DNA of 63,827 nucleotides, counting the filler, from Reticulomyxa filosa (Eukaryota; Protista; Foraminifera), in assembly GCA_000512085.1 (NCBI GenBank). It is 13 parts of 13 records of this genome, joined end to end, with 100 filler letters (N's around TTAATTAATTAA, not from the genome) between each part and the next. Parts side by side here need not be neighbours in the genome. Positions count along the whole stretch, not along the records: positions 2,897 to 8,819 come from ASPP01016970.1; 12 more parts are not named here. One strand, 5' to 3'. This document shows positions 1-63,827 of the stretch, one piece after another. Under the pieces are notes generated by a model. It was given only the letters and a program-made list of their open reading frames with translations. It was not told where the DNA came from and made no database searches. The translations under genes were made by a program, and so were the position numbers. How positions within the stretch are numbered: position 1 is the stretch's first letter; each line of letters starts with the position of its first letter.

Positions 1-329
1 AGGTCTAAATGTTGATTTTTTCATTGAGAAAATCAATTATCATCATAAGATATCGTTTTAGTCGTTCAGTTTTCTTTGCAACATACTGTATTTGAATTTG
101 AAATAAAATATCACAGTTGATATGTTTTCGTCTTAACAGCTGTTTAACATATTTTGTCATCACATTCAATTTTGAAATATTGATCAGCAAACAATATGTT
201 CGCTATCCCCAAATACGAATCAAACCCTTACGTGAACTATATAACACAAATTAATACAACAGCCAATGTTATTCTATTTTAATTGTAAAAATTTCAAACA
301 CGTTACTCCAATATCTCCTTTGATCACAT

Positions 330-1013
330 ACAATTGATTCTTATTTGATCGAATGTTCCAAAAACAAATTGTATTAACATCTGATCTAGAACATATCACA
401 TTTGAATTATCATTACTATTATTTATTACAAATGATATAAACTATCATTTTAAATAGATATAAAACAAGATATTGGATTAAAGAAAGAGTATGTATATTA
501 TCGAATGGAAAATGAAAAGTATATTTGATTATGAACATCGAACAATAATGTTATTTAATGAAAATAAAATCATTACAACTTGAAAATCCAAATTATCATT
601 GGAATTCAAAGTTCATATTCAACATTACAATCTCATTGATATTCATCAACCACATGCCAAGATAATTTATTAAATTGTGTATCAGTTATGAAAGTAAAAA
701 CATATAAATGCCTTTATTAATTATTTTTTACAAACATCTTCCTCATTATTTATCGAAAGGAATAATTTACCATTTAGGTATTGAATTTATTCCATTAAAT
801 CAAAAAATTAAATTCAATCCATTATTCTATGAATATAATTTGCACAAACTTAAAATTATTGGAGATACAGTAAATGTAAAATTGATAAGAAATAATGAAT
901 TGCAGAAGCTGTTTCATGAAGTGATAAAGAATGATTATTTGTGCAATTTACTCAGTGAAAAATGTACGATGGATTTTTTTCATTGCAAAAGTATGATCAC
1001 TTTTGATTTGTAA
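330..1013 (+). pseudogene. Degenerate copy of a lineage-specific hypothetical gene family
   Basis: Broken AT-rich frames including 'IKFNPLFYEYNLHKLKIIGDTVNVKLIRNNELQKLFHEVIKNDYLCNL'. Resembles repetitive Reticulomyxa-type hypothetical proteins from memory only; boundaries approximate. Confidence 0.3.
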
Positions 1014-1649
1014 ATTTTTTAGTGTAAAATTTGTACATTCACTCATATGCTCATTTGATTACAATAGAAAATCTGTATATCCTTGCTTAAGAACATTTAT
1101 GGAAATTAACATTATTGTATCTTCTTCTAATTCTTGTTTTCTTAAATTTTTCAATATCGATATGACATTAGCACAACTTGTTGGATTCGTTTCATCCATA
1201 ATATATTGATTGAAATATTCAAATAAAATTATATAAATAACTTTTCCTTTAGATTAAATTTACAAAGTTGATCATAAACAAATTATTTGTTGTAAGGAAG
1301 ACAAATGTGTAAGATCTAACAGTTATTTTCAATCAAATATGAAACTTATTTATTTCATTCACAAATATCTTACAATTGATTGGTCAAAGAAAAGCACAAA
1401 ATAAGGATTTTAGAATTGTCATTATTGATTATTGCGATGTACAAATATTTTACAAAATGTTTCTTATGTACATTAAAGTTCAGTCAAAAGTTCAAGCAGT
1501 TTTCATCTTTCATCATCAAAGAACATCTCAAGAGAAAACTAAAAAAAGTTACAAGAATGAACTTAAATTTATCAATGAAAGTTGAGTCCAGCTTGTCTTT
1601 ACATTTTTATTCTTTCTTTTAGTTATCATTGTAACACGTAATTTGAAAT

Positions 1650-2796
1650 AGTCAAAAGAAGAAGAAGTCCAAATGATTATTCGTCACTGGATTAGAACAT
1701 TAAACATTAAATTAGGATGGATTAAAGATTTTGACAAATTTGTTATCAATTATGTTAGTTTATTTATTCTTTTCTTAAATGCAAATCAAAACATTACAAT
1801 ATTATTTAACATAGGTGTATACCATCTTCGCATTTTGTTCATCATCCAAATTAATTAAAACATTTACTGGACATACTAGTTGTGTGTGGAGTATTGATTA
1901 TTCAACATTTAATGATTGTCAATTCATTTGTTCTGGATCATCTGATGGAACAGTTTTGTATGGGATGTTGATAACAATAAACAAATTCAATCATTCAATG
2001 GACATTCAAGCCCTGTGCTTTGTGTGAAATTTTCATATTATTGTCGAAATGTCATTTGTTCTTCTTCAAGTGACTGTACCATTCGTTTTTGGGATTTCAA
2101 ACATAATAAGCAATTAAAAATATTCAATAAACACACTGGTAGCGTTTGTGAAATTGAATTTTCACCATTTCATTGTGGTAAATATTTGTGTTCTGGATCA
2201 TCTGACAAAACAATTCGTTTATGGGATGTTGGAACATCAGAACCATTACATGTTTTTAATGGACATACACATATTGTCTTTTGTATTGATATTTCACCAT
2301 TAGAAGGCAATTATCATTGTGATATTAGTAAAAGGAATAAGATTGGTGTGGTGGAAATGGATATATAATTTGTTCTGGATCATTTGATCAAACCATTAGA
2401 ATATGGGATATTGAAACAACAAAACAGCTCAATGTATTTAAAGGACATCAAGATCTGATTAGAAGTGTAAAATATTGATCAAATGAATTATTCAATACAA
2501 TATTATCTGAATCAGATGATAAAAGTGTTCGTTTGTGGGATATTCGATCTGGTAAACAAATGCAAGTGTTTAATGGACATACAAATTATGTATGTTCTGT
2601 TGAATATTCCCCATTTGTAATGAAGATTAGTGATGAAGTTGTTGGTGGTAATTCAAATGTGATATGTTCTGGATCACGTGATAATACAATTCGTTTTTGG
2701 GATATTCGATCGAATAAGAATGAATTGTGTATGATCAAAAGATATGAGAAAGAAGATGATGGAATATGTTGTCTTAAATTTATTGAATTGAAAAAG
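1650..2796 (+). pseudogene. WD40-repeat protein pseudogene (expanded foraminiferan-type family), cut at spacer
   Basis: Leader EEVQMIIRHWIRTLNIKLGWIKDFDKFVINY, then repeated GH...CSGSxDxTIRxWD units. Frameshifts near 1955 and 2350, in-frame TGA at 2476-2478 (KY*SNEL). Confidence 0.9.
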
Positions 2797-2896
2797 NNNN
2801 NNNNNNNNNNNNNNNNNNNNNNNNNNNNNNNNNNNNNNNNTTAATTAATTAANNNNNNNNNNNNNNNNNNNNNNNNNNNNNNNNNNNNNNNNNNNN
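2797..2896. other. Artificial contig spacer N44-TTAATTAATTAA-N44
   Basis: Exactly 100 nt with a six-frame-stop 12-mer; identical at 12 places. Confidence 0.98.
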
Positions 2897-5800
2897 AACA
2901 ACAACAACAACAACAACAATCCATTGGACCCACTGCGCAAAATCTTGCAAAAGGAGCCCAAAGAGCGGGCCGACGAAGAGATCGACGCACTGGTGACTTA
3001 CTTTGACAATTACGACATTATGAGTCAAGACATTGACATATACTCGGGGATATCCACCTTCCGCGCTTTTATCCAAGAGACGCGCTATCGCGAGTATCAA
3101 GCACACAAGCAAATCTTTGCGCAGGGCGATTTGGGCAATGAGTTTTACTTCATCTTGACGGGCAAGGTGAGCGTATTTGTCAACGACGATTTGGCAGACA
3201 TTGACAGCGACGCAGGGGATCATGACCAAGAGCGTGAGAAAATACGTGAAGAGCAAGACAAGGACAAAGCACACCAAGATATAAAAGAAGAAGAAAAAGA
3301 AAAAGAAAAAGGAGAAGAAGAAGAAGAAGAAGAAGAAGAAGAAAAAAAAAAGAAGAAGAAGAAGAAGAAATAGTATCACCGACTTCGGATACAGTAGCGA
3401 TTCATGACCATGATGAGTTTACAAATGAAAAGACACCCACAAATAAGGATAAAGATAAGAATGAAGATGGAGAAAAAAATGAAGATAAAAATAAAGATGA
3501 AGAAAAAAAAGGTGACAATGTGGAAGACGAGGAAAAAGAAAAGCAACCGAAAGAGCCGACATTCGGACTGACGAATGTAAGTGCGTACATGCATCAAGCT
3601 CCGAAGCGCAAGGAGGTGGCGGTGCTGACGTCACACGACTTGTTTGGCGAGTTGGCGGTGAATGGAAATGACAGTCGACGCACAGCGACATGTGCATGTC
3701 AGACAAAAGTGGAAGTGGCGTATTGGACCAGAGAGACGTACGACAAGTACATTAAGCCATTGAAAGACAACAAGCGTAAGGCGTTGCAAGTGTTGCTGGA
3801 CAAAGATAAAAACCCGTTGCCGGAGGAGGAGTTGGTGCAAAAAGCAGCATTGTTTTTGGACGACGCGTTGCAAAAGCGACCGTTGAAGATGCATCGCACG
3901 AGCAAATGGCCACAAATGGTGCATCATTTGATTAACAGCACGTCGTTCACGTTTTGCATGTACGCGACGTCGCTGTTGCTGTTGAGTCTGGCGTTTGTGG
4001 AGCCTCCATGTTATGGGGACTATCGCGAAGGGGGTAGGTATACGCCGCGGATCGGACCACTGTTGGCATTGGAGTGGCTATTTTTCTTTATCTTTTTGAT
4101 GGAGTGTGTACTGCGTATGTATTCGTTTGGAACAAGGTGGTTTTTCGAAACGCCAATGCATAGAGCACGAGTATTGGCATTGTCGATTTTGGGATTGGAC
4201 TTATTGGTGGCGACGAGTCTGCAAGGAAGATCATTCCGTTTCAGTCGAGTGTTTCGACCAATGTTTCTGTTTATCTTCTTGAGGCCATTGCGACAGGCAT
4301 ATTACGTTGCAGTGCGTTGTCTGCCGGCGACAGTGGAGATTTTGTTGTTGACGCTGTTGATCATGGCCATCTTTACAAGATCCGGGATTCACATGTTCAA
4401 ATTCTCCAAAAACTTGTACCGACAGAACAACTTCACACACGGCCAATCACCGTATCACGATTTGGAAGGTCGTTGCAACGCACAGAGCTGCTTCGTTAAT
4501 CAGACCGACTGCTGCTACTTGGATCCTACCATCTTTCAGTCGTTTGACAGCTTTGCACGAGGGATGGCATCTCTGTACACTTTAATGACCACGGAAAACT
4601 ATCCGGATCTATTCTGGCCGACGTGGATGAATAATCACACATATTGGACCTTCTTTGTCATCTTCTTGCTTCTCATGACCTTCTTTCTCATGAATCTATT
4701 CAGTGCCGCCATGTACCACGCGCTGTATCGCATCTTGACCACCAACATTTGGGTGGAGGACGAACGCAGTGAGTCGGAGGCTTTACAGGCGGCATGGACA
4801 TGTTTGGACTCGGATTTTTTGGGGGAACTGTCTCTACATAAGTTCAAACAGCTGATGCGTCATTTGAAACCCAATTACACGGACGTGCAAAACACGGTGC
4901 TGTTTCGATTGCTCGGAGACTCCAATAACACTGGTCTGATCGACGAAGAGCAGTTCAGCATGAACATCCTCAGCATCATGTATCTCAATGTCACCAAGGT
5001 GCAGTCGCGCTCGCACTCGCGCAAGGAGCTGTCCCAAAAGTGTCCGTGCTGCACCAAGCAGCTGCTATTCAATGTCATCCGCATGTTCGAGAGTCGCTAC
5101 TACAACATGCTCAAGTGCATGCTGATCGTCTTGGACTGCGTGGCTTTGCTCGTGTATCACGACGCTTATGCGACATGTTGGATGATCGACACCGTGTTGG
5201 CATTTTTATTTGTCGTATGTACGATATGCGAAATTGTGTTTGTACATAGTCTACGTTGGAGATTGTTCTGGCCAGAGAGCTTGGAGGAAGGATTAATCAA
5301 CAAAGTTGAGTTTGTTATCGATATTGTGCATGTCGCTAGTGCCATTGTCGGCCTCACCGATGACACCACGTGGATTACGGCATTTCGCTTCGTCGCTCTC
5401 GGCAGGGCCTCCGTCATTGCCAAGTTCCTATTCGAAAATGTGCGCGGACTGCGATCCAGCATCAGTCATGTGCTCACCAGGGCCTTTCTTCGTATGCTCC
5501 CTGTGTTCTTTGGTCTGGTCTTGGCCTTTACCGTCGGATTCATGTACGTGTTTGCTATCATTGGCATGGAGCTCTTTAACGATCCCAACAAATTTGGCAA
5601 AGATCGCTGCAACGAGGCGGCCGCGTTAAATCACGATCCCACGGCCACTTTTTGCGATGCTCAAATGACCATCATCACGCTGTTCCATATCTTTTGCAGC
5701 AACAACTGGAATCTGGATATGACCTATGCTGTCAACTACTTTGATAACATGGCCGTCAGCTTGTACTTTATCCTGTTCCACTTTGGCGGCCCTATCTTCA

Positions 5801-6082
5801 TGCTCAACATGCTGCTCGCCGTCTTCTTCGAAATGTACTTTGAAATCTCACAGACGCTGGACTCGGACTGGGGGGCCGTCTTGGACGATAACCCGCAGGA
5901 CGATCCTGCTTATCCCAAGCAGACCGAAGGAGTCGACCCCCACGACGGTCATGAAAAGGACGACAGTCATCACGAAGGACAATTCAACAATAACAATCAT
6001 ATGGATACTGCAAAAGATAGTGCTATGAATATCATCACCACTGTTATTACTACTGATGACAATAATAATAATAATAATAATG

Positions 6083-6134
<52 letters not shown>

Positions 6135-7037
6135 TAACAATAACAATAATAATAATCTTGGATCCTCCAATGATCCGAAACATGCGTTACACACTGCCAT
6201 TGAAATGGGCTCTTCAATGAAAAGCGATCATCATCATGGACAGGAAGTGCACAAGCTCACCACGGCAAAGGACCTCGCCAAACACTTGTATTTAAACTTG
6301 GAGTTGCATAGCCTGGTTTTGCCCACCGGACAAAAGTTTGAAAACACATTCACTGGCAAACAAGCGGTGGAACACTTGGTGTCCAATGGCCTGGCTCCGG
6401 ACACGGAAAATGCTGTCAATATTCTCACACAAATCGTTTCTCACGAGGCATGTGCGGAACGAGTGGACCCCGGGGCGCCCAACGAGTTTGAAAACTTGCC
6501 GACGTCACATTACAAATGGATTGACCCGCAGCTGCTTGCGCCCAAAACTGATCACGGTCATGACCACAAGGACGGAGAACTGAATCGCACCGAAACCGAT
6601 TCCGATCTCTCTTCCAAGTTCCACATTGGCTTGAAACAGTCGTATGGAGGCTATCAGCATATTATGAAACGCACTCACACCATTGAAAGGATGCAAGTTC
6701 CAGGCAACCTTAAAAAAGCACGAACGATGGGAAATTTGTTGGCTGAAAATAAGAAAACTCCTGTTCCTAATCCTGTCGTAGATAAGGATGCTACCACTAC
6801 TTCGGATAATGATCAGGCCAGTAACACTGGTGAAGAAGTGGTATTGATAAACTATTCCTTTTTTTTTTTTTCCTCCTCTCCCCTCTTGTCTCTTTTGTGT
6901 ATACGTAGCTGTGAGAACATATTGCATTGGTGTGATTGTTTGATTACAAGGCACGGACAAAAGGTAGCAATCTACAACCAGACAGGGAGCGAACAGGCGT
7001 TCGGGGAAGTATCTCAAAACCGAAAGACAGTGTGTGA
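2897..7037 (+). CDS. Two-pore-channel-like cation channel with N-terminal cNMP-binding domain, EF-hands and C-terminal DEP domain (gene A, 5' truncated)
   Basis: cNMP domain: IFAQGDLGNEFYFILTGKVSVF...LFGELAVNGNDSRRTATC. Repeat I: LAFVEPP, S4 FRFSRVFRP, pore SFDSFARGMASLYTLMTTENYPD. EF-like loops DSDFLGELSLHKF and DSNNTGLIDEEQF. Repeat II pore TLFHIFCSNNW. DEP: NTFTGKQAVEHLVSNG...AVNILTQIV...FENLPTSHYKW. ORFs 2924 and 3520 join via one frame change at the A-run ~3342-3351. GT-AG intron 6841-6950, stop TGA 7035-7037. Confidence 0.88.
6061..6156 (+). repeat. (AAT)n microsatellite encoding poly-Asn in gene A
   Basis: Directly visible AAT/AAC run. Confidence 0.95.
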
Positions 7038-7676
7038 TATGGAGACTCTGACACTCAGCTTGAATATTTTTTTTTTTTCCCACATCCTCCTTTTACTCTC
7101 TTTTTTTCTTCCCCCCCCTCCCTTCTTTTGTGTGTAAATGGTTGTTTCATGAACTTTCATTGCCGATTTCGTCAAATACTGAAAACAAACTGAGTTGTAT
7201 ATCAGGTGGAAATTTTGTGCTACACAAAATACGAAATAAACAGCGTCTACTTTAGAAAGTCTTTAAAAATTTTTTTCAATACCGTGGAAACAAGGATTTA
7301 TGTTGAGGATTTCTTTTTTCCTTTTTTTTTTCTCTCACAATCTTTTCGGTTTTGAATTGTTTTCTTTTGTGTTGTTTTCTTTCTTTTTTTTTGTTGCAAT
7401 CAGAATGAAATCGCCTTTTTTGATGGGCTGAAATCTTGTTGATTATTGGCAAACGTCATTCATTGTTCATCCTTGTTTCTAAAAAGTGTTTGAAATCCTC
7501 TTGTCATCAGTGGTCAGTACACTAGTGTTGAATTTTGATACAGCAAACAACAAAAAAATATACACACATATTATACCTTCCCCAAATATTATACGTTCGT
7601 GTCCTACCACAGGTTCAATTCAAGTGCTCCCAAGAGTTTTATCCGTTCATCTAACGCTGAAAGGAAGGGAGTGACT

Positions 7677-8682
7677 ATGTTTCTATCGGAAACAGTGGCA
7701 AATTGCATAACAGTGGCAAACGAAGTAACATGTTTCGTGTTGGTTTGGTCTGTTTGGATTGTAACACTAGTAGAGCTAACAAAGGTGAGATCTGAGGAGA
7801 GCAACAACGGATCAAGCAATAGTAGTCGGACAAGTAGCTCAAGGAGTGAGCAAATGAGAAAATGTAACGTCCGCATATTGATGCCATCTTTGTCTCAATT
7901 GCTGTTTTTGTCAGATTTTTTCATCGTTTGCAAAACAACATTCTCGACAATCGACTGGGTATATTACCTTACACGTAAGGAAAGCCATGTCGTGGATAAC
8001 TATTTGATATTGGGCATGGATATATCTTTTGCAATGTCGCTATTGTTTATGCAACTAATGTTTGTGGAACGGTTACGTTCTACTTTAAGGCACAGTACAT
8101 TGGCCTATCCGAAGTGGTCGTACTGGCTGTTGAAAGGTGTTGCAATTGTTATTGCTATGACCCAATTCTTTATTGCTATTTCAGAGTTTTGTGGAATATC
8201 TGACTACGTTGCTTACTCTCTGGTCGTAATATGTATGTTGCTCTTCATTCAAACTCTTTCGGTCACCTATATGTTTTACCGCGCCTTGTCTCAAATCATG
8301 ATTGCTAGTGAAAACGCTGATGACAGTATGGCGCACGCATTGATTCGATTGGTTATTACTTCGCTTTTTGCTTTAGGTATGAATACTCATTTATTAAAAA
8401 AAAAGTCCAATTTTTGACAGATAAAAACACATAGGAAGTACGTCACTTATGTTAATTTTTGGTGCGTTTACATATGCGCTTTGCTGGTGGTGTCCCGTGG
8501 GTTATGTATATTTTTGGCTCTATTCTATTGACTCCGTTATCAATATTGCATGTTTATTGTTCAGTGTTAAATTTGGCAGAAAGTATTACCTCATTATTTT
8601 TGGAACTGTCCATAATTACTTTGTCAATAAGTTTAGAATGAGTAAGATGCTCAAATTTCAATCTAAAATCATACTCTCTTGA
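7677..8682 (+). CDS. Seven-transmembrane (GPCR-like) protein
   Basis: Seven hydrophobic segments; TM3 ends FVERL, TM7 YSIDSVINIACLLF. One GT-AG intron ~8377-8434; stop at 8680-8682. Confidence 0.7.
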
Positions 8683-8819
8683 TTTTTTGCTAGTCGTCAA
8701 TGTGTCATAAAATTGTTAGTTTTGCTATTTTTTCCACTTTGAGAAGGACTATCGATAGTTTTTTTTTGTGTTTTTTTGTTAAGTTTTTTTGCTTGAGTAC
8801 AATAAACCAATGACTAGCC

Positions 8820-8919
8820 NNNNNNNNNNNNNNNNNNNNNNNNNNNNNNNNNNNNNNNNNNNNTTAATTAATTAANNNNNNNNNNNNNNNNNNNNNNNNN
8901 NNNNNNNNNNNNNNNNNNN
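8820..8919. other. Artificial contig spacer
   Basis: N44-TTAATTAATTAA-N44. Confidence 0.98.
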
Positions 8920-9737
8920 AAAAAAAAAAAAAAAAAAGAAACGAATGGCACGCGCTTTTCGTTTCGAAAAAAAAGATTTTATTATTGTTTTGTCGCCTTA
9001 TCACTTGGGCTTCTTGAAACCTGAGCTCCTTGGTTACGCTTGCATTGCTCTCTTATCACACTTGACTCCGTTCCAAACAAATCTTCGTTTTTGTGTGTGT
9101 GTGTGTGTGTGTGGGGGGGGGAGAGTAGATAATGATGTGACTGCGGTTTCTTTGATGACCTATGATTTCAACTCGGTCACTCTGCATGGACCTGGTCCTA
9201 TTGCCCCTTATGGAGTTTGCTTAACTGACTTTTTTTTAGTTGGGCTCGATATTGCACATGAATTACACTTTTTTTTTTTTAGATTGGTGGACGGGGGGGG
9301 GAAAAAAGTGGATGGAACAGGTGCTTTTGTCCGCTTTGCGTGAACTGAAATTAAATGATAAAGGTATGAGCAAGTTGTTGTTGGGAATCAATTATTACGG
9401 CTATCGATTTGACAATGTGGACGAATCGGTGGGTGAAGCGTCTCCACAAGAGAGTGCCCAACAAAATATGAAAAATCCTCGACAGCCTTCTATGGTCACG
9501 TCTGATGTGCTGTTGCGAGAATGTATTGATGAAAACGAAAACAAGGAGGACTGGGCTTGGAAATGGAATTCTTTATATCACGAACATTATTTGTATAATG
9601 CCAAACTCAGGCAAAAAATTTGGTTTCCTTCCTTGTCTTTCCTCGACGCTAGGCTCGCTTTGGCCAAGAAATACGGCACGGGAATTGCCGTTTGGGAATT
9701 AGGACAAGGGTTCTCTTACTTTAACCAACTGTTGTAA
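8920..9737 (+). CDS. CHID1: Chitinase-domain-containing protein 1-like (GH18), 3' part
   Basis: VSLMTYDF, PGPIAP, KLLLGINYYGY, IWFPSL..L..RL.LA, and C-terminal GIAVWELGQGFSYFNQLL typical of CHID1/SI-CLP. Two introns; 5' end lost at spacer. Confidence 0.85.
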
Positions 9738-10065
9738 CTTTTACACAATAATACATTTGTTCGTTGATTGGTGTTTTTATTCGTCACTTTGTATTTTTTC
9801 TTTATAATATCTTTTCTCCCTATCAAACGAACAAAATTCCTTTTTTTTTTTCTTGAATTAAAACAATTTGAATAGTAATCAACATTGTTATATCAAAAGA
9901 TTTACTGTAATAATTCTTTATAAAACGTAAAAAAAAAAGTCAAGCCAAATTTTAATTACTCGTCAGCTTGTGATTTTAAAGGCGTTTGTCTAGGCTCTGA
10001 ACGTACTAGGCAAAGACCCCTTTTTTTTTTTTATTCCCATTGTTTTGCAATAATATTGCAAGCAA

Positions 10066-11012
10066 ATGGCAGGAATTTCAGAAGATCTCTTCATTGAGCC
10101 ACACAAGATCCCACAGCGGTTATTTTGTAGCATTTGTCTGGTGAATAAATTCTGCAAAGAGTCCGTTGTAACCCCTTCCTTTTTTTGTTTTACAAATTTC
10201 TAAAACTTGCGCCAATAAAAAATAGATAAATAAATAAATAAACGCATATGGATAGGATGTATGTAATGAGGCAGTGATAACTCCATGCGAACATTTATTT
10301 TGTGAAGTGTGCCTAAGCACGTATATAAAAACTCGTAATAATCCGTCGAGCGTGGAATGTCCGAATTGCCGCGAGCGATTCGAAGAAGGACAGTCATCCC
10401 CGGCGCAGCTAGCAAGACAAGTAATAGCCGACTCGATGGTATACTGCAGCGTGTTGCCCGAGTGTCGTTGCGGATGGGAGGGGAAATACCGGATGTGGAG
10501 CACACACAAGGAAAAGTATTGCTCAAAGGCATCAGACGAAGAGAAGCAATCAGCGAAGATTGCTAAGACTATGGGAGTGAATAACCTAACGCAGGAGGAG
10601 TTGGAGCTGATGAGCAATCAGAGATTAAAGTCCATTTTACGGGATTACGTGAAATGCAATTCGCAAAACGTGCACGCGGTCAACACGTTTCACCCCAAAA
10701 ATTTTTTAGAAAAACGCGAATTCATTGACGCCATTTTGTCCATTCAGAAGGGGCGACGCGATTCTGCTTCGTCAGCCAATCGCGTTTCTCAACTTCGAGA
10801 TCATGAGCCACCTTGCGTTTCTGATGACACTTGCAGCCCCACAACTGTTGCTCCGTCACAACCATTGCAACCATTGCAACCATTGCAATCGCAGTGGCAA
10901 ACTATGACCATCAAAGAATTAGTTTTGTATTGCAAAGAACATAACATTGATTACAAAGCCAAGCTCAAAGGTGTCATTGAAAAAGATGAATTGGTGCTGT
11001 TGATTCAAAATG
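10066..11012 (+). CDS. RING-finger (C3HC4) protein with TRAF-like Zn motif and two SAP-like helical motifs, 3' truncated
   Basis: Spliced CSICL|DVCNEAVITPCEHLFCEVC...CPNCR (intron 10141-~10255), CRCGWEG...H...C, and motifs RLKSIL...LEKREFIDAI and IKELVLYC...IEKDELVLLI. Confidence 0.8.
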
Positions 11013-11043
11013 GTATTTGCCAACTTTCTTTGTATTTTGCTTT

Positions 11044-11080
<37 letters not shown>

Positions 11081-11180
11081 NNNNNNNNNNNNNNNNNNNN
11101 NNNNNNNNNNNNNNNNNNNNNNNNTTAATTAATTAANNNNNNNNNNNNNNNNNNNNNNNNNNNNNNNNNNNNNNNNNNNN
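11081..11180. other. Artificial contig spacer
   Basis: N44-TTAATTAATTAA-N44. Confidence 0.98.
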
Positions 11181-14100
11181 TGGAGGTTGCCAATATTGAG
11201 TTGTCCCCACAGATCATGTTCATTCGCGTGCGTGGACCTTCGGACGAGGTTTTCAAATTCTGCTCGAGAAATGTCCCCACTTTGATCCAAGTCCAAACAA
11301 ACGAATGCACTTATCAATGCATTGACTCGTTTTTGTTCTCTTTTATGTTGCGTTGCCGCTCTTGCCGCTTTGAAGGATGCCTCAAAGCGATTGATCGTCA
11401 TTGGCAAGAATGCATACAACGAAATTAACAAGACGACCAAGAAGAACAGTAAATTCAATGTGGAGATATCCTTTGCTGGATATACCACATTGTTATAGTT
11501 ATCAGACCCGACAATAAATACAAAGCTAGTGATCAGCGCTCGACTAACTTGCTCAAAGTTATCATAGCTTTGTCCTTCATTGAGCGTCCCTGCAAACAGA
11601 TCCATTCCCAACGCAGAGGTCACAAAGACCATACAAAAGCCTAAAAAAAGGACATCTCGAGCTTTGGCAATGCCCCGAGAAACATCAAACAAAGCATTAA
11701 AGAGTTGGGTGTTGCGAACGACCAATAGCAACGGGTGAACAGGAACGTAATACGAAAACGGAGAAACGCGAATGCTGACTGCGCAAATAAACGACAGCAA
11801 CACCAACACGACAAGCAACCCGTGAATCAAAAAGCGAAGTTCCCCTGGCCCAATCAATGCTCTTATCACATGATTTTCGTGATATTTGAACCAAAACATG
11901 GGACGATACCCGTCAAAGCCACTGAGAGATAACTTTTGTAAATCTTGCAAGATTTGTGATGTGGTTTGTTGGTCTCCATTTTTCGTGTGGTGACTTTTGA
12001 AACGAAAATAGCGAATGAAGAATTGCACGGCCAAGTCCAAAATTTCGATGACAATGCAAAAGATGGAAACAGCAACGATCCAGTGTTTCAGGCCATGTTG
12101 CTGCAGCTGCGAAGGGGTGGAAGGTTCCCAGCACGCCAACAAAATATGCAGAGCAATGACAAAGGTGACCAAGGCATCATACCAATTGTGTGAAAACGTT
12201 TCGACGAATTTCACATGAAACCAATCATTGTTCGTTTCCATTTGACATTTTTCAAACATGAACATTTTGCCATGATCTCGATCTTGTAATTCCATGTGTT
12301 GAACTGCACGATTAGATAAAAAGAACTTGGCTTGACTCATAGTTGTCGCCAATGCAATTCCTTCTCGCAATTCTTTTTGTTGCATTTCTTCCTTCCACAC
12401 AGCATTGCAAGCATTCAACACAATCCGCTGTACATCCCGCTTAATATCTTCATACGATCGTTCCACTTTCTGATAGTGCTCATCTTCCTTTTGTTTGGCC
12501 TTGTTGCGAATATGCTCGGACAGCACGGTGAAAAACACTGCCATGAGTGCCATTGTGATCAACATCACCATTTGATCCGAAAAATGCACTGTCATCGAGG
12601 GCAATGACATCAACGAGCAAACGATCCAATCCAAATTGTAATAAAAAAACACACTTTCTTGGTCAATGTGTGTGTCATAATAGCGAATACGACTGGCCGT
12701 GAGTTGCGGAAAATCGAGCGGCAGAGAAATTGTCTTGAGAGAAGAGTTGGAATTGACCGGCAATTGATCGATCCCGTGCACTTGGATAATCTCTTCACTT
12801 GCAATGGAAATATATCGATTGGGATAATTGGTCGACCAATACAAATTCGAAAACGTGGTAAACTCCTCCAATCCCAAATACGTGCCGATACCTTGTTCCG
12901 TTTGAGGATTGAAGATTGGACCATCCGAAGAGGCCACCATGTAATTGCTCACGTCATTCTCAAACACCCACGACGTGGAATTCGGATGCTTCCCGCGTCT
13001 GGTTGTTTCCACGCCTAGCGAATTCATTCCCAAGTAGTGTCCAATGTCCTCGGCAAAAAAAAATATTGTTACTGCCCCTATCCATTCGTTGTTCTTATCT
13101 ACTAAGGCTTTGGACGCGCTCAGTGTAAGGACTGTATCACTGTTGATTTTCACATTACATGTATGATATTTTAAAACGTGTCATAAGTTAAATTGTATAT
13201 ATACATATATATATATATGTATACATATGTAAATGTATAAACGCACACGCGCGCAAATACGCACATACTCTTGCAACACGAGTTTGGTCCACGCGACATC
13301 AGGCACAATGTCTCGAGACTGTTCCTGACTAGAGTTGAAAAATATATCTTGATAAATTTTTCTGGCGCGTTCGCATTCGGCAGTGTTGAGTGGCAGCGAG
13401 GTTTCGTTGAGATAGTTGAGAGTACCGTCGGTGCGTCCGTCGAAGGTGTAATTCATGGCGGCGACGAAATAAGAGCGACAGCGAACATCAAAGCTGTCAT
13501 TGTATCCCTTTTCGGCAGTGAAATAGACGGTGGTGAGATTGTCGTTAATCGAGTTGTAATTGTAGCTAGTAAGGATCATTCCGCCATCGGGGAACATTAA
13601 AAAGATTTCATAGATATCAAACAGACCCGATTTAATTTCGCGAAGGCCGCTTTGCAAAGACAACAAAAAAGGCTCAAAGTCTCTTGGCTTGGTGTAATCA
13701 AAGTCGCCACGACGGATTTTCGCCTCAGTCGAGTCCACTGTGACCTGTACGAGTTGGAACATGCGATACACCTTGCTTTCCATTATCGCGTGCTGCGCGA
13801 ATGTTACGCTCTCTTGCAACCCTGTCAACGACACTGCGTCCGACCAGCATATGCAAATGACCAAGAAGCACACGCACAGCACGATTTGAATCAAGCGAAC
13901 AAACTGGCCAAGCATGGCTATTTGCGCTTGCATTTTCGTCCTCACCGCGTCGAATCGCCGCTTTTGTGGGCTGATTTCCGTTTTCCGCAGACTGTTGTCG
14001 TCGTTGTCACTGCTCACATACTTATCCCGGCTTGATAATGGCGATACGTTAGCACACCAAACACAAGCAAGCACGACGTGACAATCGCCACAAAAATGCC

Positions 14101-15439
14101 GACCCTGGCCATTGATATCTCAAATAAGTCGGAATTTTTGATTATCACAATTGTTTATATATAAATAAATAAATATGTATGTACATATGTATACGTATAC
14201 GTATATACATACATATATGTATATGTTCATGCTTAATGTAAAGCAAAGGGGGGGGGGGGGGAAAAAAAAAAAAGAAAAAAAAAAAAAAAAAACCGGCCCA
14301 GAGATCATCCGCTGTGAAGTTGCTGTAAGAAAAATGTGGAACAAACGTGACGGGGACAGTGGCATGGAACTGACGAGTGGACATGGAATAGGTGCTGCCG
14401 TCAAGGTAATCGAAGAAGGAAAATCCGGGGACGGGTTTGAAGAAGTTGCGAAGCGAGTGGACGAACAAAGATTGATCAACAGGTGGATATTGCATCCAAA
14501 TATGATTGTTTGCGTCGACAATGTACCAGGAGCTTTTTTCGGTGACGGACAGCTGCTGCAATGTGTGTTCGGTGGGGAGTTGGAAATCGACGACGAATAC
14601 GTACGCAGTATCGCCACTGAGATTGGTGGCCAAGTGATACACTAGACTGGTGCCTACGACGACTTCCTCGTCGCTGGTGGTGGATTGTAATGAATACGGC
14701 GACGTCCATTGTGGGTTGTTGCTTTGCTCGGAACGAGTGTCTACGTACCATTGACTTTCATTGATAGAAAAAGGATGACACATGACCTTATCATACGACA
14801 ACGCGACGAGACGCGTGTCAGTGGTATCATTGATCGGTAACACGTAGTAGCAACGACGGGTGAAATTGTATACGACAATCTCAAAACAGGCTTGCACGAC
14901 AGCATCACACGGAACGATGCGCTTACTCCTTACCATTATGCTCGTGTTTTGATTATACACGCCCACAGCGAAAATATCTTCCGCGTTTCGGAAACGCCGA
15001 AATTGCAACAGAAAGGCGTCCGACGACCCGTTTGTATCGTTGGTCAAATCCGCTTGCAAGTCGCCCGTGTACAACCCGCCCACTGTCAATTGCAGGAACT
15101 GGTTGGGAACACTCAGGAATCGCGTCAGCACATTCACCACGTGCGTCGAGCTCACGTTGTGCGCGGGCTTCAGCGTCCGTTCGATCTCGCCGAGGCCACG
15201 GTATGACATGTACAAACTCGAAAATAGCGACCCGGCCATCAATGCGACGAACAGTAGCACGTACACGAGCGCATACAACATACGAATTTCCAGGTCGAAG
15301 CTTTTCAATTTGGTTTTTTTCTGTGTCTTTCGAGTCTTGTTTTCTTTTGATACTTGATCCGTCGTATATTTGGTCAACACATAGAACGCTGTCCCTCTAT
15401 CTTCAAACATAAGGGTCATTTTTTCATTCTTATCATTGC

Positions 15440-15470
<31 letters not shown>

Positions 15471-18022
15471 GTCATTGTTATTATTGTGGTTATATGGCTT
15501 TATCCATTGCTGATTCATCATTTGCTGAGCCAAGCGCACACATTTCATACGGGATGTTCGAGTTTCATTCAGCAGCCAATCCACAATTTCTATTGCGTGC
15601 ACGTGCACGTGCGCATGTAAACATGTGTGTTCATGACTTGCAGTCACAAAAAAAAAAAAATTGCAAAATATACATGTATATGTGTATATGTACATATATG
15701 TATATATATGTACATAAAGACCTTTTCCTGACAAACACTGATCATATGTCTCATAGAAATACGTATAGTTTCTTCAATGGAATGGACTCGTGCATGGTGC
15801 TGGCCAAGTCGTGGAGTCGGGTCGGCGTGAGTGGATCGCTCTTGTCTTCCGACGCGTGCACATCGTCGATGAGGTATCCAGGGAAGTGACGAATGAATCG
15901 ATCTTGGATGGATTCGTTCGAACACAAAAAAGCCAAAATGTTGTCGATTTTGTCAAAGAACACGCCGTCGTCTTTCCAAAATTGCAAAGGGCCAAACTCC
16001 CATCCAAGTCGCAACATTCGAATCACCTTGGCCACTTCCAGCAGCTCGGGTTTATCCGTTGCATCTTTGTCCAATTGGACCCACGTGTTTTGATATACCC
16101 TTTCAAAGTGTGACTTTACCGCAAAGTCCTTCACGTGTCGTGCAATGTTCTTGCAGTAGTCTTGGCGTTTGCTCTGTGTATCGTATGTTGTCATTTCGTC
16201 TTTGCTTTCATTGTTATCATTTTCGCTTTCACTTTCATGTTCATGTTCATGTTCATTCTCCTTACCATTGCCATTTTGTGTTTCTTTTGCATTTTCACTT
16301 TGCGTAGATTTGTCTCTGCGTTTGCTCTCCGCTTTATCGCCAAACACGATTTCGAATATGTGCGAGTCTTTCAATAGTAACAACTCCGCCCCTGAAATTT
16401 TCAGTTTCCCAAACTTCCTGGCAACATACGCGTATCCACAAGATTGCAAAAACGTCACTACTTGAGGATACTCTATCATATTTGTATATATGTAATATGA
16501 TAGGAGTAATATATAATGAAACAACCAAATAACATTTTCATTCCTCAATCACTTTTCTTGCACAATCCAATACATATGCATATATGACATAGTGTTCATA
16601 GGATTGAGTGTTTTTACTTGTTGTCATTATTTTTGTTTTTGTTTTTTTGTTTCGGTATGTGTAAAATGTATGTAAACAACACACTGACCCCATTCGACCA
16701 TAAGCAAGTTCGTGGCGAGGGTATCTTGACCGCTGACAATTTGCTCAATCACTTTGCGACACTTGTGTTGATCGTGGTAGTCGTACTGCTGTCTTTGGAA
16801 AAACCATTTGCGAAAGTCGTTCTTCGTGCGGCATTCCAACAGTTGCTGTGCCACCTCAAATCGTTGGTCCACTTTTGTGTAGTCATGCGACACTGTGCTC
16901 CAGCGACTCAGGCCAGTCCGTCCGCCTTCCATTTTGTTCACGTCATCCTTTTCGCTACTCGTCGATGCTTGTTGCTTTCGCATTTGCTTTGACACTTTCA
17001 TTTCTTCAATCTTTTGGTATTTATTTGTATATGCATATATATATGTGTATACGTACACACATACAACTTAACACTAAATTAGTTAATACGTAAAATGTAA
17101 GAGTATTTCTTTTTTTTTTTATGCATGTTTTCTTTTTTCCTAAAAAAAAAATTTTTTAAAAAGTGTACGTATTTTTCAAAAAAAAAAAAAAACAATGAAC
17201 ATAGATACGTAAAAAAAAAAAAAAATCCAAATTCTTAACAAATAAATATCTAGTTTCTTTAACCCAATCCTCAAAGACATCCCACTCGCTGTTGTTGTGT
17301 GTCCTCTCGCCATTGTTCCATCTGTCTTTACATCCTGCAAACTATCTCGAAATGCTTTGTTTTGCGACTCGATGCTTGCTTCATTCCCTTGCTTTTTTTG
17401 TCGGCTGAATTGTATTAGTTTTGTCACTGACTCCCTTACTGCCTTTACTTTGTTCGTCCATTCACTTTCCATTTTTTTTTTTTTTTTTTTGAACAGAAAA
17501 GACAAAAGGTTAGAGTGAAACAAAAAAATTATATAATTTTTTCGCTTCTTCAGTTTAGTACCTGTCCAGTTGATCGATTTGTTGGGGGTCGATTTTATTC
17601 CTTTTTCCAAGTAATATATGCATTCGTTCCTGTATTTTCTCTTGCGGCCATTCCTCGGTTGACAATGTGGCATTAACTAGTCCCACCATCTCTTGCTTCG
17701 TGTCCATGGCTTCTTTTTCTTGGGGCTCGTCCCTCTTTTCTTCTTTTTCTTTTTCGTTGATACATGGTATGTCGTCTTGTGTACTGTGACATAACAACAA
17801 TAGGATCTTGCAAAGAGGGAAACTTTTTCTCTCCCTCACCCTTTTTTTTCATTTGCTCCCCCCCTCAAAACTAAACAACAAAAACACCAGAGCGTCCACC
17901 AGTTGATAATAGGAGAAGATCTCGTTTTCTTCTGCTGTCTCTGATAACTCTCCTGACGCTTTCACTTCTGTGATTTCTTTTATTGTTAGGCCCAATTGCA
18001 CCTCTGTTGAATTGGTCGACAT
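11181..18022 (-). CDS. Multi-exon SAM-DEP-(TM-dCache-like-TM)x2-TPC-like channel (gene B, 3' truncated)
   Basis: Putative ATG 18022 (MSTNSTEVQ). Spliced SAM VEW|EYPQVVTFLQSCGYAYVARKFGKLKISGAELLLL; spliced DEP CLSGK|EIVDWLL...CVRLAQQMMNQQWI...FEDRGTAFY. Two sequon-rich domains between TM helices with QWY...PQWTSPY...VFVVD and VAWTK...LSASKALVDKNNEWIGAV. Channel repeat LACWEP...NFEQVSRALITSFVFIVGSDNYNNVVYP; EF-hand DLDQSGDISRAEF. A single gene needs three 1-nt homopolymer corrections (~17328, ~15758, ~14028) and one AA acceptor (14151-14152). Confidence 0.7.
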
Positions 18023-18303
18023 CCTTCGCCAACTGGATACTACTCTTCCAGGGCCTGCACGTTTGCAAAAAAAAAAAAGTACTAAAAACTTGTCACTCTT
18101 TAAATACTTGACACAATTTCTTTAATTTTATTTGAACAAACTTTCAATTAAAGCTCATCATGATTTTGGACCTGTTGCAGAATGAATTATCTTTATTTTT
18201 TAAATTACAAACAAAAAGTTTCAATCAAATTATTGTGCAACATGCTTACTTCTGCAAGTTTTCAAATAACATTACAATCAGAATATTTGAAAATGCAAAA
18301 ATG

Positions 18304-19800
18304 TTAATGTTCGACAGATTTCTCTTCAGTTAATATTTCTTCTTCATCATCAAAATCAACAACAACATCTTGTTTATCTTGATAGGAAAGAATCATGTCA
18401 CGAACATTTTGATTACAACTAAAGAATTCCATTTCGTCCATCCCTTCACTTGTGTACCAATGTAAAAATGCTTTTCGTTTGAGCATACGATCAAAAGAGT
18501 CTGAAATTCTTTGAAACACAGCCTTAATAGAAGTAGTATTTGCTATAAAGGTTCCACTTAAATAAGTATTTTTTGCTGGGACTGAAACAATTGCCATTTT
18601 AATATTATCAGGAATCCAGTTTACAAAATCTTCAGCCATTTTTTCGGAAATACATCGTAAAGGATTTTCTTCAGGCATTTGAAAACTTTCACCACGATAA
18701 ATTAAAGCTGCACCCAAATATTTTCCGTCTCTAACAGCTACATTTGCCATACAGGTTTGAGAAGACCACATTTGATCAGTAATTTCTCGAAATGATAATT
18801 TTGCTTTTGTTTTTTCTCCAAATGCAAATAAAGGAGCTTGAGTAACTAATAAAAAATGCAGACGAGGAAATGGAACCAAATTCATTGCCATTTTCCTTAA
18901 ATCATTATTTAATTTGACAGGAAATCTATATTAATGAAATGTAAATATTTTTTTTTTTTATAATTAAATAAATAATTTTTTTTAACCGTAATGAAGATGT
19001 AATTCCTGCCATTACTGATGAAGCAATCCAATTTAATTCTTTGTATTTTAATTGTGATTGTTTCAATACCTTGTATGAAATATTGTATAGCGCGTCATTA
19101 TCTATTACAAAACATTCATTGCAATTATCAATAATTCTATCAATAGTCAATATCGTATTGTATGGTTCAACAGCTACATTATTTGCTTTTAGACTTGGAC
19201 ATACGCTATACGTGGCTATAATATTATCCGAAAATTTGTCTCGAATTTGATGTAGTAATAATGATCCTAAACCACTTCCTGTACCACCACCTAATGAGTG
19301 AGTTATTTGAAATCCTTGAAGGGCATCACATAACTAAATTTTTTGTTTATTTATATTCAACATATGTACAATTATAGATCCTTTTTTTCTTTCTTTAAAA
19401 CTTCGGCTTCTTTTCTGATGACTTCCATACATTCTTCAATCACTTGATCTCCTTCTGTATAATATCCTTTTCCCCAATTACTTGCTGCTCCTCCTGTTCC
19501 AGAAATAAAATTATCTAATTTAAACATTCTTCCTGTTGGTGCTGTTTTTATCAAATCTATTATCCCTGGTTCCAAATCAATCAATATCGATCGAGGTATG
19601 TATTGATTAATTGCTTTCTCATTTTGTCTGAAATACACACCAATCTTGTCCAAAAGTATTTGATCATTAGATTTGTTTGGACTTGAAACAAAGGTGCCAT
19701 CTTCAAGTAAATGATGCTCTTTGCAAACTGTCTCCCAAAACATAGCACCAATTAGATTACCACATTCACCTACTTGCATATGAAGTATTTCACGCACCAT
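18304..19800 (-). CDS. Highly divergent beta-tubulin (foraminiferan type-2-like)
   Basis: MVREILHMQVGECGN, ILIDLEPG, HSLGGGTGSG, VEPYN, DLRKMAMNLVPFPRLHF, KAFLHWYTSEGMDEMEF. Exons 19800-19402, 19333-18987, 18925-18304 with GT-AG introns. Confidence 0.95.
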
Positions 19801-20479
19801 TTTTCTTTCAATTCGAATGAAGAGTTAATGTCAAAACCCTTCAATTGAAGATACCTTCAACAAAAAGACCAAACAAAAAGGGGGGTTTTAAAGCAAAAAC
19901 ACAGGACACTGGCAGAAGCAAGTGAATAACGGATTACAATGAGCACTTGCTCTCCAAAATGACCAAAATTACAAAAAAGGAGAACCAACAAATAAAATCA
20001 AAAAAATATATCCACAGTTTAACTACGACCACATAACAATTTGTGCCTATTCGGATTAAATCATCCAGATTACAATCTTTGGGAATGTAAAAAATAGCAA
20101 ATGTGTTATCACTTTAGAATCTTTCCAAAAAAAAAAGACTATGATCTACCTTTTTCATTTTATTTCGTATCTGAAAAAGGTGTCCCCAAACAAGGTTGTT
20201 CAATTGTGTTTTCCAAAGTGCGGACATTTCAATGAAGTAAATCAAATATCGAATACATTATCAATACTGTCGTTTGGCTTCAATTTAATGATGCACTCAG
20301 AAGTAACAAATCACCTTAAAAAAAAATTGAAATTAAACCTCTCCGTCAACAGCTCTTCGATTCTTTGCCTTATACGGCAAATTACGCATATGGACAATTT
20401 CCAACAAATCTTTGTTGTTCGAAATTTGCTTCGCAACGTCCAGTGCAACTACGAGACACTCTTCAGCGACCATGTTTTG

Positions 20480-20579
20480 NNNNNNNNNNNNNNNNNNNNN
20501 NNNNNNNNNNNNNNNNNNNNNNNTTAATTAATTAANNNNNNNNNNNNNNNNNNNNNNNNNNNNNNNNNNNNNNNNNNNN
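20480..20579. other. Artificial contig spacer
   Basis: N44-TTAATTAATTAA-N44. Confidence 0.98.
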
Positions 20580-22587
20580 CATCTTCCAGTTGAGTCTCTT
20601 CTTGTCCTTTTGTCGGCAGTATCGTGCCCACTTGGAAAATGTCTGATATTTTTTTGCCATTTGAAAATTGCGACAAGCGATGGGACATTTTTCGTGAGAT
20701 CACGTGTCCATGTTCCACTGCCACATGGCTGGATCGTCTGCTCTCCCACTTCTTCTCGTCCAAGTCGTAATACGCCTGGATCGCAAAGTAGTCTTCCTCA
20801 GGGGCCGTTGTTATCGACGATCCGTCGTCGTCATCTTGTTGGTCGTCCTCACGGAACATTGTGTTCAATCCAAACGACGGCGCTCGAATCAGATTTTTTT
20901 CCTTTGCATTTTGCTTTCATTTGTGTGCATTTGTATGCATTTGTATGCATTTTGCATATATGAATACGTTAATATGTATATATCATATAAATGTATAACA
21001 AACTTGATTGGTCTGTCTCTGTGCAGTGGTGGCAGGGAATAAGGCATTGACGGCTGCGGTGTCTACGAACAACTCGTTGATGCCACTAAAGGAAGTTTCA
21101 TGTTTTGCATGACCCGAAGCAGCAAATGTGTGTGGAGGCGAGTATTGGAACGAATCGGTGACGGTGATGATGGAGGAGTCTTGCGGAGTCTGTCCAGATT
21201 GAATTATCTGATTGGATTGATTAGATAGATTAGATGGATTAGATGGAATGGGTTGGATAAGTTGAGTAGGCTTGATAGTTGTAAACAGCTGTGCCACTCC
21301 AGAATACAATGGAGTGCCACCAACAGGTGCATTCTCATTGCCTTGTATGGAATTTGACTGGAGTTGCTGAATAGGAGTAGCCGTAGGAGTTTGTCCGACT
21401 TTGCTCGAGTTCGTCTCCGACGTGAAGAGTGAGTTCACTCCGCCAAAAGAACTGTTTCTCGCATGCACGGCTTCATTGCTTTGATTTGGACGAGTGGAAT
21501 CCGTGGTAGGCGTTTGTGTTTGACTTGTTTTGAAGAGCATGTCAATTCCGTCAATGGAATTCGTGGTGGCATGTTGCGTGTGATTGGTTGTGGTGATATT
21601 GGATTGGGCCTTTTCGGAAGCAAAGAGTTCTCCCACTCCGCTGTACGAGAGCTTTCTTGCATGTTCGACGACGTCGGCAAATTTGGAGGTTGAAGATGGT
21701 GTATTTATCCCTGTCCCCTCCTCCTTCTCCAAAAAGGACACGGGCTGACGCAGTTGTGTCAATTGAGAAAGCATAGGCGCGAGTCGTGAGTTCGGACCTA
21801 GTTGGTATTGAGTTTCATAGCGCTCGATCTCGAGTAACACGAATTGAAAGATCTCCGCCATGCGCTCCCAATCTCTTTGGCATTCCAAAAGTGTTGTTTT
21901 GTACTTGTCATTCGCTTTGGACAATTGTGCCTCCAGTTTTTCTATTGTATCTTCTTTCGATTGCAGTTTCTCATTCATTTGTCCAATTTGACGTTGTAGT
22001 TTTTGAATTTCATCTTGATAGCGCTTTTCAATACAAATATAAAATTAAACATATTGTTTGTTTGGAAAAAAAAAAAAAAAGAAAGAATAGAAATGACGCA
22101 ACAGCTTCTTCCAAAGATAATTTGGCGGCAACCTCCATTTCAATTTCGGTAGGTAGTTTGATGTGAGATTTGGGATTGGAAATGGTGTCCTGACTGACAG
22201 GCGGCACATGAGACACTCCGATAGTTCCTCCGGTTGGGTTGATCGAAGGCAATGAAGATCGCACATCAGATGTGATGGGAGATCGGTTGGTTTCTGGTAG
22301 CGAGTGAACACTGTCACTGCTTCCAAACATGCTTCGAACATTGCCAACCGATATGTGCTTTTCATGTCGTGTGGGCGCCTTCTCTTCTGTCGCCTTCTCT
22401 TCTTCTTCGTCTCTTGTCTCCTCTTCCTCTTCTTCCTCCTCTTCTTCTTCTTCTTCTTCTTCTTCTTCTTCTGCATTTGTGTTATCTTGTGGAGTTTCGT
22501 CTTTCAATTCTGTCGATGCTCTCTTTCCACTATTGTTTTGTCTCATTTCCTCTTCCTCATCTTGGCCTGCTTCTTCTTCTTCTTCTT
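20580..22587 (-). CDS. Internal fragment of a disordered/coiled-coil protein with a repeated short motif
   Basis: ORFs 22028-22546, 20983-21978 and 20524-20868 separated by intron-like gaps; poly-Glu, a coiled coil, and repeated SxxG[VI]xx[LM]F motif. Confidence 0.7.
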
Positions 22588-22687
22588 NNNNNNNNNNNNN
22601 NNNNNNNNNNNNNNNNNNNNNNNNNNNNNNNTTAATTAATTAANNNNNNNNNNNNNNNNNNNNNNNNNNNNNNNNNNNNNNNNNNNN
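22588..22687. other. Artificial contig spacer
   Basis: N44-TTAATTAATTAA-N44. Confidence 0.98.
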
Positions 22688-23242
22688 ATTATATTATTAT
22701 ATATATGTATATATATTATATCAAAATTATATATATCATATATTTCATACGTTGTTACATCATCATTATGACGTAAAAAATGTCTTTGCGTATTCTCTGC
22801 AACATTATATACTACACCTGCTGCTGCCATAAAATATATTAACTATACATTTATTTATTATTATTATTATTTTTTTTTTTATTTATAAAAAAATTTACAC
22901 TTAACATTTCCATCTTTTGCAATCAAATGTTGCTTGTAACGATAATACTTATTTGATAATGCTCCTCCATTAAAACCATATATATGTTCTAATTCTAATT
23001 TTGATTTTGGTTTTTCTTTTGCTTCTTCTTCACTTGGATAACCTTTACTTGGCTTATAATATATTATTTTTCCTTTTCCAAACGTATAATCGCCTCGTCT
23101 ACATTTTTTTTTTTTCCGATTTTCCGTTGTTATTTATTTTTTTACTACTTTCATTTTTTTTTTTACTTTCTCTTTCAAAAAAAAAAAAACAACACCTTGT
23201 CTGATCCGTTGCAAACAATGAGTCACTTTTCTCTTCTGCCAT
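22688..23242 (-). CDS. Echinoderm microtubule-associated protein-like (HELP domain), 5' part
   Basis: ATG 23242 (MAEEKSD); KPKSKLELEHIYGFNG is a HELP motif; IYFMAAAGVVYNVAENTQRHFLRHNDDVT. Small exons; truncated at spacer. Confidence 0.85.
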
Positions 23243-24417
23243 TTCTTTTCCAAAAGAGTATCTTCAATCGACTTTCACTTTTCAAAAAAAAACTTCTCAC
23301 TTTACCAAAACAAAAAAAAACTTTAGCCCCCTTAGTTCCACGGTTTTAACTTACCTGTCTTCGTTACAGGTTGTGTTTAAGTTCATTGTATTCTACAAAG
23401 AATATTATTTTATTGAAGTTAGGTCATCAACATTCCGAAAGCAAGTTTACTTTATGATTTCGTGCTCGCTTCTTCGTGTGTTTACTTTGAAACGTTATTC
23501 TACAATGTAAAAAAGTAGTCCAGCTGAAAAAAAAAATTTTAACAGAAATTTCATCCATAGTGATCACAAACATACAAATGCAAATAACCAACATCACCAA
23601 AAAAGTGAATTGCAATCATTGTGCACAACCCATTATTTTTTTATTGAAAGAACGATATTTTAATTTGATTTTTTGTGTACGTATTGTTAAGTGTTTTGAG
23701 AATAAACATGAAGACACAAAAATATTATATCCACAGAATTGATAAACAAAAAAAAAAAAAAGCAAAGCTAATTCGGTGATTTTTTGTTTCAAGTTTAAGA
23801 AGCTTCAATCAAACAAAAAAAATGTTCGAAAGACGCCAAGTTATATATTTTTGGACAAATTTAGAGAAAACAACAAAAAAAAAGAAAAAGAAGAAAGAAA
23901 GAAAATCGTTCTCCCGTTTTGTTAGAGAAGATCTGTTAGGCTGTTTCACAAATTAAGAAAAAGAGCAATATTGGAACGAGATTCACGATTCAATGATGCC
24001 ATGCAGGAAGGAAGATTCCTCGACAGACAAGCCACACGAGCGAAGAAAAACAAAGACAAAGCAAAAGCAAAGCATGGCATATTACAGCAAAACACAACAA
24101 GTCACGCGCGCGAACAGGTTAGTAAACAAACAAACAAGCAAACAAGCAAGCAAGCAAACGGACAAGCAAACTAAACAAGCCAACCAACAGACAAACCGAC
24201 AGCCAAACAAAACGCAAAAAATGCAAACTCTTTTAAAGAGAATAATATGAAAAGGTGGGTTTTTAAGTAAGTTATTTTGGAGAAAGAGCCACTCAAGATT
24301 ATGTGTAAGTTAGTTTGTATGCAAGCAAAAGTGCGCCACATACAAGAGAGAGTTGTTTCTCCAAATAAATGAATAATAGCATAGCGAGTCAAGTATTAGC
24401 TTTTTTTTTTTTTTTTT

Positions 24418-27400
24418 TTACATTTTGACATTAGGCTGTCTCTTAATGAATTTGACGGTACCGTCCGAGCCGGTGCAAAGTATATCTCCCTGCGGCGTCC
24501 ACGTGCAGTCGGTAAGGCCAATGGACGCAACAGGCCAGCCCAAGCCAATGCCTACACCGGACGGGTGATTCAAGAATGTCTTTTTGGAGAACAGATTCCA
24601 CTCGGTGACGAGAGCGTGTGAAAAGTTGGTGATTTGCGTGGCAACATCGCGAATGGAAGTGAACTTGTGTTTGGCCAGGAAGCGCATGTCCCATACGCTG
24701 ACGACGCCCTCGAGAGACCCGGTCATGAGTTCTTGAGTGGGTTCAAAGTACTTAAGTTTCCAGATGCGCGACGTGCCGTGTTCCCATTTCAGGGTAGGGG
24801 AGGGTATTCTGGGATCGAATGCGTATAATGTACCACGATGTCCGCCTACGATAATGCAGCCGAGACTACCGCAGTTTTCTACGCAATTGGCGCCGGTCCC
24901 TTCATAGCACGTATACGAACGCACCAGCGACGACTGCGGATCATTGAACAACATATCGACGATTGTGACGTTGGCATTGTTGGACGACTCGCCGGCGGTG
25001 GCAATGAACGAAGTGCCCTTAATATACGCGAGATCTCGTCCGAGCTTGTCGTGACAATGGCGAACATGATACGCGCGGAACTCTCTGCGATATATGCTTC
25101 GTGGGACATTAAAGTGCCAAAAGTGAACATCGCCCAAATGCGACATTGCCGCCAACTTGTTGCCAAAGTCATTGAATCGTAGCGAAGTCATAAAGTCGGA
25201 CTTGGCGGCGCTGTTGGTCCGTCGCGACATGTGTCCACTCGGGTCCGCTCCGCCATGGTGAGATGCATTGCTGTCGGCGTTGTGCTGCGATGACAAGCTG
25301 GTTACCTCTTTGGCCGCCGACGTGACCGTGGTGAATGTCGCCAATGGCTCCTCGTACATGTAGTGCCAGAGATAGACCTCGCCCTTGCTGTTGCTGCTCG
25401 TGTACAGAGGTAAGTACGGGTGAGGCTCCAACACCAAAAACGCGTGGTTACGAATGTTCTTGGACTGTTCTTCTGTGGTCGACACGGGCGATGCTGTGGG
25501 AGTAGCGGCCATACTGTTTCGAGGTCTTTCGTCGGAAAAGGTTACCGTGTTTGTATTTGCGTTATTAACTTTAATGTTATTATTATTATTATTATTATTG
25601 TTATTGTTATTGTTATTATTTGCACTCGCAGCATTCGTCAATTGAATAACAGTCCCATCTGGAGTGTCCTTGTCTTTGGCTTTCTTTATCTTGCTTTGAT
25701 CTTCCTTCGTAGAAATGACTTTGCTATAGAAACGATACGAGTTGCTCAAGAAGCGACGCTGCTTGCCCAAAGACGGCACCTGGGAACACAGACCCCACAA
25801 GGGGATGTGCAATCGCATAGACGCAAAGGACTGCGGCATATTGCTATACACGCTATCCACCACTTCGGGCTGCGGGGCGGTCGAGTCTTTGCTGTCCTTG
25901 GTGGTCGACGGCATGTCCGGGACGTGCTCCAAGATGGCTGTCAGCTGCTCTTGTTTCAGCGACGCGTTGGACGCACGCGACGGCTGCGAGGGTTCTCTGG
26001 CGTCGCTGGCGGCGTTTGGAATGGCGGGCTTGGTCTTCTTTTCGTCTTCCGACAGACTCCACTCGTAGAAGGACGGCCTTCGAGTGGAGTTGGCAAGGGG
26101 TAGATGGGACGGGAGCAAAGGCGACTCTTTGGGCATTTTGCCACCGGACGAGTCCTGAGCATTGGGCATATACGAAGGCTGTCGAATGACTTGAAGAGCG
26201 CCGGGGCTGATTGGTGATTGATAATGTCCGTCGTCATGAGTCAAGGCGATTAATTCCGAGGCACTGGCGAATTCTGACTTTCGAGGATGATGATGTTGTT
26301 GTTGTTGTTGTTGAGGAGTAAGATGAGGAGTAAGATGATGCAACGAATACGAAGACATAGCGGCAATGACAGGGAAAGGATGATGTTCCTCTCGCCATTG
26401 CGAATTCATTTGCACGTAGTTCTGCAAGTGTTCGAAGCGATGTAGACACTGCACGAAGGAGTGCATTTCTCCGTCCAACAACGTGGTGCGATCGGGCGAG
26501 CGCAGACGGAAGCGCAACGAGTGATCGATGTTGATTTCGCGCAGTCCGACGGCCGACGCAACGGCGATCCATTGATTGGAGCAATTGTTGACACACACTT
26601 GCAACGTCAAGTCTTCGACGGTCTTAAAGATTTCATGTGGTGGATACCATTGACTACCTGCTTCTTTGTATGCAATGGCATTGTTGTTCTTCAACACAAA
26701 GGCAACTAGCTTGTCCATCAACGACTTGAGTGCGTCATTCACACCGAGGATATCGCAGATGCCTACATAACGTTCGTCTTTGGTATCGAGCGACGCGGCC
26801 ACGAGTTGCACCGTGTGCTGCACGCGATTGGTAGGTGTCTGCAACACATAGAACAGACACTGCTGGAACGTGTCTTGCAACGTGGCACTCATGTGGAACT
26901 CCCAATTGGCCAGCTGTGTACGTAGACGATGCATTTCGAAATAGGTGGACGAGTTATAACCAATTTTATCCACCAATTGCGTCCACTGTTTTAACCAATG
27001 ATCAAAGATCATAAAACGGAATGCTTGCTGCGCCAGACGTGACATCACGTCAATGGCCAATCCTCCGTTCAGCCAATGTCGATCCTCCACCTCGCTCTCT
27101 TCGATCATACGATGCTCCGCCACCACCGCTTCCGGAATGTCGTGCAGCTGCTCCAACCACGAGATCAATTGGCTAATGTTCGTATCCAGCTCTGCACGTT
27201 CGCATTGCTTTTCCAACCAGTCGTATCTGTTCTGTCCAAACGCCTGCAAGAAGATCATCGCATGCACAATGGAAGCCAACGCCGCCGAGGCGGTTATTCG
27301 CTCTTTGCCATGTAAGCCCAACGACTCCACCACATCTTGCCATTGCCACATGTATTGCAACGTATACATTTCCTCACACACTGCGAAGCGATGTGGCCGA

Positions 27401-27904
27401 TGCGTGATGACATACGACAGGTGCGATGTTTCGCGCGACAGTACGGTCAGCAGTCTGGTGAGGACAGGACCGGCCGGGATATTGCATGAGTGCAGGTTGA
27501 AATGTCGTAAATGACATTCTCCGTAAATGTAGTTGAGACATTGGATACTATCGAAGTTGGGATAGCGTTTTGACAAGTCAGCAAAGTCTTCTTTGGTTTG
27601 CTCGGGTTCCACGTGGTTACTGCTTTCCATCTCCGTGGCGCGAACGCATAAGAAGCGCCACAGCAATGAGGCTTCCAACTGACGCAAGCCCTCGTCCATT
27701 TCCATTCCACTGTATCGGTTCACATTATCTACCGCTTCCAATGCGTGAATCAGCAGACCACTGCGTCCATAGCTCACCGCCGCTCTGCGTTGCATTGCGA
27801 TTAGATCTGATTCCACTACTGTTTGTGATGCGCGTAAATAAGCTTCGGGAACAAAAGGTGAAGTCAATTCCAATTCTTTTGATTCTTCCTTCTTATTATT
27901 ATTA

Positions 27905-27959
<55 letters not shown>

Positions 27960-30862
27960 CACCGTTGGCATTACCAAGCATATCATTCATATCAAATCCA
28001 TCCATAAAATCTGCAAACAATGGCGACTCAAAGATAGCGGCGGCACTCATGGCAGTCTTGTTCGCATTGCTCTTTTGCGCGTCTGTTTTTTGCGCGCTGC
28101 TGGCCATTTCGTTGTACTTGACAAACTGCAAAAATGCGTGAATGGTCGGGGCGTCGCACATTTCCAAATGCTTCTGCGCTTGCGTCTGCGTGCGCGACGT
28201 GAACGCGTGCACTGACTCGGCCGGCTTCTTCAGCCACCACAGCAGCATGTGCTCAACCCAAACGTCGTCGTAAAACTTGGACTCGACAAACGACAAGATC
28301 TTGGACTGCACTATGGCGGCGTACGTGGTCCAATTGTTTTCGTATACGTACCTGGCGATGAGCAATGCCAAGTGAGGATCATTGAGCGACTCGACGGCCA
28401 CGGTGACGGCATTCTCGTATTCCCCGGCCAAGACCAAAAGGCACAGCTTTGAACAAAGTCGCGTTTGCCTTGGAGCTTGAAGGCATTGGCACGTGCAGCC
28501 TCTTGGTTCTTTGGAGTGGTAAAGTCTTTGCAAAACCATGCATACAAAGCCTCCTTCCCTTTCATCACGCGCAGCAATTCGACAAAGACACTCTTTTATT
28601 CAGCAACAGATACCACAGCAAACTGTCCGGAGGGTTTTTCGATTTCTTATAAACATCCTGCGCCAGACGCAACACGAGCTGATCCAAACGCTGCTTTGAT
28701 CGTAGCCAGTACCCGACACCCATTTGCTTAACGGTCTCGTATGTGAGTAGACGGTCGGTCTTGGGCAGACACAAGTCGAGCAGCGCGTCTTGACATTGCG
28801 AGTGCAACGCAAAGGCCACCGACGAGGTCGGTACGAACGACCGTCGCTGCAGCAGATACAAGTTGGTGGCGAACATGAAACGCGCACCGGCCAAGTCCAA
28901 GTTGCGACGTTGCTCTTGGATCGATTGCAACGACTGGATCAATGCTAGTAACGTCAGGTTGTGCGTCGTGGATACCATCGGCAGTTGGATCTTCATCAGC
29001 AAGTCATGCAACTCACGCGTGTCCTTTGCTGTCAAATAGTGTTTCGAGGTGGTGTCGTCAAAGTCAAACTTTTTCAATGCACCAAATCCATAATTTGTGG
29101 ACATATCATCTCCACCTCCTCCTCCATTTGAATTGAAATTACCATTGTTATTGTTATTGTTATTATTATTATTATTATTATTATTGTTATTATTATTGTT
29201 ATTATTATTGTTATTATTATTATTATTATTATTGCCATTGTTGTTATTATTAACATTGACTTGGTCAAACAACCAGTCGATTGGAACCAATACTTTCATC
29301 CTCGTTTTGACATTATGCACACCGTGCGCGTCCTCCGGAATCAAGCGCAGCACTTGCAGCAGATCTTTCAAAATGCGGTGGATGCGAGGCAGATTCCCGC
29401 ACTTCATGTCTTCATAGAGGGCCAAGGGGTGATACAAGGGACGTCCGGGCCACCCCGCGACGCTGGACGTGGACAGCCTCACGACGAGCCAGCGCTCAAC
29501 GTCCTTGCGATACAATAAAAGAATAGTCGGGGACAGGATTAAGACGCCGCTGATGATGGCCTTTCTAGGCCATAAGGCCTCGACTTTTTCCAAGTTGTCG
29601 CGGTCGACATTGTCGAGGACAATGTCCTGTAGCATGAAAGTGCGAAAGTACTCTTCGCTTCGCCAATGGATATTCAGGTCGCGAAGCACAGGGAAGTATA
29701 GTCTCAAACTGCTGATCTCCTCGTTTCCGCACATCATGCACGTGCCTCCGGCCGTGGTGAGCAGCGTGATATCTTTCCACGCGTGGTTGGGATTGGGATT
29801 GGGGATGGCCACTTCAAACTGCCACTCATTGGGAGTTGAGTCGTGTTCATATATCGTCACGCCGTGTTTCGGATGCAAGTACATGAGTGTGGCCTCGTCG
29901 ATGCATTTGGGATTCAAATGGAGCTTATCGCCAACAACGGTCGCAAATTGTTCGGGTAATGCAATATTCTCTTTCGTGTACTTGCCGTGCTCATCAAACT
30001 CGTAGCTTGTCGATATGTACGTGCGGTTCTTTGAAGAGTCCACAAATACAAGTACCAATGTGCTGATATGGCCCAACACAGCACCACTGGCGGCCACGCA
30101 CACCAAGTTGGCTGCAAACTTTTCTGACGTCACGGCGGCCATTAGACGTGATGAGTAATGACTCCCACTCCTCTCCGTGCGGTATACTTCCTTGTCGATC
30201 TTGCCACTACGCACAACAATAGGCGCCGGTCTTCGCTCCGATCTCTTCCAATGCGACATCACGTTGGCCGCCAAACATGGATTTCGCGAACGCACACTAT
30301 CACCGTGAGCCTTGATCTCGGACGACGGACGTGTTATCATAAAGATACATTTATCTTCGTTATGCTTGTCGTCGATATGTGCGTGCTTGAAGTCGCCCAT
30401 CTGCTTCATCAATGTCGGTGTGGTCACGTTGTCGCTCTTGTGATGCGAGTGGTGCGCATGCGGCTGCATGTGCGATGATGCATGCGTAGTCTGGTTCTTT
30501 TCGAACGGACGTGTCAGCATGGGGATGTCCAGACGAAATCCTTGCCAGCCACTCTCCTGAACGACCACGATCATCTTCGTTCGCACGCGCTTCTTCCGTG
30601 CGTGAGGTGTTTTCTTGATGTCTTCGATGCTGCTGCTGCTGTTGCTGTTGCTGATGATGATGATGATGCGACTGCAGCAGAGGGAGATGTCGTCGTTGCT
30701 GTTACAATTTCTGTGTGTGAAGTAATAAACATGCCATGGATCTTCTCATTCGCCAACAAAGAGATCGGGGACTCCCATACTTTGAACCAGCCATGACGAC
30801 TTTGATACATGTGTAAACTCAATATAAACGTTGGCGGTGGAGATGAGATCACATTGGATGAC

Positions 30863-30924
<62 letters not shown>

Positions 30925-32177
30925 AGAGATACAGACCAGCCGTCGATGCCCACTGTCCCAAACAAACGACTCCACATGCGCGGGCAGAGAGTAGACCAAC
31001 TGCGGCGGGTCATTGCACGTGTGCGAATCCAACATTTGGTTGTAGTCGAAGACCGTGAGACGGCCGCTCTGACACTTTGCGGCGAATACGTGGAAGCGCA
31101 GTGACGGGTGTCGAACGAATGAGACGATGGGGTCGTTGGTAAGACACCCACCCAACATGCGGTTGCACACGACTTGCAGTGTGTTGATGTTGATCGTAAA
31201 GTGGGCCAAGACGCCGCTAGTGAAGAAGGAGTACCACTCGATGCAAACTGGAGACAACAGAGAGGAGGAGTTGGCCTTGGGGAGACATACACCCGTGCTT
31301 GAATCGAAAAAGAAACCCAAGCAACGCGAGTTCACTGTTCGATTTAAGCGATTGATCATGCCGTGTTCGATGAACACAAACTCGATCATTGACGCCTTCG
31401 ATGTGTTCAGCGACACCAAGTTGGAGATAAAGTAAATCGTTATGTTCCCAAACTCGTCCAGCGTAAACAGCCACATGTGATCCACAAACTCGTCAATGCT
31501 AAACTGCTGTCGAAGCGACGAGATATCGCGAATTCCATTCAACAACACGCTAAACCCCAAATATTTACACTTGTCCAAACTTTGGATACACCGAAAATAA
31601 AAATGGCTCCTATTGTCATCCGTGTTCGAAGTAATGATATTTGTATTGAGCTTATTGTTATTGTTATTATTATTATTATTACTGTTATTATTATTATTAT
31701 TATTATTATTGCCATTGCTATTAGCATGCTTATTAGTATTATCTTTTAATATTTTTTCGTCTCCTCCAAGAAATGACAAAGTCAAAGCCAATGCTTTGTT
31801 ATTAGCAATAATGTTCGCCGTGGTGTCGTCATCATCGTAGTCGATTTCATTCCACAAATGAATGCTTCCATTTTCGTCCATAACAATCAAAATGGCCTGT
31901 CCTGCTGTGCGATGCCACTGACACTCAAACGCGCCCGTGCCGTCGTTCGTCTCCCACGTCCACATGCCCAAATACCATTTCTCAAAATCATCTCCATAAT
32001 TGCTGAGGCTTTTCTTTCGCTCTTGCTCGCCACCGACGTCTTCATCGTCATATCGCGACATTGTCATTGAGGGCTGTCGCTTCCACATTTGAACTATTTT
32101 GGTCCACCGTTTATCTATCACATCAATGCCTGTCGTCGTCGTCGCTGGTGTTGTCGTCGCTGGTGTTGTCGTCGTCG

Positions 32178-32230
<53 letters not shown>

Positions 32231-33187
32231 ATTGCTTCTGCAGACGCATCGACCTCTCTCCATCCAGCTTTGGTCTTCAACACATGCAGACACTTTTGCG
32301 TATCAATAATGGCCACCCACCAATGACATGGCGTCGCCTTCACCTCAATACTTTCGATTTGCCGTGCCAAATAACCGTTGCCTTTGCCATCCTCCTTGTC
32401 GTTCCCATCGTCGTCTTTTTTCATTTCCCATTCTAACACCACAGTTCGACTTCGAACTATTTTGCCCCTTTTTTTGTCCCTTTCTCTTTCTTTTTCTTTT
32501 TCTTTTTCTTTTTCTTTCTCCTTTTCATTGTCTTTTTGAGTGTCATTTTCTTTATCTTTATCTTTCTCCTTATCTTTGTCTTTAAATTTATTTCTTGCCT
32601 TATCTTTTTCTCTTTCGTCCAATTGCGAATGGTATCTGTCAATGACGTCGCCCAAATGATACAACACAATTTCATTTTTTTTGGCAATGGCGAGTCCCGA
32701 CCCCTTGTCAAAGTAGCGACAGCTCGTCACGTTGTTCTCCGACAATACACATTCCAAACGCATTTCGTGATCAAACACTCGGTAAATATGCACTTCCGTC
32801 TCCGTCACTATCAACAACTGGTTACTGTAGCCATACAGCTCGCATACATTCCAACCAAACTCCAGCGTGTGCAGTACTTCAAATCGGTGGTCTAATATTA
32901 CCACACGTTTGTTCTCGCTCACATATGCCTAATCATATACACATACATATATACATATGTACATAATATATACATATATATATTTTTTTTTTTTTTTAAC
33001 ATAAAAGGTTTGTGTATTCATGTATATTTAACCCCCTTTTTTTTCCTTCTTCCCCCCCTCTCTTTAGGCTTCACTAAACTGCAAATGTTCTCTTCGGGGA
33101 CCCATGCGAAGCCAAAAATGTCGTCTTTCTTGGATCATCAGGAAATGAAGAAAGACTGGAAAACAATTTCGCAGTCACCCTTTGCAT
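24418..33187 (-). CDS. DmX-like / rabconnectin-3 alpha / Rav1 WD40 protein
   Basis: Spliced N-terminus RTFA|AYVSENKRVVILD. Rav1_C-like FALHSQCQDALL, MGVGYWLRS, KDFT...ARANAFKLQGKRDF, LAGEYENAV..V.SLNDPHLALLIARY. C-terminal WD40s LEPHPYLPLY...LCTGSDGTVKF. Three frame breaks (~30600-30700, 28594-28597, 28436-28439). Confidence 0.9.
27893..27960 (-). repeat. (AAT)n poly-Asn tract in DMXL-like gene
   Basis: Direct TTA/ATT run on + strand. Confidence 0.95.
29147..29250 (-). repeat. (AAT/AAC)n poly-Asn tract in DMXL-like gene
   Basis: Direct. Confidence 0.95.
30857..30922 (-). repeat. (TCA)n poly-Ser tract in DMXL-like gene
   Basis: GAT run on + strand. Confidence 0.95.
32131..32230 (-). repeat. 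(ACA/ACG)n poly-Thr tract in DMXL-like gene
   Basis: GTT/GTC run on + strand. Confidence 0.95.
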
Positions 33188-33554
33188 CACGCTTTGACTG
33201 TTGACTGAATGATTTGTTCTGTAAAGGATCCCTTAACTTTTTATTGTTGGTGTACGACGTCTAACTCAATCATCATTTCTGTCAAAAAATAACAGCGTGG
33301 ATATCCATGTAAAACAAAACAAAAAATTTCTGGCCTACACTCGATCAAAAGAAGCACTAATGACGAATAATTTCCTACTTTTCAACTTTTGTTTAATCAC
33401 TGTAAATGGCCACTTTGTATCTTTTCATTAATCTCTCCCTAACTCTGGGACAATCAATTATTTTTTTTAGTTGAGCAAATTGAGATAATCACAATGTTTG
33501 CTATTCGTTCTCCTAATTAAGGGGCACGTAGAAAGAGGGGAAAAAAAAGTTGAG

Positions 33555-34477
33555 ATGGCATTATCATCGCGAATGCCTATCATTCGCGCATGGGGTAGTT
33601 TTTTTGAACATTTTGGCCCACCTGTTCACTTAGAAGAGAGAATATCTACAAATTTGTCTTATTTTATGGGCAACTACCTAATGATAACTGCGGCAGTGTT
33701 TGTCGTAACCTGGTGAACATAACAAAAAAAAATCAATCTTGTGTCACTGCACTTCCAACACTGACTTTATTCCAAAAAAAAAAATATTAAAAATGATATG
33801 TTTTGTGTATGTATGTGGTGTTACCATGTTATAATTTTCAACAAAAATGATAAAAAAAACCACTCGAAAATGGCGACAGTGCAACAAACCCAGTGCTGTT
33901 AATAACAGCAATGATGTGTGTGGGCGGAAGTGTTGTGGTGAAAAATATCTTATCCGGTCGAATAAAAAAACTGAGCACGAATAAAACAGTGAAGAAAAAG
34001 CCGGACAGCAATGAGCAAAAAAAATCGGACCCAAAATTCCAAGAAGCGTGCAAAGTAAATAAGCGAATTGCACGCTCTTATGTCTATTTTTCTCTCGTCA
34101 TGTGCTTTCTCAGTGGCGGCTTAAATGTTATCGTGGCCATTTTGTTGTCTTTCTTAAGTTGAGACTTTTCAATCAGCCAACGTTTATGTGTATTTTCTCT
34201 TTTTTTTTTTAAAAATGAAGGATTAAAAAAAAAAGGGATCAAAAATTTTAAGTTTAAAATGAGTTCAATTCGAGTTATATATACATGTACACATATATAT
34301 ATTTGCACTTTCTTGTTTTAAATCAAATGCGATACAGTATGCCTTGGACATGCGGTTTTTCATATGCGCAGCGTGACTTCTCGAGTGATTCGTTGGGCTG
34401 ATTTTTCTAAAGGCTTTGCTCCAATCACCATGCTGGAAAACTATCTCGCTGACATTCGACTCGATGCTAAAAAGTAA
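33555..34477 (+). CDS. PRA1 (prenylated Rab acceptor) family protein
   Basis: IRAWGSFF...LEERISTNLSYFMGNY motif, hydrophobic segments, last exon CLGHAVFHMRS. Three exons; TAA 34475-34477. Confidence 0.8.
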
Positions 34478-37400
34478 TTGTCGCAACTTTTAATGCATAT
34501 CACTCTACCTTTTGTCTTCTCAAAGAGCAACAGAATATATACACATTCAGAAATAACTGTGTCAAAGATCTTTTTTTGCCATTGTTGGTTTGTAATCTTT
34601 TTCAAATACATTCAACAAATTATTTCTTGGACAATACAGTAATTTTGTCTCACATTAATCTTTTCTTCACTTACAGTTTTCCAAAATAGTACTCTAAAAT
34701 GCGTATGGCTCTTTGTTTGCGAAAAAATCAACTTCTTGCTTATGATTGCAAAAAAGGGCTGCTTGCACAAATTGTCGAAAGTTTTGGATGTGTCACCAAT
34801 ATACGCAAATACTGCAACTTGCAAAAAATGGCAAAAATAAAATGACACTAATTAAATTTGGTAATTTCTTTTGATATTGTAGAACAAGGAATTTGTTTGT
34901 GCTGCTGTTCAAAAATGGCTTTACTCAAAAATAAATTTTCAAGTAAATGGAAAAAAAAGTTTGAAGTAAGTACAACTTTAAATCTATTTTGTATTTTTTA
35001 TGAATATTTATGTTTATTTTTTTAATTTATTTGTTTATGAAAAATTTGCTTTTTGCTTTTTTTTGCATTACTTTGATTTGCATTGACTCAATATTAATAA
35101 TGTGATATCGTTTTTTATTATCATATAGTTATATATATACTTCAGAGTCATTATTTTTAATTATATGTTCTATTTCTGTATCGAAGACTTACTGTATGTT
35201 ATTACTTTTTAAATTTACTTTGATATTTCTATTTTGTCAAATTTATTTCAAAACTTTACCAGTTCTTATGACTACAAATGAAAATAGCAAGGTTGATATT
35301 AAAATGGATTGTTTGATGTTTAGATTCACTTAAGTTGTATATGATTTTTACATTATTATTTGTTTTCAAAAATTCATACAAAAAAAGATATTTTGTATTT
35401 GAAAAAACTTCAATTAAAAAGTTGAATAATTTTAATATATCCTTATGTTATATCATCAATACATTTGGATATTCAGTTACTACTTCATCTCCCATCGCAT
35501 TGCGACACTCAATATTTAATAAACCATAAAACAGATTCAACACTATTTTTTTTGTATGTATATGCAATTGTGTATATTTATTGATCATTCTTTCTATTCT
35601 ATCTTTATTTTTGAAACTGATTTAAGTTGTTCATTGAATGGAAATACTATTTGATAAAATATATACACATACACTACATAAACTGATATATTTCTTCACG
35701 TGATTTGTCACATAGCTATTGTTGGATATATTGCATTATGTGCAAAGCATTTGATTGTTTTGTTAGCTTCTATCTGAATGTGATATTTTAAAATTAATTT
35801 TTCAATTGAATCCGATCTTGCTTTGTCCATTTCCAACAGAATTAATTTGAACTTACAGCAATTTTTAATTTTTGTCTGGAAAAAGTAAATACTTGTTATT
35901 GTGATTTTTTTATCTGCTTCCAGAAACAAAAAAAAATTGACAACAAATTTAAGCATTATTTCATTATTTTTTTGTTTTTTTCATACTTATCTTAAATGAA
36001 ATAAAAAATTGTCATAATATCTATTTATGTTATATTTTTAAAAGTAAAATAAAGCGATAAAAAATGATATTATAAACTTGTTTCACAATTTTCAGAAACA
36101 CTATATTTTTTTTTTGCTTGTTAGTTTTTAAAAATACAAAACAAGCAAACAAACCAATAAACAAAAATAACACTAAAAAAGAAAGATTTAGCTTTTTTTT
36201 TTGTCGATTTAATTTACATTTTTCAAATACTCATTTGTTTGAGTTAGATTGCATCATTTGTGACATTCACTGAACATTCAGTATCATTTTTCGCAATCGC
36301 TAAATTTCTAATTTGCTAATTTATATATTTCTTCTTTTTTATATTACAAAACAAACACACAGACTAAGACCTCGAAACGATGTGCCGATTATACAATATA
36401 TATAGACTGTATGTAAATATGTTTTGTGTTAAAGCTTGAATTAACTGTCAAAATATTTTACACTATAATTACATATACATATATATATTATATATTCAAA
36501 TAAATGGATTTTTACTGTAAAAGTGAAAATTTTTTTGAAAGTCAAAATAAATTTACATGCAATGCAATACAAATGTTGGTCACAAAGAAAATGAACGCTA
36601 GTTGTGGAAAGGACAGTTGTTGAATGCAAACAAGTTTCAGTTTCAGTCTTAATTTCATAAGAATCAACTTTATATAGTTCCAAATAACTTGATAAAGATT
36701 CCAAGTATGTTGATTATGATTCAATATCTGTCTTGGCAGAAGCCAACATACGACTGTATGTATAACAAACTAGTAATACTTCCGACTAAGGCATTGTCAC
36801 TGTCACAATAGAATATATTTCAAGCAAAAAGAACCACTTAAACTTTTTTCCAACGAACAATTTTCACATCCCCAAACGTTAACAATTTTTAACTTGGTTG
36901 AAATTAAGTTTACCAGTTAAAGAATTGACATCATAACAACACAAAGCATGCATAAATGGTCTGCGTGCTCACAGTTTGGGGCAGTTGAAACTTCAGCTTT
37001 GACATAACTTTTCAATCCTGAGTACAAAAAATATACTTATATCCTTCAGACACGTTTCACTGGGTCAATGAGTCAATATCAGTTACATTTGTATTAATAT
37101 TGTTGTTATTTTTTTTTATACGTATTTCTTCAAAAAAAAATCTATTAAAAAATTCTTAACGGTTTTAGTGATTCCATTCTTTGTGCATGCATACTTGAAC
37201 CATGAATCAGTGGAAATCAAAGCAGTTACCATGCATTTGTCTATCGCGTACTTGAAAAGCAACAGTCAGTTAAAATAATGAATAACATAGTTATTAGTGA
37301 TGTCCACAAATTGTGATGTACTTCCAGCGAGTGGGAAGCTGTTTTGATCTTTGCAAATTGTGACACTAATACAAAAGCTAAGTAAAGTGCGCTCAATAAC

Positions 37401-38468
37401 ATCTTATTTTTCAACAACAGGCAACAAACTAAAAAAAAAGAAACCCTTAGCCTTGAAAGAAAAAAACTCTATTCAAAACAATTATTGTCTTATACTATCA
37501 ATTAACAATTTGTGTTAACGTTTGCTTAAAAACAAAAATATTAAATCAAAAAAAGAAAGCTACTAATTTTCAACAATTTGAATTTATTTCTCTAGTGGAA
37601 GTGCAGACAAAATAATAATTACAGATAATATTACCAATTTGGGACGTCTGCTGATAAGAGACTGCACTAAATGTAATACGAAAAGATTTACTCAAAAAGA
37701 TAGCAGCTTTTGGCAAAACAAAAGTAAATTAAATAAATAAAAGATGAATGACCGGGGGTCCCACCGTTCCATTAGTATTTGAGATTGTACAATAGTGACT
37801 TGCCCTACATGAAGAAGAAAATAAATAAGTAATCTCTAAACCTCACAAAAATAATGCAATATGATAAAAAAGAAAGTTAACTTTGATCAAAATCTTTTTG
37901 TTTTAAAATATCAAAGAACAGAGTAGTTTTTAAATATCGTTGATTTTTTTTTCAATATTTAGAAATTTTTTTAAAATTAAATATTCTTTTTTTAAAAAAA
38001 ATTGTTTGTTATAATCGAGTAATTAAAATAATCAAACAAATTACAATCATAAACAATTTACAAACGCTTTACAAGAAGCTTGTGATTAAAATTAGTGATA
38101 ACCATAAGAAATATATTTTTATCCATCAAAAAAAAAATAAAACAACAGCTTTCAAATTTTTTTAATAGCTGAATCTTTGTCGTGGAAAAATTGTCCCCAC
38201 GTTTATGTTTTTCTTTTGAGTGCTGCTTGTTGTAGATCAAGACAATTTTTTTTACTTAGACTGTAAAATTGTATTATGGAAGGCAATGAGATATGTTTGA
38301 GAGATTGGCAGAGGAACTTTTTGTTGTACCTTTATTTTTTGGAGTTTGATTCCATTGAATCACGTAGATTGCTGCAGTACTTGCATTTTTTTTTCCTAGT
38401 ATAGAAGTAGTTTGGAACCTTAATCATTGTATTAGATACGAAAAGTAACAAAAAAGAGAGGGAGAAGA

Positions 38469-39662
38469 ATGAAAGTAAACAAAATACTTGAGAACCTTCG
38501 ACGAAAGATAAGCAGTCAAAAGCAACAAAGCAATGGATCATTGGAAAAGGACAAAGAGAAAATGGGAATGGGAAACGGTGAGGACAAGACACCCAAAGGA
38601 AATGGATACAGCGAAAAGGATTTATTAGAGGATATGCCCACATTGCGTGAAGTGGTCGACCCCGAAAAAAAGCGCACGTTATTAATCAAGAAAATTGACC
38701 TGTGTGGCATCATATTTGACTTTACCAAAGCAAACAATGTATGTAACATATACATACATATACATACATATATATATATATATACATATGTATATAAACA
38801 TATATACATATATATATATGTATATATGTATGCGTATGCGCGTATATGCGTAGTTGTGATTAATAAAAAAAATGAAAAGGAAAAAAGTCATCAATTGGCG
38901 CGTAATAACAAGCGGCAATATTTGATCGAGTTGGTGGAGCACGCAGGACAATCAAAGCAATGGTGTAGCGAGGAGGTGATGCCGCACGCGGTGGAAATGC
39001 TGAGTACGAATCTGTTTCGGGCGTTGCCACCGCCAATGTACGCGGATTTTGACCCGGAGGAGGACGAGCCGAATTTCGACCCGGCGTGGCCGCACGTGCA
39101 ATTTGTGTACGAATTTTTTCACAAGTTTGTGATGACGACGGACGTGAAGTTGTTGGTGAAGCATATGACAAAGGAGTTTTTGGCACATACGGTGGACCTG
39201 TTCAACTCGGAGGATCCCCGCGAACGTGAGTATGTGAAAATGATTTTGCACCGCATTTATGGACGTTGTATGAAGTCCCGATGCTTCATTCGAAGGACCA
39301 TCCATCAAGCATTGCTGTTGGTCATTTATGACAATGTCCGACATAACGGCATCAGTGAACTGCTGGAAATTTTGGGGAGTATTATCAATGGCTTTGCCGT
39401 CCCTTTGAAGAAAGAACATGTTCACTTTTTGCGACAAGTCTTGATCCCGCTACATAAAATACCGACCTTGTCTCAGTTCCATCAGCAATTGGCGTATTGC
39501 GTCACGCAATTCATTCAAAAGGACGCTTCGCTCGCTGGGGATGTCCTGTCCGGAATGCTCAAGTTTTGGCCCGTCAAGTCGTGTCAGAAAGAAATCCTTT
39601 TCTTGAGCGAGTTGGAAGAAGTCTTGGAACTCACTGCTACGCCTCAAATTGAAAGTGTCATT
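38469..39662 (+). CDS. Protein phosphatase 2A B56 (B') regulatory subunit, 3' truncated
   Basis: NLFRALPP, DFDPEEDEP, PAWPHVQFVYEFF, LFNSEDPREREYVKMILHRIYG, ELLEILGSIINGFAVPLKKEH. Intron ~38739-38879. Confidence 0.96.
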
Positions 39663-39760
39663 GTATGAACTTTTTTTTTTTTTTTTTTTTTTAAGAGATA
39701 ATTTTTTAAAAAATTTTTTTTTTTTTTTTTAAAAAAAAAAAAAGAGAATATTAACAAACC

Positions 39761-39860
39761 NNNNNNNNNNNNNNNNNNNNNNNNNNNNNNNNNNNNNNNN
39801 NNNNTTAATTAATTAANNNNNNNNNNNNNNNNNNNNNNNNNNNNNNNNNNNNNNNNNNNN
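39761..39860. other. Artificial contig spacer
   Basis: N44-TTAATTAATTAA-N44. Confidence 0.98.
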
Positions 39861-41382
39861 TTATATAGAATAGCTCTTCACATCCACAAGTGGCGACGTT
39901 GCGCGTTCTTCGACATGGACGAGTTCCACAATGTCAAGTGCAGTTCCAATGACGACGATGACAACAAGCAGTACATATTCTTTTATTTATTAGTCAATTG
40001 TTCAAGACGTTGTGCTGGTGTTGTGTGTACCGATATTTGGATGCTGCTATATTTCAGCGACTATCTCTTGGCTCGCCAAATAACGTAGCGACTTTTAAAT
40101 CGTCGATCCAATTACAAATGGAGTAGCAGCATTAGATCTTCCTCGCACCAAATTGAAGGCTTAGATATTGACAATGTGTTGGTAGTGATGGCCCCCTGCT
40201 ATATGATACGTACACAATATTTTGTGTCGGCAGGTCGAGTCCCTATCTCTCTCAAAAAATGTCGCCATAATTACGAAATTATTCGGTTTCCAAAAACCGA
40301 ATCACTCGGATTCAAAAAGTGAAAAGGTCTGCCATTGACAAGGCAGATACTCAAAGAAATAGTAGCTCTAGTGGACAAGAGCATTTCAATGATACTTGCT
40401 TCCCTCCAAGTTGGCTCAATCACCCAAAATAACGGAATACTTGATGTGAAGTATTGTCATTGGAATCAAAGCGCGTATTTGAACACAAGAATAAGAACTC
40501 AAGAGGAGTTGTCATTACTTGGTTGGTCATTTGTGCGTATGTCCTCTTTCATGTTACCTGATGCTGTAATCTTGCCTTTGGATCCATTGCTTGAAAAGTT
40601 TTTTTTCCACTTAACATCTTTATACACGTATATTTGATTATTTGTTTATGCGTGTGTGTTGAATAGATGTTTAAAGGTGGTGCAAATTGAAATGGACGTA
40701 AAGTTTGGATTACAGATTAACAAGTTGTTGCTGTTTACATTGTTTATTGGTGCAGTAAGTTTCCAGCAATAATGGTGACACTGATGGCAATGGCAACAGC
40801 AGCAGTAGCAGTAGTGTCGATTATTGTTGCAGTAAAAAAAAAAAATTGGGAACATTATAGTCGAATTATTGCTGCTGGAAATCCGATATGTTATTATTCA
40901 TTGAAAGTGAATCCTATCGTATTTTATGCGCAGCCTATGTTTTAAGTTATAATATATTTTTTTTTAATAATGTGATTGAAACATGTATGTATGATCAACA
41001 CACAAACGTATATAACATAGATCCCAATATATATCTATCGAACAATTGAAAAATAGTGGTTGTGCGGTGCCAGCAAGGATGGAGTGAAGTCAAACACATT
41101 CAATTGCAAATATTTGACACTTGCTTCAAGTGTGTTTTGTTTTTTTGCCCAATTGTAGTTTATTTTGTCGTTTTGTTGTTTTTTTTTAACAATAATTTCA
41201 ACATCCTTCCTCCAAGCTCATATGACATCTTTATCATCAAATTATATTAATTTTGATATTTTAAATCTCGAAGTCGAAAGTATGTGATACTTAACTTCAC
41301 AAATTGTCCTTATTTTTTTGTTTTTTTTGGAAAAGATAGGAGAAAAAAAAACAGCAAAAATGTTTAAAATAAAAACAGTGAC

Positions 41383-42600
41383 TTAATGAACTTGTTGGTG
41401 AAACCAATGATCAAAAAGTCGTCTGACATCTCTTCGACCAGCAGCAACGAAAGCATGAATGCCCTCAGTGGCACCATCTCTATCAGAGTCTAACAACAAC
41501 ATATTTTTGAAATAATCGATATCTTTTTCATGCATTAATTCGAGCATGCTAGCGGGGACCGTTAAGGTAAATAAGACCAATAACAGTCGAGACTCTTGTC
41601 GCAAGACAAGGAAGGCTTCGGCAACACAATCCAAGAAGTTGTCATATTTCGAGGCTTGGTCGATATAATACTTCATAGCCGGATTGAAAAGTAGAGGCAC
41701 TTTTTCTCTTTACATGCCCGTTTTTTTTTAAAGTTACCTAAAAAGTGGCCGAAATTAATATAAAAAAAATGTCCTCGATCAGTGACCAAAACATTGGACG
41801 GATGTCGATCCCCAATTCCCAACACACCTGTAGCAACGCAATATCCTGCACAAGAGCACGTAAAGTTTTCACGCGCTTTAATTAAATCATCTGTTCCAGG
41901 ATTGTGTTTGACAATGTACATATCAATGCTTTCTTTGGCAAATGTGCCATACGTTTTGTTAATATCCTTGACAGTGACGGATGGCAACACGATTTCTAAC
42001 ATACCTACGCTTTCGTTATTCGCGTTGACTCCAGTCGACAATACGCGATAAGGTTTCAAGTGCAAGTCGATTTTATGTTGGAGCATGATTTCCAAAATTT
42101 GAATAGTCAGCATATCTTGTCGCAAATCATCACCGGACTTGAACAGCACGGTGATAGCTTTCGCAAAGGGGTCACTATTTTTCAACTCTAACCACAAAGG
42201 TACCTTGGCCGAGTCCATGAATCGACAGCGATCCACAATGATTTTTTCGCACTCCAACGTGGGTTTAATGGTATTTGGATGGTACTCCTCCATAATCACT
42301 CCAAATCTCTCGCAGTGCTTCAACCCATGGAATTCGGACTTCAGAGCCCAAAATAAATAGTGCCCAATTTGATAAGGATTACGTAGCACCCTTTTAATCA
42401 AAAATGCCTGCAGCCGACTATTGTAATGATTTTCATATTTCAAACACTGTATGAGCTGCAACAAGTACTTACTCAAGTCGCTGTCGTACATGTCCGCAAT
42501 CCAACTCACTGCCTTATCTCGCACATATGTGTCCATGAACTTATAGTCCAGCAATTCGACAGCATCCCAAGGTTTTTTCGGATAACACCATGTGTCGACA
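41383..42600 (-). pseudogene. Phosphoinositide 3-kinase (class I/II-like) pseudogene fragment
   Basis: Helical domain YLLQLIQCLKYE...IGHYLFWALKSE; kinase MDSAKVPLWL, FKSGDDLRQDML, SCAGYCVATGVLGIGDRH. DFG is NFG, the helical-kinase link looks deleted, frameshift plus TAA at 41710-41712, no 5' domains. Confidence 0.88.
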
Positions 42601-42979
42601 TACTTGTGGCATTCGACGATACGTTGGTTTATTTTGTTTACGATACATCAAAATAGAAAAGAAAGTAACTTTGAGATTGTTAGGCTTAATTACGATTTCT
42701 AGTTTTATGTGTAATATATTATGTAAACTTCAAATAAACAAAAGAGAAAAAAATTAAAAGATCTTAGTGTTCTTTTTTTTTGGAAAGTTAATGAAATTAA
42801 AAGTACTGCTCGAGAACTCTTTGCTCTTTTTCATGTATGATATCCTCTTGCAGTATAGTATTGAACAAAATATATAAAAGATAGATATCGCTTGCCTAAC
42901 GTTAAAAAAATTTCCTTCAAATTCAACAAAGCCAAAAAATTCTGTAAAGGGGAAACGTGTACAATAGATAGTCTTATAT

Positions 42980-43847
42980 CATGTCAAAAGAAGAGGACAA
43001 ATGTATTAAAGCAGCAGAGGATAAAGAGACAGAAGAAGAAGAGTACCAAAACGCGTTGCTGGACAAGGCATTATGAGAAGTGTTTGGCAGCTATCTGGAA
43101 ACAACAACAAAGAGACACGCAAGATTTGGTGCAGTCGACAGTTAAAGAGAAGCAACTGAAGCAATTGAAGAGCTTGAAAGCACAGCAGCAGCGAAGCAAA
43201 ACAAATGCTAAACAATAGCAAAAGCCTTCGCATATGGAACATGCCATTGTCGTGGAGCGACCAAGACGTGTGCGCAACGTGTTCAGTTGTTTCGACGAGG
43301 TCAGCAGATGCCAAATCACAGGACTGCAAAAAAGGGCTCGCTATGTCAAAAAAAAGACGTTTTCAAAGTCCGTTCGAGCTGCGATGTGCTTTGACTCGTC
43401 CACTATTGTGCAGTTTTATCAGGGGTCCCTTTTATTGGGAAAAGACAGTTTGTTTTTTTTTTTAAAAAAAAAGACATATACATATATGTATAAATATAAC
43501 TGTGAACTTTTTTTTTTTAGATAGAAATATTATCCGAATATGAACACTCGCGTCCAAAGCACTTGATCGAAATGGAACAACAAGTGAACAAATTCATGTT
43601 CGAGTTTGATCGGTTGACGGCATTGCGATGCAAACAATACAAAGAAAACACACCACATCACATGCGTGGCTGGATTCAAACGAAAGGGGAAGACGTGTTC
43701 AAACGATTCATTACCCGACTAAATTTTTGCAAAAGAAGTATCGTAGTGTCGATTTGCTTAACAGCAAAGGGCTGGCCGACACATATAATGATCAACCTGT
43801 TCCCAATGTCTATAACAAAGAGAAACATAAGAAATAGTATCAATTGA
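42980..43847 (+). pseudogene. Broken reading frames of an unidentified gene
   Basis: Coding-like composition over overlapping ORFs 42892-43218, 43234-43524 and 43563-43847 with an intron-like gap; no family recognised. Confidence 0.3.
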
Positions 43848-45703
43848 ATAATAATAAAGATTTCTTTGCCATTAAAAAAATCACTTGTGATGTGACAGAA
43901 AAATAAGCTGAAAAGCACTAAGATAGCCAAATTTACCAAGCAAGTGGGACAAAGACCACGGGCGAAATGTGGAACATCGTGATCGAGATCAATTCTGGCC
44001 CAAAAAGACTTCTTCGCAACCTTCGTTGCAGTCTTCTCGTCATCCACTTCCAATAGGTAACATCAAAAATTAAATATTCGATCCAAACAATTTCTTTGCT
44101 TCGAAAAAGGAGAAATTTAAACCTACTTAATTCCATTCCGCTTTTGTGTTGATTTTTGTTTGTTATTATTTCGAAATTGAATTACATTATTTTATTGCAT
44201 ATTATCATTGAGTGCATTTTTGTTGCATATTGCTGTGTCATTGCAATCTTTCAGTGATACGCAAACAAAAAAAGTGACATAAGGAGTAATTTTACTAATT
44301 AGTTGAATCTTGGACTTTTATTCGTAAGTAACAATCTTCTAATATAATTCTTACCATCTTTCATTACAAATTCTTATGCAACTAGTTACTAACTTAAAAA
44401 GTAATCCCAACAAACCCATTAATGCAACATTATCAAAATCAAACATTAAACTTGCTCATTTTGGTTTGAAACAGAGTTTGTTCATTAAATGTTCCGTCGT
44501 TGGCATTGAGATTCCATGTGTCCAACTCTCGCTCCAATGAGAGGCTACGCTCACTTGAGCCGTTGTCAACCATTTGACTGTGCCGTCCGTGGCATTGGCC
44601 GAAAATTCATTCAAACACGAGCCCGAACCGTTCCTTTTATATGTATAAATGTATTATATGCGTACATATCTTTTTATGTCATTTATTCATTTGAATAAAC
44701 AAAATAAAGTTATAAATGATAAATGATAAATAATTATTAAAATAAACATGTTCGTCCTTGCAGCTATTTCAATACGATCATTCACTTGCAATTTTTCAAT
44801 CTTTTACTCCATTTTTCCTTTTGCAACTCCTTCTCTTTTTCTTTCAAAATCTTGAGCCGTCCCATTCGTTGAGTTTGACACCGACAAACTTTTCACCTTT
44901 GTCACAGTATCTGAAATCCTAAACGATTTCAATCCAAAGTGTTCTTACAAAATAATGCGTCCCTCCCAAAAAAAAATAATGTGTTTTTTTGACAAGCTAT
45001 TGTATACGTTGTTTCCCCCCCTTAGCAACTACTTTTTCATCATCTACGCAAAAAAAATAAAATTATTTGTCAATTCGATCCCTCCTCCTGGAATGTTCAA
45101 AAATCATAATTTTGTTTAAATATTTTTGCTGCAATGATGACAAGCAGCTTTTTTTAAGTACTGATGAAGATTTGCATACCAAATATCATCTGATTGATAG
45201 TATGTACATTTGCCTGTGCTTTTCCTCTGTTTTCTTGTATTCAATATCAGATCTTTTTCCTGTTGATGATAATTCCAAAAAAGCGGAACTTTTCAACTTC
45301 AATCCAAATTGAATAATTGCTACTTTTGTTATGCTTTGCTTTTTAGAATCCTTTTTTATAAGAGAGCCAGTGTTCTGATAGTCAAGGAATTGAAGTGTTA
45401 GATTTGAAATGTTTTCAAATGAGATTGATCACAATAAGGTGATAAAAACATGACCCTGCTAAACGAATTGAATGAAACAACGAAAAAATTGATGTCCTCT
45501 CTTGACTGTGAAGATAGATGTACATGCCGACCTGAATGTTGCCAATGTCAGGAGAGGCCACAATAAGCAAGCGTACTTGTTTTGGCCGTGATGACAGCAT
45601 CTCTTTTTCAATGATGTTGTTTTGGTTGTATTGGATTTACACTGATTGTTTTCTTTCTGTTTTGGCAGCTGTTGCATTTTGCAGAGGAACGTTGGCGAAG
45701 AAA

Positions 45704-45803
45704 NNNNNNNNNNNNNNNNNNNNNNNNNNNNNNNNNNNNNNNNNNNNTTAATTAATTAANNNNNNNNNNNNNNNNNNNNNNNNNNNNNNNNNNNNNNNNN
45801 NNN
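45704..45803. other. Artificial contig spacer
   Basis: N44-TTAATTAATTAA-N44. Confidence 0.98.
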
Positions 45804-45869
45804 TATATATATATATATATGTATATATTCATTTATTTATTTATTTGCTTATTTCTTTATTTGTGTTAA

Positions 45870-46958
45870 CAAACCCGTCATGTTATCTCCCGAATACTTC
45901 TGATCCTCATCTTTGTGAGGCATATGCGATTGCGGTTGTGATTGCCGATTTTTAGGTCTAAAGGGAGCATATGCAGAATTGCCAGGTTTTGTGATTGCAG
46001 TCGTGTCATTGCTATTGTTGCTATCATTGTTGTTGTTGTGATTATTGTCACTATTGTTTGTGTTATCGTTGACGCCACTACGCTTTTGCTTCAACAGTTT
46101 ACTGTTTCTAGGAGACTGTCTCGCCGACTTAGAAACCCATTTCTTCTGAGTCGGCGTCTCCTCTGTCTTGGCTTCCAAGTTTTGATTCACTTCGTTGGTT
46201 GCATCGTTGTCATTTTTTTTGTTTTTGCCGGCTTTGTGCTTCCAATTGCCCTGACCTTCTAACAGCGCAATCACTCGACCCTCTATCTCTTCCAGTTTTT
46301 TTTGGTTCTCAGCGACCTGGTTTTTTTTTTTTAAGCAAATGAAAAAAAAAAAAAAACACACACACACACACAACAGGGATATAATTTGAAATAAAAAGGT
46401 AAATAAATCAATAAATAAATATATATATATATATATATTTATTGATTTATTTAGTTATTGATAATCATCCGCATTGGTGCAACAAACAAGTAAATAGAAA
46501 CTTTGAGCTTTTGAAAAGGCTGAAAGTGCAGTTGCTTTTGGTTTGGATTGGACTGACGAGTTGGATCGTGAGGAGACGGTGGTGCGGCGTTTAAATTGGA
46601 GTGGTTGAGATTGGAGGCAGTGGTTTGAATGGAATCTCGAATGGAGCCAATGTGAAGCGATTGAAAGTGTGTAAGGAATTTGCGATGTTGTCCAGGCTTG
46701 ACGTTGGAGTCTTTGGTGGAGGAGCCAAGTTCGGCAGAAAAGGCATTCAGCAATAGTTCATTTTGTCCCAATGTATTCAATTGTTGAACCAGTTTTACCT
46801 TTGATTGTTTCATTTCTAACAGTCGATTTTTACGGGACAATTCCCGTGACAATGCTTTCATCTCGCGTTTTTCTTTTTCCAATGTGTCTTTTTCTTTGTG
46901 ATATTTTTCCCACTCTTTCATCAATTGACCTTTTTTTTTTGTGATTTAAACATACTTT

Positions 46959-46993
<35 letters not shown>

Positions 46994-47398
46994 GATTGCC
47001 TTCACAAAACTGTTTGCTCAGCCAATTGGTTCTGCTTTTTGACCATGTCCTTTTCCAACTGTGTCAACGCCCTTGATTCCAGAAACTTTGCTTTGTTCTT
47101 CATACGCATCACAACATATTGACAATTTTAATTGTCATATCCAACTTGCTCAAAACATATGTTTTTACATAAATATGTAATGTACATATTTTTTTGAACC
47201 CTTCCCGCTTCCTCTGATGTTATTTAAAAAAAAACAAAAAAACTATGTTCCACAAATCCAAATAAGTTTTGCAACGCTTTTTACATGAGTGGACTCCGCC
47301 ACCATGACTTTGTTTTGTTGATTGTTATTGTTATTGTTATTATCATTGCTATTGTTATTGCTATTGCTATTGTTGTTGTTGTTGTTGTTGTTGTTGTT
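45870..47398 (-). CDS. Internal fragment of hypothetical coiled-coil / low-complexity protein
   Basis: Exon-like ORFs (MKEWEKYHKEKDTLEKEKREMKALSRELSRKNRLLE; VAENQKKLEEIEGRVIALLE) separated by AT-rich introns. Confidence 0.6.
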
Positions 47399-47498
47399 NN
47401 NNNNNNNNNNNNNNNNNNNNNNNNNNNNNNNNNNNNNNNNNNTTAATTAATTAANNNNNNNNNNNNNNNNNNNNNNNNNNNNNNNNNNNNNNNNNNNN
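47399..47498. other. Artificial contig spacer
   Basis: N44-TTAATTAATTAA-N44. Confidence 0.98.
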
Positions 47499-47604
47499 TT
47501 TTTTTTTTTTCCCTTTCATGTCAAATCTTTTACTTCTTTCTCTCTCTCTCTCTTTTCTGTGGGTACTCTTTTTTTTAACAAAAAAAAAAAAAACAAGGAC
47601 AAAA

Positions 47605-47723
47605 CTGTGACGAGCAAAATCTTGCCTTTGCGCTTCAATGCTTCCTAAATACGCTTGTGCAGTGGCCAGACTACGAAGAACATCAAACGCTACAGTACTG
47701 GGTTTTTCGTTTGATGCAGACAT
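47605..47723 (-). CDS. First exon of hypothetical protein (truncated)
   Basis: ATG 47723 MSASNEKPSTVAFDVLRSLATAQAYLGSIEAQRQDFARH, followed by a GT and T-rich intron-like sequence. Confidence 0.45.
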
Positions 47724-48644
47724 GTCTCAATTCCCAAAAAAGGAAAAAAAAAGGGAAAAAAAACACGTGTGTACAACTTTTTCCGGTAAAAACAAAAAAA
47801 AATTTTTTTTAGATCTACAGTAAAATGAAATGATTGAAGTAAAGATATTTTGTGAAAAAAAACACAATATCCTAACTGAACCTTCAAATCCTTTTTGTTC
47901 AAACTTTTTTACTTACTTGTAACAGCCAACTTCCTCCTGATTTACAGCACGAGACTACTGGATTAAGATTTTATTGACTTTGTTCAAAAGAGCAAGCTTT
48001 GTATTACATTTTTGCAGCTGCTCTTACTTCCGAAGGCAACGTTGTCAACGGCATAACTAACCGGCGAACAAAACAATCTTTCAATGTGGATAAATCCAAA
48101 GATGGACTCACACTTAACTTGTGCCACTTTTGAAAATGAAAGAAAAAAGTACACTAATTTTTTTCACAAAAAAAATTTGCCGTAAAAAAATTAATAAAAA
48201 CGTATAATTGTAAATAATATTTTTGATCCACTTTTTAAAAGTACAAAAAAAAGAACATGAAAAAAAAGTTTTGAAGCAAACCTTTTTCTCAGTTTTTAAA
48301 AGTATGTGATTAATACAAATTGGCCAAAAGATAGCACAAAGATAGTGACATAGAAAATTATGTTTGATGATGTGACATTAATATGTGCCAATTCTACAGA
48401 TGATACTCTTCTTTTGCAAATACGATACTATTTTCTTGTCTGAATTGATGCAACCAATGTGATAAGGATCAGCACAGACATTTATCTAAATATAGATTGT
48501 ACAAAAAGAATACAACAATGTACACGCACCGGAAACAGCAACAAAACAAAAAAACGACTGCCTTCCTGCTTCTTTTTGCTGTCCTATCAGTAAATAAACA
48601 GAGCAGGCCAATAGATCTACATAGTTTCAAAAAAAAAAAGACAA

Positions 48645-49025
48645 ATGGCGGAAATTATCTTCTCGGCACAAAAAATCTCAACCGAGGATAAAAATGAAGA
48701 AGTGAAGAAGCAGCTAACCTTGGAGAAAGAAGCAGAAGTGAGCCTGTCAAGTGAAGAAAATAAAGAAATGGGATTTTGGGATATGACTGCTTTGTTGATG
48801 TGGAAGAACTTTACGACACAATGCCGGCGGACTCCGCGGAAGTGGTTGTGCAAAATATTCTTTCCGGCTATTTTTTTTCTGATCTGTGCATTACTAAGGA
48901 TTGCATCCGAGTCCACCACCTTTGAGACCGACTACGCCACGGAATATGACAACCCTGTATTCATTACTCCAAAAGTCTCTCAGAATTTCACTTGGTATAT
49001 GTTGTGCAATGACGACAATCAAATG
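48645..49025 (+). CDS. ABCA-subfamily ABC transporter, first exon
   Basis: MGFWDMTALLMWKNFTTQCRR then a TM helix (IFFPAIFFLICALLR), matching the ABCA N-terminal LLLWKN motif; truncated at spacer. Confidence 0.75.
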
Positions 49026-49132
49026 TAGGTTTCTTTTTTTTTTTGTATGTGCGTTTTGAAAGAAAAGGGAGAGGAGGGAGGAAGGGAGAAAAAAAAAAAA
49101 AAAAAAAAAAAAAATTTAAAAAAAAAAAAAAA

Positions 49133-49232
49133 NNNNNNNNNNNNNNNNNNNNNNNNNNNNNNNNNNNNNNNNNNNNTTAATTAATTAANNNNNNNNNNNN
49201 NNNNNNNNNNNNNNNNNNNNNNNNNNNNNNNN
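49133..49232. other. Artificial contig spacer
   Basis: N44-TTAATTAATTAA-N44. Confidence 0.98.
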
Positions 49233-49262
49233 CCCCCCTTGTCACATTGTGCAATTTTGTCA

Positions 49263-50163
49263 CCTGCGAATAGTATCGATAGGATAACAAATTGTAGTGG
49301 TGATGGTACCAGCTGCAAAGCCGAGTATCAGCCTCTGTGCGAAATTGGACGCGAAGGAACGATCTTGCCAATTTTTTAAGTGATACGATTTAGTGGTCTC
49401 ATAAATACCAAAACCAAGACCGCCACGGAGCATTGTGCCAAATAAAGTGAGAGGCAAGCCTTGATACAACGCCCACACATTTTCTTGTGTTGCGATATCT
49501 CGCAAAGTTTGCACAACTCTATTGTAATGGAAGAAGCGGTATTGTGTCACTATTCTTACGTTTACCGTGTCAAGTGGATGAGTCAATAATGTCGTTGTCA
49601 CCGACGCCAACGATCCACTCACACTTCGGGTCAATGTCGCATGTTGCTGCATATCTGATAAGTTTTTTTTTTTTTTTTTTTGGTCCAAGTGTGTCACCCT
49701 CTTTGTACATCTCAATATATTTTTTTTTTTTGTCACAAAAAAAAAAAAAACAACAACAAAAATTAGATGAGTAAGCTAATAATAATAAAAATGCTTACTT
49801 CGTTTTTTTTTCTCCCGAAACTTAACAGTCAAAATCCGATTCAAGCCTCCGGACGTAATAGGGAAATAATGTGTAGATCAACGTTGCATGGGGTATATTT
49901 CGTGTCACCGCAGATACACTACCTCTCCAAAGACCATAGAAAAAGCCTTCTTTTTGGATTATTGCTTTGAACACTCCAAACATCGAACGTGATTCCATCG
50001 TGGTTTGGTGTTCCGACACTTGTCGCAACCACTTCACTCGCTGAATCGGTTGCTTCACATATGTCCCGCAAATCCCTGCCAACGAGCCTGATATCATTGT
50101 GATATATGCAGGTTGATGTTCTTCTGTTTGTTTCTCATTTGAAGATGATTTATGAGAGGACAT
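49263..50163 (-). CDS. Mitochondrial carrier (SLC25; CoA/adenine-nucleotide-carrier-like), 3' truncated
   Basis: Three carrier repeats: PIQRVKWLRQ...EGFFYGLWRG; PLDTVNVRI...ENVWALYQG; YPIDTIRR. One intron between repeats 1 and 2. Confidence 0.9.
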
Positions 50164-50740
50164 GGCTCGACTGATGCCTTTTTTTTAATATATCCTCACC
50201 CTCTGTTAAAAAACCAAACACTCAACTTTTGAAACTTTTAAATATTGCTTTTTTATCCAGTACATTCAACTTTCCAGAATTAGCGAAAACGAAATTTTTT
50301 ATGCAACTAGCACAAACAATACATTGAATATCATATACATATATAAATGTAGCATTAACGTAATTGTTCGGGTCATATCGTATGATTTAAATTAGTTTTT
50401 GAAAAGAATTTTTCAGAAAATAACTTCAAAAATCTACTAATATCATCGCTAAATACAAGCATAATTGAAAATAAAAAAAAGCAAAATTTTTTTTTTGTTT
50501 GAAAAATGTTACTCGTGCTACCCTTTATTTATATTTAAGGGTAGATATTGAACAGACATAATGTCTTTAATGCTTGTGTGATATGTGTTAAACGTAATTT
50601 TGATTAACTGTAGTTTAAATGTTTTTCAAATTTGATTAAATTATTAACAAAAACTAAAAAAAGCTATGGAGAGCCCCCTTTTCCATAATCTGTGATAAAT
50701 TTTACTTACTCTTAAAAGAGTTTGGATATTGGAAGTATTC

Positions 50741-51149
50741 ATGTTTTCTGCTTTGAATATCCTATTTATAGTAGTATTAGTGAAGCAAGCGTATGTAAGT
50801 GCGGATGAAGTCTGCCACAACATTTCAATAGACAATTCAACCTGTATTTATAATTGTGACGATAGCAGCACAAATTCATGTAAGGGTGAGACGCTAATCT
50901 GTGACGTGTCAAAGATAAATTGTGTGGTAAACTGCGCAACAACATTAAGTTGTAATGCAAGTGAAATAGTGGCCAATGGACAAGAAAGGTTGGAAGTAAA
51001 CGTGTTGGCGAGCAATAGTTTAATCAACAGCCGAATCCATGGTTACAATGTCAATACGACCAAAATCAATTGTGCAAAAAGTGATGGTTGTGCAAACAGT
51101 CAGTTGCAATTTCCAAAGTCAAATTATATACACGTTCAGTGTCTCTCAC
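50741..51149 (+). CDS. Secreted/surface cysteine-rich repeat protein, first exon
   Basis: Signal-peptide-like MFSALNILFIVVLVKQAYVSA, periodic C-x5/7-C units, several N-x-S/T sequons; truncated. Confidence 0.65.
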
Positions 51150-51223
51150 GTATGTACTGGGACACACGAGTTAATTTAATTCAGCTTTAATTTTAAGTGT
51201 AACATTTAATTTCAATTTAACAA

Positions 51224-51263
<40 letters not shown>

Positions 51264-51363
51264 NNNNNNNNNNNNNNNNNNNNNNNNNNNNNNNNNNNNN
51301 NNNNNNNTTAATTAATTAANNNNNNNNNNNNNNNNNNNNNNNNNNNNNNNNNNNNNNNNNNNN
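51264..51363. other. Artificial contig spacer
   Basis: N44-TTAATTAATTAA-N44. Confidence 0.98.
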
Positions 51364-52098
51364 AAAAAAAAAAGGACAAAGACAATCTTTCGATCCAAAA
51401 GTCCATCTAAACAATACATTGGATCACGTGATAAGTGAACAAAGCACATATATAGCAGCAAGACAAAGCAAATACAAACAATATGCATATTGAGTAAAGC
51501 AAATGCATTTTGAAGTAATCAAATTGTGATTGTGTCCGAAGACTCAATTGACATATTTTTTTCTTATTGTGAATTGTCTCCACAAAATGTTATCTGATTA
51601 AAAAAAAAGGTAATTGGCATATTGACCGCTTTTCGTATTCGAAATAAATATTGTTGTTTCTCTTATGAATACAGTCATTTGGTGTTTTCAAGGTATAAAA
51701 GAATGTGAATAACAAAAAATTGTGATATAATTTTTGATTATCAACGATAAAATTAGATAGTTGAAAAGCATTTTATTTTTTTTTAAATAAGATTATTTTT
51801 GCTTCAGTGAATTATTCATAAAGATGAAATGAAAAATCTAATGATAAATACAACAATAAATATGGATTAAATAATTTCTATTATGTTAATATTTTTTGTT
51901 AAAAAAAAAAAATACCTTTTATCTAATATACTGATATTCTTGTCATAGATAAATTTTTTTTACTTTTTCAACTTTAAGTTAAAGCAATGAAGAGTATATT
52001 AAATAATTAATCTTTTTTTTTGTTGTGAATAAAAAGGAAGTATTTGCATTGAGGATATTGCATCAGTATATATTATTAACATTTTAAATAGAATCGAT

Positions 52099-53687
52099 CT
52101 AATCGTTCTTTAATATTAATTGTTTTGGTTGTTCCCAAGTAAATTGTAAACGTCCGAAATGTCCATATGCTGCTGTTTCCGAATATATAGGACGACGCAG
52201 TTTCAATTCACGAATAATGACACCAGGTCGCAGATTAAAGTTATCTTTTATAATTTTGTATATTTCTTGCAATGGTCGAGTATTAGTACCATATGTTTCT
52301 ACAAATATCTGGTGTTTTTTTTTTTTTAAATAAACACAAATTAATGTTAAAAAAAAGTCTAAAAGTTATAAAATTTTTAAAACAAAACTGATAATGGTTC
52401 AGCTAAACCAATGGCATAAGATAACTGCACCAAACAGCGACTACACAATTTGTTGGAAACTAAAGATTTGGCAATCCAACGAGAAGCATATGCTCCACAT
52501 CGATCCACTTTGGAGGGATCTTTACCACTGAATGCACCTCCTCCATGTGCACCCCAGCCTCCATACGTATCGACTCTTTTTTTTTTAAAGAAATTTTCAT
52601 TTATTGTTTTTTTTTTTTAAAAAAATTAGTCATACATAATTTTTCTTCCAGTCAATCCAGCATCTCCATGTGGACCTCCAATAACAAATCGTCCAGAAGG
52701 ATTTAAGTGATAAATAGTTTGTTGGGTCAAGAACTTGGATGGAATAGTATGTTTAACCACATCTTCCATTAATTCCCTCCGAATTTGTTCGTTGTTAACT
52801 CCATCTTCATGTTGACACGATATTAGCAATGTATGAATTCTTTGAGGGATCATTGCTCCATTTATTTGTTTATAAACCATGGTTACTTGAGTCTTACCAT
52901 CAGGTCTTTTTTTTGTATATTTTATTTTATTCATTATATATATATATATTAAAAAAACAAATAAACAATAAAATGTCACTCCAAGTAACATACCTAATCC
53001 ACTTCAAAATTCCTTGTTTACGTACGTCTGTTAATCGCCTTGCCAATTTTGTGGCCAGAAGATGTGAAAGTGGAATCATTTCTTCTGTTTCGTTTGTTGC
53101 GTAACCAAATACAATACCTTGATCTCCAGCACCGATATCGTCATCCTTGCGATTTTCATGTACAGCTTGTGCAATGTCAGGTGATTGACTATCATTCAAA
53201 ATTAAAATTAAAATTAAAATTAAAAATAATAATAATAATAATAATTATTATTATTATTATCATTTTTATATATATTTAACTTTTCTATTGCAACCACAAC
53301 ATTACAGGTTTTGAAATCAAAACCCTTTATTTTATCATCATATCCTACTTTTTTAATTGCGTCTCTCACCACTTTTTCGTAATCTAATTTGGCTTTTGTT
53401 GTAATTTCACCAAGTATCATTGCCATACCAGCTTTAATTGCCGCTTCTATTCATTACAAATATCTTAAACTTTAAAAAAAAAAAAAAAAAAGAAGAAGAC
53501 ACTTTTCTTTACCGCAAGCAACATAAGAATACGGATCTTGTGCAAGACAAGCATCCAATACAGAGTCAGAAACAATATCACACAATTTATCAGGATGACC
53601 CTCAGTAACCGATTCGGAGGAAAACAGAAATTCATCGTCTTTTAGTCCTAATGTTGAGGAAAGTTCTTGCTGATTTGTTGAAACCAT
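52099..53687 (-). CDS. MAT: S-adenosylmethionine synthetase (methionine adenosyltransferase)
   Basis: [37 protein letters not shown]|[23 protein letters not shown]. Six exons, five GT-AG introns, all phases consistent; TAG 52099-52101. Confidence 0.98.
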
Positions 53688-54587
53688 CAGGAATAATTCT
53701 TAATCAATTTTAATTTTTTAAAATATACAATTGCGAGAGAAACAACAAAAAGTAATTGTGCAAAATTTCTCATAACCTTCTCAACAAAGTGATCATCAAT
53801 AAACGACGTCGAACTTTGATATTGAATTATATCTCATAAGTTTTTTGTTTCAAAATTTTTCAGCAATCAATTGCAAGTTAAAAAATGATGCAAAAAGGAA
53901 AGTGAAAGAATGAATAATTTGCATGTATAAATTAATAATTTTAACTGTAATCCTGTTTATTTGTATGTTGAATTTTATTTTTTAAAGTTATTGATTTTTA
54001 TTTGACTACGAACATTTCTTCAGGCTATTACCGTTACCAAAGATAGGTCTTGCTTATACTTGAACTGGTTTGAGTCAATGCTAGTTACTTTAAAAGAGTC
54101 ACAATAAGATTTAAACTAGTTTTGCAGAAAGCCACCCATTAATATTGAACCAAATTAGCTTCTTTCTCTTGCTAAACCATCTACAAAATACACGTTGTTT
54201 TTCTAATGATAAAGGACAAATACAAGGTTCCCAAAAACACACTAGGAAGTTAATTCTCACAAAAGTTTTATAAAAGCACTCATTTTGCGTAATATCACTT
54301 CCTCAAAATCTGAAAATTATGTATATAAACCACGAAGCAAATCCATAATTACTAGTTAAAATAGTACTTGTAATATTCAAGCATTTTAGTAACGATTAGT
54401 TAATATCTAAAAAGAGAAATACTATCCAAAACAATGAAATGTGAATGACCACAAAAAAGAGTTATCTAAATTAATAGAAAATAGACACTGTTTTGTGTAA
54501 TAGAAATTAAATTTCAAAAGCGGTTTAGGCGTAATTTCAAAAGAAAAAAGGGAACTGAGATCGGAGTAATATTTGATAAGATAGAAT

Positions 54588-55730
54588 ATGGATCCGTTGC
54601 TCCCATCAGATTTGGAAACATTACGAACATCTCTGACACAATTATCAAAACTCAATGGTAACATTTCCAAAATGATGAAAAAGATCGGGACCAAAGAGGA
54701 CAGTGGTCTTGTCAGGCATCAAGTACTGTCTGTATATTGAACAAAAATGAAACAAGACCCTTTGCAAAAAAAAAACTTTAAAAAAATAAAGTGACTTTCC
54801 AACCTAGATAAATTGTCAGTCCAAGAAGGCTTGGATTTGAGTCACAAGATAAATGATAATTTGAACGAGATGACAAAGCAGCAGGACAGTCCTCAGTCAC
54901 GAAAACTCAGAAAAGATTATTCGGAAGAAGTAAAGAAATTGAAAAAGTATGTCGAAGACATACAATCCAAAGAGACACAATGTCCACTCCCGGCTGGACC
55001 AGAATATCACGAAAGTTTATATTTTGTAATACGCACAACCAAACAATTTTTTTGTTAGCAAAAACCTATAAAAAATTTGTACGTGAACTTGAACTAAGTC
55101 ACAAAGGGGTACTATCCTTTTTTTTTTAAAAAAAGAAAAAGTCTATCCGAGCAAAAGAGGGGTGTATGTATGTAGATTCGTCATTGCTTAACAAAAAAGA
55201 TGGAAATCGAGGTGGTTCTTGGAAGCAATCTGCACAACAGCAACAGCCAAAGTCACAGCAAAGGCAACAACAGCAACAACAACAGCAACAGCAACAGCAA
55301 CAGCAGCAAGAAGAGTTCTTTGAGGCCAATTACGACCTCAGGGATTTGGAACGGAATGAAGAGAATATTTATAAAATTGTTGACGATTTGAGTGAACTGA
55401 AAACGATGTATGGAGATTTAAATCAATTGGTGGAGGAGCAACAGGTTCCTTACTCAATAAAAAGATTTTTTTTTTTTAAAATAATAAATATGTATGTAGC
55501 ACGTGTATGTGGGGTGTGATGCTACGAATGGAACGGGTGGATGACAGGTATTTGTTGATAAATTAGAATCGAATGTAGACGAAACACGCGAATATGTTGA
55601 ATCGGGTACACAAAATCTTGTTAAAGCAAGCGATTATCAAAAAGCATATCGTAAGAAATTATGCTATCTTCTCATCATTATATTGATCGTTGCTATTGTT
55701 GTCACCGTTGTTGTTTTTGGTGTTAAATAA
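54588..55730 (+). CDS. Syntaxin (Qa-SNARE, syntaxin-7/12-like)
   Basis: Habc region KIGTKEDS, poly-Q linker, SNARE motif IVDDLSELKTMYGDLNQLVEEQQ|...IESNV, C-terminal TM KLCYLLIIILIVAIVVTVVVFG; TAA 55728-55730. Confidence 0.92.
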
Positions 55731-55944
55731 TTTTAGTTTGTTTCCAAATCTTTTTTTTTTGCAACTTGTGTTTCATACATTATTATTTTTGGATTTGTTT
55801 GTTCTGGTTGCAGTTGCAGTTGTTGCATTATGAAATACTTTAATTAATCTTTTTTTTTGGTTTTCCACTATTATTTGTGAAACTTCTCCAAATTTTTCCC
55901 ATTTTATCCTATAAATATAAAGACATAACTATCGGATACTTGGA

Positions 55945-56004
55945 ACAAAAGCACTATAAAATAAAGAATTTTGTACAAAAGCACTATAAAATAAAGAATT
56001 TTGT
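55945..56004. repeat. Perfect 30-bp tandem duplication
   Basis: ACAAAAGCACTATAAAATAAAGAATTTTGT x2. Confidence 0.95.
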
Positions 56005-56493
56005 AACATGCCTTCAAGAACTTCGTGAAATTTATGTCATTTATAAACATGCCAAGATTGTGTTGTTCGTACATTCGTGTTGTTTTACTTCATTTTTGTA
56101 TTCAGCTAGTTCTAGAAAGATTTTTGCAAAAAAAGAGTCTATTTTGACTGTGACTTAGCTTCGTGGCTTCTCTTAATTTTTTAGTTCTCTTTTTTGTGTC
56201 TTTCTTTTGAACACATTTTAATTCGCCAAATATAAAGATTAAATCACATAAAAGAGTGAAAGCGTCAATCCAAAGCAAAAAGCGTTTCAAAAGTCTTTTC
56301 TTAAAGAGTATTTTTTTACAATACACTAAGTATGAATCATTACGTGTCATTTACTCATTAAACTGTTCGAGTATTGATCATTGTAATTGCCATAGGTGAA
56401 CACTCGTATGAAAGCGTTAGCTTGTAATTTGCCGTTACAACTCAAACCAGTATTTGATAGTCCATGCGGAGCTTTAGGCCAGAGGCTGTCATT

Positions 56494-57670
56494 GATATAC
56501 AAACAATTCCCAGAATTTAAGCGCAATCCCAATCGCGAAGATTTCAGTTTGCGTGACTTCAAAAAATTTATCTGTTCGAATATACCCACCGAATGTACTG
56601 AAGGTTCATTGGACTGGCTTTTAGTGTGCCATTGGTATATTTCGTTGCAACCGGAAGAATCTGTCTATCGTCTCCATTGATGCGTTGGGGGGTACACAAG
56701 GATTGATCGGTTGGTGAATGGTCAAATCCGGTCTCAAGGATGAAGTTTTATAAAATTATATAAAAATAAATAAATAAATAATATATATATGTGTATATAC
56801 ATATATGTATTATGTATTTATTTATTTATTTTTAAAAACAAAGGCAATCAAACATGGAATAATTTGCCAAAAGTAAGCCCTTATCGGCTAGCAACGCATT
56901 TAGGAATGGCATTTACGATTTTTGTGCTGTTACTTTATAATGGATTGCATGTGTACGCATCACGAAAGCAGGTGACGAATATAATCAATGAATTAGGTGT
57001 TGCACGTGTCAATGTTCCCGATTCGTTCCGTTACAGTTGCTATGGGATGCTGGGATTGGCATTTTCAACCGCAATGATGGGTGCCTTTGTTGCTGGAAAT
57101 GAAGCTGGCCACATTTATAATCAATGGCCCAAAATGGGGCTTCATTACATTCCGGTGACTTGGTGAATCCATTCATCCTTCCTTCATGGAGGAACTGGTT
57201 CGAAAATTCCACTGCTGTTCAATTTTTACATGAAATTTGGTTAGTGATATTTTCCCGTTTTTTTTTTTTTTTTTGTTCAAATCTCATACTAACTACTACT
57301 ACTCTGAAATGAATCGATTCAATAAAAGTAATGCCAATCCCTTTACACATCTACAAAGGCCTACACGACGCTTGCTGCGTCCACTGCATTGGTGTTGTAT
57401 GCTCGTAAATCGCCGTATTTAGCAATCCAAACAATCTCGGCAGCGTATTTTTTGTCCGCAGCGACATGGATACAGGCAGGATTGGGTATCCATACTCTTC
57501 TATCTAATGTCCCGATTCACTGGGCGTCAATGCATCAAGCAGGTTCCTTGACTGTTTTGGGATTTGCTGTCTGGTTGACGTTTTTGTGTCGTCGTGGAGG
57601 TTATGGTGGTTCCAGATCTTTGATGCAACAATTGGTTAAACATAGCAAACACAAATTTTTCATTGTCTAA
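56494..57670 (+). pseudogene. COX15: COX15 heme A synthase pseudogene, 5' truncated
   Basis: YKQFPEF, EYTHRMY*RFIG (TGA 56599-56601), QGLIGW*MVKSGL (TGA 56715-56717), VSPYRLATHLG, GAFVAGNEAG.IYNQWPKM, QAGLGIHTL...ASMHQAGS. Several frameshifts; introns retained. Confidence 0.88.
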
Positions 57671-58409
57671 AACATCAACAGTATCGACAAAACAAACTTT
57701 AGATTTTGTTTTTTTTTTTTTTTTTATTTCAATTTATCGGGTTAAGAAACAAGAACCTTTACAAAACGCATAATAGTGTTTACTTTTTTTTTGTTTTCAT
57801 TCTATATCTTTTTCTTATATAATAATAAAATATCAATTATCACCTCCTGTCATAAAGTATACTAAATAATTGAGTAAGAGAAATAATCAACTTGGCGAAT
57901 TTTGTATAAGTGGTTTATTCGACTTTCATGTTTAACAAATAATTTTGCATTTCTATTTCGAGTCAAAAAATTAAACATCAGCAAAACATCTAGCAATTAC
58001 TTTTTTTTTATGATAATAAATGAAAAAAAATTATTTTAATATGTATGGTCCAGAACGCCCCCTTGCGGTAAGTAATATCACATGTCAAATAATTTTTTTA
58101 TTGTTATCATTACAGTAGAACAAGCATCATTGAGGTAGTTAAAAATCTTATTGAACCCTTGCTCCCTTACCTCTTATAAATTTTCATGCATCATACTTTT
58201 TTTTTTACAAATGGAAATTTCTTCAATTTTTTTTCAACAAATTTTATCATTTTCTACTCGAATCAATTTTACATCATTTATTTACATTAGTCGCAAAGAA
58301 AACATATTGGATGTAGTGATGAATTTAAAATTAGATATTACTCAAAGCAAGAGATTAAAAACTCAATATGAATTTGTAAAACAAATATTATGTTTTGCAA
58401 CCTGAGTAA

Positions 58410-58750
58410 ATGTGGAAATAGATTTCCTTTATGAAGGTATTGATTTTTCATTACCAATCATCCGTGCAAAATTTGTACTACTTCTTTGCTTGTTTGGACT
58501 CTTTTATCAAAGTATTACAAGACAGTGGAATGAGCAAATCTGATATTTGTGATGTTGTGTCAGTTGGTGGATCAACTCGTATTCCAAGAGTACAACAATT
58601 AATTAAGAAATATTTTAATGGAAAAGAGTCTTGCAAAACTATTATCCCTGATGAAGCTGTTGTATACGGTGCAGCTATTCAATCAGCAATTTTAAAGGAG
58701 AGGAAATCGGTGAAGCTAGTAATGTGCTATTATTGGATGTAACACCATGT
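58410..58750 (+). pseudogene. HSP70 internal fragment (pseudogene)
   Basis: [52 protein letters not shown]; frameshifted and lacking both ends. Confidence 0.9.
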
Positions 58751-59087
58751 ATCCGAAAAAATAATTTTCTAGAATGGTACATAACTTTAAAATTACAGTA
58801 GCGGAAAAATCAATACACACAATATTATATATTTTAATGCTCATACTTTTGCTCAATTATTTCACAATTCAAAACACACAAATGAAAAGCTTCAAATATC
58901 AGCAATTTTTGGAAGAATTAATTTCTTTAAATGTATTAGCGAAAAACCAGTTTGAGTGTTGGTCCTTTTTTTTGGAGTGGCCGTACTTGTGTTACCAGAA
59001 CTGCGCAAGAGGTTGGTTAACAAAGAAATTCGGAAGTTCTTTTTTCCCAGTTTTTTCTTAGTTGTTTTAGACAAGTGGCAGACAAAA

Positions 59088-59724
59088 ATGGATGTGGCCG
59101 TTAATCTCAGCATGGATGCCTTTTTTGGCACTAGTGTAACACCTTTGTACAAAGAAAAGCGTGTTCTTCGATCTCAAATGATAACTTTAGTGCTTGTGTC
59201 GTTCGGGTACTGTACTTCAGTGGGCTTCCGAAATGCCATGAGGTAGTGGAAAACCAAGAATGAAATAAAACAACAAAAGACTCAAAGTTTCCTTTCTTTT
59301 AACTATGGAAACAAATTCAAGTGTACCCGCTTGATTTTTTTTGTCTTCCTACATCTTTTTTTTTTGGCGATCGATAAAAGTGACAATAATGACGTGTACG
59401 TAACATCTATCCTCTCATGTACACATACAAACATTCGGTTTAGCACATCGTATTTGCGAATGACCGGCGAAATAGCAGATACGTTTCAAACCACAAACTA
59501 TCAAACATATCATGCCTCACATAAAAAGGAAACAAGTAATGGGATCCATAAGCACCTGTTGGCCTCGCTATGGGTCTATGCTGTATCCGTCTCCATTGTG
59601 TCTTTACTGATAGTCTTATGTTTATCGGCTATGATTGGACGATTCAACGCCAATCAATACAAAGAGCAATACAAGGTCGAGTTTGAACATTGGAAAGACC
59701 ACAAAAACCAACAAAAAGATGAAG
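59088..59724 (+). CDS. Hypothetical membrane protein, partial
   Basis: Two exon-like ORFs with a TM segment LWVYAVSVSIVSLLIVLCLSAMI; truncated at spacer. Confidence 0.45.
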
Positions 59725-59799
59725 GTTTTTTTTACTTCTCCCTTTTTCTTGATTCTACAATTTTTAATTATTATCATTTTTTTCCAAAAAAAAAAAAAA

Positions 59800-59899
59800 N
59801 NNNNNNNNNNNNNNNNNNNNNNNNNNNNNNNNNNNNNNNNNNNTTAATTAATTAANNNNNNNNNNNNNNNNNNNNNNNNNNNNNNNNNNNNNNNNNNNN
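59800..59899. other. Artificial contig spacer
   Basis: N44-TTAATTAATTAA-N44. Confidence 0.98.
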
Positions 59900-59949
59900 A
59901 AAAAAAAAAAAAAAAAAAAACAAACAAAAAAAAAAAAAAAAAACAACTT

Positions 59950-61375
59950 GATCAGTTTTTTCCCAATCAATTTGGTAGCCAAAAGATAACCACAATTCCA
60001 TTATCTGACCAAGTTTATTTGAAATCCAAAATCCGAGATCAATTTTGCTGCAATAACTATTTGTGAGATATTTTGATTTCAGGTAGTACATCAGTGGGAA
60101 TAAGCTCAAGCTTGCAAAAAGTCCCCACAAAGCCAGCAATAGCGAAAATGCGGGCAAGTCTTGTTGCTGCTTCAATGTTCACATCCAATTTGAATTGGTG
60201 AATTTAGTATTGTTTTTACACAGATCCAAAAAGATTGGGAAGAAAAAAAAAACAAAAACAAAAAATTGTAACAAACAATTTTTTTTTTTTTTTTTTTTTT
60301 TGCACACTTTGCGATTCAATGAAAAAAAAAAGACCTCTTAACAAACTGTATGAAGAATTCGGGAGAGACACAAAGCGGACATAGAAGCGGAAAGACAACT
60401 TTTGCAATAAGAGAGACGAATCCATAATTCTTTTCCTTTGCTTTTAAGACAGCGTATTTTCGGATTGGTGGAGAACACAATCCCGTAGCCACCACCCATC
60501 ACCGTCATTTGCTCGAATGCAATTGCGTGACTCAGCCAAAATGTCATGTGGAGCAAGATCCAGCAGATACATGCTAAAGATCCAATTACAATGTACAACA
60601 GTGTCACTACGCATACTGCACTTGTCACCTTTTTTTTTTTTGGTTGAATTATTGATGTTGCTATTACCAAAAAAAAACAACAAACAAACAAACAAACAAA
60701 CTTCAGCAAAGCGATAGCAAATAAATCCAATGGAATGAATCCAAAAGGCCGACCCAGTGTAATCCATAGGTAGTTTAGCAGTTGAATTATTGACCTCTTT
60801 TGTGCTGTCACGAGCAACGCCCTTTTGCCGATGAGATTGTTGTTGTTGTTGAGGTTGAGATGCATCCACGCCAACAACAACAGAGGTAGATTTGGGGAGA
60901 TCATGAAACATATGAGCGAGATGCGAAGGAAGAGAAAGAGGAGGAGGAGGAGGATGATGAAAAGGAGAAGCAGCAGCTTTGGCATTGATGATTTCAAAAT
61001 CATCGATACTTATTGACTGACTATTGTCATTGTCTTTGCCAACGTCGCTTTTGCGATGAGTGTAGTGGAAGGACAGCGTATCTTGGCCAAACAAACAACG
61101 GACGACGATCACTAGATCTACGACGATGGCGCAAGACACTAACAGTGAACCCTCGGCCAATATGTTGGCATTGTAGTGATAGTGGTCTTTTGACTCGAGC
61201 AGCTTCGACAGCCAGATCAACTGCAGGCACAAGAACGGCACTACCACAAAGGTGCAACGTAAGTGGTCCAAATACATTTGCATTGGTGTTATCCAATAAT
61301 TTTTTTCCATCGACCATGGATCGTCCGACGTCGCTTTGTTTCTCAATGTTTTATCGAAAGGTCGATACCTTATCT
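59950..61375 (-). CDS. Multi-pass membrane protein fragment, possibly XK-related (Xkr)
   Basis: Several TM segments over multiple exons; PFLCLQLIWL and spliced ICYRFAE|VTS resemble Xkr motifs (PQLxLQL; RxxEI). Family call is weak. Confidence 0.45.
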
Positions 61376-61410
<35 letters not shown>

Positions 61411-61510
61411 NNNNNNNNNNNNNNNNNNNNNNNNNNNNNNNNNNNNNNNNNNNNTTAATTAATTAANNNNNNNNNNNNNNNNNNNNNNNNNNNNNNNNNN
61501 NNNNNNNNNN
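61411..61510. other. Artificial contig spacer
   Basis: N44-TTAATTAATTAA-N44. Confidence 0.98.
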
Positions 61511-62649
61511 AAATTTTGTACATGTGCACTTTTTTTTCTCGGTACTCTTTGCAGTATGAAGACTATGAAAGTGAATTTTGTCAAATGCTTTTCTTTCTTC
61601 GTGAAGTATCATTTTTTAATACATAATATTTGAAAAAAATTTGCTGAATCTTCCAGGATAAATCAACAAACAAGGATAACTAAATGGATGTTTATGAATT
61701 GTCAATACTTTTCCCAATTTTCTTTCTACATTCAAAAAAATTCATTTGAGCAAAACTTTTCAGTGTAAAAATTTCATGTTCTTCCTCATAGTGACTTGGA
61801 TTCTTTACTTTCCTTCTGCCATTGAATCGATTAATTCAATAGACAATAGACTCCAATCTTGAGGAGTCTTCTCTTTTTTGTGCTGTCTTCTGCTGGACCG
61901 CAAGTTTCATCAAGTAATATTTTTTGATCATTGAAAAAAATGTAATGATCAAATAACCATTGTAAACAAGCAATTGACAGAATGCCATTTGAAGTCAATT
62001 TGCACTGCAGCATCGTTTATTTTAATCTTTTTTTCTGCTCATTAGAACCGTTGTTGAAACAATGTTGAAACGAGAAACAGTTCCACGTTAAAGTTTATTT
62101 TAATAAAGTTATTTTGAAAGAAAAGAAGAATGAATAGAGAAATGGAAAATAAAGTTGAGAAGATCTCAACTGACAACAGAGCAAGTATCTCAAGTATGTT
62201 ACCTTGAGCAAACAAGTAGAAAAAAAAAACCTAGGCCACGGGGAGTGAGAAAGAAAACGATTTGTCACAACACAAGTAAAACACAAAAAATAAAATACAA
62301 TCCATAATATTTTTTTCTTTGCTTTGGCCACGTAAATCAATCTTTTTACTTTTTCCAATTTAATTTCAATTGATTTCTTGCAGAAATCACAGCTGCAGCT
62401 TTTTTTTTGTCTTTTTTTTTAAAATGAACAAAATTAAAAAAATGTCAAATGAATTGATGGTTATATACACATACATTGACACAAATCGAGCAACTTTTTC
62501 ATTATTTTTTTAAAATCCATGTTCGAATGTGCTTTTTTCTTGCTTTTCCTGTCCTTGCACTTCATGAGAAAACACAGACAATCAAGCATGTTTACTGTTA
62601 TTTATATTTAAAAAATATGACTTCTCACATAACTGTGAATACAAATGAA

Positions 62650-63806
62650 TAGTCCGGCACCAACATCAGCCACAGGCCCAACAACAAGAGGCTCCATCTT
62701 TACCACAAAGACGTCCCAATAAACGGAGCCTCAGCGACATTAGAAGGGATGATCAGCCATCTGAAAATAGGATTGAACTTCCAGTGAAGCGATCAAGAGT
62801 TTAACTAACATTCTTTTTTTAATCCAATTTTGTACCATCGATATAACAATAATTACAAATATCATTTGCATGTATTGTAAATAAAAATAATAACATCAAA
62901 ATAAAGATTTTGGATGCTGTCTCTAGTGCAAGGAGCCATTTGATGAAGCCGATATTGGCATTGGCGCAGCACTTACCAAAGTGGACTGGATTTGTGGCTG
63001 CACAACATGTGAGTTTTTATTTATTTGTTTGTTTTTTCTCCAACGTCTCCTTGCACATTTGACAGAAGACATTTGCAATTGTGAACATACCACTGACAAA
63101 TAGGTACCACTATCTTCACATCCAGCACCAGCACCAGTGCAAGCACTAGTATCAGCACCAGAACCAGAACTAGCACCACAGCCCCGGCCCCAAATACGAT
63201 CAAAAGCGCGAAAAAGACGAGAAAAGAAGTTATTGGAATTGAGGCGCATGTGGGCGCAGGCGGAGCTACGGGGACGACAGCAAAAACAACTGCGCGAATG
63301 GCAGAAAGAATGGCAGCTGCAGCCACCACAGACACCAGAACCAGATGCTCCATCAAAGCCACTACAACAGCAGCAAGCGGAAGATGAAGAAGTTGAAGAG
63401 GATGTGGCACCTCAACCAAGAAAGAAGAAGCTGTTGGTGTTAGATTTGGATAAGACATTGCTATCCACCAGCGATGGAGTTCAGTCTTTTTGTTTTGTGT
63501 TTCAAATGTTGCGCTTTGTATGTTGAATTTGTAATTTGACATACCACAATTGCATGCAAACAGGAAATGAGAGGTGCATTGGGCAAGGTGCGAGTAAGAA
63601 TTAATGGCCGCTTGTGCAATGGCAGTGTTAAGCCGAGGCCATTTCTGGACGATTTTTTAGAAGGATGCAGCAAGCATTACGAAATTGTTATGTTTACTTC
63701 GGCCGGAGCGTCCTACGCCGAAAGAGCGCTGAATCTAGTCGACAAAAAGAATTATTTGTCGCGTCGAATATATCGTGACAGGGATGCCCGCAGTATTTAT
63801 AAAAAA
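62650..63806 (+). CDS. FCP1/SCP (NIF-domain) HAD phosphatase-like gene, possibly pseudogene, runs off window
   Basis: KKLLVLDLDKTLL (DxDxT), intron, then VKPRPFLDDFL...YEIVMFTSAGASYAERALNLVD...RIYRD. Putative upstream exons contain in-frame stops (e.g. TAG ~63101-63103). Confidence 0.75.
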
Positions 63807-63827
63807 GTTATATTTATAATATATATA

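What the first reader, a model, noticed from the sequence alone, without database searches (positions are those of the whole stretch)
2897..7037. Complete TPC with N-terminal cyclic-nucleotide-binding domain and C-terminal DEP domain
Seen: a cNMP-binding domain with intact phosphate-binding cassette (FGELA…RTAT) before two 6TM repeats with EF-hand linker, and a DEP domain after a poly-Asn spacer. Established: cyclic-nucleotide-regulated channels (CNG/HCN/KCNH) have a C-terminal CNBD on single 6TM subunits. Animal and plant TPCs are gated by PI(3,5)P2, NAADP, Ca2+ or voltage and lack CNBD and DEP; the CNBD+DEP pair is known from Epac. Inference: an independently evolved cyclic-nucleotide-gated TPC. 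RT rather than RA in the cassette hints at cGMP compatibility.
Basis: partly seen in the sequence, partly recalled or inferred. Interest (0 to 1): 0.85.

Follow-up and report, generated by a model that had tools for sequence, protein, structure and literature searches.

The report
Two-pore channels with cyclic-nucleotide sensor
A foraminiferan gene encodes a two-pore cation channel with a cAMP/cGMP-binding domain fused to its front end, and relatives in several protist groups share this apparently undescribed design, which suggests a second, independent way of putting an ion channel under cyclic-nucleotide control.

Summary
The architecture is real: CNBD, two 6TM repeats joined by an EF-hand pair, then DEP. 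The gene is not complete here. Its N-terminus runs off the piece's edge, and one frameshift (3250-3370, probably the A10 run) splits the CNBD inside a ~150-aa acidic insert. A Reticulomyxa filosa paralogue (RFI_08106, 73-77% identical) has the whole CNBD in frame with the channel. So do Nonionella and Elphidium proteins from EukProt. Both CNBD halves are under purifying selection, so an assembly error or an intron is likelier than a dead gene. All 16 CNBD-bearing TPCs in the tree form one clade (100/99): foraminifera, chlorarachniophytes, a euglenid dataset and unidentified environmental eukaryotes. No TPC outside it carried a CNBD. DEP is accessory: C-terminal, N-terminal or absent. The cGMP hint fails, because RT/RA/RS varies among close homologues. 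Best reading: a dimeric Na+/Ca2+ channel modulated by cyclic nucleotide through the CNBD C-helix, pre-S1 helices and EF/IS6. Binding and gating are inferred, not shown. I found no description in the open literature. New variant of a known kind; interest 0.74.

The parts
2897..2920 (+). Poly-Asn repeat at the piece's edge; the reading frame continues upstream, so the N-terminus is missing
   Evidence: frame A has no stop from 2897 to 3370; homologues have 235-460 more N-terminal residues
2921..3190 (+). First half of the CNBD (N-terminal helices, beta1-beta4), frame A
   Evidence: Pfam PF00027 2-34, E 6e-6; family HMM 2e-21; 79% aa identity to the paralogue, codon-position identity 0.85/0.93/0.47
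3191..3609 (+). Acidic low-complexity insert (~150 aa) in the beta4-beta5 loop of the CNBD
   Evidence: the paralogue has an in-frame insert of ~135 aa at the same place; Nonionella has only a short loop
3250..3370 (+). Interval holding the single frame change; the GAA repeat switches frame exactly at the A10 run 3342-3351; phase-compatible GT donors at 3234 and 3246 leave an intron possible
3610..3820 (+). Second half of the CNBD: beta5-beta8, phosphate-binding cassette (3643-3693), helices B and C, frame B
   Evidence: Pfam PF00027 38-85; PDB hit to a PKA regulatory subunit, E 9e-8
3844..3940 (+). TPC pre-S1 helices, directly after the CNBD C-helix
   Evidence: aligns to human TPC2 residues 46-80; the model of the Nonionella homologue has 9 residues between the C-helix and this helix
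3946..4800 (+). 6TM repeat I: IS4 with three Arg (4234-4260), filter I TTENYP (4588-4605), long IS6
4807..4950 (+). EF-hand pair in the inter-repeat linker; EF1 lacks the position-12 acid, EF2 has Gln at 12
   Evidence: EF2 is canonical in most non-foraminiferan members
5098..5835 (+). 6TM repeat II: IIS4 (5383-5424) with Val at the R3 position, filter II SNNW (5698-5709)
6061..6156 (+). Poly-Asn spacer
   Evidence: sequence
6268..6525 (+). DEP domain
6622..6687 (+). Conserved unnamed motif after DEP (GLKQSYGGY...), also in the paralogue and in Nonionella
6838..7037 (+). Probable intron (donor 6838 or 6841, T-rich, acceptor 6950 or 6908) and short last exon; unverified
   Evidence: local frame test only

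Best explanation
The piece holds most of a foraminiferan gene (very probably Reticulomyxa filosa) for a two-pore channel of a protist subfamily that carries one N-terminal cyclic-nucleotide-binding domain. Shown by computation: the domain order, the TPC fold, one clade of CNBD-bearing TPCs, and an intact G-E...R cassette in this copy and most members. Inferred: (1) the frame change is a homopolymer error or an intron inside the dispensable acidic insert, so the cell makes one protein; (2) it works as a homodimeric Na+/Ca2+-permeable channel (filter I T-E-N with a Cav-like Glu, filter II S-N-N like animal TPCs), probably on acidic vesicles; (3) cAMP or cGMP binds the CNBD and swings helices B/C, which in foraminifera lead within about ten residues into the pre-S1 helices beside the EF-hand domain and the long IS6 helix, the gate-moving element of TPCs. 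Cyclic nucleotide would thus raise or lower opening, in place of or together with the phosphoinositide, whose site is only half conserved. This copy is probably weakly voltage-dependent (Val at IIS4 R3). DEP is an accessory membrane- or partner-targeting module.
For: TPC identity; Foldseek top 17 hits all TPC1/TPC2, E to 1e-17. One polypeptide: the paralogue's contig has one stop-free frame 3-2408 over the whole CNBD and into IS5; P0003 (Nonionella) and P0005 (Elphidium) have cNMP_binding above cut-off (50 and 51 bits), 2x Ion_trans and DEP. Selection on both halves: second-position identity 0.92-0.93, third-position 0.47. The same assembly has another one-base frame change in the paralogue's IS5, bridged by the annotation. 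Clade: 16 of 16 CNBD-bearing cores on one side of a branch, UFBoot/SH-aLRT 100/99 (FastTree 1.0 with 94 rows). Cassette Phe-Gly and Arg are conserved in at least 90% of the aligned rows. The model has a canonical CNBD fold at pLDDT about 90, joined closely to the channel, pTM 0.76. PI(3,5)P2 ligands of TPC2 (Lys203, Lys204, Lys207, Ser322, Arg329; PMC6424560) read R, Q, Y, N, R here. Ile551/R3 rule: PMC6424560; Val here. B/C-helix rotation on binding: PMC5806680.
Against: No binding, current or localisation data. No reads could be listed to check the frame change. Several members have degenerate cassettes (e.g. P0164, P0054, P0013), so the domain can persist without a canonical site. The distance from cassette to pre-S1 helix is 66-87 residues in foraminifera, P0007, P0008, P0011 and P0158, but 139 in P0010 and 270 in P0157, so tight mechanical coupling is not universal. 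The 150-aa insert lies next to the base-contacting strands.
Confidence: 0.62

Rival explanations
1. The CNBD is real and conserved but does not gate the pore. It is a ligand-independent structural module (like the CNBHD of KCNH channels), or it binds nucleotide to control trafficking or partner binding, while gating is by Ca2+ (EF2), voltage or lipid.
For: Degenerate cassettes in several members; long variable linkers in P0010 and P0157; canonical EF2 and Arg-rich IIS4 in the chlorarachniophyte members; no C-linker to S6.
Against: Gly-Glu and Arg of the cassette are kept in most intact members across deep branches; the domain is kept throughout the clade while DEP comes and goes.
Confidence: 0.25
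2. The family is as described, but this copy is a recent pseudogene or null allele: the frame change is genuine and unspliced, giving a truncated half-CNBD.
For: The assembly shows a stop at 3371 in frame A; an intact paralogue could cover the function; no reads were available.
Against: This is the only lesion in about 1300 codons; it sits at a homopolymer in a GAA repeat; both flanks show strong purifying selection; the paralogue's contig has a similar one-base lesion; GT-AG pairs that restore the frame exist.
Confidence: 0.1
3. The 2924-3373 ORF is a separate gene, or the CNBD-channel join is a chimeric assembly.
For: Two separate ORFs in the ORF list.
Against: The two ORFs hold complementary halves of one domain; the same order is contiguous in the paralogue and in more than ten homologues from independent datasets.
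Confidence: 0.02

Closest known systems
Animal TPC1/TPC2/TPC3 (e.g. human TPC2, PDB 6nq0)
   Same: Two 6TM repeats, pre-S1 helices, EF-fold linker after a long IS6, Asn-Asn filter II; Val at IIS4 R3 like Ile551 of TPC2
   Different: N-terminal CNBD, C-terminal DEP, Glu in filter I, only two of four basic PI(3,5)P2 ligands; a separate clade from the branch holding sea-urchin TPC2
Plant TPC1 (AtTPC1, PDB 5e1j/7fhk)
   Same: Best structural match; EF-hand linker, with a canonical EF2 in many family members
   Different: AtTPC1 has no CNBD or DEP; the EF loops are degenerate and the IIS4 R3 Arg is absent in this copy
Protist TPC-related channels (TPCR) and Toxoplasma TgTPC
   Same: Divergent unicellular TPC clades; TPCR filters are described as closer to Cav (PMC12839299); TgTPC has a long N-terminus (PMC8490419)
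   Different: No CNBD reported for them in the papers read; named TPCR or TgTPC sequences were not in my tree, so the relation is untested
CNBD channels CNG/HCN/KCNH, SthK, MloK1
   Same: CNBD on a voltage-gated-superfamily channel; G-E...R cassette
   Different: Those are single-6TM Kv-lineage tetramers with the CNBD after S6, mostly via a C-linker (PMC5806680); here the CNBD precedes S1 of a two-repeat Cav/Nav-lineage dimer
[quoted passage not shown]
   Same: Two 6TM repeats plus CNBD in SAR protists
   Different: They are (6TM-CNBD)x2 duplicates of HCN/CNG-like subunits, not TPCs; that paper treats TPCs as a separate tandem family and mentions no CNBD on them
Epac1/2 regulatory region (DEP + CNBD)
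   Same: DEP and CNBD in one chain; two clade members (P0011, locus L007) have DEP before the CNBD; the CNBD profile hits Epac2 strongly
   Different: No GEF domain; DEP is C-terminal here and matches DEPTOR/pleckstrin better than Epac; descent from Epac is not shown

Membership tests
Two-pore channels (TPC) | Two homologous 6TM repeats in one subunit | tested here: met
Two-pore channels (TPC) | Closest by sequence and fold to solved TPCs rather than Nav/Cav/Kv | tested here: met
Two-pore channels (TPC) | EF-hand-fold linker after a long IS6; pre-S1 helices | tested here: met
Two-pore channels (TPC) | TPC-type filters (TTxN; xNNW) | tested here: met
   TTENYP and SNNW
Two-pore channels (TPC) | Homodimeric cation channel of endolysosomal or vacuolar membranes | not testable with these tools
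   inferred from family
Animal TPC1/2 subfamilies | PI(3,5)P2 site (TPC2 K203, K204, K207, S322, R329) | tested here: inconclusive
   R, Q, Y, N, R in this protein
Animal TPC1/2 subfamilies | Groups with animal TPCs in a tree | tested here: not met
   separate clade from the branch holding sea-urchin TPC2
Plant TPC1 | Canonical Ca2+-binding EF loops and IIS4 R3 arginine | tested here: not met
   degenerate in this copy; EF2 and R3 present in chlorarachniophyte members
TPCR (choanoflagellate/apusomonad TPC-related) | Groups with named TPCR sequences | not tested
   no labelled TPCR sequence among the tool outputs
CNBD channels (CNG/HCN/KCNH) | Single 6TM subunit with the CNBD C-terminal to S6 through a C-linker | tested here: not met
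Tandem CNBD-channels (dinoflagellate/oomycete) | (6TM-CNBD)x2 of the HCN/CNG lineage | tested here: not met
   one CNBD, N-terminal; TPC core
CNBD (CAP/PKA/PKG fold) | Eight-stranded beta-roll with helices A, B, C and a cassette Gly-Glu...Arg | tested here: met
   the fold was modelled on the Nonionella homologue because this copy is split
CNBD (CAP/PKA/PKG fold) | Binds cAMP or cGMP | not testable with these tools
   none
DEP domain | Three-helix bundle with beta-hairpin arm | tested here: met
Epac | DEP-CNBD followed by REM, RA and CDC25 GEF domains | tested here: not met
   no GEF domains

The most novel reading that the evidence does not exclude
A previously unrecognised, ancient TPC subfamily is directly opened by cAMP or cGMP through an N-terminal CNBD that acts on the pre-S1/EF-hand/IS6 gate. 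This would be a second, independent invention of cyclic-nucleotide gating, on the Cav/Nav-lineage scaffold, present in Rhizaria and possibly Discoba and lost from animals, plants and fungi, coupling cyclic-nucleotide signals to organellar Ca2+/Na+ release.
Probability: 0.45. Interest if true: 0.88.

Novelty: new variant of a known kind. Interest (0 to 1): 0.74.

Why it matters
The cyclic-nucleotide-regulated channels described in the papers read are Kv-lineage, with the sensor behind S6. Known TPCs answer to PI(3,5)P2, NAADP, Ca2+ or voltage. A natural TPC with its own N-terminal nucleotide sensor would add a new gating input to a family that is the structural intermediate to Cav/Nav channels, and would test whether the pre-S1/EF-hand region can act as a lever on IS6. 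It also gives foraminifera and chlorarachniophytes a concrete link between cAMP/cGMP and vesicular ion release. Intact, insert-free members (Nonionella, Elphidium, Amorphochlora) are ready for expression and patch clamp.

Tried and rejected
The ESM Atlas gave only generic TPC or CNG-type clusters below 0.9; it covers clusters of 50 or more members, so the blank proves little. The third homologue search (Ploeotia query) returned mostly Cav channels and no new CNBD-bearing protein. A first alignment run timed out. Rejected: cGMP preference from RT (varies T/A/S); an Epac-derived module (DEP order and affinity vary); 'complete' gene; separate transcripts. In one search short candidate 3' splice junctions were translated locally to test the frame only; nothing joined was sent to a search.

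Full report
Observation. The piece 2897-8819 has two overlapping open frames on the + strand. Frame A is free of stops from the edge (2897) to 3370, and frame B from 3250 to 7134. Frame A encodes the first half of a cyclic-nucleotide-binding domain (Pfam positions 2-34). Frame B encodes the second half (38-85), then two Ion_trans repeats (E 3e-39), a weak EF hand and a weak DEP. The best PDB sequence matches of frame B are human TPC2 and plant and mouse TPC1, with a PKA regulatory subunit matching the half-CNBD. DEP was confirmed by a five-sequence profile (DEPTOR, E 2e-10) and by a model whose top Foldseek hits are all DEP domains. The gene is not complete in this piece: it starts in a poly-Asn run at the edge, and the homologues have 235-460 residues before the CNBD.

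Source. The closest protein is Reticulomyxa filosa RFI_08106 (1460 aa, 73-77% identical). DNA identity is about 72% and third codon positions are near saturation (0.47). The window is therefore an old paralogue, very probably from the same foraminiferan; that attribution is inference.

The frame change. It lies inside an acidic insert of about 150 residues between strands 4 and 5 of the CNBD. The GAA (Glu) repeat changes frame exactly at the A10 run, 3342-3351. The paralogue's contig reads through the whole CNBD, a similar insert and the first channel helices in one frame (3-2408). That contig has its own one-base frame change in IS5, which the annotation bridges by dropping conserved residues, so such lesions recur in this assembly. 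Both CNBD halves of the window copy show second-position identity of 0.92-0.93 against 0.47 at third positions. GT donors at 3234 and 3246 are phase-compatible with many downstream AGs, so an intron is not excluded; a relative on locus L007 is interrupted at the same loop by what looks like an intron. No sequencing run was listed, so this stays unverified. The two pieces were searched apart and never joined.

Family. Full architecture (CNBD, 2x6TM with EF linker, DEP): Nonionella stella P0003 and Elphidium margaritaceum P0005 from EukProt, with Bolivina fragments covering it. CNBD-TPC without DEP: Amorphochlora amoebiformis P0012 and three close relatives (P0013, P0158, P0164), the Ploeotia vitrea (euglenid) transcript P0157, and environmental proteins P0007, P0008, P0009 and P0014. 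DEP in front of the CNBD: P0011 (two DEP stretches) and locus L007. DEP at the C-terminus in an unidentified member: P0163. In a tree of channel cores only, all 16 CNBD-bearing rows fall on one side of a branch with 100/99 support, in 100% of bootstrap trees (46 rows, 30 outside rows chosen across the 94-row FastTree). The only CNBD-less rows inside the FastTree clade are N-terminally cut fragments, near-identical to CNBD-bearing rows. No TPC outside had a CNBD by the family HMM. The tree is midpoint-rooted and most outside rows are unnamed, so the position relative to TPCR or plant TPC1 is untested. The euglenid record could be contamination.

Structure. The AlphaFold model of the intact Nonionella protein (residues 412-1445; pLDDT 86.8, pTM 0.76) shows a complete beta-roll with B and C helices, nine residues of linker, the TPC pre-S1 helix, twelve TM helices with a very long IS6 running into an EF pair, and a DEP fold. 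Foldseek ranks 17 TPC structures first (E to 1e-17) and finds the Epac regulatory domains for the CNBD part. The CNBD profile matches PKG, Epac2, PKA-R and SthK domains without a clear single donor.

Functional residues. Cassette: Gly-Glu and Arg are present here and in most intact members; the residue after the Arg is T here, A in the paralogue and S in Nonionella and Elphidium, so it gives no ligand preference. Some members are degenerate. Filters: TTENYP and SNNW; the Glu stands at the position of the Cav/bacterial Nav filter Glu (my knowledge), and a Cav-like filter is reported for protist TPCRs (PMC12839299). Of the PI(3,5)P2 ligands of human TPC2 (PMC6424560), Lys203 and Arg329 align to Arg, while Lys204, Lys207 and Ser322 align to Gln, Tyr and Asn. 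IIS4 has Val at the R3 position that decides voltage dependence in mammalian TPCs; chlorarachniophyte members keep Arg there. EF2 is canonical in most non-foraminiferan members and degenerate here.

Mechanism. Most likely a homodimeric Na+/Ca2+ channel in which cyclic-nucleotide binding rotates the CNBD B/C helices (as in HCN; PMC5806680) and pulls on the pre-S1 helices next to the EF domain and IS6, the helix whose straightening opens TPC2. Domain content, clade and residues are shown; expression as one protein, binding, coupling, direction of effect and location are inferred (0.62). The main rival is a CNBD that does not gate (0.25), favoured by degenerate cassettes and long linkers in some members. 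A dead copy is less likely (0.10).

Novelty. Eight literature searches bore on this, counting one on the R. filosa genome; with four papers read on prior art, none described a CNBD-bearing TPC. [quoted passage not shown] The library lacks most subscription papers, and automatic domain annotations of these proteins are public, so the claim is 'not found described', not 'unknown'. It is a true TPC by every feature testable here and not a member of the CNG/HCN/KCNH family: a new variant of a known kind. Interest 0.74; 0.88 if direct gating is shown.

Noticed in passing
window 7599-8417 (+): Separate ORF (272 aa) with at least five hydrophobic segments and no significant Pfam match, probably cut by an intron near 8380; looks like a multi-pass membrane or GPCR-like gene
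   Followed up: partly
L001:2165-2410: The R. filosa paralogue's contig has a one-base frame change in IS5; the RFI_08106 model skips about 24 conserved residues of the S4-S5 linker and S5, so the public protein is probably mis-spliced
   Followed up: partly
L007:1152-5581: Environmental relative with DEP and half a CNBD in one ORF and the rest of the CNBD-TPC in the next; the break lies in the same beta4-beta5 loop and looks like an intron
   Followed up: partly
L005:1171-7164 (P0011): Clade member with two DEP stretches ahead of the CNBD, an Epac-like order on a TPC
   Followed up: partly
window 3191-3609 and P0001, P0009, P0014, P0157: The beta4-beta5 loop of the CNBD takes inserts of about 100 to 370 residues in several separate branches of the clade
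   Followed up: no
P0180 (2030 aa, Logan): A long channel protein with more than two 6TM repeats and a DEP domain in its middle (about residues 960-1030); unidentified eukaryote
   Followed up: no
P0168 (Saprolegnia diclina SDRG_01746, 1429 aa): Appears to be two whole TPC units in tandem, each matching the full two-repeat profile: a four-repeat channel built from TPCs
   Followed up: no
window 6622-6687: Short conserved motif after DEP shared with Nonionella, no known family
   Followed up: no
P0163 residues 267-325: Weak Ricin_B_lectin match (E 0.001) in front of the CNBD in one environmental member
   Followed up: no

What the first reader, a model, noticed from the sequence alone, without database searches (positions are those of the whole stretch)
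11181..18022. TPC-like channel fused to two dCache-like sensor domains plus SAM and DEP: candidate receptor-channel
Seen: a chain of minus-strand exons gives SAM, DEP, TM, sequon-rich domain 1, TM, TM, sequon-rich domain 2, TM, a 6TM channel repeat (LACWEP, pore ..FIVGSDNYNNVVYP) and an EF-hand. Established: dCache_1 domains are small-molecule sensors flanked by two TM helices in chemoreceptors, and in animals they occur in alpha2-delta, a separate subunit of Cav channels. Described TPCs carry no such module. Inference: this is one polypeptide joining an extracellular/luminal ligand sensor to a TPC-type pore, i.e. a ligand-gated TPC. I know of no described protein with this layout.
Basis: partly seen in the sequence, partly recalled or inferred. 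Interest (0 to 1): 0.92.

Follow-up and report, generated by a model that had tools for sequence, protein, structure and literature searches.

The report
Cache-type sensors fused to cation channel
In the foraminifer Reticulomyxa filosa, what the database lists as four or five small unknown genes is most likely one large gene. It joins two bacterial-style extracellular chemical-sensor domains to a two-pore-type cation channel, a layout I could not find described, although this particular copy carries three small defects that may be assembly errors or decay.

Summary
The piece is R. filosa contig ASPP01003195. On its minus strand, in order, lie:
- a SAM-like segment (sub-threshold);
- a DEP domain;
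- TM1, a sequon-rich ectodomain and TM2;
- a short loop;
- TM3, a second ectodomain and TM4;
- a charged linker;
- an Ion_trans 6TM repeat with the pore FVFIVGSDNYNNVVYPA;
- an EF-hand, where the contig edge cuts the gene.

NCBI splits this into four same-strand "hypothetical proteins".

Three other loci show the parts belong together. Two are R. filosa paralog contigs and one is a metagenome contig. They carry SAM-like plus DEP plus TM plus sensor in one ORF, TM2 to TM3 in one ORF, and the second sensor through the channel in one ORF. One paralog adds a second EF-hand and a second 6TM repeat.

Both ectodomains look like double-PDC/dCache_1 domains. The evidence is several weak results that agree: language-model neighbours, an ESM Atlas model, VIA Z up to 10.2, and the YxxxxRxWY…TEPY motif region. 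My own AlphaFold models were poor.

Channel repeat I aligns colinearly with Arabidopsis TPC1 through the filter, S6 and EF-hand 1, but only at E about 0.01.

This copy has two 1-nt frame breaks and lacks the AG acceptor its paralog uses. No reads could be obtained. Ligand gating is inference.

The parts
16690..17022 (-). Upstream cytosolic exon ('exon E'), ending ...LLMVEW plus G. The donor GT is at 16688-16687. Further 5' exons up to the ATG at 18022 (start of an NCBI model) are possible but have no homology support.
   Evidence: tblastn to L005 (E 5e-5); junction read; NCBI model spans 18022-16627.
15722..16472 (-). Exon D. It holds a SAM-like segment (16472 to about 16333), an acidic low-complexity insert, a conserved FGPLQFWKDDGVFFDKIDN block (15996-15940) and the DEP N-terminal half RNYTYFYETYDQCLSGK (15773-15723). 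A 1-nt frame break lies within 15777-15768, giving an apparent stop at 15753-15751.
   Evidence: tblastn to the single ORF of L005 (E 1.5e-19 and 3e-4) and to L002; SAM_2 E 0.11 in L005; PDB profile hits to SAM domains at E 0.15-1; frames.
15590..15721 (-). Intron inside the DEP domain (GT at 15721-15720, AG at 15591-15590, phase 1). It is filled with a TATAC/TATGT microsatellite and a T run.
   Evidence: Splicing gives CLSGK-EIVDWLL, matching CVTGKEIVDWVL in the uninterrupted ORF of L005.
15372..15589 (-). DEP domain C-terminal half, with a poly-Asn insert.
   Evidence: Pfam DEP 25.8 bits, profile positions 21-71; 27.1 bits in NCBI protein P0004; pN 0.29 against pS 0.77 versus L001.
15222..15278 (-). 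TM1 (LYALVYVLLFVALMAGSLF).
   Evidence: Hydropathy 2.34; conserved in L001.
14295..15206 (-). Ectodomain 1 (304 aa, 9 N-glycosylation sequons), double-PDC/dCache_1-like. The motif region is FSINESQWY (14771-14745), WTSPY (14708-14694) and YVFVVDF (14603-14583).
   Evidence: Atlas features match dCache_1, MCP-like_PDC_1 and HK sensor clusters. Fold searches of a low-confidence AF2 model (pLDDT 43) give VIA Z 10.2 to 3lid, 8.7 to 7k5n and 7-8 to TlpC, TlpA, Tlp3 and Mlp24, out of 48,161 chains. Atlas shape hits are mostly dCache_1. The family profile aligns to Mlp24 at YDPRKRPWY...TEPY, E about 1. pN/pS is 0.42 with pS saturated.
14119..14293 (-). Intron after ectodomain 1 (donor GT at 14293-14292), containing G14 and A runs and a microsatellite. 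The acceptor homologous to the paralog's would lie at 14152-14151, but the window reads AA there. The only AG is at 14120-14119.
   Evidence: side-by-side reading of L001 and the window.
14047..14103 (-). TM2 (VGIFVAIVTSCLLVFGVLT) followed by RHYQ, read in frame 1. A 1-nt frame break lies within 14031-14026 (GCCGGG), giving an apparent stop at 14016-14014.
   Evidence: Hydropathy 2.54; 47% identical to TM2 of L001, pN 0.33 against pS 0.66; in L001 and L005, TM2 and TM3 lie in one ORF.
13847..14026 (-). Short cytosolic loop and TM3 (FVRLIQIVLCVCFLVICIC, 13903-13847).
13269..13840 (-). Ectodomain 2, first part (long helix and first PDC module). It holds FDVRCRSYF (13492-13466) and VAWTKLVLQ (13297-13271). 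The donor GT is at 13268-13267.
   Evidence: pN/pS 0.23-0.45 versus L001. The paralog's spliced product P0003 has dCache_1 clusters among its Atlas feature neighbours and in 10 of 10 structure rows, TM 0.47-0.56.
13140..13268 (-). Intron inside ectodomain 2 (GT...AG, phase 2).
   Evidence: Splicing gives LVLQ-D-DTVLTLSASK, the same length as LILQ-G-DNALTLSASK in P0003.
12581..13139 (-). Ectodomain 2, second part, in the same open frame as the channel.
   Evidence: 65-82% identity to L001.
12518..12574 (-). TM4 (QMVMLITMALMAVFFTVLS).
12188..12517 (-). Charged cytosolic linker of about 110 residues between TM4 and S1.
   Evidence: 62% identity to L001, pN 0.21 against pS 0.80.
11393..12187 (-). 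Channel repeat I: S1 12184-12128, S2 12082-12026, S3 11833-11777, S4 11737-11687 (one Arg), S5 11653-11597, pore/filter 11524-11474, S6 11449-11393.
   Evidence: Pfam Ion_trans 32.8 bits. PDB matches: Cav1.3 E 0.0044, and Arabidopsis TPC1 E 0.0093, colinear over residues 157-343.
11181..11392 (-). Post-S6 helix and EF-hand 1 (loop 11293-11258), cut by the contig edge. In paralog P0002, EF-hand 2 and 6TM repeat II follow.
   Evidence: L001 frames.

Best explanation
The window holds roughly the first four-fifths of one large multi-exon gene of Reticulomyxa filosa. It is currently annotated as four separate same-strand hypothetical proteins, among them RFI_03410 and RFI_03408.

The encoded membrane protein reads, from the N-terminus:
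- a cytosolic SAM-like segment and a DEP domain;
- TM1, a double-PDC (dCache_1-like) ectodomain, TM2;
- a short cytosolic loop;
- TM3, a second dCache_1-like ectodomain, TM4;
- a charged linker of about 110 residues;
- a 6TM voltage-gated-like cation-channel repeat;
- an EF-hand pair and a second 6TM repeat. Both lie beyond the contig edge here and are seen in the paralog.

The overall body plan is that of a two-pore channel.

Shown: the order of the parts, their conservation, their physical continuity, and a self-consistent topology. With four TM helices, both sensors face outside or the lumen and S1 starts from the cytosol.

Inferred mechanism:
- The protein works as a homodimer, as both dCache receptors and two-repeat channels do.
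- Ligand binding in an ectodomain displaces its C-terminal helix (TM4), as in bacterial chemoreceptors and sensor kinases.
- Through the helical linker, this displacement biases the first voltage-sensor-like bundle or the gate.
- The EF-hands add Ca2+ feedback, and DEP and SAM provide membrane or partner anchoring.

This particular copy departs from an intact reading at three places: two 1-nt frame breaks and an AA where the paralog has its AG acceptor. These are either errors of a very fragmented draft assembly or signs that this copy is decaying.
For: Identity and annotation.

Continuity:
- One open frame runs from 13180 to 11183, covering the ectodomain 2 C-half, TM4, the linker, the channel and the EF-hand.
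- L001 is colinear from window 15593 to 11187. There TM2 to TM3 is one ORF, and the GT-AG introns I checked match in phase.
- L005 has SAM-like plus the full DEP (43.2 bits) in one ORF, then the sensor, then TM2, loop and TM3 in one ORF.
- Metagenome protein P0005 has SAM-like, DEP, TM and sensor in one uninterrupted 677-aa ORF, followed by TM2.
- The two tight gaps between NCBI's gene calls are 55 and 147 nt. The genome's median intergenic distance is 426 nt and its mean intron length 87 nt (PMC13746701).

Constraint: pN is 0.10-0.38 against pS 0.62-0.98 in all 13 segments.

Topology: sequons are enriched in the ectodomains, p = 0.0009.

Cache fold. MCP-like_PDC_1 scores E 0.012 and 0.018 in two relatives at the aligned motif.

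Channel: Ion_trans; two Ion_trans stretches plus EF-hands in P0002; a colinear alignment to AtTPC1 across filter, S6 and EF-hand 1.
Against: - No RNA or read evidence. No run was listed.
- The window copy needs two frame corrections and a non-AG acceptor to give the conserved reading.
- If the real AG at 14120-14119 is used, the frame stays open into exon B. TM2 is then replaced by a weakly hydrophobic out-of-frame segment, which would upset the topology.
- Both of my AlphaFold models are low-confidence (pLDDT 43 and 33). The second gave no meaningful fold match.
- No Pfam Cache model reaches significance on the window's own sequence.
- hhalign does not link ectodomain 1 to ectodomain 2.
- Affinity to TPCs is marginal and tied with Cav.
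- No channel relative outside R. filosa was found.
Confidence: 0.72

Rival explanations
1. The family architecture is real, but this window's copy is a pseudogene: a recently disabled duplicate of an intact sensor-channel gene such as the one on ASPP01013277.
For: There are two 1-nt frame breaks (15777-15768 and 14031-14026), and AA in place of the paralog's AG acceptor at 14152-14151. The acceptor difference is a substitution, which is not the usual homopolymer-type error. R. filosa has several paralogs. Over the parts I checked, L001 has none of these defects.
Against: Apart from these three sites there is no in-frame stop in about 1,900 codons of exons. pN is well below pS in every segment, including those next to the breaks. 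Both frame breaks sit in short homopolymer contexts (GAAGAAAC and GCCGGG). The assembly is a low-contiguity draft with N50 of 3.6 kb. Paralog L005 also shows an odd in-frame stop, which suggests draft-level errors are common.
Confidence: 0.3
2. One polypeptide, but the Cache-like ectodomains do not gate the pore. They act as a built-in auxiliary module, like alpha2-delta or CACHD1 for Cav channels, serving trafficking, matrix or partner binding or slow modulation, while voltage and Ca2+ open the channel.
For: In animals the Cache-bearing alpha2-delta modulates trafficking and current rather than gating (PMC8915833). Ectodomain 1 of the window has lost the Arg of the YxxxxRxWY motif, and ectodomain 2 has lost the PY and D positions (aligned by eye). 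The paralog's repeat II has an S4-like segment with several Arg, and EF-hands are present.
Against: Each ectodomain is bracketed by two TM helices in the bacterial transducer manner, with no VWA insertion. The TM4 to S1 linker is as conserved as the channel, at 62% identity. S4 of repeat I carries only one Arg.
Confidence: 0.3
3. The database annotation is right: these are several neighbouring genes (a SAM/DEP protein, one or two two-TM sensor proteins and a separate channel), possibly working together as subunits.
For: NCBI calls separate genes here and on both paralog contigs. Apparent stops lie at 15753-15751 and 14016-14014. There is no transcript evidence.
Against: The supposed channel gene's own open frame begins in the middle of ectodomain 2. 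P0005 and L005 carry SAM-like, DEP, TM and sensor, or TM2 to TM3, in single ORFs. The models end at intron-like microsatellites with in-phase GT-AG boundaries. The two tight gaps, 55 and 147 nt, are far below the median intergenic distance. NCBI's RFI_03408 even splices out the conserved pore filter.
Confidence: 0.08
4. The ectodomains are not Cache/PDC domains. The resemblance is an artefact of low-confidence models and language-model neighbours.
For: pLDDT is 43 and 33. All Pfam and PDB sequence hits to Cache are sub-threshold. The tool notes that Z of 7-8 is common for models without true matches. The Foldseek search of the sensor 2 model gave nothing.
Against: Four differently built lines of evidence point to the same fold for two unrelated-looking domains. 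The lines are ESM features, the ESM Atlas model, the AF2 model with an exhaustive VIA search, and the HMM alignment at the ligand-binding motif. In the VIA search the first 18 or so of 48,161 chains are extracellular PDC sensors, with Z up to 10.2 over 197 residues. The two-TM bracketing and the size of about 300 aa are typical of dCache.
Confidence: 0.12

Closest known systems
Plant-type two-pore channel TPC1 (Arabidopsis TPC1, PDB 5E1J/6E1K)
   Same: Two 6TM Ion_trans repeats in one chain, with an EF-hand pair in the linker between them (seen in paralog P0002). Repeat I of the window aligns colinearly through S5, the filter (GSDNYNNVVYPA against TSNN-PDVWIPA), S6 and EF-hand 1. S4 of repeat I is poor in charges.
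   Different: Similarity is marginal (E 0.009) and no better than to Cav1.3. Repeat II matches Cav1 and no TPC. TPCs have a short cytosolic N-terminus, with no SAM/DEP, no extra TM helices and no ectodomains.
Bacterial dCache_1 transducers (chemoreceptors such as PctA, Mlp24 and Tlp3; sensor kinases such as KinD, DctB and vpHK1S-Z8)
   Same: An ectodomain of about 300 aa bracketed by two TM helices, with a long N-terminal helix and two PDC modules. The motif region (Y/F)xxxxRxW(Y/F)...W(T)EPY is kept in relatives P0006 to P0008. These are the best fold matches.
   Different: The output here is an ion channel rather than a kinase, an MCP signalling domain or a cyclase. Two sensors sit in tandem, each with its own TM pair. 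There is no HAMP domain. The host is eukaryotic and the ectodomains are sequon-rich.
Alpha2-delta and CACHD1 subunits of animal voltage-gated Ca2+ channels
   Same: dCache_1-type extracellular domains functionally attached to a voltage-gated-like cation channel (PMC8915833, PMC4822843).
   Different: Those are separate polypeptides. Their dCache_1 carries a VWA insertion and one dCache is nested inside the other. Gumerov et al. state that all eukaryotic dCache_1 proteins they found have the VWA insertion. Here there is no VWA, the two sensors are in tandem, and they are covalently fused to the pore.
Prokaryotic pentameric ligand-gated channels with N-terminal MCP-N/Cache domains (Tasneem et al. 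2005, PMC549065)
   Same: A Cache sensor fused in one chain to an ion channel.
   Different: A different channel superfamily (Cys-loop/pLGIC, pentameric). These are prokaryotic. The Cache domain precedes another ligand-binding domain rather than a TM pair and a voltage-gated-like pore.

Membership tests
Voltage-gated-like cation channel superfamily (Pfam Ion_trans, PF00520) | A 6TM repeat matching the Ion_trans profile above the curated cut-off | tested here: met
   32.8 bits against a cut-off of 25, E 5.4e-8, residues 322-587 of the exon A product; 43.1 bits with two stretches in P0002.
Two-pore channels (TPC) | Exactly two tandem 6TM repeats in one polypeptide | tested here: inconclusive
   The window is cut after EF-hand 1. 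Paralog P0002/L001 has repeat II, then a charged tail and a stop. That contig ends about 600 nt later, so further exons cannot be excluded.
Two-pore channels (TPC) | Closer in sequence to TPCs than to other voltage-gated-like channels | tested here: inconclusive
   For repeat I, AtTPC1 scores E 0.0093 and Cav1.3 E 0.0044. Repeat II matches Cav1.2 at E 1.9e-6 with no TPC among the 60 rows shown. No phylogeny was possible because no other relatives were retrieved.
Two-pore channels (TPC), plant TPC1 type | An EF-hand pair in the cytosolic linker between repeats I and II | tested here: met
   In P0002, EF-hand_1 scores 21.2 bits (E 1.8e-4) and EF-hand_7 matches in two stretches. All are below Pfam cut-offs but in the right position. 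The window's EF-hand 1 aligns with AtTPC1 EF-hand 1.
dCache_1 / double-PDC extracellular sensors (Pfam clan CL0165) | Match to a Cache-clan profile above the curated cut-off | tested here: not met
   No Cache family appears at E up to 1 on the window's ectodomains. The best results are MCP-like_PDC_1 at 15.9 and 16.5 bits (cut-off 27) in relatives P0005 and P0007.
dCache_1 / double-PDC extracellular sensors (Pfam clan CL0165) | Fold: a long N-terminal helix followed by two PDC (PAS-like alpha/beta) modules | tested here: inconclusive
   The evidence agrees but rests on weak models. Sensor 1: AF2 pLDDT 43; VIA Z 10.2 (3lid, 197 residues aligned), 8.7 (7k5n) and 7-8 for many dCache LBDs, ranking first among 48,161 chains. 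Sensor 2: the ESM Atlas model (pTM 0.58) has dCache_1 in 10 of 10 neighbour rows, TM 0.47-0.56. My own AF2 model of sensor 2 failed.
dCache_1 / double-PDC extracellular sensors (Pfam clan CL0165) | Extracytoplasmic location between two TM helices | tested here: met
   TM1/TM2 and TM3/TM4 bracket the two domains. Sequons are enriched in them, p = 0.0009.
dCache_1AA (amino-acid-binding subtype, Gumerov et al. 2022) | AA_motif: Y121, R126, W128 and then Y144, D173 (PctA numbering) | tested here: not met
   Aligned by eye, anchored on the HMM alignment to Mlp24. Sensor 1 reads F....S.WY / WTSPY / FVVD, so the Arg is replaced by Ser. Sensor 2 reads F....R.YF but lacks the PY and D positions. Relatives P0007 and P0008 keep F....R.WY and the downstream Tyr (TEPY in P0007, TDSY in P0008).
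DEP domain (PF00610) | Match above the curated cut-off | tested here: met
   43.2 bits against a cut-off of 32.7 in the homologous single ORF of L005. In the window the domain is split by an intron and a frame break; its C-half alone scores 25.8 bits and its N-half aligns to L005.
SAM domain (PF00536/PF07647) | Match above the curated cut-off | tested here: not met
   No hit in the window. SAM_2 scores 13.1 bits (cut-off 20.5) in L005. A three-sequence profile finds the SAMHD1, EPS8, GABPA and SAMD1 SAM/pointed domains only at E 0.15-1. It is best called SAM-like.

The most novel reading that the evidence does not exclude
Foraminifera possess a receptor-channel class not seen elsewhere: a homodimeric two-pore-type cation channel opened directly by small molecules that bind to covalently attached, bacterial-style dCache sensors without a VWA insertion. 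It would convert an extracellular or luminal chemical cue into a Ca2+/cation signal in one protein. It would also be a fused counterpart of the Cav plus alpha2-delta pairing.
Probability: 0.3. Interest if true: 0.9.

Novelty: new variant of a known kind. Interest (0 to 1): 0.72.

Why it matters
Cache domains are the commonest extracellular sensors of prokaryotes. In eukaryotes they are known mainly from alpha2-delta and CACHD1, which are separate subunits of Ca2+ channels whose natural ligands and signalling role are still debated.

A protein in which dCache-type sensors are physically wired to a voltage-gated-like pore would give a direct system to test. The question is whether Cache-to-channel coupling can be a gating mechanism and not only a trafficking aid.

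It would also contradict the published generalisation that all eukaryotic dCache_1 domains carry a VWA insertion. It would add a ligand-sensor branch to the two-pore or two-repeat channels, which are usually placed between one-repeat and four-repeat channels in evolution. And it would offer a candidate chemosensory Ca2+ entry route in foraminifera, whose pseudopodial behaviour depends on Ca2+.

Practically, it shows that several R. filosa "hypothetical proteins" are fragments of one gene and need re-annotation.

Tried and rejected
Reads
- Public reads: none listed for 11181-18100. Read laying could therefore not be used, and the frame breaks, the acceptor and expression remain unchecked.

Structure prediction
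- The AlphaFold model of ectodomain 2, from a 3-row alignment headed by NCBI's partly mis-spliced P0001, failed at pLDDT 33. Its Foldseek list is noise.
- The AlphaFold model of ectodomain 1 reached only pLDDT 43. I used its fold hits only as supporting evidence.

Homology searches
- The exhaustive HMMER search with ectodomain 1 gave 5 proteins. The profile word search gave 2. The family is tiny in current databases, so no deep alignment could be made.
- The word-index searches with the channel found only R. filosa proteins.
- Both metagenome scans found no relatives.
- hhalign of ectodomain 1 against ectodomain 2 was not significant. It paired only the R.WY and R.(Y/F)F motif regions.
- phmmer of the whole channel of P0002 against PDB gave nothing at E up to 0.01. 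Single repeats had to be searched separately.

Literature
- The R. filosa genome paper is not held, so the sequencing chemistry is not documented here.

Rejected readings
- An acceptor upstream of 14152: the only AG, near 14233, leads straight into a stop.
- A mini-intron at either frame break: the sequences are too short and the phase is wrong.

- I did not build, fold or search a joined spliced protein. Every search used single exons by reference or database proteins (P0001 to P0008).

Full report
**Origin and current annotation**

The piece 11181-20479 is the complete 9,299-base contig ASPP01003195.1 of the Reticulomyxa filosa draft genome. On the strand of interest (minus in the window) NCBI calls these genes:
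- a tubulin, 19800-18304;
- a 391-aa product, 18022-16627;
- a 242-aa product, 16479-15751;
- RFI_03410, 278 aa, 15695-14758 (P0004);
- the partial RFI_03408, 809 aa, 13933-11303 (P0001).

A 156-aa call sits on the opposite strand at 14175-14645.

Yes. Three-frame translation of the minus strand shows long open segments separated by AT-rich stretches full of microsatellites and homopolymers.
- Pfam finds Ion_trans above its cut-off (32.8 bits) and weak EF-hands in the 13180-11183 frame. It finds the C-terminal half of a DEP domain in the 15773-14148 frame.
- Hydropathy finds four helices bracketing two regions of about 300-380 residues, then the S1-S6 pattern.
- N-glycosylation sequons are concentrated in the two bracketed regions. 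There are 16 in 680 residues against 4 in 926 elsewhere, Fisher p = 0.0009. Ectodomain 1 has 9 where 3.3 are expected from its composition.

**Do the pieces belong to one gene?**

I searched exon by exon, by reference, and used database proteins where a spliced sequence was needed.

1. Within the window, one uninterrupted 666-codon frame covers the second half of ectodomain 2, TM4, a charged linker of about 110 residues, the whole 6TM repeat and EF-hand 1. The fusion of that ectodomain to the channel needs no splicing assumption.

2. Paralog contig L001 (ASPP01013277.1) is colinear with the window from 15593 to 11187. It carries the same order of parts and continues into a second EF-hand and a second Ion_trans repeat.
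   - There, TM2, the loop and TM3 lie in a single frame.
   - The introns I read have GT-AG boundaries and matching phases.
   - Their splice products are the same length as the window's continuous sequence.
   - NCBI nevertheless splits that locus into three genes.

3. Paralog contig L005 (ASPP01010679.1) has the exon-E-like region, the SAM-like segment, the conserved middle block and a complete DEP domain in one ORF (DEP 43.2 bits, above cut-off). The TM-sensor part (P0007) follows, then TM2, loop and TM3 in one ORF, up to the contig end.

4. A metagenome contig from another organism (L002, JGI 3300022707) encodes SAM-like, DEP, TM and sensor in one uninterrupted 677-aa ORF (P0005). A segment with the second TM helix follows.

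5. In the window, the junctions 16688/16473, 15721/15590 and 13268/13140 are canonical GT-AG introns of 216, 132 and 129 nt. Their phases restore sequences homologous to the uninterrupted ORFs elsewhere: MVEW-E-YPQVV, CLSGK-E-IVDWLL and LVLQ-D-DTVLTL.

6. Two of the gaps between NCBI's calls are 55 and 147 nt. The genome's median intergenic distance is 426 nt and its mean intron length 87 nt (PMC13746701).

7. Against L001, every segment shows far fewer non-synonymous than synonymous differences. This holds for the DEP half, TM1, sensor 1, TM2, loop plus TM3, the four parts of sensor 2, TM4, the linker, the channel and the EF-hand region. pN is 0.10-0.38 and pS 0.62-0.98, the latter saturated. 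All of it is constrained coding sequence.

8. Four TM helices before S1 place both ectodomains outside or in a lumen. They also put the N-terminus, the loop, the linker and the start of S1 in the cytosol, as a voltage-gated-like channel requires.

**What are the ectodomains?**

No Pfam Cache model reaches significance on the window. My two AlphaFold runs, limited to 6- and 3-row alignments because the family is tiny, gave pLDDT 43 and 33. Even so, several differently built lines agree.

- Language-model features. Ectodomain 1 of the window and ectodomain 2 of the paralog (P0003) have as nearest named clusters dCache_1, MCP-like_PDC_1, HK_sensor_dom_bact and HK-GC-Chemotax_sensor.
- ESM Atlas model. 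The Atlas's own model of P0003 (pTM 0.58) has dCache_1-bearing bacterial transducers in 10 of 10 neighbour rows, at TM 0.47-0.56 over about 200 residues.
- Exhaustive fold search. I aligned the ectodomain 1 model to all 48,161 PDB representatives without Foldseek. The best matches were the double-PDC domain of vpHK1S-Z8 (Z 10.2, 197 residues aligned, rmsd 5.7), a dCache diguanylate-cyclase sensor (7k5n, Z 8.7) and LuxQ (Z 8.1). TlpC, TlpA, Mlp24, CqsR, Tlp3, McpH, KinD, Tlp1, AHK4 and DctB followed at Z 7-7.8. The first 18 or so rows are all extracellular PDC sensors.
- Motif-level alignment. The six-sequence family profile aligns to the solved Mlp24 ligand-binding domain exactly at YDPRKRPWY...TEPY (E about 1). 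Two relatives hit MCP-like_PDC_1 at E 0.012 and 0.018 at the same place. [quoted passage not shown] (PMC8915833).

The motif varies across the family:

| Sequence | N-terminal part | Later positions |
|---|---|---|
| P0007 | FDPTTRPWY | WTEPY |
| P0008 | FDIHTRNWY | WTDSY |
| P0006 | YSPSLREWF | WTEPY |
| Window, ectodomain 1 | FSINESQWY (Arg replaced by Ser) | WTSPY and FVVD kept |
| Window, ectodomain 2 | FDVRCRSYF (Arg kept) | PY and D positions lost |

I conclude with moderate confidence that both are dCache_1-like double-PDC domains. Neither is a canonical amino-acid sensor. Ectodomain 1 keeps the half that contacts the amino group and has lost the carboxyl-binding Arg. This pattern recalls amine-binding derivatives, but that point is speculation from an alignment made by eye.

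Neither domain has a VWA insertion. Gumerov et al. report such an insertion in all eukaryotic dCache_1 proteins they found.

**What is the channel?**

It is a very divergent member of the voltage-gated-like superfamily. Word-index searches found no relatives outside R. filosa.
- Repeat I matches Cav1.3 (E 0.0044) and Arabidopsis TPC1 (E 0.0093). The TPC1 alignment is colinear over 190 residues. It runs through S5, the filter (GSDNYNNVVYPA against TSNN-PDVWIPA), S6, the post-S6 helix and EF-hand 1.
- The paralog's repeat II matches repeat II of Cav1 channels (E 2e-6) and no TPC. Its pore reads LLSVMVGQGWSS, followed by an S6 with the usual Asn.
- The body plan, two repeats with an EF-hand pair between them, is that of plant TPC1. 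Family membership in the phylogenetic sense could not be tested.
- The paralog contig ends about 600 nt after the apparent stop, so "only two repeats" is likely but not proven.

**Defects of this copy**

Relative to the conserved reading, the window has three defects.
- A 1-nt frame break within 15777-15768 (TTGAAGAAAC), inside the DEP N-half. L005 and P0005 read straight through the homologous stretch.
- AA at 14152-14151, where L001 has the AG acceptor of the TM2 exon.
- A 1-nt frame break within 14031-14026 (GCCGGG), between TM2 and the loop.

If the only available AG (14120-14119) is used, the frame runs open into exon B without any correction. The TM2 helix is then replaced by an out-of-frame, weakly hydrophobic segment. 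The two changes cancel in length (32 + 1 nt). This could be chance (one in three) or a real variant.

No sequencing run could be listed. I therefore cannot tell assembly error from decay. I put about 0.3 on this copy being a pseudogene. That would not affect the architecture, which L001 carries without these defects.

**Mechanism (inferred)**

Both dCache transducers and two-repeat channels work as homodimers, so a dimer would have four sensors around one pore. In bacterial transducers, ligand binding shifts the helix that leaves the membrane-proximal module. Here that helix is TM4, which leads through a conserved, charged, probably helical linker into S1 of a voltage-sensor-like bundle with a nearly uncharged S4.

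The simplest model has the sensor bias that bundle or the gate, with the EF-hands adding Ca2+ feedback and DEP and SAM-like providing membrane or partner anchoring.

An equally open alternative is an alpha2-delta-like auxiliary role built into the channel. The role of ectodomain 1, whose TM2 leads only to a loop of about 45 residues, is unclear. It might modulate ectodomain 2 or dimerisation.

**Comparison with what is known**

Each module is known: TPC/Cav-like pore, dCache sensor, DEP. Cache fused to a channel is known only for prokaryotic pentameric ligand-gated channels (PMC549065). Cache attached to a voltage-gated-like channel is known only as the separate alpha2-delta or CACHD1 subunits (PMC4822843, PMC8915833).

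Full-text searches for Cache with two-pore channels, and for Reticulomyxa with channels, found no description of this layout. That is not proof of absence. I rate it a new variant (a new domain architecture) of known kinds.

**Verdict**

The single-polypeptide sensor-channel architecture is well supported for the gene family, at about 0.7-0.75. Cache-type identity of the sensors is moderately supported. "TPC-type" holds by body plan only. "Ligand-gated" is untested, and the integrity and expression of this copy are unknown.

Noticed in passing
window 18304-19800 (minus strand): A divergent beta-tubulin-like gene in three coding pieces. Pfam gives Tubulin E 5.5e-24 and Tubulin_C E 3.2e-25. NCBI models it as 455 aa. 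It lies directly upstream of the sensor-channel gene on the same strand.
   Followed up: partly
window about 11545-11468 (P0001 against the open frame): NCBI model RFI_03408 joins NFEQ to DISTLN. That splices out VSRALITSFVFIVGSDNYNNVVYPAK, the pore helix and selectivity filter. The segment is open in frame and almost identical in paralog P0002, so this is a mis-predicted intron.
   Followed up: yes
window 14175-14645 (plus strand): NCBI calls a 156-aa gene here. It is antisense to ectodomain 1 and starts inside the intron's microsatellite and homopolymer tract (MYVHMYTYTYIH...GGGGKKKK), so it is probably spurious.
   Followed up: partly
window 14160-14292, 15600-15720, 13170-13265, 16480-16690, 17070-17250: The introns of this gene are filled with TATAC/TATGT-type microsatellites and long homopolymers (G14, A12 and A20 at 14244-14292). 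The same holds in the paralog contigs. Such tracts are likely sites of assembly error and of gene-model breaks.
   Followed up: no
L005 about 545-556: Paralog L005 has an in-frame stop (FNE*LRVRQQ) between the part homologous to window exon E and the SAM-like part. It may be a draft error, a small intron or the true start of that paralog.
   Followed up: no
L004 6624-7527 (RFI_25689, P0008): This family member has a TM helix plus a sensor-1-like domain, and the genes upstream are on the opposite strand. It apparently lacks SAM/DEP. The contig ends before any downstream part can be seen.
   Followed up: no
window 20336-20473 (minus strand, at the contig edge): A short ORF (46 aa, MVAEECLVVALDVAKQISNNKDLL...) with no Pfam match. 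It may be an exon of a gene cut by the contig end.
   Followed up: no
window 17179-18022 (minus strand): Open segments upstream of exon E, included in NCBI's 391-aa model that starts at the ATG at 18022. They have no homology in L001, L002, L004 or L005 and no Pfam match. Whether they belong to the gene is open.
   Followed up: partly
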